Below the pieces are notes generated by a model, which was given only the letters and a program-made list of their open reading frames with translations, made no database searches and had not been told where the DNA came from. 64,000 nt of DNA. It comes from Escherichia phage EscoHU1. Below, one piece after another: positions 1 to 64,000 of the stretch (position 1 is its first letter; the number at the start of each line of letters is the position of its first letter). The position numbers were made by a program, and so were the translations under genes. The stretch lies in the sequence record NC_133119.1; one strand, written 5' to 3'.

Positions 1-318
1 TAAAATCTCTCCATTCTAAAGCCAATGAAGTAAGGTGCATTACATGGAACATGCTTAAGATCTTTAAGAGTAATTTTACGTCCTAAGCGTCGTTCCATAC
101 AAGTGAAACATAGAACAATATCTTTGGGCTGCTCTTTTCTTATCTGATCCCATACCCAATCTTCAACCATACACATTTCATGGTATTGTTCACAGTCTCG
201 ACAATAATGACACTGATGTTCTGGTACTTTTTGATTTTTAATACACAGTTCAGTAAAGCGTTTTCCTGCTCTGCCAGACATTTCTGATATTGTTTCTAGA
301 ACTTTGTTAATATTCATA
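1..318 (-). CDS. hypothetical Cys-rich (zinc-finger-like) protein, partial; 3' end lies beyond window start
   Basis: Hand translation of minus strand from ATG at 316-318 (MNINKVLETISEMSG...CHYCRDCEQYH...CFTCMERRLGRK) runs open to position 1; CxxC pairs. Confidence 0.4.
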
Positions 319-336
319 ACAAATTCCTTTAAATTG

Positions 337-412
337 GTTGACCGTCTGGGATTCGAACCCAGAACCTACGAGGTAAAAGCTCGGTACTCTTATCCAGTTG
401 AGTTAACGGTCA
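337..412 (-). tRNA. tRNA-Lys (anticodon UUU)
   Basis: Minus-strand cloverleaf: acceptor TTGACCG/CGGTCAA, T-arm CTGGG-TTCGAAT-CCCAG, anticodon loop CTTTTAC. Confidence 0.55.
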
Positions 413-600
413 ATTTAATACATGTATACTTCTTTAATAGAGTAGACTTTCAAGTAAGGATGATTAATACCAAATTCCGCCATCACTTCGTTTTCATCTT
501 TACCGTAGTGCGCTAGTGGATACTTCTTACGATCTTTGCTAGAACGTAAATCACTTACCTTTAAACGAAATAATTTCATTTCGAAATCCTTCTATTAAAT

Positions 601-678
601 TGGAAGCGGGTGCAGGAATCGAACCTACCTCTTTCTAGCTTATGAGACTAGCGATCTCTACCAGAGATCTAACCCGCA
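601..678 (-). tRNA. tRNA-Met (anticodon CAU; 1:72 unpaired, could be initiator-like)
   Basis: T-loop TTCGATT, anticodon stem CTAGT/GCTAG with loop CTCATAA, acceptor GCGGGT/ACCCGC with position 1 unpaired, encoded CCA. Confidence 0.5.
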
Positions 679-684
679 ATTATT

Positions 685-761
685 TGGTCTCCAATGAAGG
701 ACTCGAACCTTCAACCCCACCGCCCCAAACGGTGTACTCTAGCCAATTGAGCTAATCGGAG
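685..761 (-). tRNA. tRNA-Pro (anticodon UGG)
   Basis: Acceptor CTCCGAT/ATTGGAG, anticodon stem CACCG/CGGTG with loop TTTGGGG, T-arm GAAGG-TTCGAGT-CCTTC, CCA. Confidence 0.6.
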
Positions 762-978
762 AATATTCTTTGTTAACTCACTTTATAAAATATATTATAC
801 AGACATTTAAGTATAATAGCAAATGAGTTTTTAATAAATTTACTTATTGCGTAGGCCACCTGGAGGGTTCAAGCCCCACGGCTGACAAAGAAGTTTGCGA
901 GACTTCTCTTAAATGCCAGAATAGACCCGCCGATCTATCGGAACCTACTCGATAAGTAAACTTTCATTTACTTACTTA

Positions 979-1365
979 TTATGTGCTGTGTATTTCTCGA
1001 TGACAATTCGCACACACTAAAATACATTTCTGTAATTCTTCTCTCAGCTTATCCCTGGAAATACCAGAGGATCTGAATTGACTAATATTATAGTCTTTTG
1101 AGTTTTCATCAATATGATGAAAATCCAGAGCTTGTTTGCATTTATTATACCCACAAATAGAACATTCTAATATAGGGAAGTATTCTGCAATAATAGAATC
1201 AACAGTTTCACGTCTTTTTGCATTTTCGCTAATCTTACATGTTGGCTTCCACTTTTGTTTACCCGAGGGATATATTCCATTAGTATAGAAATATTCCTTG
1301 GTTAGTGGGTGTTCCACACCACAGTTTTTACAAAACTTGTATTCCATAGCTCCTCGAACAGTCAA
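979..1365 (-). CDS. HNH homing endonuclease
   Basis: 128 aa ORF with N-terminal CxxC zinc motifs and C-terminal HH...N...CANCH HNH signature; sits between tRNA genes. Confidence 0.7.
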   Translation of the reverse strand: MTVRGAMEYKFCKNCGVEHPLTKEYFYTNGIYPSGKQKWKPTCKISENAKRRETVDSIIAEYFPILECSICGYNKCKQALDFHHIDENSKDYNISQFRSSGISRDKLREELQKCILVCANCHREIHST

Positions 1366-1491
1366 TCTAGGCAGGACTTGAACCTGCTATCACTTGTGCG
1401 GATTTACGAGAACCATTCTTTCACTCGAATCGAACGAGCTTCTACCCTCGGCAAGCTGGTGCCCCCTCTCCACCACGCTAGAATGTTTATT

Positions 1492-1567
1492 TGGTACACC
1501 CACTAGGACTTGAACCTAGAACCCTCCGCTTAAGAGGCGGTAGCTCTAACCATTGAGCTATGGATGT
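1492..1567 (-). tRNA. tRNA, anticodon read as CUU (Lys); tentative
   Basis: T-arm CTAGG-TTCAAGT-CCTAG, acceptor ACATCCA/TGGGTGT with one G-U, loop CTCTTAA, encoded CCA. Confidence 0.45.
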
Positions 1568-1570
1568 ATA

Positions 1571-1660
1571 TTAGTCCATTGTACATCTACAAAAGAAACC
1601 CCATTTACCGCAGTGTGGACACTGTCCTCCAGAGTTTCTAGCAAAGGATTTGAACTTCAT
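1571..1660 (-). CDS. small Cys-rich peptide (about 29 aa), hypothetical
   Basis: Below ORF-track size cutoff; hand translation MKFKSFARNSGGQCPHCGKWGFFCRCTMD with AAGGAG RBS 7 nt upstream. Confidence 0.3.
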   Translation of the reverse strand: MKFKSFARNSGGQCPHCGKWGFFCRCTMD

Positions 1661-1678
1661 TCAACACTCCTTTAAAGT

Positions 1679-1755
1679 TGGCGCGACCGATGGGATTCGA
1701 ACCCACATTCTCTCCCGTGACAGGGGAGTACCATTACCAAGCCAGCCCCGATCGC
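1679..1755 (-). tRNA. tRNA-Asp (anticodon GUC)
   Basis: Acceptor GCGATCG/CGGTCGC, anticodon stem CTCCC/GGGAG with loop CTGTCAC, T-arm GTGGG-TTCGAAT-CCCAT, CCA. Confidence 0.6.
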
Positions 1756-1764
1756 ATAATTTGT

Positions 1765-1950
1765 TTACTCAGCTTTGAGTTTTTCGATAGCTTCCTTAAC
1801 CTCTTTTAGAGCTTCACGACGTGCATTCTGTTGCTGCATATCTTGTATTAACGTCAGTTTTTGGTTTTCAATTTCTTGATCCCAGACCTTAATATTATTA
1901 ATTAGATTATCACGATCAGCTTCTAGTCGAGCAATTGCACGAGTTGTCAT
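1765..1950 (-). CDS. hypothetical coiled-coil protein
   Basis: 61 aa ORF between tRNAs, charged heptad-like sequence. Confidence 0.45.
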   Translation of the reverse strand: MTTRAIARLEADRDNLINNIKVWDQEIENQKLTLIQDMQQQNARREALKEVKEAIEKLKAE

Positions 1951-1977
1951 ATCTATTTCCTCAGTTGTTAATGAAAT

Positions 1978-2060
1978 TGGCGGGCCGTGTAGGATTCGAA
2001 CCTACGTTGTCTTTCGACATGGATTAACAGTCCACCGCCAAACCGCTTGGCTAACGACCC
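1978..2060 (-). tRNA. tRNA with anticodon GUU (Asn) and an unusually long variable arm
   Basis: Acceptor GGGTCGT/ACGGCCC, D-stem GCCA/TGGC, anticodon stem GTGGA/TCCAT with loop CTGTTAA, variable GTCGAAAGAC mini-hairpin, T-arm GTAGG-TTCGAAT-CCTAC, CCA. Confidence 0.45.
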
Positions 2061-2067
2061 TAAAATT

Positions 2068-2143
2068 TGGACGACCGCATGAGATTCGAACTCACATAAG
2101 GAGGTTTTGCAGGCCTCCGCCTAAGCCATTCAGCCAACGGTCG
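2068..2143 (-). tRNA. tRNA, anticodon read as GCA (Cys); tentative
   Basis: Acceptor CGACCGT/GCGGTCG, T-arm GTGAG-TTCGAAT-CTCAT, loop CTGCAAA, CCA. Confidence 0.45.
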
Positions 2144-2321
2144 ATTTATCTTGTTTTTCGAGATCAACGAACTCTAAATCGTTGAAGTCTCCTAGAGTAC
2201 GGGAGTAATAACCGTCTCCAGCATCATAGCCTGATTTACCACACTTACACATCTTAAACTCACGTAGACGTGTAAAGATATGTTCAGAGCCACAACACTT
2301 AAATTTAACTAACTTTTTCAT
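2130..2321 (-). CDS. hypothetical zinc-ribbon protein
   Basis: 63 aa ORF with CC...H...C.C cysteine pattern. Confidence 0.45.
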   Translation of the reverse strand: MKKLVKFKCCGSEHIFTRLREFKMCKCGKSGYDAGDGYYSRTLGDFNDLEFVDLEKQDKSTVG

Positions 2322-2560
2322 CCAACACGCTCCGGTAAATCTTCGAGTTTATATTGAGTAGCCACATTAGCAGCATCTAGTAACAAACCCATATGTTTAA
2401 GAATTCTAGTGATAGCCTCGCCTTCTGCTTCTTCTACAAAGCAACGTAGTTGCATGAAGTCAATACCACCATCCATACCAGAGAAAATGTTAAGTAAGCG
2501 AAGCATTACCAGCTTACGTTCTTTTAATTCTTGTTCTGTCATGTTGCTTCTCCAGTTCAA
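2318..2560 (-). CDS. hypothetical protein
   Basis: 80 aa ORF with promoter cassette immediately upstream (2572-2600). Confidence 0.45.
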   Translation of the reverse strand: MNWRSNMTEQELKERKLVMLRLLNIFSGMDGGIDFMQLRCFVEEAEGEAITRILKHMGLLLDAANVATQYKLEDLPERVG

Positions 2561-2592
2561 TTTATGTAATAATTATACAGAACTTTAAGCGG

Positions 2593-2880
2593 TTAAGCAA
2601 CTACATTTTTCAGAAATATGATGCCTTTCTTTTTCTTCTTATATTTCCATGTTAATGGATTCTGTCGATTATGAACGCTTGAGATCTTTGTCTCGTCAAA
2701 GTTCTTCAGTACCATGTAATCACAGGCCAACTGTTCCAGTGGGATGTGATCTCCGTCAAAAGCATAAACATAAGGCTGTTGACTGGCACGATAATGATAT
2801 ACTTTGTTAATTCTGCGTTTCAGTGACTTATCCGCACAGTAAATAAAGAAGTTTTCAGGATGCATCAGCATCTCCTTCAA
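2593..2880 (-). CDS. hypothetical protein
   Basis: 95 aa ORF in minus-strand early region. Confidence 0.45.
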   Translation of the reverse strand: MKEMLMHPENFFIYCADKSLKRRINKVYHYRASQQPYVYAFDGDHIPLEQLACDYMVLKNFDETKISSVHNRQNPLTWKYKKKKKGIIFLKNVVA

Positions 2881-2883
2881 ATT

Positions 2884-2958
2884 GGTGCACCCCGTTGGTA
2901 ACGATCCAACCTCTCAAGCTCTTCAGGCAAGCGCTAATCCATCTCAGCTAAAGGTGCA
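2884..2958 (-). tRNA. tRNA-like sequence with non-canonical T-loop; anticodon unresolved (possibly GAA)
   Basis: Acceptor GCACCTT/GGGGTGC plus CCA and T-stem GTTGG/CCAAC, but T-loop ATCGTTA and weak anticodon stem. Confidence 0.3.
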
Positions 2959-2963
2959 AATAT

Positions 2964-3041
2964 TGGCAAACCTACTAGGACTCGAACCTAGACCGTACGG
3001 TTTTGGAGACCGACATGCTGTCCAGTAACACTCTAGGGATG
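2964..3041 (-). tRNA. tRNA, anticodon loop CTCCAAA (Trp, CCA); acceptor pairing not verified
   Basis: T-arm CTAGG-TTCGAGT-CCTAG and anticodon arm CGGT-CTCCAAA-ACCG resemble tRNA-Trp; 5' acceptor strand could not be paired by eye. Confidence 0.35.
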
Positions 3042-3048
3042 CAGAAAT

Positions 3049-3125
3049 TGGCGTCCTGTGCGGGGATCGAACCCGCAAATCCTACCTTGAAAGGGTAGTG
3101 ACTTTACCAGTTTGTCTAACAGGAC
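3049..3125 (-). tRNA. tRNA-Glu (anticodon UUC)
   Basis: Perfect acceptor GTCCTGT/ACAGGAC, anticodon stem CTACC/GGTAG with loop CTTTCAA, T-arm GCGGG-TTCGATC-CCCGC, CCA. Confidence 0.65.
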
Positions 3126-3132
3126 TTAAATT

Positions 3133-3223
3133 TGGTGTTGGATGATGGAGTCGAACCACCCGAGACCCTTCCGAGTCGGCAGATTTACAGTCTGCTTCGC
3201 TACCTCTACGATACTAATCCAAC
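3133..3223 (-). tRNA. tRNA-Tyr (anticodon GUA), long variable arm
   Basis: Acceptor GTTGGAT/ATCCAAC, anticodon stem GCAGA/TCTGC with loop CTGTAAA, long variable arm, T-loop TTCGACT, CCA. Confidence 0.55.
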
Positions 3224-3413
3224 ATATTTGAATGAAAAGTAAGTCGGTTAAACTCAAGGTGGAATATTTCAGGAAATCCTGACTTTACCCCTAAAAGCAA
3301 CTCGCTTAGTTACTTCTCATTCAGATATGTTTTCCAAATTAGATAACTATTATACCAAGTTTTGAAGGACTGAGCAAGTCAAATTTTAAAGAACTTGCTC
3401 AGTGCTATATCAG

Positions 3414-3689
3414 TTACTCGAAGCTAGGAGTGACACTCAGTTTGAATGGAAGCTCGAACACTTCTTCATAATCATCATTGAGCGTAATTACACGACCTTC
3501 TAGCTTAGTCATGGTGATTTCGATATCAGCCCTTGCATCAGGAGCCATACCAGCTTCCACACATTTAGCTTTGACTTCCGGCAGAAGTTCTACATCGTAG
3601 AAATAAAGCCATTCAATCTCACCCTCCCAGCCACCCCAGGATTTACAAACAGCACTTTCAACACCAGTTGCAGTAACACGTTTTGACAT
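3414..3689 (-). CDS. hypothetical protein
   Basis: 91 aa ORF, promoter cassette at 3720-3749. Confidence 0.5.
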   Translation of the reverse strand: MSKRVTATGVESAVCKSWGGWEGEIEWLYFYDVELLPEVKAKCVEAGMAPDARADIEITMTKLEGRVITLNDDYEEVFELPFKLSVTPSFE

Positions 3690-3719
3690 TCGTTAACCCC
3701 TTCATCAATTTATATAACT

Positions 3720-3749
3720 ATTATATCAGAAATCTTAAGTAAAAAGCAA
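3720..3749 (-). promoter_or_regulatory. T5-type early promoter (-35 TTGCTT, -10 TATAAT)
   Basis: Reverse complement gives TTGCTT, 18-nt spacer, TATAAT, followed by the conserved AT-rich leader. Confidence 0.5.
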
Positions 3750-3779
3750 GTACATTTTTAAAATTTCTGCTTGGAGGAG

Positions 3780-4052
3780 TTAAACTCCTGATTCTTCAGC
3801 CAGATCAAGCCCAACCAACGTGATTGCCATAATAGCTGCGCCATGTTCTTTCTCTCCTAGCTCTTTGGCTTGAGTGAGAATATTGAGGAATTGCTTTTGA
3901 AAATCTGCAACTTCTTCTGTCATGCCTGCTTCAGCAATAATTCCTTTCAGCATAAAGCGTTGTGCTGTAATTTCAGGATTAGCCATTTGTTTTCTCCAGT
4001 TATTTAGAATGTAAGCCAAACTTAGGATCATAGCGATCGTAAGTCGTACCAT
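3780..4052 (-). CDS. hypothetical protein
   Basis: 90 aa ORF. Confidence 0.45.
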   Translation of the reverse strand: MVRLTIAMILSLAYILNNWRKQMANPEITAQRFMLKGIIAEAGMTEEVADFQKQFLNILTQAKELGEKEHGAAIMAITLVGLDLAEESGV

Positions 4053-4136
4053 TAGTTGAAGCCTTGATGCTATGAAAACGACAGTACATAAATTTACGTA
4101 GTGCTTTCTTAATAGCTTTCATTTTATTTCCTTAAT

Positions 4137-4214
4137 TTGGTAGGGGTGGTGGGATTCGAACCCACAAAACCCGAATTTTAAGTCCGGTACCTATGCCAAT
4201 TCGATTACACCCCC
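4137..4214 (-). tRNA. tRNA with anticodon UAA (Leu-type anticodon) but short variable loop
   Basis: Acceptor GGGGGTG/CACCCCT, anticodon stem CCGGA/TTCGG with loop CTTAAAA, 5-nt variable loop, T-arm GTGGG-TTCGAAT-CCCAC, CCA. Confidence 0.45.
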
Positions 4215-4223
4215 ATGTAATCT

Positions 4224-4571
4224 TTAGAGTTCGTAACCCTGAATATATCGAGCAAAACCAGTAATCTCGAACTGAATTGCCCATGCTACTTCCATATGCT
4301 CAATCTTACTAAAATGAGCGTCAGACTGTTCTAGGAAATAACGAGAGATTATAGGGAACTCAATGTCAAAATCTTCCTTATCCATACCATAGAAGAAGTT
4401 TCCAGAAATATTACGAACTTCACGAAAGAAATCCTCAATCTGAAAATCCATCAGAGGATAAGTATATTCCTCTTTGCTATCATCCGTTTGGAAGAAGCGG
4501 AAATGCACAAGGCAAGAGCCAATCAGATTTACTGCTGGAGTAGTGTAAATATCCATGTTAACCTCGATCAA
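4224..4571 (-). CDS. hypothetical protein
   Basis: 115 aa ORF. Confidence 0.5.
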   Translation of the reverse strand: MIEVNMDIYTTPAVNLIGSCLVHFRFFQTDDSKEEYTYPLMDFQIEDFFREVRNISGNFFYGMDKEDFDIEFPIISRYFLEQSDAHFSKIEHMEVAWAIQFEITGFARYIQGYEL

Positions 4572-4743
4572 TATCTAGAGAAATTCCAAATTCTGGATTA
4601 ATACCAGAACCATTACATGCTGCACATTCCCACTCTTCAAAACGCATATCGCCAGGTTCAGCATCATTAATAGTACCTGTTCCATGGCAGTGAGCACACA
4701 TGCACTCTTCTAGTTCTTGTTTAAGCTCTTGAAACTTAGACAT
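4558..4743 (-). CDS. hypothetical zinc-ribbon protein
   Basis: 61 aa ORF with two CxxC pairs (CAHCHG...CAAC). Confidence 0.5.
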   Translation of the reverse strand: MSKFQELKQELEECMCAHCHGTGTINDAEPGDMRFEEWECAACNGSGINPEFGISLDIDRG

Positions 4744-4760
4744 ATAGTCTCCTAGTTAAT

Positions 4761-4838
4761 TGGTGGCTCCCGGAGGATTCGAACCTACCTACCTTTCGCT
4801 TATGAGGCGACGGCTCATACCAAATGAGCTTGAGAACC
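4761..4838 (-). tRNA. tRNA with anticodon CAU (Met or lysidine-Ile)
   Basis: Acceptor GGTTCTC/GGGAGCC with G-U pairs, anticodon loop CTCATAA, T-loop TTCGAAT, CCA. Confidence 0.5.
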
Positions 4839-4843
4839 AAATT

Positions 4844-4937
4844 TGGAGGAAGATGCCAGACTCGAACTGGCACACCGTGTCTCCACAGCTACTGGCTGTT
4901 TAGCAAACAGCTCCCTTACCTTTAGGGTTAATCTTCC
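4844..4937 (-). tRNA. tRNA-Ser (anticodon GCU), type II
   Basis: Acceptor GGAAGAT/ATCTTCC, anticodon stem GCTGT/ACAGC with loop TTGCTAA, long variable arm, T-arm GCCAG-TTCGAGT-CTGGC, CCA. Confidence 0.55.
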
Positions 4938-4951
4938 AAATTTATGAATAT

Positions 4952-4980
4952 ATTATATTAGAAATTTAGCTTCATGGCAA
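4952..4980 (-). promoter_or_regulatory. T5-type promoter positioned to transcribe the downstream tRNA cluster
   Basis: Reverse complement TTGCCA-17-TATAAT; predicted start about 8 nt upstream of the tRNA-Ser 5' end. Confidence 0.5.
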
Positions 4981-5431
4981 GAAAATTTTTCAAGTTTTCT
5001 GTATTCATTTCATCTAAATCCATGAGGGAAGTAAACCCATTTAGTTTTTTAGCAAACTTCTCACCAGCAGAATCATTATCGCCTACGGCTACTACTTTAA
5101 AAGGTTGTAATTTTAGCTGCTTTAGCAATGCTTTGCTAGGGGAAGATCCTAGCATTGCTAGTGCGGGATATCCCGCGTTGTGTAGTGCCACAGCTTTAAA
5201 TACAGATTCTGCAACTAATACTAGGTCTTCATTACCTGTAAGAGTTTCTAAACCCCATAGACATTGAGTAGAAGAATGCGTAAAATATTTAGCTTCAGAA
5301 GGACATTTTCCATGACCTTTAGCTGCACTAGGGTTATATGTTTGATATCCACGTAACATGCCAGAGAAATCATACAGTGGAACTGTTAACCATCCATGTG
5401 GAGAGCCAACAGTGATACTTACCACTATCAA
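4958..5431 (-). CDS. Toprim-like domain protein; start unresolved (possible frameshift with upstream 34-codon ORF)
   Basis: 157 aa ORF with VLVAES...VVAVGDNDSAGEKFAKKL (Toprim-like E and DxD motifs); first codon in frame is TTG with no RBS; an RBS-preceded ATG ORF at 5369-5473 overlaps in another frame. Confidence 0.45.
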   Translation of the reverse strand: MIVVSITVGSPHGWLTVPLYDFSGMLRGYQTYNPSAAKGHGKCPSEAKYFTHSSTQCLWGLETLTGNEDLVLVAESVFKAVALHNAGYPALAMLGSSPSKALLKQLKLQPFKVVAVGDNDSAGEKFAKKLNGFTSLMDLDEMNTENLKNFLAMKLNF

Positions 5432-5505
5432 AGCCCCTAGATAAAAGATGTTGTTTTAACTCGTCAACAGTCATATATGACTCCTATCTATAATTTATAG
5501 AATAT

Positions 5506-5534
5506 ATTATATAGAAAATTTCGGCATTAAGCAA
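5506..5534 (-). promoter_or_regulatory. T5-type early promoter
   Basis: Reverse complement TTGCTT-17-TATAAT. Confidence 0.5.
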
Positions 5535-5542
5535 GTGAAATT

Positions 5543-5839
5543 TTACTGAACACTGCACTGATACACTTGTTTGATACGTGTCACTGACTTCTTAGTTGGA
5601 TTGATAGAAGAACCTTGCCACCAACGTGATTCTGAGCTGAGAACAGCACCAGGAACAGCTTGTTCTTTTGGCAGAACAATATCAAAACATTGCTCACCCA
5701 TATTATCTTTAATGTGTGACCAAATATCCAAAGTAAATCGTTCTAACTTATTACAAACCTGAACTTGACAAAGTTCCTGTTGCGGAGCAGCAAATACAGA
5801 AGTAGATACTAGAGTCAATGCAAGTACAATGCGTTTCAT
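5543..5839 (-). CDS. secreted/periplasmic Cys-containing protein, hypothetical
   Basis: 98 aa ORF with N-terminal signal peptide MKRIVLALTLVSTSVFAAP and several cysteines. Confidence 0.5.
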   Translation of the reverse strand: MKRIVLALTLVSTSVFAAPQQELCQVQVCNKLERFTLDIWSHIKDNMGEQCFDIVLPKEQAVPGAVLSSESRWWQGSSINPTKKSVTRIKQVYQCSVQ

Positions 5840-5869
5840 GTTTGATTCCTCTCTCGAATTTATAAATAT

Positions 5870-5898
5870 ATTATACAGAAATTTTCTATATTAAGCAA
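5870..5898 (-). promoter_or_regulatory. T5-type early promoter
   Basis: Reverse complement TTGCTT-17-TATAAT followed by AAGGAG-type RBS; GC hairpin terminator (5905-5935) just upstream on the transcript. Confidence 0.5.
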
Positions 5899-5945
5899 GT
5901 GAAAATTTCTGTATAATAGCCCTCGCTTAGAGGGCTATAACTACT

Positions 5946-6638
5946 TTATTTGTTAACGCGTACAAAGTATCCTTTATAGGCTCCAAGAATGGAGTTACCT
6001 AAGAATACTAGCCACATTGCTAGGATTGCATAAGATGCACCTGTAGATTGAGCAGTTACAAGCCAAATGTATACAGTACCAATGTTAATAGCAATCCAGA
6101 TCAGCCATTGTTCAGCATATTGCTTGACCATAAGCCACATAGCAATCACACTACCAACCGCAGTAAATGCATCGAGCATCGGGAATGGATCAGCTGTAGT
6201 AGCAAGGAAGCTACCGTAACCTAAAGTAGCTACTGCTAGAACCCCTAGAGTCAGCAAAGCTTGGGCTTTAGTCAGAATCTTAGTTGGAACATCTGGCAGA
6301 TTACTTGGCTTATTTTTATGCCATAAGTACATTCCGTAGAACTGCATAGGAACGTAGTACAATAGGTTTAATGCTGCGTTACCATAAAGATCTGCATTTA
6401 AAGCTGTAATACCATAGGTAAGAACACCAACTAAGCCCCAAATATAGTTGGAAACGCGTCCTTTTGCAACCAAAATAACACAAACTACGTTGGTTATCGC
6501 AGTAGCCCAATCTAGAGGTGTACCATTATAGTTAGCTAAACTAATGAAGGCAACCGCTATGAACAGCCACAGATATTCCAGAGGTTTCCAGTTTTTAAAG
6601 TCATTTACGAGATAGTTAGTCATATTAAAACTCTCCAA
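5946..6638 (-). CDS. pnuC: nicotinamide riboside transporter PnuC-like membrane protein
   Basis: About 230 aa, multi-pass hydrophobic protein with W/Y-rich helices resembling PnuC; overlaps and follows the NadR-like gene. Confidence 0.65.
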   Translation of the reverse strand: MESFNMTNYLVNDFKNWKPLEYLWLFIAVAFISLANYNGTPLDWATAITNVVCVILVAKGRVSNYIWGLVGVLTYGITALNADLYGNAALNLLYYVPMQFYGMYLWHKNKPSNLPDVPTKILTKAQALLTLGVLAVATLGYGSFLATTADPFPMLDAFTAVGSVIAMWLMVKQYAEQWLIWIAINIGTVYIWLVTAQSTGASYAILAMWLVFLGNSILGAYKGYFVRVNK

Positions 6639-7680
6639 CGTTAAAGTGATGAATCAGCCAGTCTACTGCGTTTACTGCTTCGTCCATACGAACTTTGTAG
6701 TCCGGGGAGTCGATGTAAACAGTACGCCCTTCAGGGAACTGATTTGGAAATTCTTTCTTCATCTGCTCGAACAGTTCAGAAGTAATTGAACGATCGGAGT
6801 TAATACGTAAACCATCATCTACCCACTTGACAGTAGGCGCTAGAACAATTACTAAATCGTAATGTTCTTCTTTTGCAATTGCTGTAACCACAGGGTTCTT
6901 ACGATGTTCATAAAGTCTGTGGTAGAACTCAGTAATAAAAGCATTTGTATCCACAAACATGATCTTATTTGCAGTACGTTCTGCTTCAAATTCTAGCTCT
7001 TTGTGTCTGAACGCAATTTTACTATAATCTTCGCTGGTAAGCAGATTTTCGTTACCAACTAGATCAACTTCACAATACGTTCGGCCATATTCTTCTACCC
7101 ACGAAGTGTTGTATAGCTTCGCAAGGTATTTTGTTAAAGTAGTCTTTCCCGAGCTTTCAGTCCCAATGATTACAACCTTACGCACGTAATCTTTACGAAC
7201 TACGCTAGGAAGAAACTCCCAATACTTCATAAGATCATTACGAATCATTGTAGCTGAGATTGGAACACGAGTCCGATCAGAATCTACAATATAATGACCA
7301 AACTTCGGCAGATATTTCTTATATTCTGCATCATAGTCTAGTTCGCTAGAGAAAATGGTGATCTCAGGCAAATGTCCATAATTTTCATTAAGGATTCTAG
7401 CATATTCCGGCCAACCATTCGGATATTCAGGAATATCATCTTCAATAATGTACTCTACCGAAACGTGCTCAATATCCGCGTAAGTTTGTTCTAACCAACG
7501 AAGTCGATTCTTTAACTGTAATACTTCCTGATCACGTGTGTTCTGCTTATCCAGCCAACGATTATCATGACTAACTACAACAATAACTCGTTCACACATA
7601 GTTGCTGCTGTGTTTATTAGGTTAATATGACCACGCGTTAATGGTGCGAACTTACCAATTACTAGACCAGTCTTAATCAT
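6625..7680 (-). CDS. nadR: NadR-like bifunctional NMN adenylyltransferase / ribosylnicotinamide kinase
   Basis: N-terminal GKFAPLTRGH (nucleotidyltransferase HxGH-type motif) and central P-loop GTESSGKTT; start taken at MIKTGLVIGKF with RBS. Confidence 0.7.
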   Translation of the reverse strand: MIKTGLVIGKFAPLTRGHINLINTAATMCERVIVVVSHDNRWLDKQNTRDQEVLQLKNRLRWLEQTYADIEHVSVEYIIEDDIPEYPNGWPEYARILNENYGHLPEITIFSSELDYDAEYKKYLPKFGHYIVDSDRTRVPISATMIRNDLMKYWEFLPSVVRKDYVRKVVIIGTESSGKTTLTKYLAKLYNTSWVEEYGRTYCEVDLVGNENLLTSEDYSKIAFRHKELEFEAERTANKIMFVDTNAFITEFYHRLYEHRKNPVVTAIAKEEHYDLVIVLAPTVKWVDDGLRINSDRSITSELFEQMKKEFPNQFPEGRTVYIDSPDYKVRMDEAVNAVDWLIHHFNVGEF

Positions 7681-7710
7681 ATTTGATTCCTCTCTCAAAT
7701 TTATAAATAT

Positions 7711-7739
7711 ATTATACAGAGAATTTAGCATTCAAGCAA
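7711..7739 (-). promoter_or_regulatory. T5-type early promoter upstream of the NadR-like gene
   Basis: Reverse complement TTGCTT-17-TATAAT with conserved leader ...CATAAATTTGAGAGAGG. Confidence 0.5.
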
Positions 7740-7855
7740 TCGAATTTTTTAACTTTTTAGAGGAAAATCGCAGGGCACTTAAGGGTAGCAGATGAGTGGT
7801 GAGGACCAGAAATTGTTACCCCAATAAAAATCCGGGGGCAATTTTTAAAGACCCC

Positions 7856-7884
7856 TTGACATTTTCGCTGGGATAGGATAAAGT
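7856..7884 (+). promoter_or_regulatory. sigma70-like promoter (TTGACA-17-TAAAGT) for the plus-strand islet
   Basis: TTGACATTTTCGCTG motif, nearly identical to the promoter at 37111. Confidence 0.4.
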
Positions 7885-7945
7885 ATATGTTATGGATGAG
7901 TGATCAAAGAGACACACATTTTCTATATACTAGGAGGTGTCAAAA

Positions 7946-8974
7946 ATGACAGAAGAAGTAGCTAAGAAACCTGAATCTCTAAGTGAAGTAGCAGCAGAAC
8001 TGCATCGTCACGAAGAATCAGACAAGAAAAAGTGGGAAAAGCTTAAAGCTCAAGAGCGAGCTGACGAGCATCATTATCATCATCACCATCATGAACACTA
8101 TGAGGAAGATGATGAAGACGACGAAGAAGAAGATGAACATGAACATCATGGTTATCACAAATATGGAGAAAGAAAAATGCAAGAACCAGTAAACGTATTC
8201 ACTAACGGCTTCCCTGGCCTGATGGGTGGTTACCCAGCTAACGCAGGTGCTTTCGGTGGAGAAGGTATGGGTCTATTCGGAGCTATCCTAATCGGTGCTC
8301 TATTAACAGGCGGATTCGGTGGATTTGGTGGATTTGGCGGACGTGGAGCAGGTGCTGTGGCTGAATTAACTGGTGTAGAAACTGTTCTGAGTAACCAAAA
8401 TACGTCAAGTATCCTATCTGCAATCAATACTGCTCGTACTGAAGCTAACCAGGGAACTGGTGCTGTTCTAAGCGCAGTAAATGGTGTAGGTGCTGCAGGT
8501 GCTGCTAGCACTCAGCAGATTCTGACTTCTCTGTACGGTACTGGTGCTAACCTGTCCAATCAGATCTGTCAGGAAACTCGTAGCGTTATTCAGGGTCAGT
8601 TTGACCTGTCTCGCCAGATCGATCAGTCCTTCGCGGCTAACCAGATCGCTCGTGCTCAAGACAAGTTTGATGCTGCTCAGATCGCTTTCCAGCAGACTAT
8701 TCAGACTAACAACCAGTTCGCTGCTGTAGCTGCACAGGCGTGCGCTAACCAGAACGCTCTGGAACGTCAGATCGCTGAATGTTGCTGTGAACTTCAGACT
8801 GCAATCGCTGGTGTAACTACTGCGCGTATTCAGGATGAATTAGATGAATGCCGTCTGCGTGAAGCAATCGCTGCAGGTAATGGTGCTAATGGTCAGGTAA
8901 TCAACCAAATCGCTGTAAGTCTTGGTGCTATCACTCAGACTCTAGCTGGTCTGCAGGCTAAACTGCCGGCTTAA
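7946..8974 (+). CDS. low-complexity protein: His/acidic N-terminus, glycine-zipper hydrophobic segment, Ala/Gln-rich C-terminus with Cys cluster
   Basis: ATG at 7946 with AGGAGG RBS (ORF track starts at GTG 7937); HHYHHHHHEHYEEDDEDDEEEDEHEHH, GLFGAILIGALLTGGFGGFGGFGG, C-terminal AECCCE; host-like codon usage. Confidence 0.55.
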   Translation: MTEEVAKKPESLSEVAAELHRHEESDKKKWEKLKAQERADEHHYHHHHHEHYEEDDEDDEEEDEHEHHGYHKYGERKMQEPVNVFTNGFPGLMGGYPANAGAFGGEGMGLFGAILIGALLTGGFGGFGGFGGRGAGAVAELTGVETVLSNQNTSSILSAINTARTEANQGTGAVLSAVNGVGAAGAASTQQILTSLYGTGANLSNQICQETRSVIQGQFDLSRQIDQSFAANQIARAQDKFDAAQIAFQQTIQTNNQFAAVAAQACANQNALERQIAECCCELQTAIAGVTTARIQDELDECRLREAIAAGNGANGQVINQIAVSLGAITQTLAGLQAKLPA

Positions 8975-8996
8975 TAATTAAGGGGAGGAGCCCATT

Positions 8997-9431
8997 ATGA
9001 GTAAATATGGTTTTGTGAACAACGGATTTAATCAACAAATGGGCTCCCAGCAGCCCGTTCCGGGTCTAGATAACCCTTACTTACAACAGTTGCAACAGCG
9101 TTTGGCAGAAGCACAAAATATGCAACAGCAGTTCCAACAACCTGGAACTGCTAACCCTATGCAGATGATGCAACAGCAAATGGTAGGGCAGCCGCAAATG
9201 CCTCAACAAATGCAGCCTCAGATGCAGCAAATGCAACAAATGCCTCAACAGCAGCAAGTTCAACAACTCCAACATCCGCAGGTATCTGCGGAAGGACAGG
9301 CTGTTCTAGCCCTTTTCGAAGACTTCGCTAAAACAGAGGATGGGAAGCAACTTGTATCGCTTATGGGTAAGTTTAACAGCTTCTGTCAGAGTCAGGTTGC
9401 AAAAGCTCAGAATGGGGGTAATAACTCCTAA
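8997..9431 (+). CDS. Gln/Met-rich low-complexity protein
   Basis: 144 aa, GGAGG RBS, long Q/M/P-rich tract (QQQMVGQPQMPQQMQPQMQQMQQMPQQQQ). Confidence 0.5.
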   Translation: MSKYGFVNNGFNQQMGSQQPVPGLDNPYLQQLQQRLAEAQNMQQQFQQPGTANPMQMMQQQMVGQPQMPQQMQPQMQQMQQMPQQQQVQQLQHPQVSAEGQAVLALFEDFAKTEDGKQLVSLMGKFNSFCQSQVAKAQNGGNNS

Positions 9432-9440
9432 GGAGAAATT

Positions 9441-9635
9441 ATGTGTTGTAGAAAACCTGTGTCATGCTGTCCTATGCCTGTAGCACGTTGTTGCTCTCCA
9501 GCAATGTTTACACAAATACCGGTGTTCAATCCCTTTGCCTTTAAGCCTACTCTTATCCTGCCCCCTAGAGTAGATTTTCAGTCAAGATTGGTCTCCCGTA
9601 TGGGTGGTTGCTGTACACCGAGAGTATGGTTCTAA
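9441..9635 (+). CDS. small Cys-rich protein
   Basis: 64 aa ORF with GGAGA RBS, CC pairs at both ends (MCCRKPVSCCP...GGCCTP). Confidence 0.4.
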   Translation: MCCRKPVSCCPMPVARCCSPAMFTQIPVFNPFAFKPTLILPPRVDFQSRLVSRMGGCCTPRVWF

Positions 9636-9647
9636 ACCAAAAAACAA

Positions 9648-9682
9648 AAGCCCCTACGTCTTTTGACTAGGGGCTTTCTTGT
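9648..9682. terminator. bidirectional intrinsic terminator
   Basis: GC hairpin AGCCCCTA...TAGGGGCT flanked by A-run upstream and T-run downstream, between convergent genes. Confidence 0.55.
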
Positions 9683-10213
9683 TTATAAATTTAAGTAATC
9701 TAGAGAAGGTATCACACCATCAAATTCTTCTAGGATAGCAAACTCTCCAGCAAATTCTTTCCTCATTTCGTTAGCTTTTGCTATCGCACTTCCAAGATCT
9801 TCGTAACCAAAAGATCCTCCTGATCTTTTAATACCTTCCTTATCTCTTATTAATACTCTCCATTTTTGCCTGTTCTTCTCCCAGCATACATTAGCATACC
9901 CAGACTTAGACTTTAATTTCTTATTTCTTTGATTTTGAGAATCTGTAGATTCTCTTAGATTGTCCCATGCATTATTATTTCTAATCCTATCTTTATGATC
10001 GACCATGCTAGGTAGGTATCCTTTTACATAAAGGAATGCTAGAACATGGGCTAAGTACATTTTTCCAGAGATCTGAATTCTGATATATCCATCAGATGTT
10101 AGGCTTCCCGCAATGCTGCCGGCCTTCTTGTTTCCTCTACTAACCTTATATGTAAACAATCCAGTTTCTTGATCATAGTCAAAAAGCTCTTTCAATTTTT
10201 CTTGAGTTAACAT
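9683..10213 (-). CDS. HNH homing endonuclease with AP2-type DNA-binding domain
   Basis: 176 aa; N-terminal HNH_3-like region (YIRIQISGKMYLAHVLAF...VDHKDRIRNNNAWDNLRE) and C-terminal AP2-like region (GYANVCWEKNRQKWRVLIRDKEG). Confidence 0.7.
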   Translation of the reverse strand: MLTQEKLKELFDYDQETGLFTYKVSRGNKKAGSIAGSLTSDGYIRIQISGKMYLAHVLAFLYVKGYLPSMVDHKDRIRNNNAWDNLRESTDSQNQRNKKLKSKSGYANVCWEKNRQKWRVLIRDKEGIKRSGGSFGYEDLGSAIAKANEMRKEFAGEFAILEEFDGVIPSLDYLNL

Positions 10214-10229
10214 AAGTTCCTTAAATACA

Positions 10230-10263
10230 GAAAAGCCCTGCGCTCTCCAGGGAACGCAGGGCT
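10230..10263 (-). terminator. intrinsic terminator downstream of the SPFH gene
   Basis: Hairpin GCCCTGCG...CGCAGGGC followed by a T-run on the minus strand. Confidence 0.5.
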
Positions 10264-10287
10264 TACTTCAGAGATTACATGCTGGTA

Positions 10288-11235
10288 TTACTTATTACGC
10301 ATATCCATGATCATCTGGCCATCGTAACCAGTTCCCACTACTGTTTGCGGTACACCACCTTGGTATTTTTCAGCACGAAGCATTTCAACTTCCAGCTGCT
10401 TCCAACGAATCATTTCAGGAGTAATGGTACGTTGCAGAGCGGCGTTAGCTTCAGCTTCTTTCTTAGCTGCGTACAGTTTAGCATCTGCGTCACGTTCGTT
10501 AGCTACTGCCATGTTTTCACGAGCAGAGCGATCTGCTTCAGCTTGCTTAACTTTCTGCTGTGCTTCTTGTTCAACACGAGCCAGTTCAGCTTTTGCTGCG
10601 TTAACTTGTTCTTCACGAACTTTTGTGTTCTGTACCTGTTCCATAATTACCGGTGGCAGAGTAATATCCTGAAGGAATACTTGCTTAACGGTGTAACCAT
10701 AAGGGCGCGCATACTCTTCTACTTCTTGCTGAATAGCAGTTTGCAGTTGAGCCTGAATCTTAGCGTCGAACAGATCTTGTGCTTTTGGTACAGACTTACC
10801 AAACTCACGAATCGTAGATAGCATCTTCTCTTCAACGTATTTGTTAAGAGCTTGATCCTGAGTACCTGCGTTAACACGGTTCATAGGAGCTTTAGCTCCA
10901 TCAAACTGTAACATAACGGTAATGTCAACAGTAGACTTAAACTTATCCTGGCTAGGAACCTGAAGTTTATCCAGTTTCATAGAAATATCTTTCGTACTAA
11001 AAGTATCAAAAGAGGCTAATGGGTTAACAATATGGAAGCCTGGCAATACAGGATTCGGGCTAACTTTACCCAGGAAAGTTTGAGTCTTAACAGTACCATC
11101 CTGAACAACTGTATAGGAATTGAGAGCCAGAATAAGAGCACCAAGACCAACAGCAGCACCAACACCCCAACGTTTAATAGTACGAATTACTTTTTGCTCA
11201 GAAGTCAGTTCTTTAGTGTTTTTAGTAAACATATA
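10288..11235 (-). CDS. SPFH/band-7 (HflC/HflK/prohibitin-like) membrane protein
   Basis: N-terminal transmembrane helix then band-7-like domain and long coiled-coil tail; start taken at MFTKNTKEL because the longer ORF would overlap tRNA-Arg. Confidence 0.6.
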   Translation of the reverse strand, partial: YMFTKNTKELTSEQKVIRTIKRWGVGAAVGLGALILALNSYTVVQDGTVKTQTFLGKVSPNPVLPGFHIVNPLASFDTFSTKDISMKLDKLQVPSQDKFKSTVDITVMLQFDGAKAPMNRVNAGTQDQALNKYVEEKMLSTIREFGKSVPKAQDLFDAKIQAQLQTAIQQEVEEYARPYGYTVKQVFLQDITLPPVIMEQVQNTKVREEQVNAAKAELARVEQEAQQKVKQAEADRSARENMAVANERDADAKLYAAKKEAEANAALQRTITPEMIRWKQLEVEMLRAEKYQGGVPQTVVGTGYDGQMIMDMRNK

Positions 11236-11265
11236 TTTCCTTTGTTTAGTTACAGTTAATAAAAT

Positions 11266-11340
11266 TGGCCGAGGTGACAGGATTCGAACCTGCATAAAGG
11301 AATTTAGAAGACTCCTGCCTATCCCTTAGACTACACCCCG
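11266..11340 (-). tRNA. tRNA-Arg (anticodon UCU)
   Basis: Acceptor CGGGGTG/CACCTCG, anticodon stem GGAGT/ATTCC with loop CTTCTAA, T-arm GCAGG-TTCGAAT-CCTGT, CCA. Confidence 0.55.
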
Positions 11341-12192
11341 TTTAGGTATTTTTAAGAACTCTCGTAAAAGTCCATAAAAATACCCGACGGTAGGTAGGGT
11401 CAGCCCCCTCAGATTAAGCTCTGCAGCCCTTCCGTCAGACAATATCTTCCAGTTTAAGTCAGGGTGACTTTGTGGTTATGTTCTCCGTATGTGAAGAACT
11501 CGGTTAGGCTTAGGTCATGACTCCCAGCCTGCTGCTGCCGCTCAACAGGAATTATCGCGAATTACCTGTACTATTGGGCACCATTAGTGACATCTCTCAT
11601 GTCAGCATTTCCCACTCTCATATTCACGCGGTCTGTTAGAATCGCACCTCCGATTTTCGATGCGAAGCTGGATGCCTAGTCTCTAGGTTAAACGGGGCAC
11701 ACACTAGGCAGTGATCCCGAGTTCCGAGTTTGGTTGAGGCCGTCAGGTTTCCTCGTGGTTTAGCTGTTTCGATTCTAACCTAATACTGATCAGGCGGTGT
11801 ACCTCCTGAACCGTCATAGTATGTACTACAGCAGCGAATGCTTATCCGGTATAAGCCCGAGTTATCTGATTCTTTCCGACCGCAGGATTCGAACCTGCAT
11901 CTTCCACCAGTTACGGTTTGATATTACCGTTTATACTAGGACGGCAGTGTTATCACATAAGTCAGTTCGACACCCCACTAACATAAACTAGAGAAGAGTT
12001 TACGAGATTTCGGGACAGCTCCCGAGTTTTCCGCAGATTTTCAGTTCCCTATCAATAGCAATAAGCGTTAGCTCGTAGCCTCTCTCAGAGTACTTACTAG
12101 TCTCCAACTCACCGACTCTATTCAGTGGAATAGCTATCCTAGTAGGAATCACTAAACTCACTCAGCGTAATCGGCTCGCTGTTCTCTAATTT
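11341..12192 (-). ncRNA. candidate long structured non-coding transcript / tRNA leader
   Basis: About 850 nt with no ORF over 64 codons on either strand, visibly higher GC than flanking DNA, directly downstream of a consensus promoter (12201-12229) and upstream of tRNA-Arg; contains a tRNA-like T-arm at about 11880-11896. Confidence 0.35.
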
Positions 12193-12200
12193 ATGAATCT

Positions 12201-12229
12201 ATTATACAGAATTTTGAAGCGTTTAGCAA
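12201..12229 (-). promoter_or_regulatory. T5-type promoter driving the ORF-free region
   Basis: Reverse complement TTGCTA-17-TATAAT; no ORF downstream. Confidence 0.5.
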
Positions 12230-12237
12230 ATCAATTT

Positions 12238-12681
12238 TTAATTAAATTCGCCAGCAACCTGAGCAGCAATGCCACCATCGTAACGACCAGGAAACTCTTC
12301 CTTAATCGCTTTCATCAGCATACCCTTTGTAATCCCAGGATTCAACTTAACTAATTCTGCAAAGTATTTGCGAATCTCAGAATCAGATAACTGAGGCGGC
12401 AGATACTGTTGTAGCCATTTGTTCAGTATATATTCATACTGAGCAGACTGCAAGCTATAATTATCAAGGTCTTGACCGTGAAGTTTAGCTTTCGTCTGAT
12501 TAATGCTTTTCAGTTGAGCTTTTAGATAAGATACAAACTGTTCAGAAGTAATGAAGTCTTTATCAACACGCTGAAGATCTCCGATTATGGTCTGGTAGCT
12601 TTTAGCTACTTCTTTATCAGAACCATCAACCTTAGATTCCTGCAAAGCCCTACGCAAAACATCTAGAATATTCTCTTCCAT
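12238..12681 (-). CDS. GatB/YqeY-domain protein
   Basis: 147 aa; LNKWLQQYLPPQLSDSEIRKYFAEL...GMLMKAIKEEFPGRYDGGIAAQV resembles the YqeY/GatB C-terminal domain (EYLP.QLS...GR.DG). Confidence 0.5.
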   Translation of the reverse strand: MEENILDVLRRALQESKVDGSDKEVAKSYQTIIGDLQRVDKDFITSEQFVSYLKAQLKSINQTKAKLHGQDLDNYSLQSAQYEYILNKWLQQYLPPQLSDSEIRKYFAELVKLNPGITKGMLMKAIKEEFPGRYDGGIAAQVAGEFN

Positions 12682-12850
12682 TATTTAATTCCCAGTGCTT
12701 GGTTAAAAGATTGTTCTGTCATAACTGCCGAGACTTTGGCGAAATCAAACTTCTTAGGGTTTGTAGTAATTTCAGCAACGTTAGTAGTTTTAACTGTTTT
12801 CGTAGTACGGATACCACGAGTATTAACACCAATAATTACAACTGATTTCA
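12681..12850 (-). CDS. small hypothetical protein (about 55 aa)
   Basis: Hand-translated ORF MKSVVIIGVNTRGIRTTK... with GAGAGGAAG RBS; below ORF-track cutoff. Confidence 0.35.
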
Positions 12851-12882
12851 TATTTCGCTTCCTCTCATTAATTTATGAAAGT

Positions 12883-12911
12883 ATTATACAGAAATTTAAG
12901 TCTTTAAGCAA
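12883..12911 (-). promoter_or_regulatory. T5-type early promoter
   Basis: Reverse complement TTGCTT-17-TATAAT. Confidence 0.5.
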
Positions 12912-12919
12912 TCGAATTT

Positions 12920-13369
12920 TTAAGTTTTCTTAACCACAGGCTTATAGAACGTATGACCTTGAATCTTCGTTGTTTTCTTAAACTTCTTTGTCCAGTACGG
13001 TTTATCTTTACCACTATGAAAGTATAACGCTCCATGTGTTGGATCTTGTGGTAAATCAACGTAGTATATCACTCTAGCTAAATTCTTAGCAACTTGCCAA
13101 GCCTCATCGGTTTTATCAACTTTTGGTCTCTTGGCCACCCAAGAGAACTGGTTAGACTGATATACTACTTTACAGTAAGAATCAGGAAAAGTACCAGAGT
13201 TAACACGGTTTTTAGTAACCTGTGCAACTGCGATCATTCCTTTAGTGCCCTCACCTCGTGCTTCGAAGTAGATGTTTTTTGCAATGCAATCAATCTGCTT
13301 TGAGTCGTAGGTCGCATGACTATTGAAGCTATAGGTTAGGGCAGCTATTAAAAGCAAAGCTGCCTTCAT
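12920..13369 (-). CDS. SleB-family cell-wall hydrolase with signal peptide
   Basis: Signal peptide MKAALLLIAALTYSFNSHA then NIYFEARGE...IAVAQVTKNRV...YCKVVYQSNQFSW (SleB/Hydrolase_2 hallmark); start at MKAALL with GGAG RBS. Confidence 0.6.
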   Translation of the reverse strand: MKAALLLIAALTYSFNSHATYDSKQIDCIAKNIYFEARGEGTKGMIAVAQVTKNRVNSGTFPDSYCKVVYQSNQFSWVAKRPKVDKTDEAWQVAKNLARVIYYVDLPQDPTHGALYFHSGKDKPYWTKKFKKTTKIQGHTFYKPVVKKT

Positions 13370-13374
13370 TTTAT

Positions 13375-13692
13375 TTACTCCGGCCAATCGTACTCAATAC
13401 GATTAGGGCTTTCTTGATACCCTTCGTCTAGGAGATCATTACGCATGGTCTCTTTAGCTACTGGGTTCGAGGTTACTAGTACCACTTTCTTGGGTCTCTG
13501 ACCAAATTCTAGGAGTAAACGAAGAATTTGATAACCTTCCATACCATCTACAGCCAGATCGTTATCCATATAAACGAAATGACCGGTGGTATCGGTTTTA
13601 TTCAGAAACTCAACAGCGGCTTCGGGGGTTCGAATGATAATGTCCATTCCATGAAGGTTACGCACATCATCAATCAGAATATGAAAAATCAT
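13375..13692 (-). CDS. hypothetical protein, receiver-like fold suspected
   Basis: 105 aa ORF; alternating hydrophobic strands and acidic residues (ILIDDV...YMDNDL...VVLVTSNP). Confidence 0.4.
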   Translation of the reverse strand: MIFHILIDDVRNLHGMDIIIRTPEAAVEFLNKTDTTGHFVYMDNDLAVDGMEGYQILRLLLEFGQRPKKVVLVTSNPVAKETMRNDLLDEGYQESPNRIEYDWPE

Positions 13693-13722
13693 AATAGCCT
13701 CGTCTCATCAATTTAAAAATAT

Positions 13723-13751
13723 ATTATACAGAAAACTAAACTAATTAGCAA
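13723..13751 (-). promoter_or_regulatory. T5-type early promoter
   Basis: Reverse complement TTGCTA-17-TATAAT, RBS and ATG of the 13692 gene follow. Confidence 0.5.
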
Positions 13752-14131
13752 ATACATTTTTAAATTGAGAGACTAGTAAACCGATAAACAGCCTAGAGGC
13801 GCCACAGGCCATATCTTATGAGCCATGTACCTTTGATCTAGGGTTTGAATCATCAACGAATACTTTGCATCTTTTAGCTTTAGAAGGTTAGAAGTTTGAG
13901 TTCTTTTAACTTTTCAGCTTTCATACTTGAGCGTTGATCTTTGAAGTTGTGTTGGTACTACCAACGACCGTTTTTACAGTTCAGCTTAAGAGGCTGGTGT
14001 AATAAACATAATCTCCAATAGATTATACTTTATAGTATGGTCAGCGGTCTTATTTAACCTCGTATTTCAACCGCTGCTGCGAGGTAAGATGCTTGGGCTT
14101 TCGTCTACCGATTTACTAGTCTTTTAAATTA

Positions 14132-14770
14132 TTACTCTACTTCGATGAAAGTAGAGGCGTTGGACTCAGACAGAACAAAGTCAACGTTAGTTGCAAAGTC
14201 CTGGTATTCTTCGTCGTGTTGCTTGATCAGCTTTTCTAGCTCCAGCGGATCGATCAGGAACGGAGTGTTCTTGAGTTCCAGCAGGTTAAGCTGCATCTTA
14301 ACTTCATCCTCGGAAGTCTTCTTGTCGCGGGTAGCCATGGTATCCTGCAGACGCTCATACTTGGCGTCAAACTGAGCCTTCTGAGTGTTAAACTTAACAG
14401 TAGCAGCATGGAACTGCTTACGCATGTTAGCCAGCAACTGAGCTTTGAGTTCCATAGAACGCTTAGCTTCGATTGCTTCCGCAACAGTCATAGAGCGAGA
14501 ACCGATCTCTACAACAGTTTCAGCATTGCTCTTGATCAGCGCTGCTTTCAGATGATCACGCTGGGTCATCATATCCAGCAGAGACTGGAAATCAGTTTTA
14601 ATACGAGTAGACAGAGCATCTACTTCGATTGCAGCACCAACGACAACTTGATTCTTGTCTTTACCTTCACCAACAGCAATCAAAAGCTGTTGTTCAGTAG
14701 CTTTACGGATTTTAGCTTCCAGAGACTTGATAGTTGCCAGAGCACGAGTTTTAGAGATACGAGTAGACAT
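14132..14770 (-). CDS. hypothetical helical protein
   Basis: 212 aa ORF with host-like codon usage suggesting high expression. Confidence 0.5.
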   Translation of the reverse strand: MSTRISKTRALATIKSLEAKIRKATEQQLLIAVGEGKDKNQVVVGAAIEVDALSTRIKTDFQSLLDMMTQRDHLKAALIKSNAETVVEIGSRSMTVAEAIEAKRSMELKAQLLANMRKQFHAATVKFNTQKAQFDAKYERLQDTMATRDKKTSEDEVKMQLNLLELKNTPFLIDPLELEKLIKQHDEEYQDFATNVDFVLSESNASTFIEVE

Positions 14771-14824
14771 TATTTGCTTCCTTATATGAAGTTTGAGATT
14801 TGAATTTGTTTTAAAAACGGTCTA

Positions 14825-15007
14825 TTACAGACCGATTGCCAGCAGAGTGCGCAGAACAGTATCAGAACTGTTATCAATATTCGGATTGGCGCGATTCAGT
14901 ACGTTAAAGATTTTCTGGATGCCGGACTGACGTTCAGCCATATGACGCAGACCCAGGTTACGTTTTGCTACTTTACCATTTTTACGGACGTTTTTAGATA
15001 CTGGCAT
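14825..15007 (-). CDS. small basic protein, hypothetical
   Basis: 60 aa ORF, Lys/Arg-rich N-terminus. Confidence 0.45.
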   Translation of the reverse strand: MPVSKNVRKNGKVAKRNLGLRHMAERQSGIQKIFNVLNRANPNIDNSSDTVLRTLLAIGL

Positions 15008-15047
15008 AATTGTTTTCCTTTTGTTGTTCTCTCAAATTTATGAATAT

Positions 15048-15076
15048 ATTATACAGGATTTTGGAGCTGAAAGCAA
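15048..15076 (-). promoter_or_regulatory. T5-type early promoter
   Basis: Reverse complement TTGCTT-17-TATAAT. Confidence 0.5.
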
Positions 15077-15077
15077 A

Positions 15078-15779
15078 TCAAATTTTGATTTTTTCGATCA
15101 TGACGGCTACACAATAACTTTCAACTAAAGCATCGAATGCTGGATCATGCTTCACAGGATAGATTCCATAACGAATGGTGTCCATCTTTTCCATTTTAGC
15201 TTTTGCCCAGCTAGCACCTTCGGCTTCTAGATCTTTATAGCTATAACCAGCTTGCATCCACTGATTACGGAAAGATCGAACGTTACCTAAGTTCCAGAAT
15301 TTCCACGGAACTATTTCTTCATGGGTTCCGGCATGGAACGTATTTGCAGAGTAGATTGTCATATCAAACTCTGGGCCATTGCCGTAATACAGAGCATTAT
15401 CTCCTAGAGACAATTCCATAATGTTCTGAGCCATAGAGAAGGCAGCATAATTAGAGCCTACGTCATTAGTGCAGTGATGCTTACCATCACGGAAGGCAAT
15501 CAGTTTAGGATTACGACCATTTAGAGCCTCCATAATATGGAGCGCAGATGGACTGTTTTTAGCTTGATCCATCCAGAATGCAATAGTAGAGGCAGTTACC
15601 TTAGCACCCGCATTAAGCTGATCTTGAACGTCTAGAGTAACGAATACCAGATCAGGATCTTTATCAATTCCGTGCATCGCTACAAAAGCGAAAGAAGGCA
15701 TTGCAATATGAGTAGTACCGCAATTTCCTGGAGTACCTAGAGATTCAATGTCCAGCATACCAAAGGGCTTGAATTTCAT
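15078..15779 (-). CDS. DnaQ-like (DEDDh) 3'-5' exonuclease, putative
   Basis: 233 aa; N-terminal LDIESLG (Exo I D-x-E) and C-terminal H-x4-D (VKHDPAFDAL). Confidence 0.45.
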   Translation of the reverse strand: MKFKPFGMLDIESLGTPGNCGTTHIAMPSFAFVAMHGIDKDPDLVFVTLDVQDQLNAGAKVTASTIAFWMDQAKNSPSALHIMEALNGRNPKLIAFRDGKHHCTNDVGSNYAAFSMAQNIMELSLGDNALYYGNGPEFDMTIYSANTFHAGTHEEIVPWKFWNLGNVRSFRNQWMQAGYSYKDLEAEGASWAKAKMEKMDTIRYGIYPVKHDPAFDALVESYCVAVMIEKIKI

Positions 15780-15809
15780 AATTATGTCCTTTATTGTTGT
15801 AGAAAGCTA

Positions 15810-16022
15810 TTAAAGAGCTGTCTCTTTAATAGAATCCCACTGTTTGGGGTCTTTCAGAGGAAGTTCCTCTTCTTCAAACAGGTCTGTTCCATTTTCGTTA
15901 ACATCCCAGTTTTCTTCCATGATCTCTTCTAGAAGCTCATGTTTAGAAAGACGAGTGTAGTCTCTAGCAGATTTATGAGTGCTAGCACGATTAAAATCAT
16001 TCTTTGCAACGAAGTTACGCAT
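15810..16022 (-). CDS. hypothetical protein
   Basis: 70 aa ORF. Confidence 0.45.
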   Translation of the reverse strand: MRNFVAKNDFNRASTHKSARDYTRLSKHELLEEIMEENWDVNENGTDLFEEEELPLKDPKQWDSIKETAL

Positions 16023-16028
16023 AGTTTC

Positions 16029-16052
16029 TCCAAATAAGAGGGGCTTTCGCCC
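16029..16052 (-). terminator. stable hairpin, likely terminator or RNA-stabilising element
   Basis: GGGGGCGAAAGCCCC hairpin immediately downstream of gene 16064-16279. Confidence 0.4.
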
Positions 16053-16063
16053 CCTGATTTAAA

Positions 16064-16279
16064 TTACTTGCCCAGCAGTTTAAGGATATTTTCCTTAATA
16101 GTTTGAGCAGATTTTTCACTCTTATTGGTTTCAGCCAGTTTCAGAGCGAGTTCTTCCTGCTGTTTCTGAATATCAGCAGCAGTTTTCTGGTCAGCTTCAA
16201 TACGAGCTTGAAGTTCATCAGTAATAGTGGTAAAGGAAGCAACGATTTCAGTAACGGAACGTGGTTTCTTAGAGAACAT
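16064..16279 (-). CDS. hypothetical coiled-coil protein
   Basis: 71 aa ORF. Confidence 0.45.
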   Translation of the reverse strand: MFSKKPRSVTEIVASFTTITDELQARIEADQKTAADIQKQQEELALKLAETNKSEKSAQTIKENILKLLGK

Positions 16280-16311
16280 AAAAATATCCTTAATTAGTCA
16301 GAGAAAGAGTT

Positions 16312-16335
16312 AATATATGGGGCTTTCGCCCCATT
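16312..16335 (-). terminator. stable hairpin, likely terminator or RNA-stabilising element
   Basis: Same GGGGCGAAAGCCCC hairpin as at 16029, downstream of gene 16341-16856. Confidence 0.4.
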
Positions 16336-16340
16336 AATCA

Positions 16341-16856
16341 TTACTTCGCTTTACGCTTACGAGCAGGTTTAGCGGATTTACGCTCAGAAGCACCAGTAAA
16401 CTTAATACCGATACCATAGCACAGAGCGCGAACGTTGTCACGGCTATACTCTACACCGAAAATATTCGGTTTAACGGAGCCAAACTGTCCACGGGATTCA
16501 CGCATTACGTCAGCCATTGGCTTACGCTTCTGATTGACTGCTTTTTCATAGTCTTTCAGAGCCATACCGTTGCGGGCGAACATCTCAGCACCGCCGTTAA
16601 AGCTCAGAGTTACTGGTACAGACTTATGACCTTCACCTTTTATGAACACAACCTGCTTAGCAGTTGCGCGAGTAGAGTTCTTGGCCTTCGGCTTCTGGCG
16701 AACCGGAGCCGGAGACTTCAGGGCAGTCTGAGCCTGAGCATCAGTAGGATGCTTACGCAGATGACGTTCCAGACGAGTCTTACGATTGGCTTCGGTCTGA
16801 GTGAAAGTTTTAACTGCCGGAGCTGCCTGAGTTTTTGCGTTTTTCTGCTTAGCCAT
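16341..16856 (-). CDS. basic protein, putative nucleic-acid binding
   Basis: 171 aa, Lys/Arg/Ala-rich termini. Confidence 0.45.
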   Translation of the reverse strand: MAKQKNAKTQAAPAVKTFTQTEANRKTRLERHLRKHPTDAQAQTALKSPAPVRQKPKAKNSTRATAKQVVFIKGEGHKSVPVTLSFNGGAEMFARNGMALKDYEKAVNQKRKPMADVMRESRGQFGSVKPNIFGVEYSRDNVRALCYGIGIKFTGASERKSAKPARKRKAK

Positions 16857-16894
16857 TATTTGTTTTCCTTTTTGTTGATCAATTTATGAGATAT

Positions 16895-16923
16895 ATTATA
16901 CGAAATTTTGAAGCGTTTAGCAA
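16895..16923 (-). promoter_or_regulatory. T5-type early promoter
   Basis: Reverse complement TTGCTA-17-TATAAT. Confidence 0.5.
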
Positions 16924-16939
16924 ATGAATTTTTTAAAAA

Positions 16940-17218
16940 TTATCTGCCGATCATCTTAGCTTGTTCCTCACTGGAAACGTACTGATAACCACCCTTGTTA
17001 TATGCAGGAGCAGTACACAGTTTCTTGCGCTCAATTTCTTCTTGAGCTTTGCGTTCCCTTTCGGCTAATTCTTCATCTAGGTAAACTAGACGTTGCTCCG
17101 GAGGTGGTGGAAGCCTAGTTTCTGGCTCACCAATATTTGCCTTTCTGATCTGACGCGGAGATTGTGCGCGTTTTCTCAAAGGTTTAAATCCTAATGAGTT
17201 TGAGTTGTAAATTCGCAT
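16940..17218 (-). CDS. hypothetical protein
   Basis: 92 aa ORF. Confidence 0.45.
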   Translation of the reverse strand: MRIYNSNSLGFKPLRKRAQSPRQIRKANIGEPETRLPPPPEQRLVYLDEELAERERKAQEEIERKKLCTAPAYNKGGYQYVSSEEQAKMIGR

Positions 17219-17245
17219 AAAGCCCTCCTCACTTTCAATACGAAT

Positions 17246-17274
17246 ATTATACTAAATTCGAGGGCTTTAAGCAA
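17246..17274 (-). promoter_or_regulatory. T5-type early promoter
   Basis: Reverse complement TTGCTT-17-TATAAT. Confidence 0.5.
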
Positions 17275-17294
17275 GTGAATTTTTAAATTATTTA

Positions 17295-17771
17295 TTACAT
17301 CTCAGCAAGTTCTTGCTCAGTAATTACAGTATTGCATAGAGCATCAACTTCTTCGTTACCACGAATACCTGAGTGACCTTTAACCTTAACAAAGGTTGGG
17401 TTAGTATCATGGAAATTAATATACTGTTGAGTTAGTTTAAACGCTTCTTGCCAGAGTTCTAGATTAAGAGGAGTTTCACCATCTCCTTTCTTCCATCCTT
17501 TCTTCTGCCAAGACCACATCCAGCTTTCCATACCATTTTTGCAGTAAGCAGAATCAGTGTAGATAATTACTGGACGATTATCTTTCTTAGTAGACCAACG
17601 AAGAACTTCAACAATTGCAGTAAGTTCCATTTCGTTATTAGTAGTTTTATGGCTGAAGCCAGATTTAGAGCCAATACGATCATCATTATCATTATAGACA
17701 ACGAATCCCCACGCACCTAAACCAGGATTGCCCTTACATGCACCATCTGTATATATGTGGAAAACCGACAT
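17295..17771 (-). CDS. rnhA: ribonuclease H (RNase HI)
   Basis: YTDGACKGNPG...ELTAI...IYTDS.Y...KVKGHSG..GNEEVD motifs. Confidence 0.75.
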   Translation of the reverse strand: MSVFHIYTDGACKGNPGLGAWGFVVYNDNDDRIGSKSGFSHKTTNNEMELTAIVEVLRWSTKKDNRPVIIYTDSAYCKNGMESWMWSWQKKGWKKGDGETPLNLELWQEAFKLTQQYINFHDTNPTFVKVKGHSGIRGNEEVDALCNTVITEQELAEM

Positions 17772-18040
17772 TATTTGCTCCAATCAATTTCAAGCCAAAA
17801 ACCTTCACGCTGCTCATACTTAGCTTCCACAACATAACCTAGTTTGCTAAGTTTTTGCATGACGCTATTTCTAGCATTTTCTGAATATTCAGTCAATCCC
17901 TGGATGTGACAGTTAAATTCTTTATCTTTGATGGCTTTGTCAATCTCTACGGCAATAAGTGACTCTAAGTCAATTACTTCCTTTTTAATACTAGCAATAG
18001 TATTTTGTTTTGCTTCTAAAGCAGATAAAAGAATAGACAT
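17771..18040 (-). CDS. hypothetical protein
   Basis: 89 aa ORF, start overlapping rnhA stop. Confidence 0.5.
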   Translation of the reverse strand: MSILLSALEAKQNTIASIKKEVIDLESLIAVEIDKAIKDKEFNCHIQGLTEYSENARNSVMQKLSKLGYVVEAKYEQREGFWLEIDWSK

Positions 18041-18336
18041 TATTTTTCACCTTCTATAATGACCCTAGTCGCTGGTGGAACTGGCGGCATAGGTGGGATA
18101 CGTGGATGACCTCTCTGTGCATCATTTGGTGCTCTTGGTGGTTCAAGTCTAATTGCCCTTAATTCCTTTTCTAGGAATTGTTCTAACGCCCGTTCTATGA
18201 AATGATCGAAAGGTAAATGGTAATACTGAGACAGAGCTAAGAACCTGCGTTCTTGACTTTGTGTTAAATAAACTTTCTTTTTAAAGAGTCCCATAAGTGT
18301 CTCCAATTTATAAAATATATTATATTTTAATTTCAC
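18040..18336 (-). CDS. hypothetical protein
   Basis: 98 aa ORF with promoter cassette at 18319-18347. Confidence 0.45.
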   Translation of the reverse strand: MKLKYNIFYKLETLMGLFKKKVYLTQSQERRFLALSQYYHLPFDHFIERALEQFLEKELRAIRLEPPRAPNDAQRGHPRIPPMPPVPPATRVIIEGEK

Positions 18337-18347
18337 TCAGTAAGCAA
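18319..18347 (-). promoter_or_regulatory. T5-type early promoter
   Basis: Reverse complement TTGCTT-17-TATAAT. Confidence 0.5.
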
Positions 18348-18386
18348 ATGAAATTTAAATATAATAGCCCCGAAGGGCTATTTGAA

Positions 18387-19241
18387 TTAGACTGTGAATG
18401 GGTATGCAATAGCAGGATGGTGTTCATAGCCACGAACAGTAAAATCATCTTTATTTACCCACGTTAATACATCATCCAAAGTTTGGATATTTGGATTGAT
18501 TTCTAAAGTAGGAGATGCAAAAGGTTCACGATCGAATTGCTTGTGTTCCAGCAGAACATTATACTGATCTTCATAGATATGAAGATTAATAATCTTTTGA
18601 CGAGCAATACCTGGCTTAAGACCTGTAATCTGTGCCATAATAGCTAGAAGTGCATAGCATTGCACCATATTAAATACTTGGCCCAGCAAGAAATCATTAG
18701 ACCTCTGGAAAGAGTTTAGGTATAGTGTATCACCTAAAATAGAGAATTGATGGGTATGCATACACGGACGTAGGCATCCTTTACGAAATTCCCCAGGGTT
18801 CCAAAAAGTTAAAATTTCTCCACGATCGTCAATCCCTCTTTTCAAATTATGATAGACTTTGGCTAACTGATCAAATACCATACCATCAGAATTAGTCCAA
18901 TGACGTCCTTGAACACCATAGACTCGTCCCATATCATCCTCGCCTTTACGGAATGGATTACCTAGCCAGGCAATATTTTCATTTGCATTAGCATTCCATG
19001 TATTAACACCAATAGCGCGGAATTGTGCTGCTGAGTCGTACCCACGGAGATATCCGATCATTTCCATTATTGCTTGTTTAGCAAATGCTTTACGAGTAGT
19101 TACTAGCGGCAGTTCTCCTGCTCCTACGTTAAAGGTAAAGTCTGCATCAATAATGGTTAGGCAACGAACCCCTGTTCTAGGATTCGTTACCCATACACCC
19201 TCTTCAAGAATACGTTTTCCAGTTTCAATATATTGCTTCAT
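18387..19241 (-). CDS. thyA: thymidylate synthase
   Basis: MKQY...RTG...LVTT...[10 protein letters not shown]...QRS.D..LG..FN ThyA signature blocks. Confidence 0.8.
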
Positions 19242-19768
19242 TTAAATATCACCAATTCTTGTAAGAATGAAAGCGTTTTATCTGCATTCTGTCCTGCCAC
19301 ATAGTCCATTCTAGTTGCCATTGAATTAGTTAAAGTAATATGATGATGCAGATGTACATCAGCAGATAATGGTGTGGCTGAAGTAATAGTAGAGATATAC
19401 GCCATATCTAGATGATTTTTGACATACATTTCAAGAAGCAGAGTTGCTCCCCCTAATACTACAGTTACCTCTTCCTTGAGAAAATCAGGCAGACGGTATC
19501 CAATGTTGCTTATGCGTGTAGCTGATCTTATAGAGTTCGGTAGTGGTCTATTTGCATAAATAAATAGGTCAGAATCTCCTAGTATTCTTTTTTGCAGAGT
19601 CTCAGGGAATGCTAACCAAGTTCCTGCTCCTACAATAATATTGTCAGGTGCCAGAGAATCCAATGTAGCATAGAAGATATCTAGTTCTTCTTTGAAAGAA
19701 CCCCAGGGGAGCTTACCATTGAGGCCGAACTCCCCATTCGGCCCAGTTGCATAGATTGCTGTTATCAT
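19238..19768 (-). CDS. folA: dihydrofolate reductase
   Basis: N-terminal [27 protein letters not shown] motif, about 176 aa, directly upstream of thyA. Confidence 0.7.
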
Positions 19769-20913
19769 TAGAACATATCCTCAAATTCGTTGCCAAGATC
19801 TTTCAGAGTATCAGCAGAGGTTTCAGTTACTTGACCTACACGGTACGCTGCACCAATCTGAATCTCTTGTGGAGCAGGTTGTAAAGATGTAGTATCCAAC
19901 CAGTTCATAATCCACGGAATAGGGTTCTTAGTAATTACAGGTAAGTGGCTTGGCCATTCTACACCAATGTGCATAAATGCGTTACGTCCTACAAAGTAAA
20001 GGTATTCTTCAAGCAATTCTGCGTTCAAACCAATCAGACTGCGGCCTTTAAAGATAAAGTGGCCCCATTCAATCTCAGTTTTCAGAGTTTTTAGGAGTTG
20101 TGCTGGTGCTTTAGCTAATGCTTCATCTACCAGATCTTTATCAAACTGCTGGAACATAATCTGGATGATAGCTTTAGACATTTGAGTATGTAGAGCTTCA
20201 TCTTTAGCGATTAATTGCAGGTTCTTAGCAATACCTTGCAGAATATCGTTCTCTGCTAGAGCAAAGGTACATGCAAAGGATGCGTAGAACTGCATTGCTT
20301 CCAGACCGTAGATTGCAAAGTAAGCATCTAACAGCTTAGCCTGAGTTTCACGTTTAACTTCAGGGAACTCAGTTTCTGGATAAGTATTATCACCACGATG
20401 ATCACGTACTGCAAGGAAATACTGACCTAACAGATACAATTCATCAAACAGTTCAACAGAATCTGCGATACGTGCAAATGCTTCTTGGTTTTTAGTTACA
20501 GAATCAATAAATTCTGCTGGATCAGTCAGAACGTTACGAATAATATTACTATACGCACGGCTGTGCAGATCTTCGAAGTAGCTCCACTGCTTGAGCATAC
20601 CCTCCAATTCAGGACGGCTTACAAGCGGCATAATAGCTGCTTCAGGAGCACGGCTAATGAAAGAATCTGTTTGGGTCTGCCATGCTAAGTTCAGGAGAGT
20701 AATTTCCTGAATATCACGCGGGAGGTTTGGCCATTGTTTCTTATCGGCTTCCAGACTGATTTCAGTTTCAGTCCAAAATTGAGAACGTTGCAGAAGTGCT
20801 AGACGCTCAAGTTCAGGATGTGCTACACGAACGTAATCTGCGATACCAAGAGAATCGCCCAGGAAAAGGTCAGCGTTAGTATGATCCCAATTCAGGTTTA
20901 GTAAAGTAGTCAT
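19768..20913 (-). CDS. nrdB: ribonucleotide reductase beta subunit (class Ia)
   Basis: 381 aa with di-iron ligand blocks (E..H) and radical tyrosine region. Confidence 0.8.
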   Translation of the reverse strand: MTTLLNLNWDHTNADLFLGDSLGIADYVRVAHPELERLALLQRSQFWTETEISLEADKKQWPNLPRDIQEITLLNLAWQTQTDSFISRAPEAAIMPLVSRPELEGMLKQWSYFEDLHSRAYSNIIRNVLTDPAEFIDSVTKNQEAFARIADSVELFDELYLLGQYFLAVRDHRGDNTYPETEFPEVKRETQAKLLDAYFAIYGLEAMQFYASFACTFALAENDILQGIAKNLQLIAKDEALHTQMSKAIIQIMFQQFDKDLVDEALAKAPAQLLKTLKTEIEWGHFIFKGRSLIGLNAELLEEYLYFVGRNAFMHIGVEWPSHLPVITKNPIPWIMNWLDTTSLQPAPQEIQIGAAYRVGQVTETSADTLKDLGNEFEDMF

Positions 20914-20944
20914 TGATTTTCCTCTTTCTCACTATTTCAGGAAT

Positions 20945-20973
20945 ATTATAGCAAATCTGGTAGCGATTAGCAA
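20945..20973 (-). promoter_or_regulatory. T5-type early promoter upstream of nrdB
   Basis: Reverse complement TTGCTA-17-TATAAT. Confidence 0.5.
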
Positions 20974-20984
20974 GTAAAATTTCA

Positions 20985-21012
20985 AAGAAAAAGGAGACCC
21001 GAAGATCTCCTT
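20985..21012 (-). terminator. intrinsic terminator downstream of nrdA
   Basis: Minus-strand hairpin GGAGATC-TTCG-GGTCTCC followed by TTTTTCTTT. Confidence 0.5.
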
Positions 21013-21019
21013 GTTTTTA

Positions 21020-23350
21020 TTATAACTGACAGCCTCCTGATGCACAGCCTACTGCTTCTTCACCAGCTCCACCACCATTTTCAGTATTAAAATTAGCATA
21101 ATACCAAGTTTTTATACCATACTTAACAGCGATCATGAAGTCACGAACTACTACTGGGCCTGGAATGATTTCATTCTCGAATTTAGAGTAGTCATAATAC
21201 GACTGGAAGCTTGAAGACTGATTCAGGAACTTCTGGTAAACAGCATTCCACTTAATATACTCTACCCTATCAATGTCATAAGCCAGTTTATAGCTCATTA
21301 ATGTATCCCAATCAGTTGCACCTGGAGCAATTGCAATTACTTTATTCACTGCACTACCCTTGATAGATACAATCTTACGAGGCGGTTCAATAGAGTTAGT
21401 AACACCTAGCAGTACAGAGGAACTTTCACCCGGCATCTGAGCAGTCAGAACGGAGTTACGCATACCATATTTCAGGATATCTGCACGTAGAGATTCCCAA
21501 TCCATTTCTAGATCTACAGTTACCAGTTCATCAACAGTTTTCTTGTACGTGTCGATTACCAGAGTTCCTTGTGAAGGCTTAGTACGATTAAACCAGTCAC
21601 ATGCACCTTGTTCTTTAGCCAGACGTACAGAGGCTTTATGCAGGAAGTAGGACAGCTTTTCAGCTTCACGGTGAATCCAGTTACGGGCTTCAACACCTTC
21701 GTAAGCCAAACCTTCTGCTGCCATTGCACCTGCTGCGTTCATCAGGCCAATACCAACGTTTCGACGTTTCTTAGCCGTGTATTCCATAGTTGGGAATGGG
21801 TAATCCTGAATCTCGATGATTGTATCAACGAATTTCAGAAGAATGTAGCAAGTTTTCTCCCATTCAGCCAGAGATTCCATACGACCTAGTACAACACCAC
21901 CTAAGTTACACAGAGATACTTCACCAATATCTTCTGGACGCATATCGTCTAACTGATCTTGGGTCTTATACAGCTCCGTAATGTGATGGAATGGACGGGT
22001 TGGCTGAGTAATTTCAACACAAAGGTTGGTCATACGAATCGGGTCAAGGAAGTTACCATGACGGTTAGATTCACCAATGTGATGAGCATACATACGCCCT
22101 GTTTCCATACGGATACGTAACCAAGTATCTAGGATTTCTTTTGCAGAGATTCTAGGAGCTGCTGGAATTGTTTTTCCTTCGTGGTCGATCTTTGTAAGAG
22201 ATGCCACACGTTTCTCCGCTGCCACGTAGATTTCTTCAAACTTAGCCTCATCTTCTCCATAAAACGCTTCATGAACTTCTGGTGCGTAGAAGTAGGACAT
22301 TAGCGTAATATCTTCGTTTTTCAGGTAACGTTTTAACAGAAGGTTGTTAAAGCTCAGAGAGTAATCCATCTTATCGATTTTATTCTCGTCTGTAGCACGT
22401 TGCTGCTTAACCTGCATCAACTGAATGATTTCAGGATCGAAGTATGGGTAAGACACAGTAGCAGAACCACCACGGGTTTGCTGAGTGTTAGCTTTTACTG
22501 ATCGGTCAATGTGTCGATAATATGGCAGTTTTCCGGAATGCGGGAATGCCCCATTTCGCACCGGATCAGCAATTGATCGGCTTTCAAGATGATACCCGAT
22601 TCCCGCTCTGGCCGCGACCATTTTGAATACGATGTGCTCGGCTGTGTCGATGCTGTCCAGTGTGTCAGTGGAATCCACGAGGCAGCAACTAGCAAATCCA
22701 CGGTCACTAGAGCGCAGACCAACCAGTGGCGGCGTAGGAACGTTGATTTTGTGGAGTGACATTGCGTTGTAGAGGTCGATTGCATCTAGGATTGTCCAGT
22801 TAGGTTGAGATAACATCGCCATTGCCATACCCATGTAGGCAAACTGCGGGGTTTCATAAATTTCACCAGTTGCAATATTACGACGGGAATACTTGTCGAA
22901 GAACTGTTTCAGTCCACCACTAGTGAATAAACGATCGCGATCATGATCAATAACTTGGTTCAGAGCGTCAAACTGATCATCGCTAATCCATGCACTCATG
23001 TCTTCCCAAGCGCCGACACGAACCATATGATCGTGGAAGAAACGCAGAGAAGGAGGTTCAAAGGAATCATATAGGCGTTTACGCATCTGCGCAAGACGTA
23101 ATTCCTTTGCTACAGTATCATATGCTGGGTTGTCTTTGATAAGACCTTCAGCGGCTTTAATTAACACATCTTGGAGTGTATCGGAGTCTACAACACCTTT
23201 GGGCAGATTTTTCAGGGCAGCCATAACTACGGCAGACCAACTTACGTCAGTATCTTTACATGCCCACGCAGCCCAATCATTGAGTTTTTCAGGAGCAAAG
23301 TCCTGAACAGTACCGTCACGTTTAATTACTTTTTCGATACGATGGCTCAT
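21020..23350 (-). CDS. nrdA: ribonucleotide reductase alpha subunit (class Ia)
   Basis: ATP-cone N-terminus (VIKRDGTVQDF), catalytic Cys/Asn/Glu blocks, C-terminal CxxGxC; start at MSHRIEK with AAGGAAAG RBS and promoter at 23389-23417. Confidence 0.85.
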   Translation of the reverse strand: MSHRIEKVIKRDGTVQDFAPEKLNDWAAWACKDTDVSWSAVVMAALKNLPKGVVDSDTLQDVLIKAAEGLIKDNPAYDTVAKELRLAQMRKRLYDSFEPPSLRFFHDHMVRVGAWEDMSAWISDDQFDALNQVIDHDRDRLFTSGGLKQFFDKYSRRNIATGEIYETPQFAYMGMAMAMLSQPNWTILDAIDLYNAMSLHKINVPTPPLVGLRSSDRGFASCCLVDSTDTLDSIDTAEHIVFKMVAARAGIGYHLESRSIADPVRNGAFPHSGKLPYYRHIDRSVKANTQQTRGGSATVSYPYFDPEIIQLMQVKQQRATDENKIDKMDYSLSFNNLLLKRYLKNEDITLMSYFYAPEVHEAFYGEDEAKFEEIYVAAEKRVASLTKIDHEGKTIPAAPRISAKEILDTWLRIRMETGRMYAHHIGESNRHGNFLDPIRMTNLCVEITQPTRPFHHITELYKTQDQLDDMRPEDIGEVSLCNLGGVVLGRMESLAEWEKTCYILLKFVDTIIEIQDYPFPTMEYTAKKRRNVGIGLMNAAGAMAAEGLAYEGVEARNWIHREAEKLSYFLHKASVRLAKEQGACDWFNRTKPSQGTLVIDTYKKTVDELVTVDLEMDWESLRADILKYGMRNSVLTAQMPGESSSVLLGVTNSIEPPRKIVSIKGSAVNKVIAIAPGATDWDTLMSYKLAYDIDRVEYIKWNAVYQKFLNQSSSFQSYYDYSKFENEIIPGPVVVRDFMIAVKYGIKTWYYANFNTENGGGAGEEAVGCASGGCQL

Positions 23351-23388
23351 TTGGCTTTCCTTTTTGTAGTTATCAGGATTTAGGAAAT

Positions 23389-23417
23389 AGTTTACTTTAT
23401 TCTCAGTCATTTGGCAA
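23389..23417 (-). promoter_or_regulatory. promoter upstream of nrdA (TTGCCA-17-TAAACT)
   Basis: Reverse complement shows AT-rich UP-like tract, TTGCCA, 17-nt spacer, TAAACT. Confidence 0.45.
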
Positions 23418-23471
23418 ATAAAATTTTCTGATAGAAAAGGCCCAAGTATTTTCATACCCAGGCCTTCTATA

Positions 23472-23714
23472 TTACCAGTCTAGTTTTTCGGCTTGATTAA
23501 TTACTTTTGCTTTCGCATTTGCCCTCAAAAGAATATCTACTGATGTTGAAAGTTCATTATAATTAAAAGGCCGATTTGGATTAGAGGCTACAATTTTCCA
23601 CGCTAGGGTAGTCTTAGGACTTTCTTCCCCTTCCTTACGTGTAATCATATTAGCAGCACTCAGTGAAGTACGGTGGATCTTAGTTTTGCGGTGCAGATGT
23701 ACGACGTTTCCCAT
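23472..23714 (-). CDS. hypothetical protein
   Basis: 80 aa ORF between phoH and nrdA. Confidence 0.4.
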   Translation of the reverse strand: MGNVVHLHRKTKIHRTSLSAANMITRKEGEESPKTTLAWKIVASNPNRPFNYNELSTSVDILLRANAKAKVINQAEKLDW

Positions 23715-23715
23715 A

Positions 23716-24477
23716 TTACACCTTCCCCATATCCTTAAAGATATCGTAGAATGCTTTAGACTCTGGTGAGCGAACGTTGTCGATCAGTTCGATCATAGAG
23801 AAAGGGGAGTTTTCGTACTTCTCATAGACTTCCATAAGAAGTGCTAGACCTGAATCACCCTTGATGTCTTTCTGAGCTATATCCCCACAGATAATTAAAC
23901 GACAATCTTGTCCTACACGAGTCAAGAGACAGACCATTGCTTCAACGGAGATATTCTGAGCTTCATCGACAATTACATAGGAGTTGTTGAAAGTTCGGCC
24001 ACGGGCGTGTTCGATAGCCAGGAATTTGATTTTCTGACGTTCGACATATCCTTTGTAGGCGTGATCACCGATTGCCCATTTCATGCCATCGGCTATTGGT
24101 TCCAACCAAGGCTCTAGCTTTTCTGCTAGATCACCTGGGAGCATACCAAGAGATTTACCTAGAGGTTCGTTCGGACGCACGAGGATCACTTGCTCAATAT
24201 CTGAGTGAATGTCTACGAGTTCCTGAGCTGCAAGAACGGATGGGATAAAGGTTTTACCAGTACCTGGTTCACCGATACCCACAGTCACTGTGTTATTCTT
24301 GATCATATTGATATATGATTTTTGCTCACAGTTTTTACCAACTAGGGATTTAGCAACTGGATTGGCATAATCACCAGAGAAATCTGCTTGAATTACGTTA
24401 CTCTCGTACTTGTTGCCACGCTTTCTTGAACCATTGCGGTTCTCTCTTTTTTGACGTGCTTTTCCCATAAATAACAC
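23716..24477 (-). CDS. phoH: PhoH-like ATPase
   Basis: Walker A GEPGTGKTF and Walker B VIVDEAQN in a 253 aa protein. Confidence 0.8.
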   Translation of the reverse strand: MLFMGKARQKRENRNGSRKRGNKYESNVIQADFSGDYANPVAKSLVGKNCEQKSYINMIKNNTVTVGIGEPGTGKTFIPSVLAAQELVDIHSDIEQVILVRPNEPLGKSLGMLPGDLAEKLEPWLEPIADGMKWAIGDHAYKGYVERQKIKFLAIEHARGRTFNNSYVIVDEAQNISVEAMVCLLTRVGQDCRLIICGDIAQKDIKGDSGLALLMEVYEKYENSPFSMIELIDNVRSPESKAFYDIFKDMGKV

Positions 24478-24541
24478 TCCTATAGTGTACTTCGCTAACA
24501 GAGGATCAACAAAAAGATCTTGTTTATCAACTTACAAATAT

Positions 24542-24570
24542 ATTATACCAATATATGTGGTAGAAAGCAA
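24542..24570 (-). promoter_or_regulatory. T5-type early promoter upstream of phoH
   Basis: Reverse complement TTGCTT-17-TATAAT. Confidence 0.5.
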
Positions 24571-24682
24571 CTACAATTTTAAATAAGCCTATGATATTGC
24601 ATTTAAATAAAAAATTTGCTTGCTTTTATTGGGAAATGTATGGTACTAGATAATCATTTTATATCGCGTACACGGGGGCGTG

Positions 24683-24711
24683 ATTATACTATTTTTAGTA
24701 GAGGTTGGCAA
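24683..24711 (-). promoter_or_regulatory. second leftward promoter in the divergent region (TTGCCA-17-TATAAT)
   Basis: Reverse complement TTGCCA, 17-nt spacer, TATAAT. Confidence 0.45.
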
Positions 24712-24772
24712 ATAAAATTTTTTGACTCAGATCAATTTACAGAATGTTATAGTAAAATATTGTTGACATCCG

Positions 24773-24801
24773 CCTTCGAATGAGTTATAATAGTAGTCTT
24801 A
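24773..24801 (+). promoter_or_regulatory. consensus sigma70 promoter upstream of nrdD
   Basis: TTGACA, 17-nt spacer, TATAAT, then AAGGAGAG RBS and ATG at 24821. Confidence 0.6.
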
Positions 24802-24820
24802 GTTAGAGAAGGAGAGTATA

Positions 24821-26695
24821 ATGAATCGCAATGAAGAACTAAAGTATAAAGGAATGCAGTCCTTGATTAGAAACTGCAAAGAAATTATCGAAGGATCAGC
24901 AGATGAAGAGCTACTCTTTAATAATGCGAACAAACCAAGTGAACGTTTCCCTACACAAAGGGATATGCTTGCAGGGGAATTGAGTAAATATCTGATTCTG
25001 GAAGAAATGCCAATCCAGATTCGAAATGCTCACATGATTGGTGATATTCACTTCCATGATGCTGATTACGCTGCGTTAGGTATGACTAACTGTTGCCTGG
25101 TTGCTTTGGAAGATATGTTGAAGAATGGTATGAAGGTTGGTAATGCTGAAATCAGTACACCAAACTCTATTACTACTGCGGCTGCTATCACAGCTCAGAT
25201 TATCACTCAGGTTAGCTCCCATCAATATGGTGGTACTTCTGTAGACCGATTAGATGAAGTACTGGCTCCTTATGTTCGTAAGTCTTATGATAAGAATCAT
25301 GCGTTTGCAAAGCGTTGGACTAAGGATGAAGCCAAAGCATCTGTAATGGCTACGGAAATGACTGAGAAAGAAGTTTACGATGCCTGTCAAGGTCTAGAGT
25401 ATGAAATCAATACGATGTTCAACTCTAATGGTCAGAGTCCATTTATTACCTTTGGTTTTGGTCTAGGAACTTCCTGGGAAGCACGTCTTGTACAGAAAGC
25501 AATCTTAGAAGTGCGTATGGATGGTTTGGGTATCAATAAACGTACAGCTATCTTTCCTAAACTGGTATTTGTTTTGCGTGATGGCGTAAATATGAAACCT
25601 GGTGATGTTAACTATGATATCAAGAAGTTAGCTATGAAATGTACTGCTGAACGTATATATCCTGACTACATCAGTTATGATAAGGTTGTAGAAGTTACGG
25701 GAGACTACAAAGTCTCTATGGGCTGTCGTTCATTCCTGGCTGCTGCGGAAGATGGTGAAACTTCTGGTCGTAACAACTTAGGCGTTGTTTCCGTAAACCT
25801 TCCTCGAATCGCTATCGAAGCGGAAGGAAATATTGATATATTCTTCGATCTGCTTGAGCTGCGTGTGGATACCGCGTTAAAAGCATTGGAGTGGAGGGTT
25901 GATCGCTTAAAATACATTCAAGCTAAAGCTGCGCCCATCCTCTATATGTCAGGAGCCTTTGGATTACGTCTGGGGCCAGATGAATATGTATTTGATCATT
26001 TCTACAAGCGTGCTTCTGTATCTCTAGGATATATTGGTTGCCACGAAATGTTGCAGCTCATGTTTGGTAAAGATGTAGATACAATGTCTGAGTCTTGTAC
26101 CAAGTTCGTTCAACGTGTGCTACAATATATGCGTGATCGTGCTGATCAGAAGAAGGAAGAGACTCAACTAGGGTATAGTCTGTATGCTACACCATCTGAA
26201 TCTCTATGTGATCGCTTCTGTCGCCTAGACCGTGAGTATTTCCCAGAGCATGAAGATATTCTGGCTAAAGGATATTACACTAATTCCCATCACCTTGATG
26301 TGGAACGTAAGGTTGCTCCAAATGTGAAGTTTGATTATGAGTCTAACTTTACTCCTATTGCTTCTGGTGGGTGCATTTCCTATGTGGAATTACCGGATAT
26401 GAAACGATTCCCTGATGCACTGGAATGGGTTATTAACTATGCTGCAAGTAAAGTTCATTACTTCGGTATTAATACTCCAGTAGACTCTTGTGGGGAATGT
26501 GGGTTCTTGGGTGAAACTATAGCTTCTGAGGATGGTTTCAAATGCCCAATTTGTGGCAATCATGATCCTGAGACTCTTGAGGTAACTCGTCGAGTTTGTG
26601 GATATCTTGGAAATCCAGGTGCTCGTCCATTTAACCCAGGTAAACAACATGAGGTTATGGGTCGAGTGAAACATCAGGACATTCGCGCTAAATAA
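24821..26695 (+). CDS. nrdD: anaerobic ribonucleoside-triphosphate reductase (class III)
   Basis: 624 aa; C-terminal zinc ribbon CPICG and glycyl-radical motif RVCGYLG. Confidence 0.85.
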   Translation: MNRNEELKYKGMQSLIRNCKEIIEGSADEELLFNNANKPSERFPTQRDMLAGELSKYLILEEMPIQIRNAHMIGDIHFHDADYAALGMTNCCLVALEDMLKNGMKVGNAEISTPNSITTAAAITAQIITQVSSHQYGGTSVDRLDEVLAPYVRKSYDKNHAFAKRWTKDEAKASVMATEMTEKEVYDACQGLEYEINTMFNSNGQSPFITFGFGLGTSWEARLVQKAILEVRMDGLGINKRTAIFPKLVFVLRDGVNMKPGDVNYDIKKLAMKCTAERIYPDYISYDKVVEVTGDYKVSMGCRSFLAAAEDGETSGRNNLGVVSVNLPRIAIEAEGNIDIFFDLLELRVDTALKALEWRVDRLKYIQAKAAPILYMSGAFGLRLGPDEYVFDHFYKRASVSLGYIGCHEMLQLMFGKDVDTMSESCTKFVQRVLQYMRDRADQKKEETQLGYSLYATPSESLCDRFCRLDREYFPEHEDILAKGYYTNSHHLDVERKVAPNVKFDYESNFTPIASGGCISYVELPDMKRFPDALEWVINYAASKVHYFGINTPVDSCGECGFLGETIASEDGFKCPICGNHDPETLEVTRRVCGYLGNPGARPFNPGKQHEVMGRVKHQDIRAK

Positions 26696-26699
26696 TGAA

Positions 26700-26735
26700 T
26701 CAGCCAGGTTGCTAGTCGACCTGGCTTTTATTTTA
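26700..26735 (+). terminator. intrinsic terminator after nrdD
   Basis: Hairpin AGCCAGGT...ACCTGGCT followed by TTTTATTTTATTT. Confidence 0.6.
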
Positions 26736-26736
26736 T

Positions 26737-26765
26737 TTGCTTTCGAGCTAAAACTTATGTATAAT
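26737..26765 (+). promoter_or_regulatory. T5-type early promoter
   Basis: TTGCTT-17-TATAAT then ...TTTATAAATTTGAGAGGAG leader and ATG at 26794. Confidence 0.55.
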
Positions 26766-26793
26766 TGATTTATAAATTTGAGAGGAGAAAGCT

Positions 26794-27075
26794 ATGAGCG
26801 AATTGCTTCCGAAAGTAGATGTTTCCCATCTTGGAGAGCCTAGTGAAGAACGTAAGGCTCTAGATTGGTTGGGCGGATTTGATTATCGTCGTGTTGTTGC
26901 AACATGGAATGATAAGAAAGTTAAGAAGTTTCGGATACATTATGTAGGTAAAGACAAGTGGCTCTGGATTGATTATGAAGAATCGAAGGGGTCTACTAAG
27001 GCTGTGAAAATTTATCGTATGTATGGGTATTATTATGCTCACTGTGATAAGAATGAATTTACAGTACAGAACTAA
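26794..27075 (+). CDS. hypothetical protein
   Basis: 93 aa ORF with GAGAGGAG RBS. Confidence 0.5.
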   Translation: MSELLPKVDVSHLGEPSEERKALDWLGGFDYRRVVATWNDKKVKKFRIHYVGKDKWLWIDYEESKGSTKAVKIYRMYGYYYAHCDKNEFTVQN

Positions 27076-27084
27076 GGAACAAGA

Positions 27085-27288
27085 ATGAAAAACGTAAAAC
27101 ATCTTAAGTATCGCTTAATTTACAACGGACGTATGGAAACAGAAGATCTAGCTCAGCTAGCGATCAATTCAGATGAAGTTACAGTTCGTGCTTTGTCCAT
27201 CGAGAAGCTGCGTGCTTCTTACGAAAATCGTATTATGGAATTGGAGGAAAAACTTTATGGACTTCTTGAATCAGAATCTAAAAAGTAA
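27085..27288 (+). CDS. hypothetical protein
   Basis: 67 aa ORF, AAGGAACAAG RBS. Confidence 0.4.
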   Translation: MKNVKHLKYRLIYNGRMETEDLAQLAINSDEVTVRALSIEKLRASYENRIMELEEKLYGLLESESKK

Positions 27289-27451
27289 TTTAGAAAATAT
27301 GCTTATGGAGCAGTGGAATGCTGGGTATAATGCTGGAGTAGCTACCTGTATTGCTGGTTTGGATATGCTTATTAAGCAAGAGAAGGTTCGCCCAGAAGAA
27401 GCAATTCTGCTCCAAAATATCATCGAAGGATTCAAGCAAGGAATCGTATAA
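27257..27451 (+). CDS. hypothetical protein
   Basis: Internal ATG at 27257 with GGAGGA RBS; the longer track ORF from 27173 would overlap the previous gene. Confidence 0.4.
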   Translation: MDFLNQNLKSNLENMLMEQWNAGYNAGVATCIAGLDMLIKQEKVRPEEAILLQNIIEGFKQGIV

Positions 27452-28302
27452 TGCGTAGACTAATCGTTGTTAGTGGTGCAGGTTTGAGTGTAGATAGTGG
27501 TGTTCGTGCTTTCCGTACTGATACTGCTAGTGGGAAATCCTTGTGGGATGAGTACGATCTAGAGGAAGTATGTAGCTTGCCTAACTTTGAAGCTGGCTTC
27601 CGTCGCTTCTGTGGTGAAGATGACCCTAACTACTTCAGTGCTCGTTTCCCTGGCATTGATGAAGATGGTAACGATCTGTATCTCAAGACTCATGAGTTCT
27701 ACAACATGCGTCGTCAGGAATTACAGACTGTTGAGCCTAACATTGCCCATCTGCGAATTGCAGAATGGTTCCAGCGTTATGGTGCGGATAGCGTGAAGAA
27801 CTTCACTACTAACGTTGATGACCTTCTGGAACGTGCTGGTATCCCTCGTGATGAAATCATTCACGCTCACGGGTACTTGAAAGAGGTGATCTATCGTCAG
27901 GGTCGCAACCAAATCATCGAAGATGTTGGGTATACTGCGATTGCCCCTGAGGATTACGAATGGGTAAAACCAAACGTAACATTCTTTGGTGAGACGGCTC
28001 CGTGGTATATGGGTCAGATTAACCTGTTTGATACACTTACTAGCAATGATATGGTTATTGTAGTAGGTTGTAGCAACCAAGTAATCGACTTCAACTGGGA
28101 GCTATTTCCTGCTGTATGTCGTGGAACTAAGATGATGGTTGTTAACCCACAAGTTCGTTATGACGAACAGCTTGAGTATGAGAAACGTGGTGTTACTGTA
28201 TGGCGTGCTGGAGCTGCCGAAGTTTTTGGTAACAAACAATTCATTGGCCAAGTTGAAGCTTTTATGGAAGGAACTATTTATGCACCAGAAAAGCATAGGT
28301 GA
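27451..28302 (+). CDS. Sir2-family (sirtuin-like) NAD-dependent protein
   Basis: GAGLSVDSGVRAFRT (sirtuin NAD-binding motif), catalytic-type HG (IIHAHGY), FFGE block; no Zn-ribbon cysteines. Confidence 0.55.
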   Translation: MRRLIVVSGAGLSVDSGVRAFRTDTASGKSLWDEYDLEEVCSLPNFEAGFRRFCGEDDPNYFSARFPGIDEDGNDLYLKTHEFYNMRRQELQTVEPNIAHLRIAEWFQRYGADSVKNFTTNVDDLLERAGIPRDEIIHAHGYLKEVIYRQGRNQIIEDVGYTAIAPEDYEWVKPNVTFFGETAPWYMGQINLFDTLTSNDMVIVVGCSNQVIDFNWELFPAVCRGTKMMVVNPQVRYDEQLEYEKRGVTVWRAGAAEVFGNKQFIGQVEAFMEGTIYAPEKHR

Positions 28303-28442
28303 TCTTTTAGTATGGCCGGACGGTAGTTGGTGCTACCGTTTCGAATTTGCTACCGATGACTTCTCATGGAAGAGTGATGATTTCTGTGTTATCTACGAAG
28401 ATACAGCAGAATGGAAAGAATTCCTGATTAAGGAGGGAGAAT

Positions 28443-28628
28443 ATGGTGAAGAAGATTTTTAAGGGTATCTGGAAAGGTCTAGTATGGTTTGTCAACCTAA
28501 TTGGTGTGATTACCATTTATTCTCTGTTCCTATCTGTTATATGGGGTAAAGGTGAACTGAAGGTTCCAGTTCCTTTTACTGATGAAGTTAAAGTCTGGAC
28601 GTGGGATGCTACTGGTGGAAATAAGTAA
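28443..28628 (+). CDS. small membrane protein
   Basis: 61 aa ORF with one hydrophobic helix (WFVNLIGVITIYSLFLSVIW), GGAG RBS. Confidence 0.4.
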   Translation: MVKKIFKGIWKGLVWFVNLIGVITIYSLFLSVIWGKGELKVPVPFTDEVKVWTWDATGGNK

Positions 28629-29121
28629 TACTCCTGTGATTTTCCTGGATATTGATGGGGTGCTCAATTCGAGCATCTCTCACCATCATGCCCCAGATAA
28701 TGAAAAGCTGTTCTTTGGCAGTGATTGGGTTTATAAACCATTACTCCAGGCTTTTCAGAACTTCCTTAAACCTTCTCCAATAATGATTGTTGGGGTATCT
28801 TCATGGTTTTCTGTACGAAACGAGATGGAGAACGTTCAGATTATGACCGGGCTCGGTTTGATCGATCGTTTCCTTGGTACAACAGATTTTACTGGAGGTG
28901 GTTTATCTCGAGGTAATTCTGTCTTACGTTTCGTAGAAAAACATAAGCTCAAGCATTGGTGCGTCCTAGATGATGCTGGTGCTATGATGTACCAATTTCC
29001 TACTGTTATTGTAAATGGCAGGACTGGAATAAACCTTCAAGATTTAAATGCTATCAGCTATATGCTGGAATTTAGTCCAGATCTTGAAATGTGTAAGGCT
29101 CTTCAGAAACTTAAGGTATAA
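28606..29121 (+). CDS. HAD-superfamily hydrolase-like protein
   Basis: FLDIDGVLN (HAD motif I DxDG) and VLDDAG; start at internal ATG 28606. Confidence 0.45.
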   Translation: MLLVEISNTPVIFLDIDGVLNSSISHHHAPDNEKLFFGSDWVYKPLLQAFQNFLKPSPIMIVGVSSWFSVRNEMENVQIMTGLGLIDRFLGTTDFTGGGLSRGNSVLRFVEKHKLKHWCVLDDAGAMMYQFPTVIVNGRTGINLQDLNAISYMLEFSPDLEMCKALQKLKV

Positions 29122-29159
29122 GCATGTTCAATAATATTTTCATGAAAGAGGTAAATCCT

Positions 29160-29552
29160 ATGCTTCTCAACTTCTGGTGCTCTCTCCCTAATGGTATGTA
29201 TAATGAAACCATCAATCTGCTCAAGATTTGGTGTGAGAATAACGATATCTTCTTATCCTTTAAAGGCCCGCTAGAGGAAGCTCCGTGTATTGGAGTTAGC
29301 GTGGATTTAGGGGAGGGAGTAGAAGAGATTGTAGACTGGAAAGAACTCGATGAAATGGGTCTGGTTTTTGCCTTGAACCATAAGCTGTTTATGCCTGCAA
29401 ATCACCGTCTTATTGTAAATTATCGCACTGGTGAAGCTCCTGCTTTCCAGGTAAATGAACGTGAGGGCTGGTCATATTCGCCCGAGGAAGTAAATGAGGG
29501 GATTCAGAAACTTCGTCGTTTCGGATATATGATCCCAGGTTTAACTGCTTAA
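29160..29552 (+). CDS. hypothetical protein, paralog A of a tandem pair
   Basis: AAGAGG RBS then ATG 29160; C-terminal half aligns with next gene (W.EL..MGL..ALN...F.P......TGE.P...V....W.Y.......L.R.G...PGL). Confidence 0.5.
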   Translation: MLLNFWCSLPNGMYNETINLLKIWCENNDIFLSFKGPLEEAPCIGVSVDLGEGVEEIVDWKELDEMGLVFALNHKLFMPANHRLIVNYRTGEAPAFQVNEREGWSYSPEEVNEGIQKLRRFGYMIPGLTA

Positions 29553-29561
29553 GGAGGCAGA

Positions 29562-29957
29562 ATGGAACAAGTATTTTGGCGTCAGATAGATCCTAGTTTG
29601 GTAGAGCGTGCTGAGGGGCTCCTTGCACGTTGGTTGGGGGTTGACAAGGTTAGTGTAACATTTCCGTTTACTTCTGTAACAGACCCTAGTGTAGGTGTCT
29701 TTGTGGACGAAAATGAAGATGATGGTTGGGAAGCTGACTGGAATGAATTGTCCAGCATGGGCTTGATTGTTGCCCTCAACTTCTCTATATTCCATCCACG
29801 TGGCTTAGCCATTACACGTGACCCCGAAACTGGTGAATCCCCTTATCTTTTGCAAGTAGAAGATGATATTTGGGAGTACACCGAAGATATTCTCGAAGAA
29901 GCTAAAGGTCAATTAAATCGCATTGGAATCTATGTCCCAGGCCTAAATGATGATTGA
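29562..29957 (+). CDS. hypothetical protein, paralog B of a tandem pair
   Basis: 131 aa; clear similarity to the preceding ORF; AAGGAGG RBS. Confidence 0.5.
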   Translation: MEQVFWRQIDPSLVERAEGLLARWLGVDKVSVTFPFTSVTDPSVGVFVDENEDDGWEADWNELSSMGLIVALNFSIFHPRGLAITRDPETGESPYLLQVEDDIWEYTEDILEEAKGQLNRIGIYVPGLNDD

Positions 29958-30048
29958 TTTTCATTAGCTCAATCCTGATTACCGAGTCAAAATGACTCGG
30001 TTTTCTCTGTGCTCAAGGACACTGATAGCACCTTCGGAAAAATTTTAC

Positions 30049-30077
30049 TTGCAGGATGCTCAAAATCTTGATATAAT
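30049..30077 (+). promoter_or_regulatory. T5-type promoter (TTGCAG-17-TATAAT) heading a long leader
   Basis: Same cassette architecture as other early promoters; no ORF for about 490 nt downstream. Confidence 0.45.
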
Positions 30078-30573
30078 ATTTATATTGAATTGAGAGACAT
30101 TAGTAAAAATTGATTTTGCTAATTTTTCTTGTTTACAATCCGCAATACGGAACAGTTAGGCTGCCCCATTAAGGGTTGTTTTAACTATTACTAGTGTTTA
30201 TACTGCATTAGTTAATTATCAATTAAGTGATCTGCGTACCCTGAATTCGGAAAGGTAAATCCAAACCGTGCATATTTAGCTCGTTATATAGGCAGAGTTT
30301 TATATGGGGGTGCGAACGAAAAGAGCAGCGAATGGTGACACGTCCAGTAGCCACCTACCAATAGGATAGTGAGGGCAATCAGAATCGGCTTAGCGGCCAA
30401 TGACCTAGGTTCTGATCTGGATAAGAGTTAAGAGAGCGCAGCACTGAGGTATGATAACTTATTCATACTGCTTGATGATGATTAATGTTTGTGTAAATGG
30501 TAGTAATAGTTGTTCTATTCTTCTGAATAGTCCTAAAGAAAGATATCCGAATAACCAACATAGGAGTATTGTT
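30078..30573 (+). other. long ORF-free 5' leader, candidate structured RNA or replication-associated element
   Basis: About 500 nt between promoter and the GTG start at 30574; GC-elevated core at about 30150-30450. Confidence 0.3.
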
Positions 30574-33363
30574 GTGTTCTCAATCCTACAAGGTCACGCA
30601 GGATTTTCCAGAGATAAAGCCACTGGCATCTGGAAAGAGATCAAAGTGGAAGATTACACCTTTGCAAAGCGATTCTCTAAAGAGCATCCAGAAGGTAAAC
30701 CAGCTTCCATGCCCTTCAAATTTGATGTACTTGAAGAACTTGACCCGCAAAACCTTGCTGAAATGTTACCTATCATGCGTCGTCTTACCAAAGACCCGCA
30801 TATTGTAGCTATTCGTGGTAAATGTTTAGCCCCAAAAGATAATGTGCGTCGTACCAGGGGAAACTTTAACGTATCCAATCCTAGTCATATTATTGCTATG
30901 GACGTGGATGGTATTGTAGATACTGGTGGTTATGACAAGTTTAATCTTGTTGGCATGGCACGTCATATTATTAAGATGTTGAATAGTATTAGCGAGGATA
31001 TGTTTCCTCTTGATGCAGGGTTTATTGCCCATGCATCGTCTTCGGCTGGATTAAAACCAGGTATCCGAATGCACTTAATGCTAGAATCTAATGTCAAGGT
31101 AACGCAGGGACAGTTAAAGTTCTTATTTACATCTATCAATGACAGTAGTAAGCAAAAGTATGGCTTTGATATTGCTGACTTAGCTTATTATTCTTCTGTT
31201 CAGCTTCACTATTTTGCAGATCCCTTATTTGATGATGGTATAGTCGATCCGTTTAAAGCGGAGAATAAACCACGTCTTGTATATGTTAAGGGTTCGAAGG
31301 TGAATCTACCTAATAACCTAGTTGACTTTGAAACAACTAGAGGTGAGTTTAAAGAAGAGTTCTACTCCTTACTTGATCAAATTAAAGGCAAGAAGGCTGC
31401 ATCTGATAAAGTGGAAGAAACCATCAGCGAACTAGAAGAAGCTGAGGATGGAGTGTACCTGCGTATTATCCCAAAACTTTATCACAGAGCGTTAGAAGAT
31501 GGTGTTGACTTTACGTGGTTAGAACGTGAGATTAAACCAGCTTTATCTGAGTATATTGCGACTAAAGATAATAGTCGTAATATTCAAGATTACTTTAATA
31601 ACGGTCGTAAGCAGGCTCTCAAAGCCTTTGTAAATAACTCCAAACGTGAGATTCCACCAAACTTAAAAGGTGTACCATTAAAACGTCTAGACACAGATTC
31701 TCCACCAGAAGTTCCGTACCTGAAAATTAACATTGTACCCCCAAAAGGACATTTAACATTTGTTAAGGCAAGTCTTGGTACGGGTAAAACTACAGCAGTA
31801 ACTAAGTGGCTAGATGCAGGTGTTCTTCCAGGAAACTTTATTGCAATCACAAATACTAGGGCACTTGTATCTTCTAACGCGAAGAAATTCGGTGCTGGTC
31901 AGTATGATAAGTCAGTTGATATGCTGAACTTCAAACGTGGTGCCATTGATCGTATGTCTTCAACTATTCACTCTATCCATAAGTTCAAGAGCTTTGTGGG
32001 TCAGATTGATACGATCTTTATTGATGAATGTGACGCAGTAATGAATGATCTGTTATTCGCTCCGGTTGTTAAAAACCGTCGTGAATGTATTCAGGTTCTT
32101 CGTGATATCCTTATTACTGCTAAAACTGTTATCTTATCCGATGGTGATATCAGTGCAGAAACGATTGAAGCCTATGGTTCTTTGATTGATTTTGATAAAC
32201 CAGTCGCATTTTATAATCACCACCGTAAAATGCTGGCGAAAGCTCATGCTTATGAATTCCCTGATGAATCCAGTATTTGGGTTGCACTTCAAACATCTTT
32301 AGAGATGGGGGAGAAATCAATCCTAGTATCTGACTGTGGCCCGGATGAACTGAATGAGAAGGGAATGGCATTACGTCGTAATACTGGTGCGTTAGTTAAA
32401 GAAATTCACTCAAACTCTACGTCTGATGTAGATATCCGACGTATTCTGGATTATACAACTAATGAGCTAATTGATCAACAGATTGATTGTTTATTATGTA
32501 GTCCATCTGTAACGAGTGGTGTTGACTTTAACTATTTTGATAACGTATTCGTAATCACTAGAACCTCAAACCAAGCGCCAAACATGCGTTTTCAAGCAAT
32601 CAGGCGCGACCGTGGTGCTCAGAACATTTATTATTTTATTGATAAATCTACGAGTGGATTCTCTGCGGGTTCCGAGCAATATAATATTGACGAGGGTTGG
32701 ATTGAGTTAGCTCAGCAACTGTACGCACGCCGTCGTGAGCTGGAATCTAGAAACTATACCAGTACTTTGCGTTATTATCTTCTCGATCAAGGTGCAACTA
32801 TTGATATCTTCAGTGAAAGCTGGGGGACTATCGAAGGTGCAGGCAAAGAGTATACAGAAGAGCGAATCAAAGCTATTCTGCACTCAACTCCTGAATATTG
32901 CGCACCACGTCATGCAGATGCCTATGAAGCCAAGTTACTTCTGGTTCGCTATTATCATCTGGATTCTATTAAAGATGTAACAGTGGAACACGTTGAACAG
33001 TATATCAAGGATAAACCGAATGATAGAGCTGCATTTTTCCATAAGATGCACGAGATGTTCTGGGAAGATATCAAGAAGTGTTCAAACGTAACAATCAAAC
33101 CTTTTATTGAAGCTCTTAAGAATAAGAAGAAGGATTTCTTCCTTAAGACAGGTCAGAGTGCTAACCCAAAATATGCTCGTATGTATCTTGGCATGATGGG
33201 TATCGGTAAAGATCTGGATACGGAAAAGATTGTGGACTGGTACAGAACTTACTGTAAGATCGAATGTATGCCGATTCCAGTTAAGTTTATGACAGATGAA
33301 GAACGTCAGATGCATGAGGAAGCTCTTGCTGAATTGGGAGCTAGAAATGACAGTGAAGAATAA
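30574..33363 (+). CDS. large P-loop NTPase, putative replication initiation / origin-binding helicase-like protein
   Basis: GTG start with AGGAG RBS; N-terminal primase-like region (IIAMDVDGIV), Walker A GTGKTT, Walker B-like IFIDECD. Confidence 0.45.
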   Translation: MFSILQGHAGFSRDKATGIWKEIKVEDYTFAKRFSKEHPEGKPASMPFKFDVLEELDPQNLAEMLPIMRRLTKDPHIVAIRGKCLAPKDNVRRTRGNFNVSNPSHIIAMDVDGIVDTGGYDKFNLVGMARHIIKMLNSISEDMFPLDAGFIAHASSSAGLKPGIRMHLMLESNVKVTQGQLKFLFTSINDSSKQKYGFDIADLAYYSSVQLHYFADPLFDDGIVDPFKAENKPRLVYVKGSKVNLPNNLVDFETTRGEFKEEFYSLLDQIKGKKAASDKVEETISELEEAEDGVYLRIIPKLYHRALEDGVDFTWLEREIKPALSEYIATKDNSRNIQDYFNNGRKQALKAFVNNSKREIPPNLKGVPLKRLDTDSPPEVPYLKINIVPPKGHLTFVKASLGTGKTTAVTKWLDAGVLPGNFIAITNTRALVSSNAKKFGAGQYDKSVDMLNFKRGAIDRMSSTIHSIHKFKSFVGQIDTIFIDECDAVMNDLLFAPVVKNRRECIQVLRDILITAKTVILSDGDISAETIEAYGSLIDFDKPVAFYNHHRKMLAKAHAYEFPDESSIWVALQTSLEMGEKSILVSDCGPDELNEKGMALRRNTGALVKEIHSNSTSDVDIRRILDYTTNELIDQQIDCLLCSPSVTSGVDFNYFDNVFVITRTSNQAPNMRFQAIRRDRGAQNIYYFIDKSTSGFSAGSEQYNIDEGWIELAQQLYARRRELESRNYTSTLRYYLLDQGATIDIFSESWGTIEGAGKEYTEERIKAILHSTPEYCAPRHADAYEAKLLLVRYYHLDSIKDVTVEHVEQYIKDKPNDRAAFFHKMHEMFWEDIKKCSNVTIKPFIEALKNKKKDFFLKTGQSANPKYARMYLGMMGIGKDLDTEKIVDWYRTYCKIECMPIPVKFMTDEERQMHEEALAELGARNDSEE

Positions 33364-33580
33364 AAAGTGGGAGACAAGGAAGTTTCCCGTAAAAGAACGT
33401 AAAACTTCTGTTTACGATACTGCGGAGAAACTATGTAGGGTTGTACCACCTCGTCTCGCTGGTATCCCTAATGTCTCCATATGGTTACTTAAACAACGGA
33501 AGACTCGTGTGTCTCTTCGCATTGGCTTTGAGTTAGATAAAGTCTATGCTGAGCTTGCTTCTTTGCTCAAAGAATCGTAA
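33348..33580 (+). CDS. hypothetical protein
   Basis: Internal ATG overlapping end of previous gene; 77 aa basic protein. Confidence 0.35.
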
Positions 33581-33588
33581 AAATTTAT

Positions 33589-33617
33589 TTGCTTTCAGGA
33601 AAAATTTTCTGTATAAT
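33589..33617 (+). promoter_or_regulatory. T5-type early promoter
   Basis: TTGCTT-17-TATAAT then ...ATTCATAAATTTGAGAGAGGAG and ATG 33649. Confidence 0.55.
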
Positions 33618-33648
33618 AGATTCATAAATTTGAGAGAGGAGTTTAAAT

Positions 33649-34353
33649 ATGGCTGGTTCTCGTAGAAAGAAACTTATTCATGAAATCCCTGATGAAACCT
33701 TTAAAAAGGTTATTGAACATCTGGAGAATGGTGGTACTAAGAAAGCAGCATGTGAAATGCTCGGTGTTTCTTCTAACCCAACTATGGAACGAATGATCGA
33801 AGAATGGAGAGATCGTCAGGTTCAGGTTGCGGAAATGAAAAAGAAGAAGCGCGGAACACTGATTGAAGGTGTTGAGCTTGCAAACGTAATTGAACAGTAT
33901 CTTTCTGGTGATTCTTTTGAAGAAATCGCCGATCGTAACTATCGTTCTGTAGCGATGATTAAATCTGTTCTGGAACGTTATGGTGCTCTGCTTCGCTTAA
34001 ACGATATTGTTGATCCATTGAATCCTCCGTTGATTCCTGATGATGCAATGGCAGAAGAATTTGAAGTTGGTGAACTTGTTTGGGTTCCTGGCTACCAGTG
34101 TATTGGTGAAATCAAGAAAGCAATGACTAATCCAGTTGGTTGTTATCGTGTTTGGTTGTTATCAGAAGGTAAACAACAGAACGTTCACTATATGCACTAC
34201 GAATTAGCTTCTGTTAAACATCTGGAAAAGCTGGGAGTTGATGTTAAAGCTCTAGGCTTTAAGTGGAGTCGTGAAGAAGTTATCACATTGGTTAATGAAG
34301 CTGTTAAAGCTGCCTTGAAACTCGATAAAGAGAAAGGAAAACGCCGTGAGTAA
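33649..34353 (+). CDS. putative DNA-binding protein (helix-turn-helix)
   Basis: 234 aa; N-terminal HTH-like segment (GGTKKAACEMLGVSSNPTMERM). Confidence 0.45.
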   Translation: MAGSRRKKLIHEIPDETFKKVIEHLENGGTKKAACEMLGVSSNPTMERMIEEWRDRQVQVAEMKKKKRGTLIEGVELANVIEQYLSGDSFEEIADRNYRSVAMIKSVLERYGALLRLNDIVDPLNPPLIPDDAMAEEFEVGELVWVPGYQCIGEIKKAMTNPVGCYRVWLLSEGKQQNVHYMHYELASVKHLEKLGVDVKALGFKWSREEVITLVNEAVKAALKLDKEKGKRRE

Positions 34354-34600
34354 ACTAACTGATCTGTTAAAAGCTGGAGACGTAAAATATCTCCAGCGAG
34401 ATAGCTGGGAAAATAATGCCTATTCTACCACTATTATCAAAGTAGATGTTGATAATAATGACATCATAGAATTTACTTGGTGGTGGTCTAAAGATGGGCG
34501 TACTAAACTCACGCTAGACGATGCATCGTGGAAAACCACTGAGCTAACTCTAGACGAAGCTCTGGCCGACGATTGGGAGATCGTTGAACTAGATGTGTAG
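34346..34600 (+). CDS. hypothetical protein
   Basis: 84 aa ORF overlapping previous stop. Confidence 0.45.
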   Translation: MSKLTDLLKAGDVKYLQRDSWENNAYSTTIIKVDVDNNDIIEFTWWWSKDGRTKLTLDDASWKTTELTLDEALADDWEIVELDV

Positions 34601-34620
34601 CAGTTACTGAAAAATTTCAG

Positions 34621-34649
34621 TTGCTTAATCCTGTAATTCTTGATATAAT
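34621..34649 (+). promoter_or_regulatory. T5-type early promoter
   Basis: TTGCTT-17-TATAAT. Confidence 0.55.
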
Positions 34650-34707
34650 ATTCTCATAGTTTGAAAGAACTATTCTGTTTAATTCTTAATTAAGGAAATC
34701 GAAAAAT

Positions 34708-35118
34708 ATGACTACTCCAACTCAGTGGACTGATGAACTGTTCGAAAAAATGTCTTCCGACTACGTTGCTCGTATGGAGCAATTCCCAGAAGATGAGCGT
34801 CCGGGCGTTAGCATGGAAATTGTTAGCGAAATTGCTCAGGAAAATGGTGTAACTCCGAACGGTTTCCGTATGAAGCTGACCAAAGCAGGTCTGTATATCA
34901 AGAAAGCTGCTGGCTCTACTTCTAAATCAAGCGCATCTACTGGAGAAAAAGCTTCTGGTGGTTCTCGTACTTCCAAAGCTCAGGCTCACTCCGATCTTCG
35001 CTCTGCATTCTCTGATGCTGGCTTAGCACCGGACTTCCTGGACGACACGATCATCGACAAGCTGACCGGTAAAGCAGCTGCTCATCTGGCAGAAGCTATC
35101 AGAGCTATTACTAAGTAA
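34708..35118 (+). CDS. hypothetical protein
   Basis: 136 aa, host-like codon usage. Confidence 0.5.
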   Translation: MTTPTQWTDELFEKMSSDYVARMEQFPEDERPGVSMEIVSEIAQENGVTPNGFRMKLTKAGLYIKKAAGSTSKSSASTGEKASGGSRTSKAQAHSDLRSAFSDAGLAPDFLDDTIIDKLTGKAAAHLAEAIRAITK

Positions 35119-35154
35119 TTCTTAGATAAATCCACCAACACAAGGAATACAGTT

Positions 35155-35451
35155 ATGAATAAAGCTGAAATTATTGCTCAATGCGAAAAATTTGGTGAGT
35201 TTTATCTTCATTACGAAAAACTTCGTCAGAAAGGAACCACGTACCTTCAGGGTACTATGGAATTTGATCCAGCTCAGGATAAATACCTGGCTGAGCGTAT
35301 TAAACGTGAGCGCATCCGTAAGCCGAAAGAAGATGAAATCCTCGTTTTCTCTCGTACTAATGATAGCTTCCGTTTCATTCCTGTTGCGAAAGTTCGCCGT
35401 GTGACGAGCCTCCAGTCAGAGTTAGATCGTGCTTCTCCAGTAGGCCGATAA
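35155..35451 (+). CDS. hypothetical protein
   Basis: 98 aa ORF followed by hairpin terminator. Confidence 0.45.
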   Translation: MNKAEIIAQCEKFGEFYLHYEKLRQKGTTYLQGTMEFDPAQDKYLAERIKRERIRKPKEDEILVFSRTNDSFRFIPVAKVRRVTSLQSELDRASPVGR

Positions 35452-35459
35452 GAAACCAA

Positions 35460-35485
35460 TTAGCCCCTATATGGGGCTTTTTGTG
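35460..35485 (+). terminator. intrinsic terminator
   Basis: Hairpin AGCCCC-TATAT-GGGGCT followed by TTTTTG. Confidence 0.55.
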
Positions 35486-35501
35486 TATTTGGGATATGTA
35501 A

Positions 35502-35810
35502 ATGAGCGATCAAGTAAATCAAAACTATGAAGGACACGTTGACGACCAGTCCATCATGCTTTGGGAGAAGGAGGGGGAACAAGTAAGACTAACCGTATCT
35601 GAATTTCGTGGGAATCTATACATGGGAATTCGTTACTGGCTCCAAGATATTACTGGAGAGTGGTTTCCAACGAAATCCGGCTTCTCTTTTCCTTATACCC
35701 TAGAAACTACATCACAGCTATTCTACGCTTTTACGCAAATCCTCAGCGAATCTGAGGTCTTGCATGAAGTACAGAAACGAGCTGAAGAACTCAAAGCCAA
35801 GAATGCCTAG
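35502..35810 (+). CDS. PC4-like ssDNA-binding protein
   Basis: 102 aa; beta-rich core LTVSEFRGNLYMGIRYW...FPTKSGFSF resembling the PC4/p15 fold. Confidence 0.5.
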   Translation: MSDQVNQNYEGHVDDQSIMLWEKEGEQVRLTVSEFRGNLYMGIRYWLQDITGEWFPTKSGFSFPYTLETTSQLFYAFTQILSESEVLHEVQKRAEELKAKNA

Positions 35811-35827
35811 TTCTTGGCTTTTTCTTT
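35794..35827 (+). terminator. intrinsic terminator
   Basis: Hairpin AAGCCAAGAA...TTCTTGGCTT followed by TTTCTTT. Confidence 0.5.
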
Positions 35828-35837
35828 ATAAATGTAC

Positions 35838-35866
35838 TTGCTTTCGACTCAGTTTTCATATATAAT
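35838..35866 (+). promoter_or_regulatory. T5-type early promoter
   Basis: TTGCTT-17-TATAAT then ...TTTATATAAATTGATGAGAGG. Confidence 0.55.
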
Positions 35867-35877
35867 ATTTATATAAA

Positions 35878-36096
35878 TTGATGAGAGGATCAATTATGGC
35901 AATGACAATAACACTTCCAAAGATTCAAGCAAAACTTAATTTGCTCTCCATAGCAAGAATCAATTACCAGGATAGTATCGGCACTCCAAACCAGAAAGCG
36001 TACAAAGATGCGTGGTTGAAAGAAGCTGCTGATTTAGCTGGTATGGCTGCGCAGTATAGTAAAGAACTCAAAATGGAAATCGCAGATGATGAATAA
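35878..36096 (+). CDS. hypothetical protein
   Basis: 72 aa ORF. Confidence 0.4.
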   Translation: MMRGSIMAMTITLPKIQAKLNLLSIARINYQDSIGTPNQKAYKDAWLKEAADLAGMAAQYSKELKMEIADDE

Positions 36097-37060
36097 TGTA
36101 AAAGACTTTATTAAACGTTGTCAAGAAGCGTACTACCAGGGAATGAGTCTTATTTCCGATGAAGAATATGATCGTCTGATTAAAAGATTCCCACTAGAGG
36201 AAGAAATCGGACCGAAAGGTGATATCCCTCATTTGTATCGTATGTATTCTTTGCAGAAAGTCTATTACGATCGTGGTGATAAAGCTCCATTCAACCCACT
36301 TGGTCAGGTTGAAACTGATAAGTTAGATGGTTGTGCGATTTCTCTATTATATATTAATGGTGAGTTTGTTCAAGCGTTAACTCGTGGTAACGGTATTCTA
36401 GGGAATGATGTAACGCATAATGTTAAAATGCTGAACATCCCCAAAACTATTTCCCAAAAAGTACCAACTCAAATCACTGGTGAAGTTCTCATTACTAAAG
36501 AAGTAGAGAACAAACGTAACTATGCTTCTGGTGCTATTAACCTGAAAGATAGTGATGATTTCATGCAACGTATTGGTGAAGGTGGTTTAATCTTCGTTGC
36601 ATATGGTATCCAGTGTTCAGCGGAAACAGTCGGTATTACAGAAGCCTATTTAAAAGATATGCTTTGGCTAGAGAATGAGAACTTCTTGACAGTTATTAAT
36701 GTTCGTTCCTTCTTTAAATGGATTCCGACAGATGGTAAAGTTGTTCGCATTAACGACAACAATAAATTCTTCCGTGAAGGTTGGACTAATAAATTTCCTC
36801 GTGGTGCATTTGCTATTAAAGAGGATGAAGAAGGCGAAATTACCACACTTGTTAAAGTTGAATGGCAAGTAGGGGCTTCTGGTAAAGTAACTCCAGTTGG
36901 TTATTTCGAACCGGTGATTATTGATGATGCCACAATCGTTAAAGCAACTCTTAATAACGTTGATTATATTAACGCTCTCGATTTAGAGATCGGTTGCCAG
37001 ATTCGAGTGATTCGTGCTGGTGGTGTAATCCCTTGTATAGTAGAGCGAGTATACGACTAA
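36086..37060 (+). CDS. NAD-dependent DNA ligase, N-terminal adenylation/OB portion
   Basis: Adenylation motif TDKLDGCAIS (KxDG) and motif-III-like block. Confidence 0.7.
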   Translation: MMNNVKDFIKRCQEAYYQGMSLISDEEYDRLIKRFPLEEEIGPKGDIPHLYRMYSLQKVYYDRGDKAPFNPLGQVETDKLDGCAISLLYINGEFVQALTRGNGILGNDVTHNVKMLNIPKTISQKVPTQITGEVLITKEVENKRNYASGAINLKDSDDFMQRIGEGGLIFVAYGIQCSAETVGITEAYLKDMLWLENENFLTVINVRSFFKWIPTDGKVVRINDNNKFFREGWTNKFPRGAFAIKEDEEGEITTLVKVEWQVGASGKVTPVGYFEPVIIDDATIVKATLNNVDYINALDLEIGCQIRVIRAGGVIPCIVERVYD

Positions 37061-37110
37061 TTCGTAACCCTTTGCTACCCGTTTACCATGTCGGAATTAT
37101 AAAGTGGTTA

Positions 37111-37139
37111 TTGACATTTTCGCCGCTTAGGTATATACT
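37111..37139 (+). promoter_or_regulatory. sigma70-like promoter (TTGACA-17-TATACT)
   Basis: TTGACATTTTCGCCG block shared with the promoter at 7856. Confidence 0.45.
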
Positions 37140-37203
37140 ATTATCATTCAGTTGAGGGATAGAAAGTTATGGCGAGGGTAAGCAAAGTTAGTTAAAATTG
37201 TAG

Positions 37204-37232
37204 TTGCTAAATGCTTAAATACTTGCTATAAT
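37204..37232 (+). promoter_or_regulatory. T5-type early promoter
   Basis: TTGCTA-17-TATAAT then ...TTTATATAAATTGATAAGGAAG and ATG 37263. Confidence 0.5.
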
Positions 37233-37262
37233 ATTTATATAAATTGATAAGGAAGAAATTTG

Positions 37263-38042
37263 ATGAAAATCGAAATTCCAACACAATGTCCCTCTTGTGG
37301 TTCTAAGCTAGATCTTGTCAACGGGCAATTATTCTGTAGGAATAAGTCCAACTGTCCAGCGCAATCAAGTAAGTTAATCGAGAACTTCTGCACAAAAATG
37401 AAGTTAAAGGGCTTTGGCCCGAAAACTATTGAGAAGCTGGAACTGACTAAGATCTCAGAACTGTTTTACCTGACCGAAGAAGATTTGGTCGGAGCTGTGG
37501 GTAGCAAGGTTGCCGCTAAGTTGATTAGCGAGTTAAATACTAAGGTTCGCGGAGACATTGACTTTGGTTCGGTTCTCGGTTCTTTAGGAATTCCTCTTAT
37601 TGGAGAGGTTGCAGCAAAGAAACTGTCCCAAAATTGCACTAGCTTCCACGATGTGAAGGCTGACGGCAAGGCTGGAGAAAATTACAAAACCTGGCTAAAT
37701 TCCCCACAAGGCAAGGATGTTATTGAATTACCATGGAAATTCTCAACTGGTATTCGAGGTACTAAAGCTGATATCATCATTACGGATGATTTAGTTGCCC
37801 AGCCAAATGGAATCACGATCTGTATTACCGGATCTTTGCAAGATTTTGCAAATCGAACGGATGCAACAAACTATTTAGAAAGTCTAGGATATACGGTTAA
37901 GAAATCCGTTACCAAAGACGTCAAATACCTAATCTGTGAGGATGAATCAAAACGTTCTTCCTCATCTTATAAGAAAGCCGAAACGAATGGGATAGAAATC
38001 CTGTCGATTAAAGAACTATTGGAGAAAAATAATAATGTCTAA
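37263..38042 (+). CDS. NAD-dependent DNA ligase, C-terminal zinc-finger/HhH/BRCT portion
   Basis: C4 zinc finger CPSCGSKLD...CRNKSNCP, helix-hairpin-helix-like GFGPKTIEKL, C-terminal BRCT-like region. Confidence 0.65.
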   Translation: MKIEIPTQCPSCGSKLDLVNGQLFCRNKSNCPAQSSKLIENFCTKMKLKGFGPKTIEKLELTKISELFYLTEEDLVGAVGSKVAAKLISELNTKVRGDIDFGSVLGSLGIPLIGEVAAKKLSQNCTSFHDVKADGKAGENYKTWLNSPQGKDVIELPWKFSTGIRGTKADIIITDDLVAQPNGITICITGSLQDFANRTDATNYLESLGYTVKKSVTKDVKYLICEDESKRSSSSYKKAETNGIEILSIKELLEKNNNV

Positions 38043-38802
38043 ACTGAACTGGAACGTAGAAGGTGTAACCGAGTCTCTGAAAGCAAAAGCCACTGCTCTG
38101 GGTGTTGCTGTAATCTCTCAAGAACAAGTAGCTGCTATCGCTGCTGAACTGGCTACCGAGACTGGTAAAGACGTTACCGCTCGCTCTGTTGGCTCTAAGC
38201 TGCGTAAAGAAGGTTTCGAAGTACAGAAAGCTAACGAAGTACAGAAATCCCCGTGGACTCCTGAGCAGGAAGCTGAACTAGTTGATTTCCTGAACGCTCA
38301 TGCTGGTCAGTATACTTACGCTGAAATCGCTGCTGCTGTAGCTGGTGGTCAGTTCGGTGCTAAGCAGGTACAGGGTAAGATCCTGAGTCTGGAAATGACC
38401 ACTTCTGTTAAGCCAACTGAAAAAGCTGCTGCTGTTCGTTCCTTCACTCCGGACGAAGAAACTGACTTCGTTAATCAGGTTGTTGCTGGTGCTACTATTG
38501 AAGCTATCGCTGCTCACTTCGGTCGCAATATTAAGCAGATCCGTGGTAAAGCTCTGAGCCTGCTTCGTGAAGGTCGTATCGCTGCTATGCCGGTACAGGA
38601 AACTTCAAGTGCTAAAACTCGTGAAGATCTGTTAGAAGGTCTGGATCTGGCTAACATGACTGTTGCTGAGATCGCTGAGAAAACTGGTAAGTCTGAGCGC
38701 GGTGTTAAGTCTATGCTGTCTCGTCGTGGTCTGGTTGCTAAGGACTATGATGGTGCCGCTAAGCGTGCTAAACTGGATGCAAAAGCTGCGGCTGCTGAAT
38801 AA
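38035..38802 (+). CDS. hypothetical protein with three to four internal HTH-like repeats
   Basis: Repeated about 60-aa unit (..AEIAAA..G....KQ..GK.LSL..); strongly biased host-like codon usage. Confidence 0.45.
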   Translation: MSKLNWNVEGVTESLKAKATALGVAVISQEQVAAIAAELATETGKDVTARSVGSKLRKEGFEVQKANEVQKSPWTPEQEAELVDFLNAHAGQYTYAEIAAAVAGGQFGAKQVQGKILSLEMTTSVKPTEKAAAVRSFTPDEETDFVNQVVAGATIEAIAAHFGRNIKQIRGKALSLLREGRIAAMPVQETSSAKTREDLLEGLDLANMTVAEIAEKTGKSERGVKSMLSRRGLVAKDYDGAAKRAKLDAKAAAAE

Positions 38803-38817
38803 TCTGGTAAATTAAAC

Positions 38818-38852
38818 CTAAGGGGAGGGGGCTATGCTCCTTCCCCTTTTTG
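38818..38852 (+). terminator. intrinsic terminator
   Basis: Hairpin AAGGGGAGG...CCTTCCCCTT followed by TTTTG. Confidence 0.55.
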
Positions 38853-38884
38853 CATTTAGAAGGCACGAAAGCGTGCAAAGGAGA

Positions 38885-40357
38885 ATGACCTTGTTTAACG
38901 TGCAAGCTGTAGTGTTGAAGATGCTTCTCGCTTCTGAACAGAAGCAAATAGCATTGGAAACATTCTCAAAACTGCATAAAGATCATTTTAATGACGCTTT
39001 CTCCTCAATTTACCAAGCCGTCCAGAATTATTATAAGAAATATAACGCAATGCCGTCCATTGACGCACTGATGCTTGAGGCCAATAGGAACGCCCGCCTT
39101 TCTCAAGCTCTTGTCGTCTTAGCTAACACTCAAATTCCAGAAGTGAGCATGGAACAGGCGCTTGAAGTCCTAGAAGCCGAATATACACAGGATCTATTCC
39201 TGAAACTTCTAGAAACAGACGTGCTTCAAGATTTAACAATGCTGGATCAGGGAGAAATTCTCAACCGAGTTGCCTCCCTTCACTTAAAATTAGAAGAGAA
39301 AGTAACGAATACTGGAAAGGTATTCAACGCAGACACAATGCGTATTTTCCAGAGAGAAGAAGATACCAAACTGAACTTGATCGCTCTTGGTATTTGTAAT
39401 GAGTTCGACGCTCAAATTGGTTTAGCTCGCACAGAAACGTTACTGCTTGGTGGTTGGCGTGGTACTGGTAAATCCATTATCTGTTCAAACATACAGGTTC
39501 AGCAATATTTGAATGGAGACATTGCTCCATACTTCTCAATTGAGATGAAAGAGCACGAAGTGTTTAGACGTAATCTGGCTATGTTAGCTGGAGTATCTGC
39601 ATTAGCAATGCGTAATAACACTCTTGAAGGTGCTGCTCTGTTGAGATTAGCCAGAACTAGGGCTAGGATGTTTAATGGGGGTGAAGAGCTTTTCGATAAC
39701 TTCGTTAAGCAATACACTATGGCTAAAATGAGTGACTTCTATGATATGGAAAGTAAACTCCTTGAAGGCTATGAGCTTCACACTCCTATGATCATCGTTT
39801 ACGATCCTGAACTGTCTATTACGACGGTTGACGTAGAATTAAATAAACTAGTTGCTAAATATGGTGATAAGGTTACTGTAGCTCTTCTAGACTATATTAA
39901 CCAAACAAGACTTCCAGATTCAAAGACCATTGATATGTATGACTGGAAAGAACAGATGGTTGTTAGTTCATCTTTCAAATCTATCTGCCAGAAACATAAC
40001 GTGGCTGGTGTTGCCCCTTACCAGATTGACCAAGATGGTAGAACGCGTATGTCTAAAGGGATTCTTGATTCCGCAGATATGGCTGCTAATCTTAATGCTG
40101 CAAAAGCTGATAACGGTCAAGGTGCTATTATGTTTGACTTCGTTAAGACTCGTTCCTCTGATAGCGTGAAGTTTATGCCTAAGATGAACTGGGAAACTCT
40201 GCGAATGGATAACACTACCAACCTAGCAATGGAAGATATTGCGCAAATGGAAGCTGAGTTCGTTATTCCGATTGAAAAGGATAAACCAGCTCAACCTAAA
40301 CGTGCTAAGAAAGACAAAGCTGAAAATTCAACAGGTGAACAGGCCAGCGATATATGA
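38885..40357 (+). CDS. DnaB-like replicative helicase (RecA-fold ATPase)
   Basis: Walker A LGGWRGTGKS and FSIEMK (DnaB H1a-like); start placed after the terminator hairpin. Confidence 0.5.
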   Translation: MTLFNVQAVVLKMLLASEQKQIALETFSKLHKDHFNDAFSSIYQAVQNYYKKYNAMPSIDALMLEANRNARLSQALVVLANTQIPEVSMEQALEVLEAEYTQDLFLKLLETDVLQDLTMLDQGEILNRVASLHLKLEEKVTNTGKVFNADTMRIFQREEDTKLNLIALGICNEFDAQIGLARTETLLLGGWRGTGKSIICSNIQVQQYLNGDIAPYFSIEMKEHEVFRRNLAMLAGVSALAMRNNTLEGAALLRLARTRARMFNGGEELFDNFVKQYTMAKMSDFYDMESKLLEGYELHTPMIIVYDPELSITTVDVELNKLVAKYGDKVTVALLDYINQTRLPDSKTIDMYDWKEQMVVSSSFKSICQKHNVAGVAPYQIDQDGRTRMSKGILDSADMAANLNAAKADNGQGAIMFDFVKTRSSDSVKFMPKMNWETLRMDNTTNLAMEDIAQMEAEFVIPIEKDKPAQPKRAKKDKAENSTGEQASDI

Positions 40358-41244
40358 GTAGAATAACAGAACTACTTGATCTGAAAGGCATTGAATACAA
40401 AGACACAGGTGGGGACATCCTCATCTGTTGTCTCAATCCAGATCATGATGATAAACATCCAAGCTTGCGTATTGATCCTGAATCAGGTATTATGCATTGC
40501 TTGAGCTGTGGCTTCGGTAGAGGAATACCGAGCATTTACCATTATTTTAATGAGACTCAGTACAGACAGTCACCAAGATTGTCACAAGTACGTAAAAAGA
40601 TTTCAGAGATTAGGAATGGATCTACGAATCTTGCAATTCCTGAATCTGCTTACCTTTTCGAAGGTGATTTCCGAGGTATCAGTTCTAAGACCTTGAAGAA
40701 ATATTTTGCTTTCCAACATCAAGCAGACTGGGAAGGCAGAATTGTATTCCCAATAACAGATGCTGTTGGACGCAATATCCTATTTCTGGGACGTTCTATA
40801 AACAGTTCTGCCCCTCCTAAATACTTAGTAAAACCAAAACAAGTTTCACCACCGATTTTCCCTGTACGATATAATACACCAGTTCTTGTTCTAGTTGAAG
40901 GTATCTTTGATATGTTAAATCTAGAAGATAACGGTGTGGATTATGCTTCTTGCTGCTTTGGTACACATCAGTTTACATCTGATAACATTGCTGATAAGTT
41001 CAGTCCTTACATTATTGCTGGAGTAAGAGTAGTTGTTATCTTGCTAGATAATGATGCCTCTGGTAATAAAGCTGCCCAAGCACTAGCGAAGCTAATTCGT
41101 ACAAAAACACGTTTAACACCTGTAGTTGGTAACTTCCTTCTTCCAGAAGGCAAAGACCCAGGTGACTTAAATAAAGAAGAGATCGATATGTTGGCTCAAC
41201 GTATTGAAATTTTAGTTGCCGAATCGCTCAAAGATTTGGTATAA
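40354..41244 (+). CDS. DnaG-like DNA primase
   Basis: Zinc-binding CHC2-type motif (CLNPDHDDKHPS...HCLSCG) and Toprim region (VLVEGIFD...LDNDASG). Confidence 0.65.
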   Translation: MSRITELLDLKGIEYKDTGGDILICCLNPDHDDKHPSLRIDPESGIMHCLSCGFGRGIPSIYHYFNETQYRQSPRLSQVRKKISEIRNGSTNLAIPESAYLFEGDFRGISSKTLKKYFAFQHQADWEGRIVFPITDAVGRNILFLGRSINSSAPPKYLVKPKQVSPPIFPVRYNTPVLVLVEGIFDMLNLEDNGVDYASCCFGTHQFTSDNIADKFSPYIIAGVRVVVILLDNDASGNKAAQALAKLIRTKTRLTPVVGNFLLPEGKDPGDLNKEEIDMLAQRIEILVAESLKDLV

Positions 41245-41306
41245 TATATTGGTAAGTTAGAGAAGAAACACTGAAGTTATACTTACTTACCAAAAGGAGA
41301 CTAAAT

Positions 41307-43874
41307 TTGAAAATTGCAGTAGTTGATAAAGCTCTAAATAACACTCGTTATGATAAACACTTCCAGCTCTATGGTGAGGAAGTCGATGTATTCCACATGT
41401 GTAACGAGAAGTTATCTGGCCGTTTGCTGAAAAAGCATATTACAATCGGAACTCCAGATAACCCGTTCGATCCGAACGATTACGATTTTGTTGTGCTAGT
41501 TGGTGCTGAACCTTTCCTGTATTTCGCAGGTAAGAAAGGTATTGGTGATTATACTGGTAAACGTGTAGAGCATGGCGGCTATGCCAACTGGATTGCAAGT
41601 ATTAGTCCAGCTCAGTTACACTTTAAACCTGAAATGAAACCAGTTTTCGATGCAACTGTAGAAAGTATTCACGATATTATTAATGGTCGTGAGAAGATTG
41701 CAAAAGCTGGTGATTATCGTCCCATTACTGATCCAGATGAAGCGGAAGAATACATTAAGATGGTGTATAACATGGTTATCGGACCTATCGCATTCGACTC
41801 CGAAACCTCAGCTTTATACGCTCGTGATGGTTATCTGCTTGGTGTTTCTATGTCTCACCAAGAGTATCAGGGTGTTTATATTGACTCTGACAGCATCACC
41901 GAAGTAGCTGTACATTATCTCCAGAAAATTCTGGATAGCAAGAATCATCAGATCGTTTTCCATAACTTGAAGTTCGATATGCACTTTTACTCCTATCATC
42001 TAGGACTCTCCTTTGAGAAAGCACATAAAGAGCGTAGACTTCATGATACCATGTTACAACACTATGTTCTCGATGAACGTCGTGGTACTCACGGCTTGAA
42101 ATCTCTGGCTATGAAGTATACTGACATGGGCGATTACGACTTTGAACTGGATAAGTTCAAGGATGATTATTGCAAGGCACATAAGATCAAAAAAGAGGAT
42201 TTCAGCTATGATCTGATTCCATTTGATATTATGTGGCCATATGCTGCAAAGGATACCGATGCTACTCTGCGTCTGCATAACTTCTTCTTATCGAAAATTG
42301 AGAAGAATGAAAAACTTTGCAGTCTATACTATGATGTTCTAATGCCTGGTTGTGTATTCCTGCAACGTGTTGAAGATCGTGGTGTACCGATTTCTGTTGA
42401 TCGCTTGAAAGAAGCTCAGTATCAATTAACTCATAACCTGAACAAGGCTCGTGAGAAGCTGTATACTTATCCAGAAGTCGTTCAGCTAGAGAAAGATCAG
42501 AATGAAGCGTTTAACCCGAACTCTGTTAAGCAACTTCGTGTTCTTCTGTTTGATTATGTTGGTTTGACTCCAACAGGTAAACTGACGGATACAGGTGCAG
42601 ATTCTACAAACGCAGAAGCTCTGAACGAACTAGCTACTCAGCACCCGATTGCTAAAACTCTGCTAGAGATTCGTAAGCTGACTAAGCTGATCTCTACTTA
42701 TGTTGAGAAGATTCTTCTGAGCATCGATGCAGATGGTTGCATTCGTACTGGCTTCCACGAACACATGACTACTTCTGGTCGTCTGAGTTCTTCTGGTAAG
42801 CTGAACCTGCAACAGTTACCACGTGATGAATCTATTATCAAGGGTTGTGTAGTAGCTCCTCCTGGATATCGTGTAATCGCATGGGACTTAACAACTGCGG
42901 AAGTTTATTACGCTGCTGTACTGTCTGGTGACAGAAACATGCAACAAGTATTTATCAACATGAAGAATGAGCCGGATAAATACCCTGACTTCCACTCAAA
43001 CATCGCACACATGGTATTTAAACTGACCTGTGAACCACGTGATGTTAAAAAGCTGTTCCCAGCTCTGCGTCAGGCTGCTAAGGCAATTACCTTCGGTATT
43101 CTGTATGGTTCTGGCCCAGCGAAAGTAGCTCATTCTGTTAACGAAGCTCTTCTGGAACAGGCTGCTAAGACAGGCGAACCGTTTGTTGAATGTACCGTTG
43201 CAGATGCTAAGGACTATATCGAAACTTACTTCGGTCAGTTCCCTCAGCTTAAGCGTTGGATTGATAAGTGCCACGATCAGATCAAGAACTTTGGATTCAT
43301 CTATAGTCACTTTGGTCGTAAGCGTCGTCTGCACAACATCCATTCCGAAGATCGTGGTGTTCAGGGTGAAGAAATCCGTTCTGGATTTAACGCAATCATT
43401 CAGTCTGCATCTTCTGATAGCCTGTTGTTAGGTGCTATTGATGCTGATGAAGAAATCCTGTCACTGGGTCTAGGAAAAGAGATGAAGATCGTCATGTTGG
43501 TTCACGACTCCGTGGTTGCCATTGTACGTGAAGATCTGATCGATCAGTATAACGAGATTCTGATTCGTAGCATCCAGAAGGATCGTGGTATTAGTATCCC
43601 TGGCTGCCCAATCGGTATTGATTCTGATTCTGAGAAAGGTGGTTCTCGTGACTACTCTTGTGGTAAGATGAAGAAACAGCACCCATCAATCGCTTGTATT
43701 GATGATGATGAGTATACTCGTTATGTTAAGGGTGTATTACTCGATGCAGATTTCGAGTATAAGAAGTTAGCTGCAATGGATAAAGAGCATCCAGACCACA
43801 GCAAGTACAAGGATGATAAGTTTATTGCTGTATGTAAAGATCTGGATAATGTGAAAAGGATTTTAGGTGCTTGA
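41307..43874 (+). CDS. DNA polymerase (family A) with 3'-5' exonuclease domain
   Basis: 855 aa; exo motif AFDSETS and Pol A blocks (RQAAKAITFGILYGSG, VHDS); TTG start with AAGGAGA RBS. Confidence 0.85.
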   Translation: MKIAVVDKALNNTRYDKHFQLYGEEVDVFHMCNEKLSGRLLKKHITIGTPDNPFDPNDYDFVVLVGAEPFLYFAGKKGIGDYTGKRVEHGGYANWIASISPAQLHFKPEMKPVFDATVESIHDIINGREKIAKAGDYRPITDPDEAEEYIKMVYNMVIGPIAFDSETSALYARDGYLLGVSMSHQEYQGVYIDSDSITEVAVHYLQKILDSKNHQIVFHNLKFDMHFYSYHLGLSFEKAHKERRLHDTMLQHYVLDERRGTHGLKSLAMKYTDMGDYDFELDKFKDDYCKAHKIKKEDFSYDLIPFDIMWPYAAKDTDATLRLHNFFLSKIEKNEKLCSLYYDVLMPGCVFLQRVEDRGVPISVDRLKEAQYQLTHNLNKAREKLYTYPEVVQLEKDQNEAFNPNSVKQLRVLLFDYVGLTPTGKLTDTGADSTNAEALNELATQHPIAKTLLEIRKLTKLISTYVEKILLSIDADGCIRTGFHEHMTTSGRLSSSGKLNLQQLPRDESIIKGCVVAPPGYRVIAWDLTTAEVYYAAVLSGDRNMQQVFINMKNEPDKYPDFHSNIAHMVFKLTCEPRDVKKLFPALRQAAKAITFGILYGSGPAKVAHSVNEALLEQAAKTGEPFVECTVADAKDYIETYFGQFPQLKRWIDKCHDQIKNFGFIYSHFGRKRRLHNIHSEDRGVQGEEIRSGFNAIIQSASSDSLLLGAIDADEEILSLGLGKEMKIVMLVHDSVVAIVREDLIDQYNEILIRSIQKDRGISIPGCPIGIDSDSEKGGSRDYSCGKMKKQHPSIACIDDDEYTRYVKGVLLDADFEYKKLAAMDKEHPDHSKYKDDKFIAVCKDLDNVKRILGA

Positions 43875-44364
43875 TTTCAAATTGCCCGTATATGCTTTAC
43901 GGGCGTTTGTATCAATTGAGCAGGAAGGTGATTATTCCATAATTACAACAAGGTATAATAAATATGTGTTAGATAACAGGGAGTTGCCTGGCACATTCTC
44001 TCAACGTAGGTTAGCCTTATTTGAGAAGCGGAAAGAATTACCTTATAAGCTCTATCCTATTCGTGGTAGAATATCAATGTTGTCCCAATTAGTTGGGTCA
44101 AAGCGTAGCCAGTTCATAGATTCTGATGGAAATCTCATTAACTGGAAGAAAACTACGTTCTATGATGTTATCACATCTAAAGTTCTGCATTCTGCAAGAA
44201 TTTATAATGGAAAGTATCAATGCTATGTGGCTAAAGTCCCGTATCCATTCGTGCTATCCTATGTTCCAGCTTATATAAGCTATATTCTGGTAAATAATAG
44301 CCCTGTTATTTATCAAGTCCATCAAGAGGAGCCTGAAATTCCTAGACTTAGAATAAAATTATGA
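43867..44364 (+). CDS. hypothetical protein
   Basis: 165 aa ORF between polymerase and helicase genes. Confidence 0.45.
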   Translation: MLDFKLPVYALRAFVSIEQEGDYSIITTRYNKYVLDNRELPGTFSQRRLALFEKRKELPYKLYPIRGRISMLSQLVGSKRSQFIDSDGNLINWKKTTFYDVITSKVLHSARIYNGKYQCYVAKVPYPFVLSYVPAYISYILVNNSPVIYQVHQEEPEIPRLRIKL

Positions 44365-45713
44365 AGGTTGTTATATCTAATAAAGCCTATTTCAAGCCCG
44401 ATGATGAACTCTGGGATTACTGTAGTAAACAAACCACTTATCACATCGAGACAATGACTAGTAAATACCCTATTATGTATAAGAATAGTGGTGTTGTTGC
44501 TAAAGAGATTAAGTGGATTCCCATTACGCGTCTAGATTTACTAGATGCTAAGGGAGTAAAATACGAATTAGTTGACAAACGCACGTTAGCTCCGGTAGAA
44601 ATACCAGAACCTCAGTTCAAGCTACGTGAGGAAGATCAGCTTCCTATATATGAAGAGTGCGATGATACTTGTATTATCAATGGTAAGCCTGGATTTGGTA
44701 AAACTATCCTAGCTCTAGCTCTTGCATATAAGTTTGGCCAGAAAACTCTGGTAATCTGCACTAACACATCCATTCGTGAAATGTGGGCTGCAGAAGTTCG
44801 TAAATGGTTTGGATTCGAGCCGGGTATTATAGGTTCTGGAAAGTATAACATTGATCCACCAATCGTGGTCAGTAATATACAAACAGTGAACAAACATGCG
44901 AATAATCTTTCTAAGGTATTCGGTACTGTTATAGTTGATGAAGTTCACCACTGTGTAGCTACAACTTTCACTAATTTCCTAGAGATCTCATGTGCTCGCT
45001 ACAAGATCGGTCTATCAGGTACATTAAAACGTAAAGATGGGCTACAAGTTATGTTCAAAGACTTCTTTGGATATAAGATCTTTAGTCCTCCGGTTAATAA
45101 TACTGTTCCACCCACAATCCATAGGTACTCCGTGCCTGTAGAATTATCAGGAAACCAGAACGTACCGTGGGCACTACGTGCTAATGATGTATATAATCAT
45201 CCTGAATATCGGGAAACTATTATAAACCTAGCACATTTATATGTGTCTATGGGGCATAAGGTTCTCTTTGTAAGTGATAGGACGGAACTAATCCAAACAA
45301 TATTAGAAGCTCTCGCACAACGTGGTGTTACAACCTATGAGATTATAGGTGCAACTCCTTTGGATGACCGATTGAGAATCCAGAAAGATGTAGCGGAGGG
45401 CGGACCCTGTGTGCTTGCAGCAGCTCAGAGTATCTTCTCAGAAGGTATTTCTCTTAACGAGCTGTCTTGTTTAATAATGGGAAGTCTCATTAATAATGAA
45501 TCTCTCATAGAACAGTTAGCAGGCCGCGTTCAACGTATTGTTGACGGAAAGCTAGATCCGATTGTTGTAGATTTAATTATGAAAGGAGGTACTGGTTTAA
45601 GACAGGCTTCTGGACGTATGGCCGTGTATCGCAATAATGCGTGGAAAACTATTACTATGACTCCGGAGAAAGCAGTACAATTAGCTAAAATTGCATTTGG
45701 CAACTGCTCATAA
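44361..45713 (+). CDS. SF2 DNA helicase (T5 D10-like)
   Basis: 450 aa; Walker A GKPGFGKT, DExH box VDEVHH, C-terminal helicase motifs. Confidence 0.7.
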   Translation: MKVVISNKAYFKPDDELWDYCSKQTTYHIETMTSKYPIMYKNSGVVAKEIKWIPITRLDLLDAKGVKYELVDKRTLAPVEIPEPQFKLREEDQLPIYEECDDTCIINGKPGFGKTILALALAYKFGQKTLVICTNTSIREMWAAEVRKWFGFEPGIIGSGKYNIDPPIVVSNIQTVNKHANNLSKVFGTVIVDEVHHCVATTFTNFLEISCARYKIGLSGTLKRKDGLQVMFKDFFGYKIFSPPVNNTVPPTIHRYSVPVELSGNQNVPWALRANDVYNHPEYRETIINLAHLYVSMGHKVLFVSDRTELIQTILEALAQRGVTTYEIIGATPLDDRLRIQKDVAEGGPCVLAAAQSIFSEGISLNELSCLIMGSLINNESLIEQLAGRVQRIVDGKLDPIVVDLIMKGGTGLRQASGRMAVYRNNAWKTITMTPEKAVQLAKIAFGNCS

Positions 45714-45796
45714 TTATTGTATAATATACACATAAATTTGAGAGAGAAAGTTTCGGATTGATAAGAAAGTCCGAAGCAGAAAAATAAAAATTGTAC

Positions 45797-45826
45797 TTGT
45801 CAAATCCTCCCGATTTAATGTATAAT
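45797..45826 (+). promoter_or_regulatory. T5-type promoter (TTGTCA-18-TATAAT)
   Basis: Followed by ...CATAAATTGATGAGAGAC and ATG 45854. Confidence 0.5.
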
Positions 45827-45853
45827 ATATACATAAATTGATGAGAGACAAAA

Positions 45854-46216
45854 ATGAAATTCTTTGATTACGAGAGAATTTACCTCTTAGCTAGAGGAAA
45901 CTCCGACCTGATTGTCAAGCTATTTAATAGAATGCTTGCAGAGCCTGATGCTCACCAGTTACTGGTCGGTTCTTCATTCATCTTGAATGAATCAACTATT
46001 GTTGATAACCCTTACAAATTGTCTAATAGACAACTGGCAGAATATCTAGGAATTCTAAGTCTACGAAATTATGCCGAATATAAGTTTACAAACGATCCGA
46101 GTTTGGACATGCAATATGTCCCCATATGGATACCACGTTCTGTAATCGACACTAACCCACTAATTGCAATCAATAAATCGAAGATAATCTTTAAAGAGGA
46201 AATAAAATATGGCTAA
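45854..46216 (+). CDS. hypothetical protein
   Basis: 120 aa ORF. Confidence 0.45.
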   Translation: MKFFDYERIYLLARGNSDLIVKLFNRMLAEPDAHQLLVGSSFILNESTIVDNPYKLSNRQLAEYLGILSLRNYAEYKFTNDPSLDMQYVPIWIPRSVIDTNPLIAINKSKIIFKEEIKYG

Positions 46217-46982
46217 GTCTTGGGGCGAAACTACTGGCGGTTCTAACGATAAAATCGACTTCCTGAAATTCAACAACGGTGTAACTCGTGTTCGTATCGT
46301 TTCTGGTGTTCTTCCACGTTATGTCTACTGGCTGACTAACAAAGATGGTAATGCAGCTCCGTTTGAGTGCCTGCGTTTCAACCGTACTAAAGAGAGCTTC
46401 GTTCGCGGTAAAGCTGACCCGATTCACGAAATGGGCTTCTTCGAGAAAGAGCTGGACAAAGATGGTAATCGTGTTCCGCTGAAACCGAAGAAAAACTACA
46501 TCGCTTTCGTTATCGACCGTTCTGATAACAAACTGAAAGTTATGGAAGTTAAAGCTACGATCCTGAAAGGCATCCAGTCTATCATGAAGCAGCTGAAACT
46601 GTCCGACCCGTTCGATATCGATATTTCTATCGAAAAGAAAGGTAAAGGCTTCGATACTGAGTACGATGTACAGCAGATCGCAGCAATGCAGTTCCAGATG
46701 GCTCTGAAAGATCCTACTAGCGCAGAAGCTAAACTGCACGCCGCAGATGCCGATATCCTCGGTGAAGCTATGTGTGATGATACTGGTGAGTTCATCAAGT
46801 TTGAAAAAGTTCCTTCTCTGGAAGAAACCTACCCGGTTCCGTCCTACGAAGAGCAGAAAGAAGCTATTCTCGCCTTCATGGAAGGTCGTGAGAAGCAAGA
46901 CGGCGGTGACGCTAAGTCTGGTGGTGATGCTGGTTCTCAGAAAGGCATCGACGCTGAAGCTGCTAGCGATCTGGACGACTAA
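46209..46982 (+). CDS. hypothetical replication/recombination protein with acidic C-terminal tail (D11-position)
   Basis: 257 aa, host-like codon usage, Gly/Asp-rich acidic tail (DGGDAKSGGDAGS...SDLDD); function not assigned. Confidence 0.45.
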   Translation: MAKSWGETTGGSNDKIDFLKFNNGVTRVRIVSGVLPRYVYWLTNKDGNAAPFECLRFNRTKESFVRGKADPIHEMGFFEKELDKDGNRVPLKPKKNYIAFVIDRSDNKLKVMEVKATILKGIQSIMKQLKLSDPFDIDISIEKKGKGFDTEYDVQQIAAMQFQMALKDPTSAEAKLHAADADILGEAMCDDTGEFIKFEKVPSLEETYPVPSYEEQKEAILAFMEGREKQDGGDAKSGGDAGSQKGIDAEAASDLDD

Positions 46983-46990
46983 TAAACCAA

Positions 46991-47016
46991 GGGGAGCTAC
47001 GGCTCCCTTTCTTTTT
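46991..47016 (+). terminator. intrinsic terminator
   Basis: Hairpin GGGAGC-TACG-GCTCCC followed by TTTCTTTTT. Confidence 0.55.
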
Positions 47017-47021
47017 AACTT

Positions 47022-47999
47022 ATGAGAATACTATTTAGTGCTGATCATCATATCAAATTAGGACAAGATAAAGTTCCAAAGGAATGGCAGAAGCGTCGCT
47101 TCCTGATGCTAGGAGAACGGTTAAATGACATATTCCATAATCATAACTGTGATCTGCATATTGCTGGTGGTGATATTCTTGATGTTGCCGACCCATCGTC
47201 GGAAGAAATAGAACTTCTTGAACAGTTCATGTCAAGACTTGACCATTCAGGCAAGATCTTCACTGGGAACCATGAAATGTTAACTAAAACTATTTCATGT
47301 CTGTATCATTATGCAGGAGTTATTAATAAAGTAACAAACGGAAATTGGGAAGTCATTACTAAACCATATCGTTCTCCTGAATTTGATATTATCCCTTATG
47401 ATGAAATCCACAAACCAAAGTGGAAACCATCTGAGTCAAAACTATGTTTCACGCATGTTCGTGGTGAAATCCCTCCACATGTAAAACCAGAGATTGATCT
47501 AACGAGGTATAACTGTTATGACACTGTAATTGCTGGCGATTTACATTCTTATACTAATAGTCAAACTGTTGGTTCTACTAGACTTCTTTATCCAGGATCT
47601 CCATTAACTACATCGTTCCATAGAGAACGAACAAAAGGTACAAATGGTTGTTTTATCATTGATACCGACACATTAAAAGTAGAATGGATTGAACTTGGTG
47701 ACTTACCACAACTGATTCGTAAAACAATCGGAGTTGGTGAGGAAATGGAGCCTAGTGACTATGACCGTGTAATTTATGAAGTCACTGGTGACGTCGTTCA
47801 GTTAAAGTCTATTAAAGATTCTGATCTCTTAGATAAAAAGATTAACCATCGAGTTACTAAAGATGCTAAGTTAAATCTTGTTGATCTTGATATGTTAGGC
47901 GAGCTTGAGCTTTACTTCCGTGAAGTTGAAAAGCTGTCTCAAGACGACATTGATAGAATCTTGGCTAGAGCTGCTAAATATGTCAAAGATTATAATTAA
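47022..47999 (+). CDS. sbcD: SbcD/Mre11-like nuclease
   Basis: Calcineurin-like phosphoesterase motifs DHH, GGDILD, GNHE. Confidence 0.75.
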   Translation: MRILFSADHHIKLGQDKVPKEWQKRRFLMLGERLNDIFHNHNCDLHIAGGDILDVADPSSEEIELLEQFMSRLDHSGKIFTGNHEMLTKTISCLYHYAGVINKVTNGNWEVITKPYRSPEFDIIPYDEIHKPKWKPSESKLCFTHVRGEIPPHVKPEIDLTRYNCYDTVIAGDLHSYTNSQTVGSTRLLYPGSPLTTSFHRERTKGTNGCFIIDTDTLKVEWIELGDLPQLIRKTIGVGEEMEPSDYDRVIYEVTGDVVQLKSIKDSDLLDKKINHRVTKDAKLNLVDLDMLGELELYFREVEKLSQDDIDRILARAAKYVKDYN

Positions 48000-49818
48000 G
48001 ACACTAAAATTCAGCAACGTTATGTCTTACGGTAAGGATATCGTAATTCATTTCGATAAGAATCCAGTTACTCAGTTAATCGGAGGAAACGGTCTAGGGA
48101 AGTCCACTATTGCTACTGTTATTGAGGAATTGTTTTATAACAAGAACTCACGTGGTATCAAGAAGGACGCCCTATTCTCTTGGGGTTCTCCGAAGAAAGA
48201 GTATGATATGCATGCTTACTTCTCGAAAGATGAAGATGAGTATGAATTGCATAAAGTAGTTAAATCAACTGCTAAGGTTACACTGATTAAGAATGGAGAA
48301 GATATCAGTGGACACACAGCAACTCAAACGTACAAGATGATTGAAGAGATTATGGGTGGTGACTTCCAAACATTCACTAAACTAATCTATCAATCTGTTG
48401 GTTCCAATCTAGACTTCCTCAAAGCAACTGATGCAACACGTAAAGCTTTTCTTGTTAATCTGTTCAATCAGGAACAGTATAAAGAGATGTCAGAAACTAT
48501 TAAGGCTGATCGTAAAGAAGTGGCAAGTACGTTAAGTAACTTGCAAGGCCAGATGGCCGTAATTACGAAGATCCTCAATGGAAAAGGTAATCTCGGAAGT
48601 TTACAGGAGCCAGTTGAAGTTCCAGAATTTGATGAAGAACCGTTAGCACAAGAACTTACTGAATCGAAAATTAAGGCGGCATTAGCCAAGTCACAAGAGG
48701 CTAATATTACTAAACTCCGTAATTTGGACAAAGCTGTACAAGTTGCCGAACAATCTTTCGAGCCTTTCAAAAATTTCCCTGCGCCCACTGACCAATCTGA
48801 AGAGATCTCAAGTGTTACGCGTGACTTAACGATTGTTACCTCACGTGCGGGAGAAGTCAAGAAACGTTATCAGAAGTTTAAGCAAGAGGCTTCAAATACT
48901 GAATGTCCTACTTGTGGTACGCATCTTGATACAACTGCTGCTCAAAAAGCAATGGATATGGCTAGAACAGAATATGATCCTCTGTTTAAAGAGAAACAAT
49001 CTCTCGAAGCTACATTGGAGCAGTTAAAGAAAGAACAACTCGAGTACGCTGCGTATACTAGAGCTAAGGATGCTTTAGATAAGGCAGTAGCAGCTAGAGA
49101 CGAGTTCAAAAATTCAATGAGTGATGCTTCTTTTGAAGAACTCAATGTGCAGATCCTACAGGTGCAAATCCGACAATTAGAACAGGAAATCGCTGATGGC
49201 CGTTCTAAAGTTGCAATTGCCAAAGAGCATAATGCAAATGTCGAATTAGCCAATGCAAAATATAAAGCGAAACTAGAACAGATTGAAAAAGCTGAGGCAG
49301 AAATGTCTGAGATAACGTCCAAACTGGATGGAGTATCAGAAGCTGTTGCTGATCTTGATATTCTGATCGCTGCATTGAAAAATCTGGTAGGATATAAACT
49401 AGAGCATAGTGTGAAAGTATTTGAGGAATTGATTAATAAATATCTTTCTATTATGACTGGTGGTAAGTTCGCACTTGGATTTGAACTTGATGAAACTAAA
49501 TTACAAGTAGTAATCTTCAATGATGGAAACCGTACCAGTATGGAAAACTGCTCTACTGGTCAGCAAAGTAGAATTAACCTAGCAACTCTGTTAGCTATTC
49601 GAATGCTGTTAACATCTATTAGTAAAGTTAATATTAATCTTCTGTTCCTTGACGAAGTTATTAGCTTTATTGATACGAAAGGACTTGATACTCTCGTTGA
49701 ATTATTAAATGAGGAAGATAGTCTGAATTCTATCATTGTTTCTCATGGGCATACGCATCCATTAGCCCATAAGATTACTGTCAAAAAAGATGCAGAAGGA
49801 TTTTCCTACTTAGAATAA
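47980..49818 (+). CDS. sbcC: SbcC/Rad50-like ATPase
   Basis: N-terminal Walker A GGNGLGKST, long central coiled coil, C-terminal LLFLDEV (Walker B); start at ATG 47980 overlapping sbcD. Confidence 0.7.
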   Translation: MSKIIIKTLKFSNVMSYGKDIVIHFDKNPVTQLIGGNGLGKSTIATVIEELFYNKNSRGIKKDALFSWGSPKKEYDMHAYFSKDEDEYELHKVVKSTAKVTLIKNGEDISGHTATQTYKMIEEIMGGDFQTFTKLIYQSVGSNLDFLKATDATRKAFLVNLFNQEQYKEMSETIKADRKEVASTLSNLQGQMAVITKILNGKGNLGSLQEPVEVPEFDEEPLAQELTESKIKAALAKSQEANITKLRNLDKAVQVAEQSFEPFKNFPAPTDQSEEISSVTRDLTIVTSRAGEVKKRYQKFKQEASNTECPTCGTHLDTTAAQKAMDMARTEYDPLFKEKQSLEATLEQLKKEQLEYAAYTRAKDALDKAVAARDEFKNSMSDASFEELNVQILQVQIRQLEQEIADGRSKVAIAKEHNANVELANAKYKAKLEQIEKAEAEMSEITSKLDGVSEAVADLDILIAALKNLVGYKLEHSVKVFEELINKYLSIMTGGKFALGFELDETKLQVVIFNDGNRTSMENCSTGQQSRINLATLLAIRMLLTSISKVNINLLFLDEVISFIDTKGLDTLVELLNEEDSLNSIIVSHGHTHPLAHKITVKKDAEGFSYLE

Positions 49819-49821
49819 AAT

Positions 49822-50304
49822 ATGGCCGTAGATAGTAGAGAGAAAGGTAAACGTGGTGAATATCAGGTAAGAGATATACTACGTGAACGTACAGGTCTTG
49901 AGTGGGAACGTGTTCCAGGTTCTGGTGCTTTTGGCCAGAGCCATGGACTGAAGGGTGACATCTACCTTCCACCACAAAGCGGACACATTAGTAAATACTG
50001 CTTCGAAGTTAAGTGGTATAAAGATGATAACATATCAAGTAATTTATTTAACGTTGGTGAATCCACTCTAGAGAAGTGGTGGCAGCAGTGTTCCCGTGAA
50101 GGTGAACAGATGAACTCCAAACCAGCCTTAATATTCAAGAAAGACAGAGGACAGTGGTTAATTGCTTTGGATAGCTCAGACCCTATGGTCGACAACTTAA
50201 TGAGTCGTACCCATATGGTGTTAAATAAGAAAGACATGGAAATCGTAATCGGGTTATTCGAACCGTGGTTACATCACGCATCTGTTGAGGACTTAATTAA
50301 ATAA
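49822..50304 (+). CDS. hypothetical protein (D14-position), possible PD-(D/E)xK nuclease fold
   Basis: 160 aa ORF between sbcC-like and flap endonuclease genes. Confidence 0.4.
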   Translation: MAVDSREKGKRGEYQVRDILRERTGLEWERVPGSGAFGQSHGLKGDIYLPPQSGHISKYCFEVKWYKDDNISSNLFNVGESTLEKWWQQCSREGEQMNSKPALIFKKDRGQWLIALDSSDPMVDNLMSRTHMVLNKKDMEIVIGLFEPWLHHASVEDLIK

Positions 50305-51179
50305 TGAGTAAATCCTGGGGAAAATTTATTGAAGAGGAAGAAGCTGAGCTGGCTTCTCGTCGCAACCTAATGATTGTTGATGGAACTAACTTAGGCTTCC
50401 GCTTCAAACATAATAATAGTAAGAAACCCTTCGCTTCAAGTTATGTTTCTACAATTCAATCTCTCGCAAAATCCTACTCAGCTAGAACTACAATCGTTCT
50501 CGGTGATAAAGGAAAGTCTGTATTCCGTTTAGAGCATCTTCCTGATTATAAGGGCAACCGTGATGAAAAGTATGCTCAACGTACAGAAGAAGAGAAAGCA
50601 CTAGATGAACAGTTCTTCGAGTATCTTCGTGATGCTTTCGAGTTGTGTGAAACCACATTCCCAACTTTCACTATTCGTGGTGTAGAAGCAGACGATATGG
50701 CAGCTTATATTGTTAAGCTCATTGGTCATTTATATGATCACGTTTGGCTGATCTCTACTGATGGTGACTGGGATACTCTATTAACTGATCGAGTTTCTCG
50801 CTTCTCCTTCACCACACGTCGTGAGTACCATCTTCGTGATATGTATGAACATCATAACGTTGACGATGTAGATCAGTTTATCTCTCTGAAAGCAATTATG
50901 GGAGATCTTGGTGATAACATCCGTGGTGTTGAAGGCATCGGTGCAAAACGTGGTTATAATATTATCCGTGAATTTGGTAATGTTCTGGATATTATTGATC
51001 AACTCCCTCTGCCTGGGAAACAGAAATATATACAGAATCTGAACGCATCGGAGGAGTTGCTTTTCCGAAATCTGATTCTGGTTGATTTACCGACCTATTG
51101 TGTAGATGCTATTGCTGCTGTGGGTCAAGACGTATTAGATAAGTTTACGAAAGATATTTTGGAGATCGCAGGACAATGA
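50304..51179 (+). CDS. fen: 5'-3' exonuclease / flap endonuclease (T5 D15-type)
   Basis: 291 aa; N-terminal acidic site (MIVDGTNL), central ADDM, C-terminal H3TH block (GIGAKRG). Confidence 0.85.
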   Translation: MSKSWGKFIEEEEAELASRRNLMIVDGTNLGFRFKHNNSKKPFASSYVSTIQSLAKSYSARTTIVLGDKGKSVFRLEHLPDYKGNRDEKYAQRTEEEKALDEQFFEYLRDAFELCETTFPTFTIRGVEADDMAAYIVKLIGHLYDHVWLISTDGDWDTLLTDRVSRFSFTTRREYHLRDMYEHHNVDDVDQFISLKAIMGDLGDNIRGVEGIGAKRGYNIIREFGNVLDIIDQLPLPGKQKYIQNLNASEELLFRNLILVDLPTYCVDAIAAVGQDVLDKFTKDILEIAGQ

Positions 51180-51622
51180 TTAAAATTAAACTAACTCATC
51201 CAGATTGCATGCCAAAGATTGGTTCTGATGATGCCGCAGGTATGGATCTGCGTGCATTCTTCGGTACTAACCTTGCAGCAGATTTACGTGCTATTGCACC
51301 AGGCAAATCCCTTATGATTGACACCGGTGTCGCGGTGGAAATTCCGCGAGGTTGGTTTGGTTTGGTAGTTCCTCGCAGCTCTTTAGGTAAGCGTAAACTG
51401 ATGATCGCAAATACCGCAGGAGTGATCGATTCAGACTACCGTGGTACTATTAAGATGAACCTTTATAACTATGGTTCTGAAATGCAAACTCTGGAGAATT
51501 TCGAAAGACTTTGTCAGCTAGTGGTACTACCACACTACTCAACCCATCATTTTGAAATTGTTGACGAACTAGAGGAGACTGATCGTGGAGAAGGCGGCTT
51601 TGGAAGCTCAGGAAGTAAGTAA
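51176..51622 (+). CDS. dut: dUTPase
   Basis: 148 aa; VIDSDYRGTIK and C-terminal GGFGSSG dUTPase motifs. Confidence 0.85.
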   Translation: MIKIKLTHPDCMPKIGSDDAAGMDLRAFFGTNLAADLRAIAPGKSLMIDTGVAVEIPRGWFGLVVPRSSLGKRKLMIANTAGVIDSDYRGTIKMNLYNYGSEMQTLENFERLCQLVVLPHYSTHHFEIVDELEETDRGEGGFGSSGSK

Positions 51623-51638
51623 TTTTGCTGATCCTAAT

Positions 51639-51851
51639 ATGATAGGATCATTTGAACATCCCGCTACGTATCATCATGTTATGGTAGCAGAACCGGATGT
51701 GAATAACGTAGTTCTTAAGGTAGATCGTGAAGGCAATGTAATCCAGTGGGATGAAAAGGCTTTTGTCGAACTATGTAGCAATTCAGAAGATCCTACTCTT
51801 CGAGCTATGTTAGCAGTGTTTAACTTAGGTGTTATTGCAGGTAGCAGATAA
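51639..51851 (+). CDS. hypothetical protein
   Basis: Internal ATG of an 88-codon ORF after the dut stop; about 70 aa. Confidence 0.35.
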   Translation: MIGSFEHPATYHHVMVAEPDVNNVVLKVDREGNVIQWDEKAFVELCSNSEDPTLRAMLAVFNLGVIAGSR

Positions 51852-51856
51852 TAATA

Positions 51857-51892
51857 AACCCCAGTGGATTGTCCACTGGGGTTTTCTTTTAT
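51857..51892. terminator. bidirectional intrinsic terminator between convergent early and late units
   Basis: Hairpin AAACCCCAGTGG...CCACTGGGGTTT with A/T runs on both sides. Confidence 0.6.
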
Positions 51893-53976
51893 TTAGCAAG
51901 AAGTTGTTTTACCAATTCCTTGAGTTCATCAATTTCTTGCTGCTGCTTCTCAACCACTTCGTTAAGCTCGTTAAAAGCATTAACTAGCAAAGCGTTTACA
52001 CCAGCATGAGATACGCCGAGCATACTATCTTCTTTTTGTGGTTCGATCTTATATACTGCCTCTGGAAGAACAGCCTGTACATCCTGGGCTATAACACCAG
52101 CTTCAATGTTATAGGTAGTATCTTTTTCCTCTTTAAGGGTACTTCTCTTATAATATGTATAGCCTACCAGAGATTTAACCTTATCGCGAGCATTCTCAAT
52201 TTCCTTGAGGTTGGCTTTCATGCGTATGTCAGAAGTACTTACCCATTGACCTGCAGCAGCAGTACCACCACTATCAAAGCGATATTCAGCACCTTTACAG
52301 TATAAGCTAAGCTGTGCACCACCAGCAGCCCATAGCACAGCATCCATACCAGATACCCAATCCACACCCCATTTAACACTTTTCCATATAGCGTACGCTG
52401 CATCCGTAGCTTCATGCTCTACTAGCACTCCACAAGGTCTATCTCTCCAAGCAGTAAATGCCCCTCCTTTAATAGTACCACCTACTAAGCTTCCAGCACC
52501 ACCATCTGCTATACCCATACTTTTGAAGGTAGCTCGATCCCGTATTGGATCAGCTATTAAACCAAATGCCCCATGTACTTGTTGCCAAACACCCCAAGTA
52601 CCACTATCCATTGTACGTGTGCAGATAGAACTTTTCCAAGCACCTGTAAATAACGTAGCCCTTTGAGTTCTATAATTTGGATCAGGGTGGACCAAAGTTT
52701 CTAGAAAGAACCAAGCATCTTCTAATCCTGGGATTTGTTGGAAAGGGCGTACGCCTACAATATTAGAGCCAGGAGAAGGAGGAACTGTTAAGGTTGAATT
52801 AAAGTCTATACTGTCAATATTAAAACCTCCTGGATATCTTCCAGATATAGACTGTAGCAAGCCCCACTCACTTAATTCTAGATTTCTTCTAGCCTGAGCA
52901 GCTGAATTAGCCCCGGTACCTCCACTAGCTATTCCTAGCGGTATTTCCTGATTAGTTTCTAGATTGTAAGCTCCCCAAACCCCATCTGCTATTCTAAATA
53001 TCTTCTTAGCATCAGGACTACTCATTCTAGTATCTAGGGCAGTCTGACTAAATCTATTAATACCAAATTTAGTTTTAGCCCCTTCTATAGAATTAGCCCC
53101 TGTACCACCATTAGCAACTGGTACAGTAGACTGTGAATTGAATTGCTCTTGCCAACCTTTCCAATTACCAGTACCATCCAGAACGTTAGTCCAAGTACTT
53201 CCAGATAATCCAGTGGCTTTTAACATACCATACTGAGCAGCACCATTAATATCCACACCATGGCAATGGAAGTTATATGTCCACCATCCTTCAGTAACTG
53301 GAGGAATATGTGTAACACCATCTCCAGAAGAGTAGTATCCACTTTGTCCAGCGATTGCGATATAATTTAGAACATTCTCCCCATTAGGTATTACTTCAGC
53401 TAAGGCGCCAACTGGAACATTAAGATTTTTTCTTGCAGCTTTTGGAGTAGTTCCTCCAGTACCACCAAATGCAACTTTTAATGCTTGTACAGCCGCAGTA
53501 GAACTCTCAATTAAACCAAAATCTCCGCTATCATATATAAATAAAGAATATTTCTCATTGGGAGATACAATAAAAGTTCCATTACTCTGCTGACGAAGGC
53601 GTTCAACTTGTAAGGCCTTCTTAGCACCATCTAATGTAGTAGCACCAGTACCACCTTGAGAAATTTTAATAGCTTTAGTAAGTGCATTTAATTCTGTAAT
53701 ATCGTTATTAGCACCTTTAGCAGCTTTAGTATTTAAAGTAGTATTAATACCACCTAACGCAGTGTTGATATTACCAATTGATTCGTTAATACTATTGATA
53801 GATGCATCGGTAGCAGCTTTATCAGTATTATACTTTGAAATTTGTAGATATTTAGAAGTTAGCACAACAGCACCAGCTTCTCCGTCAATAGAGAAAACGC
53901 CGGCAACCGCGGCGTCTCTATTAACTACAACATAGGGGGCCATAGCCCCACTTTTTGGCATTAAATTACGTGACAT
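51889..53976 (-). CDS. tail fibre protein with C-terminal intramolecular chaperone domain (second L-shaped-fibre-like gene)
   Basis: 695 aa; Gly/Thr/Ala-rich shaft, C-terminal S74-type chaperone signature (...TSDIRMKANLKEI...VGYTYYKR...) and coiled-coil tail. Confidence 0.65.
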   Translation of the reverse strand: MSRNLMPKSGAMAPYVVVNRDAAVAGVFSIDGEAGAVVLTSKYLQISKYNTDKAATDASINSINESIGNINTALGGINTTLNTKAAKGANNDITELNALTKAIKISQGGTGATTLDGAKKALQVERLRQQSNGTFIVSPNEKYSLFIYDSGDFGLIESSTAAVQALKVAFGGTGGTTPKAARKNLNVPVGALAEVIPNGENVLNYIAIAGQSGYYSSGDGVTHIPPVTEGWWTYNFHCHGVDINGAAQYGMLKATGLSGSTWTNVLDGTGNWKGWQEQFNSQSTVPVANGGTGANSIEGAKTKFGINRFSQTALDTRMSSPDAKKIFRIADGVWGAYNLETNQEIPLGIASGGTGANSAAQARRNLELSEWGLLQSISGRYPGGFNIDSIDFNSTLTVPPSPGSNIVGVRPFQQIPGLEDAWFFLETLVHPDPNYRTQRATLFTGAWKSSICTRTMDSGTWGVWQQVHGAFGLIADPIRDRATFKSMGIADGGAGSLVGGTIKGGAFTAWRDRPCGVLVEHEATDAAYAIWKSVKWGVDWVSGMDAVLWAAGGAQLSLYCKGAEYRFDSGGTAAAGQWVSTSDIRMKANLKEIENARDKVKSLVGYTYYKRSTLKEEKDTTYNIEAGVIAQDVQAVLPEAVYKIEPQKEDSMLGVSHAGVNALLVNAFNELNEVVEKQQQEIDELKELVKQLLAK

Positions 53977-54018
53977 TAACTAGTACCTTTATAAGGGGGC
54001 TAGGCCCCTACTGTATTA

Positions 54019-57000
54019 TCATAGTGACGTTAAAGATGTAACAGCTTGCTTAAGTTGTTCTAACTCTTGCTCCAGTTTATTCATCTTATTACCCATATAA
54101 ACCATTGCACACGCCATATCTGTTAGAATAACATTACTATCAAGAGCAAGTGTGTCATCATTTCTGTCAGTTTCAATCTGGCGATCAATGTATTCCTCAC
54201 CATTTTCATCAACCCCGATCACATCCTCAAATACTGGTGAACCTGGGACAAGTTTCACATATTGCGGATCGATTTTTAACAGGTCTTGAGCTATCAGGCC
54301 AAAACGCTGAATATCAGATCCATTGTATTTGAACATCGTTGGCAACCATTGCATTACTCGATCATAACTTTCCTTTCCATCTGTGTAAACAATTTCTTTC
54401 TTTAAGTCACGATCAGATGTTGGGTTTTTTGCAAAGTCATAACCAACCCCCCACATATCTCCGGGCGAGTTTGCCCATGTTGAGAAAGTACCATTTACGT
54501 TAAACTCAAATCCTCTATGTTTATCGTTATCACCTAACAGCTTGAGTATTGTCCTGGACCATCCTTGGGCACCAGGGGATAACATACCAATTGCGAAACG
54601 TATGTTATAACCATTTGGGGTTGAAGTACCCCCAGCAACTACCGGACTAAATGACCCGTCGTTATTTACAGTGGAGATAGTGTTATAAGGAATTGCATTT
54701 CCTGATTGTGATGCTTCTATACCCCATCCATGATTATTGTAAAGAGCACCTGCATTGACCGCCCTGGTTTGTAAGTAACCTTGCGGATAGAAATCAAAAT
54801 CAGTACCATCAATTCCAGGACTATAAACTCTTAGGCGATGACATTTAATCTTGTCTGAACCAGATCTAACAGCCCCGGATAATGACATATCATTATACCA
54901 GTTATACCTAGTAAAGTTAGCCCAATCATCCAAAGGAACACTAGCCCCGGCATAAAGTTGGAGATTGTTTTGCTCACCCCCTTCCATTGTAAAACTATAA
55001 TTAGCACCAATTTTTATTTTCTGAGCACTAAATTGACCATTTTCGTCAAATTGGTAGAAAGCTGTTTTATCGGCGGTTGAGTTTGTAGTCCTTATTGTTG
55101 TTTTCGCTACACCAGATTGAAGTTCGTTGTAAATAGAGGAATACGAAATTAAGTTTCTAGAAGCATCGTGGTTCCTCATATAAAACAGCCCAGAATTGAA
55201 TCCATTATATAAGCTAGCGGCAACCTGAGCAAAGGTAGGTGTATTAACTTCGCCTAATTCTATGTTAGCCCTTGCATCTGCTGCATTCGTCGCCCCTGTA
55301 CCACCATTATTAATAGCTAGAATTCCTTGGGTATCATTATTTAAATCAGGCTTATTTGCAGAACCGTATAGAATATTAGTATGGATAGTAGGATTTTCAC
55401 CATCTAATTGATTATCATTTATAGTCCCGACAAAAACAATACCACTAGAGTATTGGGGGCAAATAAATGAGTGAGTATCCGCAGTTTTAGAATAAAATCC
55501 TGCAGAATACGATGGTAGTCCACCTATTCCTGTGTCATTTCTATAGTAGCCAGAACCAAAAGCTCTCATAGCTTTAAAAAGAGATACTAAATCAGGCTCG
55601 TTTAAAGTGAGTCCTGCACCACCTAAGCCAAAAGCACCACGAAGTAAAACCTCACCATTAATGCCATCCCAAACATTCTTAGTAACAACGTTACCTAGAG
55701 AAATATTACCACTCTCGTCTGGGCGAATAGTTCCGTTAACCATTGCTACATAAGGAAGTTTAATAGCTCCGGTATCATCAGCAGGACCAATTCCATTCAC
55801 AGTAGTGATATAGGGAATTTGCTCTTTAATTGCGCCAGCATCTTCCTCTCCCTTAGTTGGAGCGCGGAATGCTTGCCCTTGCATCATATCTGGTAAACGG
55901 AACGTCGTAGATCCATCACCAGTGGAGAAGTAAAGAGTTGCACCAGCTTGCCATTGTTCTTCAGTAACAGAAGGGATTAAGCCAGCCTCAATAGCTTCCC
56001 AAGTATCTGGATAATCTACACGAAGAACTTCACGACCATCAGCAGGAAGAACACCAGGGTAGCCAACACCTGAATCTTTATCATAAGGGAACCAAGTAAC
56101 TTCACCCAGCCATAAAGAGGGGTTACCCCCAGGAAGAGTAATCTGTACGTTACCTGCGTCATCTGCATGAACGTTATTGATTGATACGAGTTTCTGTTCA
56201 ATTTCTACTAATTCTAGGACAGGAGCCTCAGCAGTACCAGCAACCTTATACCAACCATATTTTGAATCAGTTTGGTTCCAGACTAGAATCTTTTCACCCA
56301 GAACACGATTTGCAACATCTGCATCAGCTTCTGCTTTTGTCTTATAAACTTTGATGAAACCAGATATATCTTCTTTATCCAGCTTGCTATCTACAATCTG
56401 AGCTGCGCGATCGGCTTCAGCCTTAGCACGATTTGCCTCAGTAGTAGCATCTACAGCCTTATCTCCTGCTTCTACAGCAGAACCAGCCGCATTAGTTTCT
56501 GATTCTTTAGCATTTAATTCTGATTGTTTAGCGGAAGCAGCATGTTCTCCAGCAGTTGTAGCAGCAGCTTCTGCACCTGCTTTTGCTGTTTCAGCACCAG
56601 TCTTAGCAGTTTCTGCAGCTGTCTGAGCTTGTTGAGCCGCAGTTTTAGCTTGTTCGGCAAGTCTACGACTGGTCTCCGCATTTTGAGCAGCTAATTCAGC
56701 AGAATTCCTGAATCCTTTAGATTCTTCCGCCGATGTAGCGGATGCTTCAGCACTCTTTTGTGACAGACCAGCTTGTCTCTCAGCTTCCGCAGCAGATTCC
56801 GCAGATTGAGTTGCAGATGTTTCAGAAGAAGTAGCATAAATTGCAGCTAGGTTCTCCGAGTCCTTAGCATTTGTTTCAGATTCTTTTGCTGCAATTTCGG
56901 AATCTTTTGCTGCCGCAGCAGAAGCAGCAGAGGCTTCTACAGCAGCAGTTAATTCACTAGCAGTAATAGAACTAATAGAATTACCTAAAACTACTGTATA

Positions 57001-57081
57001 TTTAGGATACTTACTAGCAGTAGTTGTAGTGTCATCTATGTTCAGAATCTGCTGTACAATAATTTTAGTTTTAAGTGCCAT
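54019..57081 (-). CDS. ltf: L-shaped tail fibre protein with C-terminal intramolecular chaperone domain
   Basis: 1020 aa; N-terminal Ala/Glu-rich coiled region, beta-rich shaft, C-terminal chaperone/autocleavage region (DRDLKKEIVYTDGKESYDRVMQWLP) and terminal coiled coil. Confidence 0.7.
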   Translation of the reverse strand: MALKTKIIVQQILNIDDTTTTASKYPKYTVVLGNSISSITASELTAAVEASAASAAAAKDSEIAAKESETNAKDSENLAAIYATSSETSATQSAESAAEAERQAGLSQKSAEASATSAEESKGFRNSAELAAQNAETSRRLAEQAKTAAQQAQTAAETAKTGAETAKAGAEAAATTAGEHAASAKQSELNAKESETNAAGSAVEAGDKAVDATTEANRAKAEADRAAQIVDSKLDKEDISGFIKVYKTKAEADADVANRVLGEKILVWNQTDSKYGWYKVAGTAEAPVLELVEIEQKLVSINNVHADDAGNVQITLPGGNPSLWLGEVTWFPYDKDSGVGYPGVLPADGREVLRVDYPDTWEAIEAGLIPSVTEEQWQAGATLYFSTGDGSTTFRLPDMMQGQAFRAPTKGEEDAGAIKEQIPYITTVNGIGPADDTGAIKLPYVAMVNGTIRPDESGNISLGNVVTKNVWDGINGEVLLRGAFGLGGAGLTLNEPDLVSLFKAMRAFGSGYYRNDTGIGGLPSYSAGFYSKTADTHSFICPQYSSGIVFVGTINDNQLDGENPTIHTNILYGSANKPDLNNDTQGILAINNGGTGATNAADARANIELGEVNTPTFAQVAASLYNGFNSGLFYMRNHDASRNLISYSSIYNELQSGVAKTTIRTTNSTADKTAFYQFDENGQFSAQKIKIGANYSFTMEGGEQNNLQLYAGASVPLDDWANFTRYNWYNDMSLSGAVRSGSDKIKCHRLRVYSPGIDGTDFDFYPQGYLQTRAVNAGALYNNHGWGIEASQSGNAIPYNTISTVNNDGSFSPVVAGGTSTPNGYNIRFAIGMLSPGAQGWSRTILKLLGDNDKHRGFEFNVNGTFSTWANSPGDMWGVGYDFAKNPTSDRDLKKEIVYTDGKESYDRVMQWLPTMFKYNGSDIQRFGLIAQDLLKIDPQYVKLVPGSPVFEDVIGVDENGEEYIDRQIETDRNDDTLALDSNVILTDMACAMVYMGNKMNKLEQELEQLKQAVTSLTSL

Positions 57082-57503
57082 TATTGAGTTACTCCATCGC
57101 TGATGTATACTTTACCTTCCATAATACGGAAAGAACTGACTTCAGAGCCAATTACATCACGAGTCATTAGGATATCATAATAACCAGCAAAACGTTGTCT
57201 TGGGTTATACTTATCACGTTCTTTAGATGCTTTTTCACCAATATTAGTAACGTCTGCAACGGAAAGACTAATTGCAGCAGCACCTTGAGCAGCATCAATA
57301 ACACGAGTTTTAAAGTTAGCTAGAACCTCGGCGTTCTCATCTAAACTAGATTTAATAGTTCCTCGGAGTGAATACCCCGTCAAATTAACAGGAACTTCTG
57401 TTGGTGGATATACACTATCATCAACATCCATAAATTGCATGATAAGACCATAAGGTACTTTTTCATCAACAACAATATCAATAACTCGGTTTTCTGTACT
57501 CAT
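57081..57503 (-). CDS. tail collar protein (T5 p132-like)
   Basis: 140 aa ORF immediately upstream of the fibre gene; size and position match T5 p132. Confidence 0.45.
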
Positions 57504-57508
57504 TATAA

Positions 57509-59566
57509 TTACCTTATATGGATATACCCACTATTTAGGTCTATCTTCATCTTGTAGTATGCTTCAGGATTCCCTGATAATGCAGCATTTCTATCGTAGA
57601 TTATATTAACACCGATTTGCGATAAGAAGGCATTTCCTGCCACAATCTTATCCGCAGTAACAGTTCCATTAACAATCATATTGCCATGAAGAACCATTGC
57701 AGGGTTAATCCATCCAGCCCCGTTCCATTGACGGGTAAATGCTGTTTGTGGAGCATTACTGTTAAATTGTGTTAGAACATCGTATTTAACCGGAGGTTTT
57801 CCAAAGTTATTTTGAAAGAATGCATTAGCCTGTCCATCATCCCAACCACCTAATCCAGGAATACCCATGGAGTACATCCCAGGACCACGCTGTCCATCAT
57901 GTCCTATAGTACCTTCAGTACCACTCCACTGAACTACATCAGACCAGCTAGTACCTTCAAGAAGTTTGTTAGTAACTGGATCAAGTGTACCTGTAGTCGC
58001 ATAGATATTTTGTGTCATATCTGTACGGTTAGGTGGAGTTTTTGACCAACCAGGAGGCGGATAATCTTGTTCTAGCGGTTTGGCCGGTAAAGATGTTGCT
58101 AACTTATAAACAAATACTGTTTGTTTACCTTGTAAACCAGTCCCAATATCTACGTCACCATTTGGCGTTCCAATTACTACACCACTAGAGATACGCAGAG
58201 TAGTACCATCATAACGTATCCATTGTGTAGCATTACCAATGTCTAATTTAGCTTTGGCAGAGGTATTATCCATACCCATCCAAATACCAGAGTTATTATC
58301 TCCCCAAGATTTACCTTGAGTGTAAATTGCTGGATTATCTTTACCAGACAAGTTAGTCATAATAAAGTTTGCAGCATTAATATCTCTAGTAATTACTTTA
58401 CCATCAACGTTAACCACACGATTTATAGGATCGAAAGAGATAGGTGCTTTTCCTTCTTCATCTAGCAGACCAATGTTAATAGCACCAGTAGCTGCATCAA
58501 TTAAGAATGTCTGTCTCCAGATTTCTCCATCTTTCATACTACCCTTAATAAAGGCGTAGTTAACATCAATACCCGTCTCATTGACAAAGCTATTGTCTAG
58601 GGGAGTATCTTCATTCAGAATAAATGTTACAGGAGCTGATTCTGTTATATCTTGTTTGTTTGGTCCCCAGGCAATTGATGATACCTTAAAAGTATGGTCA
58701 ACTTTCCATGGGAATGATATAATCGTTGCAGCTCTAGCAGCGCCCACGTTTATCTTTTGAGCTTTAGCCCATCCGGTTTTAGCGTATTCCTCGGAGTTTA
58801 TATAAGTAACCAAGAACTCACGAACGTTAGCACCAGCACCACGTTCCCAGTTCCACTCAATTCTAACATCATATCGTTCTTTACCATCAGCAATTCGTGC
58901 AGCTTTAAAAACAATATCGATAGGTGCAGTAGGAGGAACAAAGTTATAGGCTACAGTTAGAATATTAGGGAACTCATAGTATCCAGAAGAATCAACTGTA
59001 ATACCATCAGGCATAGTTACTTGACCAGATATTCTGATCTTATAATCTCCGATAGGAACTCCACCAAATTTAATAGTAGAACCTAAAGCCCCAATGTAAT
59101 ACTTAGTCCAAGGACTATCTTCAGTAGCTGTACTTTTCAACTCAATAGTACAGTAACTTGCTTCACCAGTTGTTTCCACAACAACTATCGGTGCGCCTAC
59201 CCCAACATCCACGGGTTCTGACTCAGATCTTGCTGTAACAATTATTGGCTTCTCTTTTGTTTTAAAGTTAGTTTCATTAGAGAGGTTAATACCAATTTTT
59301 GCATTTAAAAGTTCTGAGTCAATAATTGAGTCATAAAAAGCTCCCTGAACCTGATAGGTAGTTGAGGGAGTTAAATTATTGATCATAACAAAGAAAGTGT
59401 CGATTCCAGTGAAATCTCTTCTATCCACTTCTTCGCCAAGTTTAAGCCAGAATGATCTACCGATAACATCGTAGTCGGTATAGATAGAATGCTGGATATA
59501 CGCCATCGTATATCCAGTCATAATACTATTTAAGACCATCTTGGCTGGTGCATTATTCGAAATCAT
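57509..59566 (-). CDS. baseplate / central fibre protein (T5 pb4-like)
   Basis: 685 aa beta-rich protein between the hub and collar genes. Confidence 0.55.
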
Positions 59567-62416
59567 TTAAATAGATGCCCAATCCACAGATTGCTCGCCA
59601 TTATCACCTTCTGCTCTTATACGGAAGCGTAACTTCCTATTAATACCCAGAGCATCCTCGTTATGAAGAGCGTAGTCTGCCTTATTGTATATCAGTAGAT
59701 AATCGTAGACATACTGATCTTCAATTCGTACACTTCTTAATAAACGATCTAGGTTATCGTAGATTTCGAGAGTGTAGAAGATTCCATCAATGATATCTTC
59801 TTCTGGAATTCTATCCCAGGCCAACTTAACATCTGGTCCCACAAACTCCGATGCATCTCCTGAGGCTGTATTAGTAACCCTGAAGTTACTAACGACGCTT
59901 AAGTTTTTAGCAGAGTTAAGTTCTACCGATAATGTTACAGGAGAACTTCGTCTACCATTAATATCTACAGCTCTAATCTCAAAGACTGCTAAACCAGCAG
60001 GTTCTCCAATAATTTCTTGGATCATTCGTAGATTTGGATTAGTTTCTAGTTGCTGTACGATATAAGGATCAGCATGTCCTGAGTGAACGATGGAGTAATA
60101 AACAACATTATTAGTTAAGCTAGGAAACCAAGATAACTCACCATTCTTACCAATAGATCCTACTTGTCCACCCGGTGTTGGTGTATACATAAAGTCTCTA
60201 GGAGGCAGTACGTTATTACTAACATCAGGAATATCGTTACCACTATTATCAACCTGCTCGGAGTTAATGAATACATCCTCACCATACTCTTGCAGTGTAA
60301 TATTAATCTTACCTTCTCTAGAGTTTTCAACTTCATCAACTAGGAAGTATTTCTTATCCCAACCATAACGATCATATGTAAAAGCAATCGGATCGTTAGG
60401 CTCAATGCCTATGAAATGATATGGTAATGAGAATGTGAGAGTTCGTGAGTAACGAGACTTTTTCAGTTCTCTATCTGCAAAGCTACGTGCAGTATAGTAG
60501 TTAGTAATGTTTGCAAAAGAAAGCTGAAGTTTTTTATCTAACCCTTTATCTTGTTCTTTAAATATAGAGTTAAAGAATGTAATGGAGTTAGTTTTCCAGC
60601 TTAATGCGGGATCTAATATAGAGGCTTGTACTGAGTTGAATTTATTTCTACCAGTAGTATCTGATAGCTCCAGATCACCATAGGTATCTAAGAAGTCAAT
60701 CTCCAATGGAGTACTCGAGAACTTCTCAACAGTTATTCTATACTGGCCAGATAAGTTGTTGATAGCACCACCATAAGACTCTATTAATCCCTGCACGTTT
60801 TTAAATACTGACTCAGAGGTATCGAGAATAGTATTCATTTGAACTATTTGTCTATTCTCTCCTACAGCATCAGTCCAACCAACGTATCTCCAATAGGGTT
60901 GCCAAGAAACCTGGTAGGATTCATCAATGATATCCAGAATAGCTGCTTCTTGAATTAATTGCTGGAGAGGGAACTGATCAATAGTGATATTAGCACCGTA
61001 GCGGTCAGAGGTTAGGTAGTCCAGAGTTTGCCAGATACCATTTAAGCTAGTCTTATCAGCAGTTACTCTACCATCTGAATGATAGATCTTAATCTTCTTA
61101 CCTTGAACTTCAGCGCTAACTTCTGGAATTTCTGTTCTGTTTTCATTAATAGTAAAGCGAACAATAGCATAAGCAGTATCTAACAGTTTATAACGAGAGT
61201 CCCAGTATTCCGGTCCATTCTCATTCATGTTCTGTAGATAGAAACCTTTCTCTTTTGCAATGTTAACTAGAACATCAGCAGCAGATTGATCAGCCTTACC
61301 ATGATAAGTCCAGATACGGATATCTCCATTACCATCATTATACTTATATTCCTGTCCATGAACAGAAGGTTCAGAGCTTGGTTGACCAGAAGCAATACGT
61401 TGCATGGTATCACCAGCTACTTTCTTAGTACCAAAGCAAGTACGAGACTTACTATCATTAGGATCAATACAGATCATTGGTACATCACCAAAGTAGAAAT
61501 CTAGGAATCCATCAATCTCACCCTCACAGAAGGCGTACACTACATATACGATATTAGGGTTATGCAGTTCAGTATCTGCAAATACTGGGATTCCAGGAAT
61601 TTTCTGAACTCCATATACTACTGGCAGGAATTTAGCAGCTAAGTTAAAATCAAGATCTACTTCCTTAGTTACAGTCTCATAGTATTTCTTTAGACTATAG
61701 CTTCTAGAAAGACCAAATAACTTTTTCTTAGATTGTAACTTATAACGTTCTTCCTGAACCTGATACTTAGCAAGAATAGAAATACTCTTGTTAGCGTGGA
61801 AGAACCCGTAGTCTTCTTGATATTCAGGTCGCTTAGCACCATTAGACGGAACTAATTGGCCGGCAACAATCTCAAGCCCTCTATGGTCAGCATCATCTGT
61901 GAAACGTCCATTTACTCTATCAAAGTCATAGAATTGGTTTGAACAGTTCCATGTAATAACGGATGTACTAACTCCGGAAGTACCAATGTTATCCTTAATA
62001 CCACCACCAGTAATTTTACCACGGAAGTAAAGTAAAGGACCATTAGTGTCTGGATCTACAGGAAGAATGTTACCTTCTTCATCAATAACCGCTTGATGGA
62101 TTGAAATAGATCTATCTAGGAAGGATACACCATTTTGGACTAGTTTTAATACTTCATCCTCAGCAGTACCTGTGATAGTAAAAGAAAGGCTACCAATGGA
62201 AAGTTTTCTATTTTGTTTATGTGTTGTTATAGACTTAACTTTACCGGATGTGTAAAGAATACCATTATAAATTACATCCCTAAAATAGTCTGTAAGATAA
62301 ATGTACGCAGAACTTGATCCGGTAGAGCTTGGCAATTCAAGAGTAATAAGGCATGCAGTTTTTATTTTATTATTGGTTCTTAGATACTCTCTTGCACTGT
62401 CAAGAATTTTCTTCAT
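59567..62416 (-). CDS. baseplate hub protein (T5 pb3-like)
   Basis: 949 aa protein directly downstream of the Dit-like gene. Confidence 0.6.
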   Translation of the reverse strand: MKKILDSAREYLRTNNKIKTACLITLELPSSTGSSSAYIYLTDYFRDVIYNGILYTSGKVKSITTHKQNRKLSIGSLSFTITGTAEDEVLKLVQNGVSFLDRSISIHQAVIDEEGNILPVDPDTNGPLLYFRGKITGGGIKDNIGTSGVSTSVITWNCSNQFYDFDRVNGRFTDDADHRGLEIVAGQLVPSNGAKRPEYQEDYGFFHANKSISILAKYQVQEERYKLQSKKKLFGLSRSYSLKKYYETVTKEVDLDFNLAAKFLPVVYGVQKIPGIPVFADTELHNPNIVYVVYAFCEGEIDGFLDFYFGDVPMICIDPNDSKSRTCFGTKKVAGDTMQRIASGQPSSEPSVHGQEYKYNDGNGDIRIWTYHGKADQSAADVLVNIAKEKGFYLQNMNENGPEYWDSRYKLLDTAYAIVRFTINENRTEIPEVSAEVQGKKIKIYHSDGRVTADKTSLNGIWQTLDYLTSDRYGANITIDQFPLQQLIQEAAILDIIDESYQVSWQPYWRYVGWTDAVGENRQIVQMNTILDTSESVFKNVQGLIESYGGAINNLSGQYRITVEKFSSTPLEIDFLDTYGDLELSDTTGRNKFNSVQASILDPALSWKTNSITFFNSIFKEQDKGLDKKLQLSFANITNYYTARSFADRELKKSRYSRTLTFSLPYHFIGIEPNDPIAFTYDRYGWDKKYFLVDEVENSREGKINITLQEYGEDVFINSEQVDNSGNDIPDVSNNVLPPRDFMYTPTPGGQVGSIGKNGELSWFPSLTNNVVYYSIVHSGHADPYIVQQLETNPNLRMIQEIIGEPAGLAVFEIRAVDINGRRSSPVTLSVELNSAKNLSVVSNFRVTNTASGDASEFVGPDVKLAWDRIPEEDIIDGIFYTLEIYDNLDRLLRSVRIEDQYVYDYLLIYNKADYALHNEDALGINRKLRFRIRAEGDNGEQSVDWASI

Positions 62417-63027
62417 AGACTTTCCCTCAAGGAAAGTGAAATACCAGTATATGTACCATTGCTATTTAACGTAGAGCCGAAGCTGTCTCCGTTCATTAAT
62501 TTAGTTCTAAATAGAATACCATTAAATACCGGTTTCTCACTACCCGTAGTAGTAATGAATAGATCAGGGTAAACACTTATATTCCAAGTATTTCCTGCTG
62601 TGTTGATAGAGGTGATTTTGTACACTTTTGGATGGTTGGACAATTTAAATAAATCACCTGGTTTAGGCAGTCCACGAAGTGTACCCTTAGTGTCCATAAT
62701 AACTGTTGAACCTTTTTGTCCAGCAGGAATATTTACAGCACTAGTATCACCATGAACTCGGAAAGCTTCATATTGTGGTAATAACACATCAATATAGCTA
62801 CCTGTTCTTTTATAATCTAGAATGAATGAGTCTAATTTAGCAAATTCATCTGGGAATAATTCTGGATAAGAGATATTAATACCCCAATATTGAGCAGACA
62901 CCTTAACCTCCCTAACTTTACCATTAGGTAATTCATCACGAATCATAGGGTCATTGTCTACTAAGTTAACGCTTTCAAAACCTAACCCTGATAGCTCTGG
63001 GTTCGTGTATGGGTCTGGTAGTCTCAT
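62413..63027 (-). CDS. distal tail protein (Dit, T5 pb9-like)
   Basis: 204 aa ORF between tape-measure and hub genes. Confidence 0.5.
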   Translation of the reverse strand: MRLPDPYTNPELSGLGFESVNLVDNDPMIRDELPNGKVREVKVSAQYWGINISYPELFPDEFAKLDSFILDYKRTGSYIDVLLPQYEAFRVHGDTSAVNIPAGQKGSTVIMDTKGTLRGLPKPGDLFKLSNHPKVYKITSINTAGNTWNISVYPDLFITTTGSEKPVFNGILFRTKLMNGDSFGSTLNSNGTYTGISLSLRESL

Positions 63028-63135
63028 AGTTAATTTCTCCTCTTAATAACAATATTATAATAGTATTGGAAAATTTTATCAAGAAATTTTTATTTTTCCA
63101 TAAAGAAAAGGAGGACATAAAGTCCTCCTCCAGTA

Positions 63136-64000
63136 TTAAGAATTACCAAGTGATTTCAGGGTGGTTCCATTCTCATTAAGAGCCTGTTCCACGGCATCCC
63201 TGAAAGCAGCACTGTTGCTCGAAGCAAAGTCTCGGAAGCTAGCCGCATCCATCGTACTAATGTTCAACACAATAGGTCTACCCGATGTACCCTTTGAAGA
63301 TCCTTTGAGTTCATCAGTAGGAGTAGCCTTCATCGGAACCATAGGAGTGATTACTTCGGTACCATGCTCACCCATCTGGTAACTAACTCCAGGATACATA
63401 TTACCACCTTCTGCACGAGGTACGAAAGAGTTAGCATTACCAATCCCTTGATCTCCTCGAATATAAGAAAGTTCGCCTGCATTAGCCGACATAGAAACGT
63501 CTACGTTCTTCTGGCGCTCTCCAAGAGTTAAGTAACCAGCTGTCTCAGCACCAGAGTCTCCAATAGAAGACATACCAGATGCAGAGGATGCTTGAGCAAG
63601 AGCCATAGCACCTGCTAAACCAGCCGCAACCATCAGAGGAATAGAGAATGGATACGGAACAGCTGTTGCTGCTTGCATCACCGCTACTGCTGTCTGGATA
63701 ATGATTTGCTTCTTAGCTGCATCTTGCTGGATCTTGAGCTTTTCAGCCTCTAACTTCTTGATCTTAGCTTTGGATTGCTCAGATTTACCATCACGTTTCT
63801 GTTCTGCTGCAATAGCTGCATCAATAGCACTTACCTGTTGACCAACACTATACTGAATCATTGAAGACACAGTTTGCATACCAGCCGCTACTAGAGAAGT
63901 GGTATCCAGAGATCCTTGTGAGAACTGGATCATAGCGTTAGTTAGGTTACCCATGCTTTGTGCTACAGCGGTTGCTTCGGAGTTCAGTTCAGACAGCTTA
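63136..64000 (-). CDS. tape measure protein, C-terminal part (partial; gene continues beyond window end)
   Basis: Reading frame open to the window edge; Ala/Gln-rich helical segment and hydrophobic Ala/Gly-rich stretch; position upstream of Dit. Confidence 0.5.
   Translation of the reverse strand, partial: KLSELNSEATAVAQSMGNLTNAMIQFSQGSLDTTSLVAAGMQTVSSMIQYSVGQQVSAIDAAIAAEQKRDGKSEQSKAKIKKLEAEKLKIQQDAAKKQIIIQTAVAVMQAATAVPYPFSIPLMVAAGLAGAMALAQASSASGMSSIGDSGAETAGYLTLGERQKNVDVSMSANAGELSYIRGDQGIGNANSFVPRAEGGNMYPGVSYQMGEHGTEVITPMVPMKATPTDELKGSSKGTSGRPIVLNISTMDAASFRDFASSNSAAFRDAVEQALNENGTTLKSLGNS

What the first reader, a model, noticed from the sequence alone, without database searches (positions are those of the whole stretch)
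1366..4214. Non-canonical and unresolved tRNA-like elements within the tRNA cluster
Several elements deviate from standard cloverleaves: (a) 4137-4214 has a Leu-type UAA anticodon but a short variable loop; (b) 1978-2060 pairs a GUU anticodon with a long variable arm containing a GTCGAAAGAC hairpin; (c) 2884-2958 has a good acceptor stem and CCA but T-loop ATCGTTA; (d) 1366-1490 contains two T-arm-like motifs (GCAGGTTCAAGTCCTGC and CTCGTTCGATTCGAG) that do not assemble into a cloverleaf; (e) 2964-3041 has a Trp-like anticodon arm but no pairable acceptor stem. These could be pseudo-tRNAs, tRNAs with altered identity, or decoys and targets for host anticodon nucleases.
Basis: seen in the sequence. 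Interest (0 to 1): 0.45.

Follow-up and report, generated by a model that had tools for sequence, protein, structure and literature searches.

The report
Conserved atypical tRNAs of T5-like phage
The five "odd" elements in this T5-like phage tRNA cluster are not decaying pseudogenes: four are conserved tRNAs with unusual but evolutionarily maintained shapes, and one is a conserved 125-nucleotide tRNA-shaped RNA of unknown function that also occurs in T4-like phages.

Summary
The window is a T5-like Salmonella/E. coli phage (Epseptimavirus-like). Its tRNA cluster is on the minus strand. All five oddities are real, but each is conserved and shows compensatory base changes.

- **(a)** A 77-nt short-variable-loop tRNA-Leu(UAA). 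It keeps the Leu-type D loop, G1·U72 and A73.
- **(b)** A tRNA-Asn(GUU) with a 3–4 bp tetraloop variable arm. The arm covaries across T5-like and T4-like phages.
- **(c)** A tRNA-Phe(GAA), the ortholog of T5 tRNA-Phe. Its T loop AUCGUUA is shared with Acinetobacter and E. coli phages. Its tandem U·U anticodon-stem mismatches were seen only in the T5-like copies.
- **(e)** A tRNA-Trp(CCA) whose mismatches at 2-71 and 3-70 persist across genera, while neighbouring pairs change compensatorily.
- **(d)** The homolog of T5 "RNA2, tRNA-like stable RNA with unknown functions". It has a tRNA frame with about 55 nt replacing the anticodon loop. Of its 24 modelled pairs, 21 show a change on both sides. 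It has no Rfam family, and it also occurs in T4-like phages and a soil contig.

"Pseudo-tRNA" is rejected. Altered identity is not supported by the identity elements. Evasion of host tRNA nucleases, or a decoy role, is plausible only by analogy with published work on T5 tRNAs.

The parts
4138..4214 (-). (a) tRNA-Leu(UAA), 77 nt, type-I shape. It has a 5-nt variable loop, G1.U72, A73, encoded CCA and a Leu-type D loop GAAUUGGCAUA.
   Evidence: ARAGORN. Rfam tRNA 57.4 bits. 339 phage records hold a match over at least 80% of its length; the window allele differs from most by a compensatory C28-G42 in place of U28-A42. The diverged KKP_3711 copy has the same shape.
1978..2060 (-). (b) tRNA-Asn(GUU), 83 nt, G73, with a class-II-like variable arm (stem GUC/GAC closing a GAAA tetraloop, then AAC).
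   Evidence: ARAGORN and Rfam 59.0 bits. 649 phage records match, 533 of them over at least 80% of the query; the six other copies read (T5-like, T4-like and an unclassified Marfavirus phage) all carry the arm. The arm stem covaries.
2883..2957 (-). (c) tRNA-Phe(GAA), 75 nt, A73, CCA, T arm GUUGG-AUCGUUA-CCAAC, with U28.U42 and U29.U41 mismatches. It is the ortholog of T5 tRNA-Phe.
   Evidence: Rfam 33.4 bits. Relaxed ARAGORN calls Phe. Alignment with T5, Mithridates, AM24 and inny.
2964..3040 (-). (e) tRNA-Trp(CCA), 77 nt, A1-U72, G73, CCA, with acceptor mismatches U2.U71 and C3.U70.
   Evidence: ARAGORN and Rfam 35.2 bits. The mismatches are conserved in 16 loci and in Sugarlandvirus K7PH164C4, with compensatory changes elsewhere.
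1360..1484 (-). (d) Whole RNA2-family element, a tRNA-like stable RNA and homolog of T5 misc_RNA rna2 (T5s06).
   Evidence: T5 annotation. Alignments. Covariance model R1 scores it 147.9 bits. Pair counts.
1478..1484 (-). RNA2 acceptor 5' strand AUUCUAG. It pairs with 1364-1370, with one U.U at 2-71 in this lineage.
1457..1475 (-). RNA2 D arm (UGGU / ACCA, G-rich loop).
   Evidence: All four pairs change on both sides across the family.
1452..1455 (-). RNA2 stem P, 5' strand (CUUG). It is the equivalent of the anticodon stem and pairs with 1393-1396.
   Evidence: 100% of cells paired and all 4 pairs change on both sides.
1439..1451 (-). RNA2 joiner J1, CCGAGGGUAGAAG, with an invariant GGG.
1424..1438 (-). 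RNA2 internal T-arm-like hairpin, CUCG-UUCGAUU-CGAG.
   Evidence: Stem covaries: CUCG/CGAG, ACGG/CCGU, UUGG/CCAA, AUGG/CCAU, UCGG/CCGA.
1397..1423 (-). RNA2 conserved core, UGAAAGAAUGGUUCUCGUAAAUCCGCA. It is almost invariant from T5-like to T4-like phages.
1393..1396 (-). RNA2 stem P, 3' strand (CAAG).
1371..1387 (-). RNA2 canonical T arm, GCAGG-UUCAAGU-CCUGC.
1363..1370 (-). RNA2 acceptor 3' strand CUAGAUU plus discriminator G. No CCA is encoded here, whereas KKP_3711 encodes GCCA.

Best explanation
This region is the early tRNA gene cluster of a T5-like (Demerecviridae, Epseptimavirus-like) phage, transcribed on the minus strand. The five flagged elements are functional RNAs under purifying selection.

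Four are genuine decoders of standard anticodon and isotype. Their unusual architecture is a maintained lineage trait:
- (a) a type-I tRNA-Leu(UAA) that has lost the long variable arm but keeps the E. coli LeuRS determinants;
- (b) a tRNA-Asn(GUU) that carries a short class-II-like variable arm;
- (c) a tRNA-Phe(GAA) with a swapped 54/58 T-loop pair and tandem U.U in the anticodon stem;
- (e) a tRNA-Trp(CCA) with two mismatches near the top of the acceptor stem.

The fifth, (d), is the homolog of T5 RNA2. It has a tRNA frame (acceptor, D arm, T arm) whose anticodon loop is replaced by a conserved branched domain of about 55 nt.

Shown here: conservation, covariation, retention of identity nucleotides, and heavy phage use of UUA codons.

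Inferred: the tRNAs are processed from the cluster transcripts by host RNase P and 3' trimming, charged by host synthetases, and used to translate phage mRNAs.

More speculative: the odd structural features were fixed because they let phage tRNAs escape host tRNA-cleaving defence nucleases while staying chargeable. T5 tRNA-Lys does this through anticodon-stem substitutions. In the same vein, RNA2 may use its tRNA frame for processing and stability while its conserved core binds a protein or RNA partner.
For: Identity of the phage: 93-95% identity to Salmonella phages STG2, Stitch and OSY-STA.

(a)
- 339 phage records hold a match over at least 80% of its length, and the window allele differs by a compensatory 28-42 change.
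- KKP_3711 has a strongly diverged 77-nt Leu(UAA) with the same shape, G1.U72 and A73.
- The D loop aligns with those of long-arm phage tRNA-Leu.
- PMC9976931 states that E. coli Leu identity rests on A73, A15-U48, G18G19 and A20a, not on the long arm, and that arm-less minimal tRNA-Leu remain active.
- UUA makes up 23% of Leu codons in window ORFs.

(b)
- 649 records match.
- Arm stems vary as GUC/GAC, GUUC/GAAC, AUCC/GGAU and GUCA/UGAC, mostly with GNRA loops.
- RNAalifold predicts the arm, with two compensatory pairs.
- GUU and G73 are the Asn identity set (PMC9976931).

(c)
- It is the ortholog of the annotated T5 tRNA-Phe.
- The T arm shows a compensatory 52-62 change and a U54/A58 to A54/U58 swap.
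- The same AUCGUUA T arm occurs in Acinetobacter phages Mithridates and AM24 and in E. coli phage inny.
- T5 tRNA-Phe is charged by E. coli PheRS (PMC9976931, reference 199).

(e)
- The mismatches are kept in Sugarlandvirus K7PH164C4, while pairs 6-67, 7-66 and the T stem change compensatorily.

(d)
- T5 annotates it as a stable RNA, and it occurs in 423 phage records.
- A covariance model built only from T5-like copies finds the T4-like and soil copies at 59-99 bits, while ordinary tRNAs score 11-29 bits.
- 98.2% of cells are paired, against 34-45% in the slid controls. 21 of 24 pairs show a change on both sides, and 0 of 500 shuffles reach the observed values.

Nuclease context: PMC12409363, PMC11464382 and PMC11555353.
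Against: - No expression, processing or charging data exist for this phage.
- Stitch's annotators flagged the Trp gene as 'tRNA-Pseudo'.
- The T5 record notes that its own Phe, Trp and Asn genes do not become amber suppressors. This is expected if the anticodon is an identity element, but it gives no positive evidence. T5's Trp and Asn genes are also different sequences from those in this window.
- E. coli LeuRS failed to charge a Streptomyces type-I tRNA-Leu (PMC6614811), so charging of (a) is not guaranteed.
- The window's Asn keeps the exact AriB motif U36AAUC|C41 of the host tRNA. If it resists PARIS, it must do so through the variable arm, which is untested.
- No nuclease is known that targets tRNA-Phe or tRNA-Trp at the mismatched positions.
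- The inner fold of RNA2 is unresolved. The proposed GGGY:RUCC pairing has exceptions.
- The pair counts were made on an alignment fitted to the model.
Confidence: 0.6

Rival explanations
1. Neutral drift. The tRNAs are functional, but the odd features are tolerated accidents fixed in an ancestral phage tRNA and spread by recombination and homing-endonuclease-driven mosaicism. They have no adaptive role.
For: The features are nearly invariant within clades, so few independent events are sampled. HNH endonuclease genes are interspersed in the cluster. The T-arm alleles of tRNA-Phe look mosaic.
Against: The Asn variable arm varies in sequence and length while staying a hairpin across three phage groups (T5-like, T4-like and the unclassified Marfavirus phage Potts1). 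The Trp mismatches persist while neighbouring pairs are repaired compensatorily. This pattern is more typical of selection for the feature than of mere tolerance.
Confidence: 0.25
2. Non-translational roles. RNA2, and perhaps the mismatched Trp and Phe species, act as decoys, inhibitors or sponges for host tRNA-binding factors (defence tRNases, toxins, modification enzymes) rather than as decoders.
For: RNA2 has no anticodon loop, yet keeps the tRNA frame and an almost invariant core that includes a CNCGUAA loop-like segment. The KKP_3711 copy encodes a perfect acceptor, G73 and CCA. PMC12409363 raises the possibility that over-expressed viral tRNAs inhibit AriB.
Against: No partner is known. 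The position corresponding to U33 varies (U, C or A), so the segment is not a faithful anticodon-loop mimic. Trp and Phe keep anticodons and the major identity elements. T5 tRNA-Phe is chargeable (PMC9976931).
Confidence: 0.2
3. Altered identity or recoding. The variable-arm Asn tRNA is charged by SerRS or another synthetase, or the arm-less Leu tRNA is charged by a non-Leu synthetase, so the phage mistranslates AAY or UUR codons.
For: (b) combines a variable arm with G73, G1-C72 and G2-C71. PMC9976931 lists these as serine-identity features in E. coli. Nematode variable-arm tRNAs with non-Leu anticodons are charged with Leu (PMC3333845). EcLeuRS did not charge a heterologous type-I tRNA-Leu (PMC6614811).
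Against: The arm is only 3-4 bp. From my own knowledge, not tested here, E. coli tRNA-Ser arms are longer and their orientation matters. AsnRS determinants (GUU, G73) are intact. (a) retains the full E. coli Leu set, including G1.U72 as in host tRNA-Leu(UAA) (PMC6614811 text). AAY and UUA are abundant in phage ORFs, so proteome-wide substitution would be costly.
Confidence: 0.08
4. Pseudo-tRNAs. The elements are decaying gene remnants that are not expressed as functional RNAs.
For: (c) and (e) score low (33-35 bits). Default ARAGORN misses (c). Stitch's annotation labels the Trp gene as pseudo.
Against: Conservation in hundreds of genomes with compensatory substitutions. The same T loop occurs in distant phage families. 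Each of the four tRNA genes encodes CCA. T5 tRNA-Phe has been shown to be charged (PMC9976931).
Confidence: 0.05

Closest known systems
Bacteriophage T5 RNA2 (misc_RNA rna2, locus T5s06, NC_005859 32959-33083: 'tRNA-like stable RNA with unknown functions')
   Same: Element (d) is its homolog. The two align over their full length with few substitutions, have the same length, and lie between tRNA-Asp and the rnaIV homolog (in the window a tRNA-Lys(CUU) gene lies directly upstream; T5 has an ORF there). Covariance-model scores are 153.0 and 147.9 bits.
   Different: The window copy has a U.U at acceptor pair 2-71. An HNH-like ORF lies 13 nt downstream of it. Its occurrence in T4-like phages and a soil contig, and its fold, were worked out here and are not part of the T5 annotation.
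T5 tRNA-Phe(GAA) (T5t19), reported to be charged by E. coli PheRS (Kholod et al. 1997, via PMC9976931)
   Same: The 5' two-thirds are the same gene, including the two U.U anticodon-stem mismatches.
   Different: T5 has a canonical T arm, GUUCG-UUCAAUU-CGAAC. The window has GUUGG-AUCGUUA-CCAAC, the allele found in Acinetobacter phages Mithridates and AM24 and (with GAUGG/CCAUC) in E. coli phage inny.
Type-I (short variable loop) tRNA-Leu: animal mitochondria and Streptomyces coelicolor tRNA-Leu(CAA) (PMC6614811); BF23 tRNA-Leu1(UAG), 77 nt
   Same: (a) has a Leu anticodon, a 5-nt variable loop and A73. BF23 and relatives carry a 77-nt Leu(UAG) with a very similar D loop (GGAAUUGGCAUA) and the same variable loop.
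   Different: The hosts here are Enterobacteria, whose LeuRS was reported to charge only type-II substrates in the Streptomyces cross-test. (a) keeps the E. coli-type D-loop determinants and G1.U72, which the Streptomyces tRNA need not.
Class-II tRNAs with non-canonical anticodons (nematode nev-tRNAs, PMC3333845)
   Same: (b) is a variable-arm tRNA whose anticodon belongs to an amino acid normally served by class-I-shaped tRNAs.
   Different: The arm in (b) is short (3-4 bp plus a tetraloop). The discriminator is G73, not A73. The Asn identity elements are intact, so Asn charging is the default expectation. No charging data exist.
T5 tRNA-Lys(UUU), Thr(UGU) and Asn(GUU) variants that neutralise PARIS AriB (PMC11464382, PMC12409363), and T5 tRNA-Tyr versus retron Eco7 (PMC11555353)
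   Same: Same phage group and same gene cluster. The principle is that phage tRNAs differ from host tRNAs at nuclease-recognition sites.
   Different: Those cases involve point substitutions around positions 39-41. The window's Asn keeps the host-like U36AAUC|C41 and differs instead by an added arm. No nuclease has been tied to the Leu, Phe or Trp features.
T4 species 1 and 2 RNAs (rnaC, rnaD)
   Same: They are stable small RNAs of unknown function encoded inside a phage tRNA cluster.
   Different: No sequence or structure similarity to RNA2. Model R1 does not hit them at E<=1.

Membership tests
tRNA (Rfam RF00005 cloverleaf) | Covariance-model score at or above the gathering score of 29 bits | tested here: met
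   (a) 57.4, (b) 59.0, (c) 33.4 and (e) 35.2 bits. Element (d) has no tRNA hit even at E<=10, so (d) is not filed as a tRNA.
tRNA (Rfam RF00005 cloverleaf) | Seven-pair acceptor stem, discriminator and CCA | tested here: inconclusive
   (a), (b) and (c) are fully paired with encoded CCA. (e) forms only 5 of 7 pairs (U2.U71, C3.U70) but has G73 and CCA.
tRNA (Rfam RF00005 cloverleaf) | Canonical T loop with U54...A58 and U55-C56 | tested here: not met
   For (c) only. Its T loop is A54-U55-C56-G57-U58-U59-A60. U55-C56 are kept and 54/58 are swapped. This is conserved in Mithridates, AM24 and inny. (a), (b) and (e) have UUCGAAU or UUCGAGU.
tRNA (functional decoder) | Mature, aminoacylated species present in infected cells | not testable with these tools
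   Only indirect evidence: T5 tRNA-Phe is charged in vitro (PMC9976931), and T5 RNAs are annotated as stable.
Bacterial tRNA-Leu | Long (class-II) variable arm | tested here: not met
   (a) has a 5-nt variable loop. It aligns with T4, T5 and KKP long-arm tRNA-Leu except for a gap of about 10 nt at the arm.
Bacterial tRNA-Leu | E. coli LeuRS determinants: A73, A14, A15-U48, G18G19, A20a (as listed in PMC9976931) | tested here: met
   Read from the sequence GGGGGUG-UA-AUC-GAAUUGGCAUA-GGU...GUUUU...A73. Charging itself was not tested.
Class-II (long variable arm) tRNA | Variable region of more than 10 nt forming a stem-loop | tested here: met
   (b) has 13 nt, a 3-bp stem and a GAAA loop. The helix is predicted by RNAalifold and covaries.
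Class-II (long variable arm) tRNA | Isotype Leu, Ser or Tyr (or Sec) in bacteria | tested here: not met
   (b) has anticodon GUU (Asn) and G73.
T5 RNA2 family (tRNA-like stable RNA) | Full-length sequence and structure homology to T5 rna2 | tested here: met
   Alignments. R1 scores 147.9 bits for the window and 153.0 for T5.
T5 RNA2 family (tRNA-like stable RNA) | Conserved position in the tRNA cluster (upstream of rnaIV, downstream of Asp/Lys-CUU) | tested here: met
   Window order is Asp 1679-1755, Lys-CUU 1492-1567, RNA2 1360-1484, then the rnaIV homolog at about 841-960. T5 order is Asp, RNA2, rnaIV.
T5 RNA2 family (tRNA-like stable RNA) | Accumulates as a stable RNA during infection | not testable with these tools
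   This rests on the T5 GenBank annotation only. The primary papers are not in the searchable library.
tRNA pseudogene | Decay without compensation and patchy conservation | tested here: not met
   Compensatory changes occur in every element, each of which recurs in hundreds of phage records.
Intron-containing tRNA | Removing the insert leaves a normal anticodon stem-loop | tested here: not met
   ARAGORN intron mode finds nothing at 1360-1484. Stem P closes directly on the 55-nt domain and no 7-nt anticodon loop can be reconstituted.
Known tRNA-mimic sRNAs (YrlA/Y RNA-like, tmRNA, T4 rnaC/rnaD) | Match to the curated model or to the reference sequence | tested here: not met
   No Rfam family at E<=10 over 800-4300. 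ARAGORN tmRNA mode gives only implausible relaxed calls. R1 does not hit T4 rnaC or rnaD.

The most novel reading that the evidence does not exclude
The structural oddities are anti-defence adaptations. The tetraloop variable arm on tRNA-Asn sterically shields an otherwise host-identical anticodon stem from PARIS-type nucleases. The tandem U.U or mismatched pairs in tRNA-Phe and tRNA-Trp remove recognition sites of stem-cutting tRNases. RNA2 is a tRNA-framed decoy or inhibitor shared by T5-like and T4-like phages: it enters tRNA processing and CCA pathways and titrates a host tRNA-targeting immune effector.
Probability: 0.2. Interest if true: 0.8.

Novelty: new variant of a known kind. Interest (0 to 1): 0.5.

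Why it matters
Phage tRNAs have recently been recognised as counter-defence tools. These genes give concrete, testable candidates for a second mode of escape, namely changes in architecture rather than point substitutions. Three points stand out.

- An arm-less tRNA-Leu and a variable-arm tRNA-Asn in phages of Enterobacteria challenge the textbook class I / class II assignment. They offer natural substrates for probing LeuRS, AsnRS and SerRS discrimination.
- RNA2 is a structured RNA family with strong covariation support and no Rfam entry. It is shared by two unrelated phage families. Defining it would improve annotation, because it is currently unannotated or miscalled as tRNA-Arg(CCG).
- The result also shows that annotating such genes as 'tRNA-Pseudo' or 'tRNA-OTHER' is probably wrong.

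Tried and rejected
- **Host origin.** BLAST of (a), (b) and RNA2 against 5,426 complete E. coli genomes gave only short, insignificant T-arm hits or weak full-length matches at about 71% identity and E around 1-2 to tRNA-Lys genes, or nothing. There is no close host homolog, and isotype could not be assigned this way.
- **RNA2 as two decayed tRNAs.** Relaxed ARAGORN gives overlapping Ile(AAU) and Arg(CCG) calls, and KKP_3711 annotates the 5' part as tRNA-Arg. I rejected this because the 5' and 3' ends of the whole element pair as one acceptor stem that covaries.
- **RNA2 as an intron-containing tRNA, tmRNA, YrlA or T4 rnaC/rnaD homolog.** No support.
- **Single-sequence folding of RNA2.** MFE folding was uninformative, with z = 0.33.
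- **MAFFT alignment of distant RNA2 copies.** It misregistered the 5' half, so I used a hand alignment and then a covariance model instead.
- **Inner fold of RNA2.** Two candidates remain: GGGY:RUCC, or an anticodon-like hairpin UGGUU-CNCGUAA-RUCCG. They could not be separated, because the partners are invariant and the one covarying pair has exceptions.
- **Promoter and terminator scan.** It showed no enrichment over shuffles.
- **Literature searches.** Searches for the original T5 stable-RNA papers and for any description of a variable-arm tRNA-Asn in phages found nothing in the available library.

Full report
**What the window is.** The first 6 kb is 93-95% identical to the tRNA region of Salmonella phages OSY-STA, STG2 and Stitch, which are T5-like siphoviruses (Stitch and its close relatives are classified in Demerecviridae, Epseptimavirus). 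565 phage records match. All tRNA genes lie on the minus strand, interspersed with small ORFs. ARAGORN finds 14 tRNAs in the window. Rfam's tRNA model finds those 14 plus two more. The T5 reference record, annotated by the group that studied T5 RNAs experimentally, lists tRNAs in the homologous region. It also lists eight 'stable RNAs' of unknown function: rna1, rna2, rna3, rnaI, rnaIII, rnaIV, rna2H and rnaX.

**(a) tRNA-Leu(UAA), 4138-4214(-).**
The tRNA is 77 nt, with anticodon loop CUUAAAA and a 5-nt variable loop GUUUU. It has G1·U72, A73 and encoded CCA, and scores 57.4 bits.
- It is not a one-off. 339 phage records, nearly all T5-like, hold a match over at least 80% of its length, and 16 of the loci I read hold the full 77-nt gene. 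Most differ from the window by U28-A42 in place of C28-G42, which is a compensatory double change.
- Enterobacter phage KKP_3711 has a much more diverged 77-nt Leu(UAA). Its acceptor, anticodon and T stems all differ and all pair, and it has the same shape, G1·U72 and A73.
- BF23 and relatives carry a 77-nt Leu(UAG) with a very similar D loop (GGAAUUGGCAUA). It sits where T5 has an 85-nt long-arm Leu(UAG).
- Aligned with T4, T5 and KKP long-arm tRNA-Leu, these short forms keep the Leu-type D loop (GAAUUGGCAUA in the window). They simply lack about 10 nt at the arm.
- According to the identity review PMC9976931, E. coli Leu identity depends on A73, A15-U48, G18G19 and A20a, not on the long arm. 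Minimal tRNA-Leu without the arm remain active. All of these nucleotides can be read in (a).
- Against an easy conclusion, PMC6614811 reports that nearly all bacterial tRNA-Leu are type II. It also reports that E. coli LeuRS did not charge the Streptomyces type-I tRNA-Leu(CAA).
- Window ORFs use UUA for 23% and CUA for 16% of Leu codons, so a UAA decoder is in demand.

**(b) tRNA-Asn(GUU), 1978-2060(-).**
The tRNA is 83 nt and scores 59.0 bits. Between the anticodon and T stems lie 13 nt, GUC-GAAA-GAC-AAC.
- 649 phage records match, 533 of them over at least 80% of the query. Every copy I read, from T5-like, T4-like and an unclassified (Marfavirus) phage of Klebsiella, Erwinia, Proteus and Salmonella, carries the arm. 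Further T4-like Pectobacterium and Enterobacter phages match over 85 nt.
- Fetched examples show the arm is a maintained hairpin. The forms are GUUC-GAAA-GAAC (Proteus RP7), AUCC-GCAA-GGAU (JNwz02), GUCA-GAAA-UGAC (Roth21) and GUC-UUAG-GAC (Potts1).
- RNAalifold predicts the helix with compensatory changes. The anticodon, acceptor, D and T stems also covary.
- T5 itself and KKP_3711 carry ordinary 78- and 76-nt Asn genes.
- GUU plus G73, the Asn identity set (PMC9976931), are intact.
- The anticodon arm is host-like, including U36AAUC|C41. This is the motif at which PARIS AriB cuts E. coli tRNA-Asn as a secondary target (PMC12409363). I found no paper describing a variable-arm tRNA-Asn.

**(c) tRNA-Phe(GAA), 2883-2957(-).**
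Default ARAGORN misses it and relaxed ARAGORN calls Phe. Rfam gives 33.4 bits and flags two non-pairs in the anticodon stem.
- It is the ortholog of T5 tRNA-Phe. All T5-like alleles share U28·U42 and U29·U41.
- The T arm exists as several alleles. They are GUUCG-UUCAAUU-CGAAC (T5)...UUCGAUA... (most phages) and GUUGG-AUCGUUA-CCAAC (window, Stitch). The last differs by a compensatory 52-62 change and a reciprocal U54/A58 to A54/U58 swap.
- The AUCGUUA arm is identical in Acinetobacter phages Mithridates and AM24. It occurs as GAUGG-AUCGUUA-CCAUC in E. coli phage inny, so it is an old, maintained variant.
- In AM24 and inny the anticodon stem is fully paired, and in Mithridates one U·U remains. 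The tandem U·U was therefore seen only in the T5-like copies among those compared.
- T5 tRNA-Phe is reported to be recognised by E. coli PheRS, with Mg-dependent identity requirements (PMC9976931, citing Kholod 1997).

**(e) tRNA-Trp(CCA), 2964-3040(-).**
- ARAGORN calls it and Rfam gives 35.2 bits. The acceptor is A1-U72, U2·U71, C3·U70, then four pairs, followed by G73 and CCA. 'No pairable stem' is therefore too strong.
- Sixteen loci carry it with U3 instead of C3, which does not pair either.
- In the more distant Klebsiella Sugarlandvirus K7PH164C4 the same U2·U71 and U3·U70 persist. Pairs 6-67 and 7-66 and the whole T stem have changed compensatorily. That pattern argues that the mismatches are tolerated or selected rather than a sign of decay.
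- The major Trp determinants (G73, CCA, first pair; PMC9976931) are present.
- Stitch's annotators called it 'tRNA-Pseudo'. T5's own Trp gene is a different 71-nt sequence that ARAGORN does not recognise.

**(d) 1360-1484(-), the RNA2 family.**
- The two T-arm motifs belong to one 125-nt element homologous to T5 'rna2: tRNA-like stable RNA with unknown functions'.
- It is present in 423 phage records and is mostly unannotated.
- A pattern from its core retrieved further copies: Acinetobacter phage 133 (between tRNA-Gly and tRNA-Cys), two other T4-like contigs of 164-167 kb, and a soil metagenome contig that also carries tRNA genes. There is no copy in 5,426 complete E. coli genomes.
- Comparison shows a tRNA frame with these parts:
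  - a 7-bp acceptor, perfect plus G73 plus CCA in KKP_3711;
  - a D arm with a G-rich loop;
  - a 4-6 bp stem P in the place of the anticodon stem;
  - a 5-nt variable loop and a canonical T arm.
- Stem P encloses about 55 nt. This insert consists of a joiner with invariant GGG, a second T-arm-like hairpin NNNG-UUCRAUU-CNNN, and the nearly invariant UGAAAGAAUGGUUCNCGUAARUCCGCA.
- A covariance model built only from seven T5-like copies scores the T4-like L004 copy at 98.7 bits, with every modelled pair standard although the stem sequences differ. Phage 133, the soil contig and L031 score 59-65 bits. Ordinary tRNAs score 11-29 bits, and T4 rnaC and rnaD are not hit.
- On the resulting alignment 98.2% of cells pair, against 34-45% when partners are slid. 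21 of 24 pairs show a change on both sides, and no shuffle reaches the observed values. The caveat is that the alignment was fitted to the model. A hand alignment gave the same picture.
- Rfam has no family for it.
- The inner fold is unresolved. The window copy has U2·U71 and no encoded CCA.

**How it probably works.**
- Shown: all five elements are maintained by selection, and four keep the nucleotides that host synthetases use.
- Inferred: they are cut out of cluster transcripts by host tRNA-processing enzymes, and the four tRNAs are charged and decode phage mRNAs.
- Speculative: the architectural deviations were fixed because they blunt host tRNA-targeting nucleases. The published precedents are T5 tRNA-Lys, -Thr and -Asn against PARIS and T5 tRNA-Tyr against a retron (PMC11464382, PMC12409363, PMC11555353).
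- Also speculative: RNA2 uses a tRNA frame for processing and stability while its conserved core engages an unknown partner.
- Neutral fixation, a decoy role and altered identity remain open, with lower weight. Pseudogene status is rejected.

**Novelty and score.** RNA2 and the T5/BF23 tRNA genes are in public records, so nothing here is a new kind of object. What appears undescribed in the literature I could search is the following:
- the variable-arm tRNA-Asn lineage and its spread across T5-like, T4-like and Marfavirus phages;
- the conserved arm-less tRNA-Leu in phages of Enterobacteria;
- the maintained mismatches in tRNA-Trp and tRNA-Phe;
- the fold and cross-family distribution of RNA2.

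I rate this as a new variant of a known kind, of moderate interest.

Noticed in passing
window 841-960 (-): Homolog of T5 'rnaIV', another stable RNA of unknown function. It lies downstream of RNA2, as in T5. Relaxed ARAGORN miscalls its opposite strand as tRNA-Leu(CAA).
   Followed up: partly
window 979-1347 (-): HNH-like ORF of about 122 aa. The Pfam HNH match is 17.3 bits, below the cutoff, but relatives annotate it as an HNH nuclease. It starts 13 nt downstream of RNA2, where phage Stitch has tRNA-Gly(GCC), and the window has no Gly(GCC) gene. This looks like homing-endonuclease mosaicism in the tRNA cluster.
   Followed up: partly
window 11873-11946 (-): Weak tRNA-like element (Rfam 29.3 bits; relaxed ARAGORN calls Ser-ACU) about 530 nt upstream of tRNA-Arg(UCU). 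T5 annotates a 719-nt 'rnaX' stable RNA next to its tRNA-Arg. Homology was not checked.
   Followed up: no
L027 (IMGVR_UViG_2974654585_000001), Trp tRNA homolog: One T5-like genome carries the mismatched Trp tRNA with anticodon CUA instead of CCA. This is a natural amber-suppressor-type allele.
   Followed up: no
L012 3881-3957 (BF23 fragment AJ604530) versus L010 5625-5709 (T5): At the same position in the cluster, BF23-type phages have a 77-nt short-loop tRNA-Leu(UAG) and T5 has an 85-nt long-arm tRNA-Leu(UAG). Both architectures of the same isoacceptor therefore circulate in the group.
   Followed up: partly
L004 8968-9097 and 9119-9232 (+): The T4-like IMG/VR contig that carries an RNA2 copy has two more tRNA-framed elements with inserts of about 50-60 nt between the D arm and T arm. 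ARAGORN finds no tRNA in this locus. The first contains CUCGUAAAUC, as in the RNA2 core.
   Followed up: no
window 335-412 (-), tRNA-Lys(UUU): The 3' side of its anticodon arm reads U36-A-C-C-U-C. This differs at positions 38-41 from the U36AAUC|A41 motif cut by PARIS AriB in E. coli tRNA-Lys (PMC12409363). It is consistent with a PARIS-resistant allele but not identical to the T5 one.
   Followed up: no
L009 1549-1618 (Enterobacter phage KKP_3711) and OSY-STA record: Public annotations miscall these RNAs. KKP_3711 labels the 5' part of RNA2 as tRNA-Arg(ccg). Stitch labels the Trp and Ser(GCU) genes 'tRNA-Pseudo', and OSY-STA lists a 'tRNA-Asx'.
   Followed up: partly
L010 9178-9248 (T5 tRNA-Trp, 71 nt): T5's annotated tRNA-Trp is unrelated in sequence to the window's Trp gene and is not detected by default ARAGORN. 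It is another atypical tRNA in the group.
   Followed up: no
window about 2560-2610, 3345-3395, 3700-3750, 4940-4990, 5490-5540, 5860-5910 (-): Repeated AT-rich sequences that read on the minus strand as TTGCTN-17-TATAAT with an A-rich upstream tract. By eye they are T5-type early promoters ahead of each tRNA/ORF block. The generic promoter scan showed no enrichment.
   Followed up: no

What the first reader, a model, noticed from the sequence alone, without database searches (positions are those of the whole stretch)
4958..5473. Toprim-like gene without a conventional start, overlapped by an RBS-led short ORF in another frame
The 157-aa Toprim-like ORF has TTG as its first in-frame start and no RBS, with an in-frame TAA just upstream. 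A well-placed RBS (TAGGAG) precedes an ATG at about 5471-5473 opening a 34-codon ORF (MTVDELKQHLLSRGFDSGKYHCWLSTWMVNSSTV) that overlaps the Toprim frame. This looks like a frameshifted gene: a pseudogene, a programmed frameshift, or a sequencing indel near 5370-5435.
Basis: seen in the sequence. Interest (0 to 1): 0.45.

Follow-up and report, generated by a model that had tools for sequence, protein, structure and literature searches.

The report
Frameshift-broken phage anti-retron gene rad
The two overlapping reading frames are one gene, the T5-family anti-retron gene rad (mislabelled "DNA primase" in databases), broken by loss of a single CT unit from a short CTCTCTC run; this is an ordinary inactivating mutation (or, less likely, an assembly error), not programmed recoding.

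Summary
On the minus strand, an RBS-led 34-codon ORF (5474-5370) overlaps a start-less Toprim ORF (5431-4958) in the +1 frame. The window is a T5-like Epseptimavirus.

Nearly all relatives carry one uninterrupted 172-aa ORF here. These include T5 itself (T5.076, which is ORF071 of AY587007), 29 of 30 close alleles and 24 of 26 IMG/VR loci. The window lacks one CT of CTCTCTC (now CTCTCC, 5405-5400). Re-inserting CT restores a full 172-aa protein.

The gene is rad ("retron anti-defense", Azam et al. 2023). It encodes a DnaG-like Toprim protein reported to lower retron ncRNA and msDNA. It is not a primase. The break separates N-terminal residues 1-25, including the functionally tested R13, from the Toprim core, so loss of function is expected.

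A programmed frameshift is rejected. More distant orthologues encode the same junction peptide (WLSP) in one frame with different codons and no CT repeat.

An artefact is possible but unlikely. This is the only frame-split ORF in the window, and an independent record (S.Kent 1-2-1) has the same deletion.

Other T5-like lineages break rad elsewhere (L11*, E83*, +A), or are reported to have deleted the region that holds it, so it is a dispensable anti-defence gene.

Side finding: rad homologues in 22 of 22 Erwinia/Serratia jumbo-phage loci show a conserved +1 frame split.

The parts
4958..5474 (-). The whole disrupted rad gene (retron anti-defense; orthologue of T5.076 / ORF071). It is 517 nt here against 519 nt in intact relatives.
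   Evidence: Inserting CT restores a 172-aa ORF that differs from bombadil Rad only by D18G.
5506..5534 (-). Early promoter, homologous to T5 promoter P15a: TTGCTT (5534-5529), 17-nt spacer, TATAAT (5511-5506).
   Evidence: The alignment with the annotated T5 P15a region and with bombadil shows the hexamers conserved. The strict consensus scan misses it because the -35 hexamer matches only 3 of 6 positions.
5481..5486 (-). Shine-Dalgarno sequence TAGGAG, 6 nt upstream of the rad ATG.
   Evidence: Read from the sequence. Identical in bombadil and S.Kent 1-2-1.
5370..5474 (-). ORF1: native Rad codons 1-25 (with D18G), then 9 out-of-frame codons (TWMVNSSTV) and TGA.
5400..5405 (-). The lesion: CTCTCC where intact close alleles have CTCTCTCC. 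One CT unit is lost, which shifts reading to the +1 frame.
   Evidence: Alignment; BLAST indel list (2-bp deletion at 5406 relative to bombadil); regex check.
5422..5422 (-). Private SNP (G in the window, A in relatives). It changes codon 18 from GAT (Asp) to GGT (Gly).
   Evidence: None of the 30 close alleles carries it.
4958..5431 (-). Downstream Toprim reading frame. Native Rad residues 25-172 span 5404-4961 and include E90, D133/D135 and E156. There is no native start. Possible weak restarts are GTG 5425 (SD-like AGGGG 8 nt upstream), TTG 5431, and ATG 5359 (10 nt after the ORF1 stop).
   Evidence: The restart sites are read from the sequence; their use is inferred and untested.
4952..4980 (-). 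Promoter-like site TTGCCA-17-TATAAT overlapping the 3' end of rad. By position it corresponds to T5 promoter P15b, which drives the downstream tRNAs.
   Evidence: 11 of 12 consensus matches; T5 annotation.
4761..4937 (-). tRNA-Ser(GCT) 4844-4937 and tRNA-Met(CAT) 4761-4838, immediately downstream. This is the same synteny as in T5 and bombadil.

Best explanation
The window is from a T5-like Salmonella/Escherichia phage (Demerecviridae, Epseptimavirus). Positions 5474-4958 on the minus strand hold the gene rad (retron anti-defense; T5.076 / ORF071). Rad is a 172-aa standalone DnaG-like Toprim protein. It is expressed from an early P15a-type promoter, in the tRNA-rich 'anti-defence island'.

In this genome one CT unit of a (CT)3C run at codons 24-26 has been lost, most simply by replication slippage. 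Ribosomes that start at the intact RBS and ATG therefore read 25 native codons plus 9 aberrant ones, and stop at TGA 5372-5370. The remaining 148 native codons sit in the +1 frame without a proper initiation signal.

Any restart product would lack the N-terminal helix, which carries the family-invariant residues H9, L10 and R13. R13E alone lowers Rad activity. The allele is therefore predicted to be null or strongly hypomorphic.

Shown here: the deletion, the intact single ORF in orthologues, the gene's identity, the fold, and the conservation of the N-terminus.
Taken from the literature: Rad counteracts retrons and lowers their ncRNA and msDNA.
Inferred: the slippage origin, the loss of function, and the resulting retron sensitivity of this phage.
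For: 1. Single-ORF orthologues. Bombadil and S126 have one 172-aa ORF. T5 itself does too. 29 of 30 close alleles carry CTCTCTC. 24 of 26 T5-like IMG/VR loci are intact at 172 aa. 522 of 529 phage records cover at least 80% of the protein.

2. Exact lesion. A 2-bp CT loss. tblastn splits the match at residue 25 between two frames.

3. Probably real rather than noise. This is the only frame-split ORF among 33-54 conserved ORFs compared with two relatives. The same deletion is present in an independent record, OR850873 S.Kent 1-2-1, which differs by a SNP 17 nt away and is only about 97% identical overall.

4. Recent event. The promoter, RBS and ATG are intact, and the downstream 148 codons are 100% identical to bombadil.

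5. Identity as rad. PMC10644984 states that T5 ORF071, the 'primase' with a TOPRIM domain, is Rad. AY587007 shows that ORF at this syntenic spot. The residues Azam et al. mutated (R13, P33, I88, D135, E156) map exactly onto this protein.

6. The N-terminus matters. H9, L10 and R13 are invariant across 19 homologues down to 35% identity. In the AF2 model (pLDDT 94.4), residues 3-12 form a helix and 30-47 a hairpin, both ordered parts of the fold.

7. The gene is dispensable and often lost. Independent lesions are L11* (saus132 lineage), E83* (L025) and +A (L029). Published reports describe a ~4-kb deletion in BF23 and ~8-kb deletions in T5n and SP15m.
Against: - No reads are available, so an assembly or consensus error cannot be excluded.
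- The only other carrier, S.Kent 1-2-1, is an 'UNVERIFIED_ORG' record.
- The deleted junction was not found in IMG/VR, in JGI metagenomes, or in the large gene-product index.
- Loss of function is inferred from conservation and from published point mutants. It was not measured for this truncation.
- An SD-like AGGGG lies 8 nt before an in-frame GTG (5425), and an ATG lies 10 nt after the ORF1 stop. Either could give some N-terminally truncated protein.
- The Rad mechanism rests on one preprint.
Confidence: 0.79

Rival explanations
1. Sequencing or assembly artefact. The real phage has CTCTCTC and an intact rad gene, and the 2-bp loss arose during consensus calling.
For: The deleted allele is rare: 1 of 30 close alleles, and absent from IMG/VR, metagenomes and the gene-product index. 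The other carrier is an unverified SPAdes contig. Everything else about the gene is pristine.
Against: The window shows no other frame-split ORF relative to two relatives, so it is not a noisy assembly. A 2-bp loss in a three-unit dinucleotide run is not a typical homopolymer-type platform error. Two different genomes, about 97% identical and differing by a SNP 17 nt away, carry the identical deletion.
Confidence: 0.12
2. The allele still works. An N-terminally truncated Toprim protein, made from GTG 5425, TTG 5431 or ATG 5359 by restart or translational coupling after ORF1, retains anti-retron activity, possibly together with the 34-aa peptide.
For: The 148 downstream codons are intact with all Toprim acidic residues. 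SD-like AGGGG lies 8 nt before GTG 5425, and ATG 5359 lies 10 nt after the ORF1 stop. The saus132 lineage, isolated repeatedly, also carries an N-terminal lesion (L11*) with an intact Toprim part and is annotated from the internal ATG. Jumbo-phage homologues are encoded in two pieces.
Against: H9, L10 and R13 are invariant across the family. R13E and P33T each reduce Rad activity, and double mutants abolish it. The N-terminal helix and hairpin are ordered parts of a compact predicted fold. Lesions in other lineages fall in the Toprim core as well (E83*, +A at codon 139), which fits plain dispensability better. The jumbo-phage split lies at a different position (about residue 78).
Confidence: 0.07
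3. Programmed +1 ribosomal frameshift, or a reversible slippage switch. Full-length Rad is made by recoding at the CTC TCC A site, or the CT tract toggles the gene on and off.
For: The frame change is in the +1 direction, as in the conserved split of jumbo-phage homologues and in the overlapping primase ORFs of cluster-A mycobacteriophages. The same deletion appears in two genomes.
Against: Orthologues have a single ORF. T5-type genes encode WLSP as TGG TTA AGT CCG with no CT repeat, so no recoding signal is conserved. CTC TCC ACA has no known +1 shift-prone codon, stop or rare codon. Two or three CT units are far below the tract lengths of contingency loci, and only the 3-unit and 2-unit states were seen. 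The shared 884-bp bombadil-type block allows a single origin.
Confidence: 0.02

Closest known systems
[quoted passage not shown]
   Same: Same syntenic position: early promoter, then the gene, then tRNA-Ser and tRNA-Met, inside the tRNA-rich anti-defence island. About 85% amino-acid identity to T5.076. The same conserved residues R13, P33, I/V88, D135 and E156. The same 172-aa length once CT is restored.
   Different: Here the ORF is interrupted after codon 25 by a 2-bp deletion, so full-length Rad cannot be made by standard translation. There is one private substitution, D18G. The preprint gives 189 aa for phiSP15 Rad, although its residue numbering fits the 172-aa form.
DnaG / T7 gp4 / Twinkle primase catalytic cores
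   Same: The predicted fold matches the Toprim half of the primase RNA-polymerase domain. Foldseek gives 1dde/1eqn at E about 5e-6 (TMq 0.63), 1nui at TMq 0.69 and Twinkle 7t8c at E=3.7e-6. The Toprim Glu and the DxD motif are conserved.
   Different: No zinc-binding domain, no full N-terminal subdomain and no helicase-interaction domain. It covers only about 0.37 of the DnaG core (TMt). TIGR01391 scores 20.9 bits against a cut-off of 283.6. The database name 'DNA primase' is an over-annotation.
Other natural rad-loss alleles in T5-like phages
   Same: Loss or inactivation of the same anti-defence gene: L11* in the saus132 lineage, E83* in L025, +A frameshift in L029. The literature also reports a ~4-kb deletion in BF23 and ~8-kb deletions in T5n and SP15m.
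   Different: A different lesion and site in each case. Only S.Kent 1-2-1 shares the CT deletion.
Split or overlapping primase-domain ORFs proposed to need recoding (Bxb1 gp50/gp51, PMC12646305), and the jumbo-phage rad homologues seen here
   Same: The same protein superfamily, encoded in two overlapping frames with a +1 offset.
   Different: In those clades the two-frame arrangement is conserved and both parts are under purifying selection (dN/dS 0.15 and 0.11). It also lies at other positions in the gene. In the window's clade the single ORF is the conserved state.
RNase M5 (Toprim ribonuclease)
   Same: A small Toprim protein acting on RNA. It is a weaker structural match (6z2b, E about 1e-3, TMt 0.71) and a functional analogy for the proposed RNA-degrading activity.
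   Different: Only the Toprim domain aligns. The N-terminal part of Rad is DnaG-like. No sequence-level family membership.

Membership tests
Rad (retron anti-defense) family of T5-like phages | Orthology and synteny with T5.076 / ORF071 (P15a promoter, gene, tRNA-Ser, tRNA-Met) | tested here: met
   The link from ORF071 to Rad comes from PMC10644984.
Rad (retron anti-defense) family of T5-like phages | Conserved residues shown by mutagenesis to matter (R13, P33, I88, D135, E156) | tested here: met
   All are encoded (V88 instead of I88, as in bombadil), but R13 lies in ORF1 and the others in the +1 frame.
Rad (retron anti-defense) family of T5-like phages | One uninterrupted ORF of about 165-187 aa | tested here: not met
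   The ORF is split after codon 25 by a 2-bp deletion. It is therefore a disrupted allele of the family, not a functional member as it stands.
Rad (retron anti-defense) family of T5-like phages | Neutralises retron defence and lowers retron ncRNA and msDNA | not testable with these tools
   Needs plating assays on retron-carrying hosts and RNA measurements.
DnaG-type DNA primase (the database annotation) | CHC2 zinc-binding domain | tested here: not met
   No PF01807 hit on the intact orthologues at E<=1. Only the most distant hits, P0021 and P0022 (281-330 aa), have it.
DnaG-type DNA primase (the database annotation) | Complete RNA-polymerase domain, scoring as dnaG | tested here: not met
   TIGR01391 scores 20.9 bits against a cut-off of 283.6. 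The model covers only about 37% of the DnaG core (TMt).
DnaG-type DNA primase (the database annotation) | Toprim domain with the catalytic Glu and DxD motif | tested here: met
   PF13155 scores 31.4 bits (cut-off 22.1) and PF01751 scores 25.0 bits (cut-off 23.1). E90 is nearly invariant and D135 invariant across 19 homologues. D133 is conserved among the T5-like sequences and is present here.
Programmed ribosomal frameshift site | The two-frame arrangement is conserved among orthologues | tested here: not met
   A single ORF in 29 of 30 close alleles, in 24 of 26 IMG/VR loci and in T5.
Programmed ribosomal frameshift site | A shift-prone motif conserved at the nucleotide level | tested here: not met
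   T5-type orthologues encode the junction as TGG TTA AGT CCG. The CT run is specific to the bombadil-type allele.
Simple-sequence contingency (phase-variable) locus | A long repeat tract with many length alleles in a population | tested here: not met
   Only 3 units, or 2 in the window and S.Kent 1-2-1. S126 has the run interrupted (CTCTCCCC).

The most novel reading that the evidence does not exclude
The short CT run in bombadil-type rad alleles is a recurrent slippage hot-spot. The identical deletion arose independently in the window's phage and in S.Kent 1-2-1, giving a quasi-reversible on/off switch for an anti-retron gene. Rad might be costly, or even a trigger, on some hosts. Alternatively, the truncated two-piece product might retain function, by analogy with the naturally split jumbo-phage homologues.
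Probability: 0.05. Interest if true: 0.55.

Novelty: already known. Interest (0 to 1): 0.15.

Why it matters
For the window itself this matters mainly for annotation. The two ORFs should be annotated as one disrupted rad (anti-retron) gene, not as 'DNA primase' plus a hypothetical peptide. The phage is then predicted to be sensitive to the retrons that Rad neutralises, which is relevant if the phage is considered for host-range prediction or therapy.

More generally, the repeated independent inactivation of rad (four different lesions found here, plus deletions reported in the literature) supports the picture that anti-defence island genes are conditionally dispensable and turn over quickly.

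The by-product may be of more interest. rad homologues in Erwinia and Serratia jumbo phages are always encoded in two frames joined at an invariant GAAATT, with both halves under purifying selection. That is a candidate conserved +1 recoding event in an anti-defence gene, and I found no report of it.

Tried and rejected
1. Programmed frameshift in the window: rejected on comparative grounds.

2. Noisy assembly: I tested ORFs of two relatives against the window by tblastn, and only this gene is split. The indel list against the relatives shows mostly paired, intergenic or mosaic-border indels.

3. An apparent inverted duplication in S.Kent 1-2-1 was my own error. The file L039.fa holds two records, and the analysis was redone.

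4. Shared descent versus recurrence of the deletion: the SNP table shows an 884-bp bombadil-type block shared by the window and S.Kent 1-2-1, with one private SNP. Neither scenario can be excluded.

5. A search for more carriers of the deleted junction found none. I tried IMG/VR with exact patterns for both alleles, JGI metagenomes with a pattern accepting both alleles, and exact-product look-ups of the 34-, 133- and 157-aa products. The intact bombadil-type junction was also absent from IMG/VR and the metagenomes, so these negatives say little.

6. A sequence search of solved structures gave only chance xylanase hits. The fold search was needed.

7. Literature searches for later work on the Rad mechanism found nothing beyond the 2023 preprint.

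8. An RNA structure downstream of the jumbo-phage shift site gave a weak signal (about 2.5 sd better than column shuffles) that is not shared across genera, so I did not pursue it.

9. The consensus promoter scan misses the P15a-type promoter because its -35 hexamer is TTGCTT. Homology to the annotated T5 promoter was used instead.

Full report
OBSERVATION

The feature lies on the minus strand. A Shine-Dalgarno TAGGAG (5486-5481) sits 6 nt before an ATG at 5474-5472. That ATG opens a 34-codon ORF (MTVDELKQHLLSRGFDSGKYHCWLSTWMVNSSTV) ending at TGA 5372-5370. A 157-codon ORF (5431-4958) overlaps it in the +1 frame. Its first possible start is TTG, and an in-frame TAA lies at 5458-5456. This longer ORF matches Pfam Toprim_2 (E=2.3e-7) and Toprim (E=1.8e-5), both above their gathering scores.

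WHAT GENOME THIS IS

The window is a T5-like phage (Demerecviridae, Markadamsvirinae, Epseptimavirus). The 661-bp region matches 405 phage records. The first 25 kb match Salmonella phages Stitch, Seabear and Sw2 at about 96% identity, with no record at 99% or above, so the exact genome is not in the collection.

THE LESION

The closest relatives span 663 bp where the window has 661 bp. In bombadil (NC_048866) and S126 the region is annotated as one CDS of 519 nt, 172 aa, beginning with the same MTVDELKQHLLSRGFDSDKYHCWLSPHGWLTVPLYDF.

The alignment shows that relatives read TGG CTC TCT CCA CAT, while the window reads TGGCTCTCCACAT. One CT unit of CTCTCTC has been lost, leaving CTCTCC at 5405-5400. 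Re-inserting CT gives a 172-aa protein that differs from bombadil's only by D18G, a private SNP at 5422. tblastn of the intact protein against the window splits at residue 25. Residues 1-25 match in one frame (96%) and residues 25-172 match in the other (100%).

IS THE SINGLE ORF THE NORM?

Yes.
- Of 30 close alleles found with an 81-nt probe centred on the site, 29 have the extra CT.
- Of 26 T5-like loci from IMG/VR, 24 have an uninterrupted 172-aa ORF.
- tblastn finds the protein in 529 phage records, and 522 of them cover at least 80% of it, including T5 itself (T5.076, 84.9% identity).

The more distant T5-type genes encode the junction peptide WLSP(E)GW as TGG TTA AGT CCG GAA GG, with no CT repeat. 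The amino-acid sequence across the break is therefore conserved in one frame while the nucleotides differ. That is the opposite of what a programmed frameshift site would show, so programmed recoding in the window is rejected.

REAL MUTATION OR ARTEFACT?

Reads are not available, but three points favour a real mutation.

First, the window is otherwise clean. I searched every ORF of at least 70 aa from two relatives (bombadil and S.Kent 1-2-1) against the window. Among the 33 and 54 ORFs that matched at more than 85% identity, this was the only one split between frames.

Second, a 2-bp loss in a three-unit dinucleotide run is not a typical platform error.

Third, an independent record, OR850873 (Salmonella phage S.Kent 1-2-1, wastewater, Turkey), has the identical deletion. 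That genome is only about 97% identical to the window overall and differs at a SNP 17 nt from the deletion.

The SNP table shows that S.Kent 1-2-1 equals the bombadil allele plus the deletion. The window shares an 884-bp bombadil-type block (about 5745-4862) with one private SNP plus the deletion. Single origin followed by recombination, or recurrent slippage, are both possible.

The deleted junction was not found in IMG/VR, in JGI metagenomes, or as exact gene products in the large assembly index. The intact bombadil-type junction was also absent from the first two, so these negatives carry little weight. I put the artefact reading at about 0.12.

WHAT THE GENE IS

RefSeq calls it 'DNA primase', but that rests only on a Toprim match (T5.076 note).
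- The intact protein has no zinc-finger hit and no hit to the N-terminal part of the primase catalytic core in Pfam.
- It scores 20.9 bits against TIGR01391 dnaG, whose cut-off is 283.6.
- Its relatives form a family of standalone proteins of about 165-187 aa.
- An AlphaFold2 model of an intact orthologue (19-sequence alignment) is confident, with mean pLDDT 94.4 and pTM 0.90.
- The model resembles the Toprim half of DnaG, T7 gp4 and Twinkle primase cores (E about 4e-6 to 3e-5, TMq 0.58-0.69). It covers only about 0.37 of the DnaG core. RNase M5's Toprim domain is a weaker hit.

The literature supplies the function. [quoted passage not shown] In AY587007 the CDS between ORF070 and ORF072 is this 172-aa 'DNA primase', immediately upstream of tRNA-Ser and tRNA-Met. 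This is the same synteny as in the window.

Azam et al. (bioRxiv 10.1101/2023.03.15.532788) identified rad as ORF75 of the T5-like phage phiSP15, in a tRNA-rich 'anti-defence island'. They report the following:
- Rad neutralises retrons Ec67, Ec78, Ec83, Ec48 and Se72.
- Rad lowers retron ncRNA and msDNA.
- R13E, P33T, I88T, D135H and E156H each reduce activity, and double mutants abolish it.

Those residue numbers map exactly onto this protein. The preprint's homologue distribution (Proteus, Shigella, Salmonella and many Mycolicibacterium phages) mirrors my tblastn result. One caveat is that the preprint says 189 aa, whereas its numbering fits the 172-aa form. The mechanism (ncRNA degradation) is the authors' proposal in a preprint.

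CONSEQUENCE OF THE LESION

Translation from the intact promoter, RBS and ATG yields Rad residues 1-25 plus nine aberrant residues. The promoter region is identical to bombadil's and homologous to T5 P15a. The Toprim core (E90, D133/D135, E156) is left in the +1 frame without a native start.

Three restart sites are conceivable but untested:
- GTG 5425, with SD-like AGGGG 8 nt upstream
- TTG 5431
- ATG 5359, 10 nt after the ORF1 stop

Any such product would lack the N-terminal helix (residues 3-12 in the model), which carries three of the 14 family-invariant positions (H9, L10, R13). A product from ATG 5359 would also lack the P33 strand. I therefore predict a null or strongly hypomorphic allele. 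Because the regulatory signals and the downstream codons are pristine, the lesion is recent.

WHY THIS IS ORDINARY

rad is an accessory anti-defence gene and is lost repeatedly.
- The saus132 lineage (7 records) has TTA>TAA at codon 11 and is annotated from an internal ATG.
- IMG/VR locus L025 has E83*, and L029 has a +A frameshift in an A-run near codon 139.
- BF23 is reported to lack the region through a ~4-kb deletion.
- T5n and SP15m are reported to have lost the island through ~8-kb deletions during propagation.

The window's allele is one more example. The island's tRNA-Tyr, reported to counter retron Ec78, is still present at 3133-3223.

SIDE FINDING OUTSIDE THE WINDOW

In one search all listed Erwinia jumbo-phage homologues matched in two pieces. 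I examined 3 GenBank loci (Rebecca, pEa_SNUABM_3, Serratia phage KpSz_1) and 19 IMG/VR loci from contigs of 15-287 kb, most above 250 kb. All 22 switch from frame n to frame n+1 at the same place, between W-G-[S/T/L]-E and the catalytic strand VFLTESVFKA.

- An invariant hexamer GAAATT marks the junction.
- Variable positions just upstream are synonymous in the upstream frame.
- Variable positions downstream are synonymous only in the +1 frame.
- In KpSz_1 the +1 frame has a TAG immediately before AAA TTA, which pins the shift to GAA|A|TTA or later.
- In three of the loci there is no ATG, GTG or TTG in the +1 frame before the catalytic Glu.
- Both halves are under purifying selection: median dN/dS is 0.145 and 0.107 at dS of about 1, from 16 distinct sequences.

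This is therefore not a pseudogene. It is either a conserved +1 (or -2) recoding event or a split protein with non-canonical initiation.

In the Alexandravirus-like loci, GGGGA plus a 3-nt spacer precedes GAA. This resembles the prfB layout, but the next codon is AUU, not a stop. No convincing conserved RNA structure was found. PHROGs holds separate small families that match only the N-terminal half (phrog_14043) or only the C-terminal part (phrog_17952) of the protein, which fits such split forms.

Overlapping primase-domain ORFs in cluster-A mycobacteriophages (Bxb1 gp50/51) have been suggested to need frameshifting or bypassing (PMC12646305; BabyRay annotation). My literature search found no report of the jumbo-phage case. 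It lies at a different position from the window's break and does not rescue the recoding reading for the window.

VERDICT

It is a disrupted allele of a known gene, so novelty is 'already known' and interest is low (0.15).

My probabilities are:
- real inactivating 2-bp deletion: about 0.8
- artefact: about 0.12
- functional truncated or two-piece product: about 0.07
- recoding or switch: about 0.02

Noticed in passing
L042-L044 and L046-L064 (e.g. L043:601-1108; junction GAAATT at about L043:829-834): rad homologues in 22 of 22 Erwinia/Serratia jumbo-phage loci are encoded in two frames (n to n+1) joined at an invariant GAAATT, between WG[S/T/L]E and the catalytic VFLTES strand. Both halves are under purifying selection (dN/dS 0.15 and 0.11). 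Three of the loci have no start codon for the second half. This is a candidate conserved +1 recoding event or split protein, and I found no report of it.
   Followed up: partly
window 4958-5474, and RefSeq records such as NC_048866 HWD22_gp156 and NC_005859 T5.076: Across T5-like phages this ORF is annotated 'DNA primase' or 'hypothetical protein'. It lacks the zinc finger and most of the primase core, and according to the literature it is the anti-retron protein Rad. The database name is out of date.
   Followed up: yes
L003 (NC_047884 saus132 and six sister records), codon 11 of rad: An independent nonsense mutation, TTA>TAA (L11*), in a lineage isolated repeatedly from foods. Annotators started the CDS at the internal ATG (133 aa).
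   Followed up: yes
L025:601-1119 and L029:601-1120 (IMG/VR T5-like contigs): Two further independent rad lesions: E83* (GAA>TAA), and a +A frameshift in an A-run at nt 416.
   Followed up: yes
L042 (Erwinia phage Rebecca) 1123-1684; Vibrio phages F97/F91 (H134/H135): In other phage groups, rad homologues sit next to RNA-repair or tRNA genes. In Rebecca the next gene is RtcB-like. In the Vibrio phages the match overlaps a 'tRNA nucleotidyltransferase' annotation. In T5-like phages the gene abuts tRNA genes. This fits an RNA-directed role.
   Followed up: no
window 335-4937: A dense tRNA cluster: 13 tRNA genes in the first 9 kb, all on the minus strand, interspersed with small ORFs. It includes tRNA-Tyr(GTA) at 3133-3223, the element reported to counter retron Ec78, and two tRNA-Lys genes.
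   Followed up: partly
window 4952-4980 (minus strand): A near-consensus sigma-70 promoter (TTGCCA-17-TATAAT, 11 of 12 matches) overlaps the last codons of rad. By position it corresponds to T5 promoter P15b, which drives the downstream tRNAs.
   Followed up: partly
window 5543-5839 (minus strand): The upstream neighbour is a 98-aa ORF with a signal-peptide-like N-terminus (MKRIVLALTLVSTSVFA) and its own T5-type promoter. It is hypothetical in relatives. The window carries five SNPs here relative to bombadil and S.Kent 1-2-1, two of them shared with S126, which marks a mosaic boundary.
   Followed up: no
window 5946-7731 (minus strand): PnuC-like nicotinamide riboside transporter (5946-6638) and NadR-like nicotinamide-nucleotide adenylyltransferase (6625-7731), as annotated in bombadil and Stitch.
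   Followed up: no
L065 (Mycobacterium phage BabyRay) 313-1195: CDSs named 'DNA primase, N-term' and 'DNA primase, C-term' overlap by 185 nt with a +1 offset. The Rad-like region lies wholly in the C-terminal ORF. PMC12646305 proposes frameshifting or bypassing for the equivalent Bxb1 gp50/51.
   Followed up: partly
L039 (OR850873 S.Kent 1-2-1): The only other carrier of the CT deletion is an 'UNVERIFIED_ORG', unannotated SPAdes contig. Sister records from the same series (S.Hadar 4-5-1, S.Inf 5-2) carry the intact junction.
   Followed up: partly

What the first reader, a model, noticed from the sequence alone, without database searches (positions are those of the whole stretch)
5946..7739. 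Phage-encoded NAD+ salvage pair: NadR-like enzyme plus PnuC-like transporter
The 6625-7680 product carries an HxGH-type nucleotidyltransferase motif (GKFAPLTRGH) and a P-loop kinase domain (GTESSGKTT), the NadR architecture; the overlapping downstream gene is a multi-pass membrane protein of PnuC size and character. Together they could import nicotinamide riboside and convert it to NAD+. In a genome that also encodes an NAD-dependent ligase and a Sir2-like protein, this may supply NAD+ for replication or offset NAD+-depleting host defences.
Basis: partly seen in the sequence, partly recalled or inferred. Interest (0 to 1): 0.7.

Follow-up and report, generated by a model that had tools for sequence, protein, structure and literature searches.

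The report
Known phage NAD+ salvage operon (NARP3)

Summary
On the minus strand, a 351-aa NadR-like protein (6625-7680) has an NMN adenylyltransferase domain and a ribosylnicotinamide kinase domain but no DNA-binding domain. One base downstream lies a 225-aa PnuC-family membrane transporter (5946-6623). Curated profiles support both assignments.

The pair is 349/351 and 220/225 residues identical to Bas30_86 and Bas30_87 of Escherichia phage TrudiRoth. Yan et al. (Sci Adv, 12 Aug 2026, PMC13464706) named that pair NARP3. They showed that it binds nicotinamide riboside (NR), converts NR to NMN and then NAD+, restores NAD+ depleted by Sir2-HerA and DSR1, and rescues phage plating. Crystal structures are 9X6H and 9X6F. 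All 25 residues named there are conserved here at the same numbering. Osterman et al. (2024) had already predicted this operon.

- The pair is a self-contained early operon: a T5-type promoter, two tightly packed genes and a hairpin.
- It is bounded by a direct repeat of the promoter and leader.
- Two sister phages (STWB21, HMD-P2) lack exactly this 1841-bp cassette, and Tequintavirus relatives lack it at the same site.

The function in the native phage has never been tested. Verdict: real, correctly interpreted, already known; low interest.

The parts
7711..7739 (-). Sigma-70 promoter of the T5 early type: TTGCTT (7739-7734), 17-nt spacer, TATAAT (7716-7711)
   Evidence: Read from the sequence. 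TTGCTT-N17-TATAAT with at most 1 mismatch occurs 25 times in the window against 0.94 expected. It aligns almost base for base with the annotated promoter P15a of Salmonella phage 5, AJ604531. No transcript mapping was done here.
7681..7710 (-). Leader with ribosome-binding site GAGAGAGGA (7696-7688), 7 nt before the ATG at 7680
   Evidence: Sequence. An RBS is annotated at the equivalent place in phage Sw2.
6625..7680 (-). NadR-like bifunctional enzyme, 351 aa, with no HTH domain. The NMN adenylyltransferase domain covers aa 1-166 (nt 7183-7680). The ribosylnicotinamide kinase domain covers aa 167-351 (nt 6628-7182).
   Evidence: It is 349/351 identical to Bas30_86 and 100% identical to the SpoonbillGilly protein. 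The PDB 9X6F chain matches at E 5.5e-241. Domain limits are taken from PMC13464706.
7627..7656 (-). (H/T)xGH nucleotidyltransferase motif GKFAPLTRGH (aa 9-18); it includes K10, F11 and H18 of the NAD+/NMN site
   Evidence: Residue roles are from PMC13464706.
7240..7260 (-). Second nucleotidyltransferase motif ISATMIR (aa 141-147; ISxTxxR type)
   Evidence: It aligns with vSATkIR of H. influenzae NadR, 1LW7.
7138..7164 (-). Walker A P-loop GTESSGKTT of the kinase domain (aa 173-181)
   Evidence: The Pfam AAA_28 match starts at aa 185 of the 368-aa ORF, which is aa 168 of the 351-aa protein.
6631..6636 (-). Ribosome-binding site GGAGAG for the transporter gene. It lies inside the last codons of the NadR-like gene, 7 nt before ATG 6623.
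   Evidence: Sequence. An RBS is annotated at the same place in Sw2.
5946..6623 (-). PnuC-family nicotinamide riboside transporter, 225 aa, with about 7 hydrophobic segments
   Evidence: It is 220/225 identical to Bas30_87. N45, Q94 and N180 are conserved.
5916..5938 (-). Hairpin directly after the stop codon: 9-bp stem ATAGCCCTC/GAGGGCTAT with loop TAAGC. It is a likely terminator or RNA-stabilising hairpin with a weak U tail.
   Evidence: RNA fold of -17.1 kcal/mol, z = -5.9, with 0 of 200 shuffles folding as well. It is annotated as a terminator in Sw2 and Stitch. The consensus terminator scan did not list it because the T tail is poor.
5840..5898 (-). Second copy of the same promoter and leader (TTGCTT 5898-5893, TATAAT 5875-5870), driving the next gene (5543-5839, a signal-peptide protein). 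Its leader part is the right-hand boundary repeat of the cassette.
   Evidence: A 37-nt repeat at 7682-7718 and 5841-5877 differs at one position, covered by the Y in the search pattern; none is expected by chance. Alignments.
5840..7680 (-). The 1841-bp cassette (NadR-like gene, PnuC-like gene, hairpin, second promoter and leader) that is precisely absent from phages STWB21 and HMD-P2
   Evidence: In STWB21 the upstream promoter and leader run straight into the ATG of the signal-peptide gene. Three records from two phages show this empty site.

Best explanation
This is a copy of NARP3, a phage NAD+ reconstitution operon.

Proposed mechanism:
1. Host RNA polymerase transcribes the two genes early in infection from a T5-type sigma-70 promoter (inferred).
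2. The PnuC-like protein inserts into the inner membrane and lets external nicotinamide riboside (NR) into the cell.
3. The kinase domain of the HTH-less NadR-like enzyme phosphorylates NR to NMN using ATP.
4. Its adenylyltransferase domain joins NMN to AMP from ATP to give NAD+.

This rebuilds the NAD+ pool when host defences that destroy NAD+ (Sir2-HerA, DSR1) fire, so the phage can finish replication.

What is shown: the biochemistry and the counter-defence effect, for near-identical proteins expressed from plasmids. What is inferred: the promoter, early timing, bicistronic transcript and hairpin termination, which come from sequence and from annotated homologous promoters. What is untested: the role in the native phage.
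For: Family assignment:
- NadR NF005988 scores 260.3 bits (cut-off 201), aligned to model positions 54-407, that is, without the HTH domain.
- PnuC TIGR01528 scores 120 bits (cut-off 42.45).
- Pfam gives AAA_28 at 1.2e-31, CTP_transf_like at 3.3e-7 and NMN_transporter at 1.9e-43.
- PHROG 3462 and PHROG 1880 match.

Identity to the characterised system:
- PDB 9X6F/9X6H (Bas30_86) matches at E 5.5e-241.
- The proteins are 349/351 and 220/225 identical to TrudiRoth bas30_0086 and bas30_0087.
- All 22 Bas30_86 residues and all 3 Bas30_87 residues named in the paper are conserved at the same numbering.

Experiments in PMC13464706:
- Bas30_87 binds NR (Kd about 0.66 uM).
- HPLC shows NR converted to NMN and then NAD+.
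- NAD+/NADH pools are restored, and T7 and lambda plating rises 10^3- to 10^4-fold against Sir2-HerA. DSR1 is also countered.
- Rescue depends on NR, with an EC50 of 3.6-5.6 uM.
- Point mutants in either protein abolish the effect.

Operon anatomy: promoter, RBSs, 1-nt gene spacing and hairpin.

Conservation of the gene pair: about 200 Demerecviridae records hold the whole operon. NadR-like and PnuC-like genes are also adjacent and in the same order in Erwinia phage Hallingskeid, and at matching positions in two ICP1 isolates.
Against: - No experiment has been done on this phage or on any native NARP3 phage. The authors state this limitation.
- The paper shows NR binding and NR-dependent rescue, not a direct uptake measurement.
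- The TIGR01526 equivalog-domain model scores 271.9 bits, below its strict cut-off of 341.15.
- The hairpin has a poor U tail, so termination there is uncertain.
- Two Epseptimavirus isolates lack the cassette and were still isolated as plaque-forming phages, so it is dispensable on some hosts.
- The system depends on external NR, whose availability in natural settings is not known from these data.
Confidence: 0.9

Rival explanations
1. The operon is mainly a metabolic booster. It tops up NAD+ for the phage's own NAD+-consuming enzymes (the split NAD-dependent DNA ligase and the Sir2-family protein) and for general replication, whether or not the host carries an NAD+-depleting defence. This can coexist with the counter-defence role.
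For: The same window encodes a Pfam SIR2 protein (27451-28302) and a two-part NAD-dependent ligase (36086-37060 and 37260-38042). The operon has an early-type promoter like those of the replication genes. The native role has never been tested.
Against: Tequintavirus relatives (T5_ev212, phage 5) have no cassette at the syntenic site; whether they carry the ligase was not checked here, and that T5 encodes an NAD-dependent ligase rests on my own knowledge. Close (at least 80% identical) NadR-like matches are limited to about 205 of the 50,697 phage records. STWB21 and HMD-P2 lost exactly the cassette and are viable. In the published assays, plating of T7 and lambda was rescued on hosts carrying Sir2-HerA or DSR1, and expressing the operon imposed little cost on the host.
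Confidence: 0.15
2. The NadR-like protein acts as a transcriptional regulator of NAD genes, as several GenBank records label it ('NadR transcriptional regulator', 'DNA-dependent negative transcription regulator', 'trifunctional ... NadR').
For: Only the database labels.
Against: The protein starts 8 residues before the GKF...GH motif. It aligns to positions 54-407 of the 411-position trifunctional NadR model, so the N-terminal HTH domain is absent. The crystal structure of the 99.4% identical protein has only the NMNAT and RNK domains.
Confidence: 0.01
3. The membrane protein imports a different substrate, since the Pnu family also includes thiamine, riboflavin and deoxynucleoside transporters (my own knowledge). 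On this reading its pairing with the NadR-like gene would be incidental.
For: The Pnu family is functionally mixed. The enterobacterial PnuC subfamily model NF011926 scores only 68 bits against a cut-off of 335.
Against: The TIGR01528 NR-transporter equivalog passes its cut-off. The 97.8% identical Bas30_87 binds NR, and its N45A, Q94A and N180A mutants lose both binding and rescue. Rescue is dose-dependent on NR. The same three residues are present here. The NadR-PnuC gene pairing recurs in distant phages.
Confidence: 0.03

Closest known systems
NARP3 (Bas30_86/Bas30_87 of Escherichia phage TrudiRoth; Yan et al., Sci Adv 2026, PMC13464706; PDB 9X6H and 9X6F)
   Same: Same two genes in the same order and strand, with the same 1-nt spacing. 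The proteins are 99.4% and 97.8% identical, and all functionally tested residues are conserved. The promoter and leader repeat and the hairpin stem are the same. Same phage genus, Epseptimavirus.
   Different: Two substitutions in the enzyme (V72I and R257S when going from the window to Bas30) and five in the transporter. The hairpin loop is inverted (TAAGC here, GCTTA in Bas30). The neighbouring genes differ slightly: a primase-related ORF lies beyond the signal-peptide gene here, where Bas30 has tRNA genes directly.
Bacterial NadR plus PnuC nicotinamide riboside salvage (E. coli/Salmonella NadR, PDB 8X7F; H. influenzae NadR, 1LW7; L. lactis NadR, 6GYE; Neisseria mucosa PnuC, 4QTN)
   Same: Same two-domain enzyme (NMNAT plus RNK) and same transporter family, and the same chemistry of NR to NMN to NAD+. 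PDB sequence matches: E 5e-55 (1LW7), 1.5e-51 (8X7F), 8e-44 (6GYE) and 2e-32 (4QTN).
   Different: It has no HTH repressor domain, unlike enterobacterial NadR. The two genes are fused into one compact operon under a phage early promoter, whereas E. coli pnuC and nadR lie at separate loci. It is carried by a lytic phage.
NARP2 (phage Nampt plus bifunctional NMNAT/Nudix, e.g. Vibrio phage KVP40 NadV/NatV; Osterman et al. 2024)
   Same: A phage-encoded route to NAD+ that passes through NMN and an NMN adenylyltransferase step. It counters NAD+-depleting defences.
   Different: NARP2 starts from nicotinamide and PRPP inside the cell and has no transporter. NARP3 starts from imported NR and uses a kinase. 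[quoted passage not shown]
NARP1 (Adps plus Namat; Osterman et al. 2024)
   Same: A two-gene phage operon that rebuilds NAD+ during infection.
   Different: Unrelated enzymes and chemistry (ADP-ribose is pyrophosphorylated, then joined to nicotinamide). It has no import step.

Membership tests
NadR family, bifunctional NMN adenylyltransferase / ribosylnicotinamide kinase | N-terminal nucleotidyltransferase domain with the (H/T)xGH and ISxTxxR motifs | tested here: met
   GKFAPLTRGH at aa 9-18 and ISATMIR at aa 141-147. Pfam CTP_transf_like gives 3.3e-7, 31 bits against a cut-off of 21.
NadR family, bifunctional NMN adenylyltransferase / ribosylnicotinamide kinase | C-terminal P-loop kinase (RNK) domain with a Walker A motif | tested here: met
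   GTESSGKT at aa 173-180. Pfam AAA_28 gives 1.2e-31, 110.6 bits against a cut-off of 27.
NadR family, bifunctional NMN adenylyltransferase / ribosylnicotinamide kinase | Whole-protein score above the curated NCBIfam cut-off | tested here: met
   NF005988 scores 260.3 bits against a cut-off of 201. However, the stricter equivalog-domain model TIGR01526 scores 271.9 bits against a cut-off of 341.15, so that threshold is not reached.
NadR family, bifunctional NMN adenylyltransferase / ribosylnicotinamide kinase | N-terminal helix-turn-helix repressor domain (trifunctional enterobacterial NadR only) | tested here: not met
   The alignment starts at model position 54 of 411, and the protein has only 8 residues before the first motif. 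It therefore belongs with the HTH-less, enzyme-only NadR proteins, not with the trifunctional regulator.
NadR family, bifunctional NMN adenylyltransferase / ribosylnicotinamide kinase | Catalyses NR to NMN to NAD+ | not testable with these tools
   Shown by HPLC for the 99.4% identical Bas30_86 (PMC13464706).
PnuC nicotinamide riboside transporter family | Profile match above the curated cut-off | tested here: met
   Pfam PF04973 scores 148.9 bits against a cut-off of 27.3. TIGR01528 scores 120 bits against a cut-off of 42.45. The enterobacterial subfamily model NF011926 is not reached (68 bits against 335).
PnuC nicotinamide riboside transporter family | Multi-pass membrane protein of about 220-240 aa | tested here: met
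   225 aa with about seven hydrophobic segments on Kyte-Doolittle analysis. It aligns over residues 14-220 with the solved PnuC 4QTN, E 2.2e-32.
PnuC nicotinamide riboside transporter family | NR-binding residues of the characterised phage homologue (N45, Q94, N180) | tested here: met
   All three are present at the same positions.
PnuC nicotinamide riboside transporter family | Transports NR | not testable with these tools
   NR binding and NR-dependent rescue are shown for the 97.8% identical Bas30_87. No direct uptake assay was reported in the text I read.
NARP3 phage NAD+ reconstitution pathway | A NadR-like gene directly followed by a PnuC-like gene on the same strand in a phage genome | tested here: met
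   6625-7680 followed by 5946-6623, with a 1-nt spacer. The window is an Epseptimavirus-like T5 relative, 95-97% identical in DNA to Salmonella phages Stitch and Sw2.
NARP3 phage NAD+ reconstitution pathway | Close homology to the founding pair Bas30_86/87, with the mutationally tested residues conserved | tested here: met
   349/351 and 220/225 identical. 25 of 25 named residues are conserved.
NARP3 phage NAD+ reconstitution pathway | Restores NAD+ and phage growth against NAD+-depleting defence | not testable with these tools
   Shown only by plasmid expression with T7, lambda and Klebsiella phages. It has never been tested in a native NARP3 phage.

The most novel reading that the evidence does not exclude
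The most novel reading the evidence leaves open concerns the native T5-like phage. There the cassette may be an early-expressed module bounded by promoter repeats, which recombination between its two promoter and leader copies can delete cleanly. Its main selected role, never tested in any native NARP3 phage, may be to feed the phage's own NAD+ consumers (the split NAD-dependent ligase and the Sir2-like protein). Alternatively it may matter only in NR-rich habitats such as the gut, rather than acting as a general counter-defence. The natural cassette-less relatives STWB21 and HMD-P2 would make this directly testable.
Probability: 0.2. Interest if true: 0.35.

Novelty: already known. Interest (0 to 1): 0.15.

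Why it matters
NAD+ depletion is a common bacterial way of aborting phage infection. Phage pathways that rebuild NAD+ help decide which phages succeed on which hosts, and they can be engineered into therapeutic phages. That significance has already been established and published for this exact gene pair (NARP3), so this window adds another member and not a discovery.

What this analysis adds is modest:
- The transcriptional anatomy of the operon.
- The cassette is flanked by a repeated promoter and leader.
- Natural clean deletions (STWB21, HMD-P2) exist and could serve as comparators for the missing native-phage experiment.
- NadR-like and PnuC-like genes occur in many more phage records (790 and 446) than the 124 operons counted in the paper.

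Tried and rejected
1. ATG 7731 as the start of a 368-aa protein. Rejected: it lies between the -35 and -10 hexamers, has no RBS, and all annotations and the crystal construct start at MIKTGL.
2. TTG 6638 as the transporter start, which would make the genes overlap by 14 nt. Rejected: it has no RBS, and ATG 6623 reproduces the published numbering.
3. An NAD+ riboswitch or other known RNA element in or around the operon. An Rfam scan of 5300-8100 at E up to 1 found nothing.
4. A regulatory (repressor) role for the NadR-like protein. Rejected because the HTH domain is absent.
5. The generic terminator scan did not list the hairpin after the transporter gene, and its two hits lie inside coding sequence. 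The hairpin was confirmed by folding instead.
6. I asked whether the cassette is an insertion with a recognisable mobile-element signature. No integrase or transposase gene was seen next to it in the ORF list. The only boundary feature is the repeated promoter and leader, so homologous recombination between the repeats is the simplest account of the empty sites. The direction of the event (gain or loss) was not resolved by a phylogeny; the rarity of the empty site (2 phages against about 200) favours loss.
7. I did not run the large protein-database searches or a structure prediction, because a crystal structure of a 99.4% identical protein already exists.
Full report
**What is there**

The window is part of a T5-like phage genome of the family Demerecviridae, close to the genus Epseptimavirus. 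The first 25 kb match Salmonella phages Stitch, Seabear and Sw2 at about 95.7% identity over more than 90% of their length. The 2.1 kb around the finding match the same phages at about 97%.

Two ORFs lie at the coordinates of the finding, both on the minus strand. One runs 6625-7731, with an internal ATG at 7680. The other runs 5946-6638, with an internal ATG at 6623.

**Checking the observation**

The product of 6625-7680 is 351 aa long.
- It carries GKFAPLTRGH at residues 9-18.
- It carries ISATMIR at residues 141-147.
- It carries the Walker A loop GTESSGKT(T) at residues 173-181.

The first motif is the TxGH form of the (H/T)xGH nucleotidyltransferase signature. H. influenzae NadR has HTGH at the aligned position.

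The downstream product has about seven hydrophobic segments.

Start codons:
- ATG 7731 lies between the -35 and -10 hexamers of the promoter and has no ribosome-binding site.
- ATG 7680 follows GAGAGAGGA at a 7-nt spacing.
- TTG 6638 has no ribosome-binding site.
- ATG 6623 follows GGAGAG at a 7-nt spacing and lies one base after the TAA of the upstream gene.

With these starts the genes are adjacent and do not overlap. The residue numbering also coincides with that of the published proteins. The annotations of Sw2 and TrudiRoth use the same starts.

**What the proteins are**

| Search | NadR-like protein | PnuC-like protein |
|---|---|---|
| Pfam | AAA_28, 1.2e-31; CTP_transf_like, 3.3e-7 | NMN_transporter, 1.9e-43 |
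| NCBIfam | NF005988, 260.3 bits (cut-off 201), model positions 54-407 of 411; TIGR01526, 271.9 bits (cut-off 341.15, not reached) | TIGR01528, 120 bits (cut-off 42.45) |
| PHROGs | 3462, nicotinamide-nucleotide adenylyltransferase, 1.3e-153 | 1880, PnuC-like, 3.3e-74 |
| Solved structures | 9X6F/9X6H, E 5.5e-241; then 1LW7, 8X7F, 6GYE | N. mucosa PnuC 4QTN, 2.2e-32 |

Because the NF005988 alignment starts at model position 54, the N-terminal helix-turn-helix domain of the trifunctional NadR is missing. The best structural match, 9X6F/9X6H, is a 'nicotinamide-nucleotide adenylyltransferase'. The next matches are NadR of H. influenzae (1LW7), E. coli (8X7F) and L. lactis (6GYE).

**It is already described**

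[quoted passage not shown] The paper deals with Bas30_86 (NadR-like) and Bas30_87 (PnuC-like) of Escherichia phage TrudiRoth. Structures 9X6H and 9X6F are the apo form and the NAD+-bound form of Bas30_86.

I fetched the TrudiRoth locus. Genes bas30_0086 and bas30_0087 have the same order, strand and 1-nt spacing as here. The proteins are 349/351 and 220/225 identical to those of the window.

The paper reports the following:
- Bas30_87 is a trimer that binds NR with a Kd of about 0.66 uM. N45A, Q94A or N180A abolish binding.
- Bas30_86 converts NR to NMN and NMN to NAD+ with ATP, as shown by HPLC.
- Co-expressing both genes, but not either alone, restores the NAD+ and NADH depleted by E. coli or A. 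baumannii Sir2-HerA.
- Co-expression raises T7 and lambda plating 10^3- to 10^4-fold and also counters DSR1.
- Rescue depends on external NR, with an EC50 of 3.6-5.6 uM.

All residues that the paper names are present here at the same numbers:
- NMNAT site: K10, F11, H18, S37, E80, P84, Y86, G89, W90, Y93, F110, S112, L114, D115, V139, I141.
- RNK site: K163, D164, R167, K168, E230, D275.
- Transporter: N45, Q94, N180.

The idea is older than the 2026 paper. Osterman et al. (bioRxiv 10.1101/2024.02.11.579819) wrote that phage NadR genes usually share an operon with PnuC and may form another NAD+ reconstitution pathway. They listed the BASEL phages that carry it.

**Anatomy of the locus (added here)**

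Read on the minus strand, the unit has these parts:
- -35 hexamer TTGCTT (7739-7734), a 17-nt spacer, and -10 hexamer TATAAT (7716-7711).
- The leader ATATTTATAAATTTGAGAGAGGAATCAAAT.
- The NadR-like gene, then one base, then the PnuC-like gene.
- A 9-bp-stem hairpin at 5938-5916, folding at -17.1 kcal/mol with z = -5.9.
- A second copy of the same promoter and leader (TTGCTT 5898-5893, TATAAT 5875-5870). This copy drives the next gene, which encodes a 98-aa signal-peptide protein (5543-5839).

The 37-nt stretch from the -10 region to the end of the leader occurs at 7682-7718 and at 5841-5877, differing at one position (T or C, written as Y in the search pattern), with none expected by chance.

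TTGCTT-N17-TATAAT, allowing one mismatch, occurs 25 times in the window against 0.94 expected. Most copies lie upstream of genes and on the coding strand.

The NadR promoter aligns almost base for base with the annotated 'promoter P15a' of Salmonella phage 5 (AJ604531). In phage 5 that promoter drives a primase-related ORF.

These promoters look like the classical strong early promoters of T5. That comparison rests on my memory of the T5 literature and was not tested.

No Rfam family, and therefore no known NAD+ riboswitch, matches 5300-8100.

**Presence and absence of the cassette**

- About 200 phage records hold the whole 2.1-kb region.
- In Salmonella phage STWB21 (two records), and by its matching coverage in HMD-P2, the upstream promoter and leader run directly into the ATG of the signal-peptide gene. 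Exactly 7680-5840 (1841 bp) is missing, and the junction lies inside the repeated leader.
- In Tequintavirus relatives (T5_ev212, phage 5), the syntenic site holds only the primase-related ORF.

The operon is thus an accessory cassette at a variable spot. That spot lies at the edge of the tRNA gene region, which has 13 tRNA genes immediately downstream and one further along. The rare empty sites are most simply explained by recombination between the two repeat copies. That is an inference; no tree was built.

**Distribution**

- tblastn with the enzyme finds 790 phage records. Of these, 205 are at least 80% identical, and 355 are Vibrio phage records.
- tblastn with the transporter finds 446 records.
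- The two genes are adjacent and in the same order in Erwinia phage Hallingskeid. They lie at matching positions in two ICP1 isolates.

This is broader than the 124 operons counted in the paper.

**Rivals**

1. Feeding the phage's own NAD+ users. The window does encode a Sir2-family protein and a split NAD-dependent ligase, so this is possible and not exclusive of the counter-defence role. However, the Tequintavirus relatives examined lack the cassette at this site, and two sister phages lost it cleanly.
2. A repressor role. This is excluded by the missing HTH domain.
3. A different transport substrate. This is unlikely given the experiments on the 97.8% identical protein and the conserved binding residues.

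The one real gap, acknowledged by the authors, is that NARP3 has never been examined in a native phage.

**Verdict**

The feature is real and was correctly interpreted. It is a near-identical copy of a system that has been characterised biochemically, structurally and genetically, so it is already known and of low interest. The remaining value lies in the operon anatomy and in the natural deletion variants, which could serve the missing native-context experiment.

Noticed in passing
window 5840-5898 and 7681-7739 (minus strand); L003 (STWB21) 1780-2130: The NadR/PnuC cassette is bracketed by a direct repeat of a promoter and leader. Salmonella phages STWB21 and HMD-P2 lack exactly the 1841 bp between the repeats, so the upstream promoter is fused to the next gene's ATG.
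   Followed up: yes
window, 25 sites (e.g. 2572-2600, 5506-5534, 12883-12911, 33589-33617, 37204-37232): TTGCTT-N17-TATAAT promoter-like sites occur 25 times against 0.94 expected. They resemble T5 early promoters, and the one before the NadR-like gene matches the annotated promoter P15a of Salmonella phage 5 (AJ604531). Three tandem copies of the same promoter and leader type precede the NadR-like gene, the signal-peptide ORF and the primase-related ORF.
   Followed up: partly
window 4958-5474 (minus strand), indel near 5404/5405: The primase-related (Toprim) ORF carries a 2-nt deletion relative to T5_ev212 and phage 5 ORF trn 2.1. The first ~25 codons (from ATG 5474) are therefore in a different frame from the rest. 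This could be a pseudogene, a sequencing error or something else.
   Followed up: partly
window 9683-10213 (minus strand): A free-standing HNH_3 endonuclease ORF (Pfam 2e-13) is an insertion of about 530-570 bp relative to phage Sw2. It sits between two terminator-like hairpins, like a homing endonuclease.
   Followed up: partly
window 5916-5938 compared with L006 (TrudiRoth) about 2385-2410: The hairpin after the transporter gene has the same stem in both phages, but the 5-nt loop is inverted (TAAGC here, GCTTA in TrudiRoth), as if the loop had flipped.
   Followed up: no
window 27451-28302 and 28582-29121 (plus strand): The first ORF is a genuine Sir2-family protein (Pfam SIR2, 1.4e-21). The second is labelled 'Sir2 (NAD-dependent deacetylase)' in RefSeq phage Stitch, but here it matches Pfam HAD_SAK_2, so the label looks wrong. 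The role of a phage Sir2 alongside an NAD+-making operon is unexplained.
   Followed up: partly
window 36086-37060 and 37260-38042 (plus strand), promoter-like site 37204-37232: The NAD-dependent DNA ligase is split into two ORFs: adenylation and OB domains in one, HhH and BRCT domains in the other. A T5-type promoter-like site lies in the 200-nt gap between them.
   Followed up: no
window 7937-8974, 8997-9431, 9441-9635 (plus strand): Three genes of unknown function (the first two in PHROGs 8119 and 7894) are transcribed divergently from the NadR-like gene, and all are conserved in T5 relatives. One is a 345-aa protein with a His-rich and acidic N-terminal part and a Gly-rich middle. One is a Gln-rich 144-aa protein. 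One is a Cys-rich 64-aa ORF.
   Followed up: no
GenBank records listed: The same HTH-less gene is variously annotated as 'NadR transcriptional regulator', 'DNA-dependent negative transcription regulator', 'trifunctional NAD biosynthesis/regulator protein', 'ribosylnicotinamide kinase' or 'hypothetical protein'. The regulator labels are not supported.
   Followed up: yes
phage records (e.g. ICP1 MW794141 12571-13575; Hallingskeid PQ464590 56728-58555): NadR-like genes occur in 790 phage records and PnuC-like genes in 446. These include Vibrio cholerae phage ICP1, where they are annotated as hypothetical, as well as jumbo phages. This is far more than the 124 operons counted in the NARP3 paper.
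   Followed up: partly
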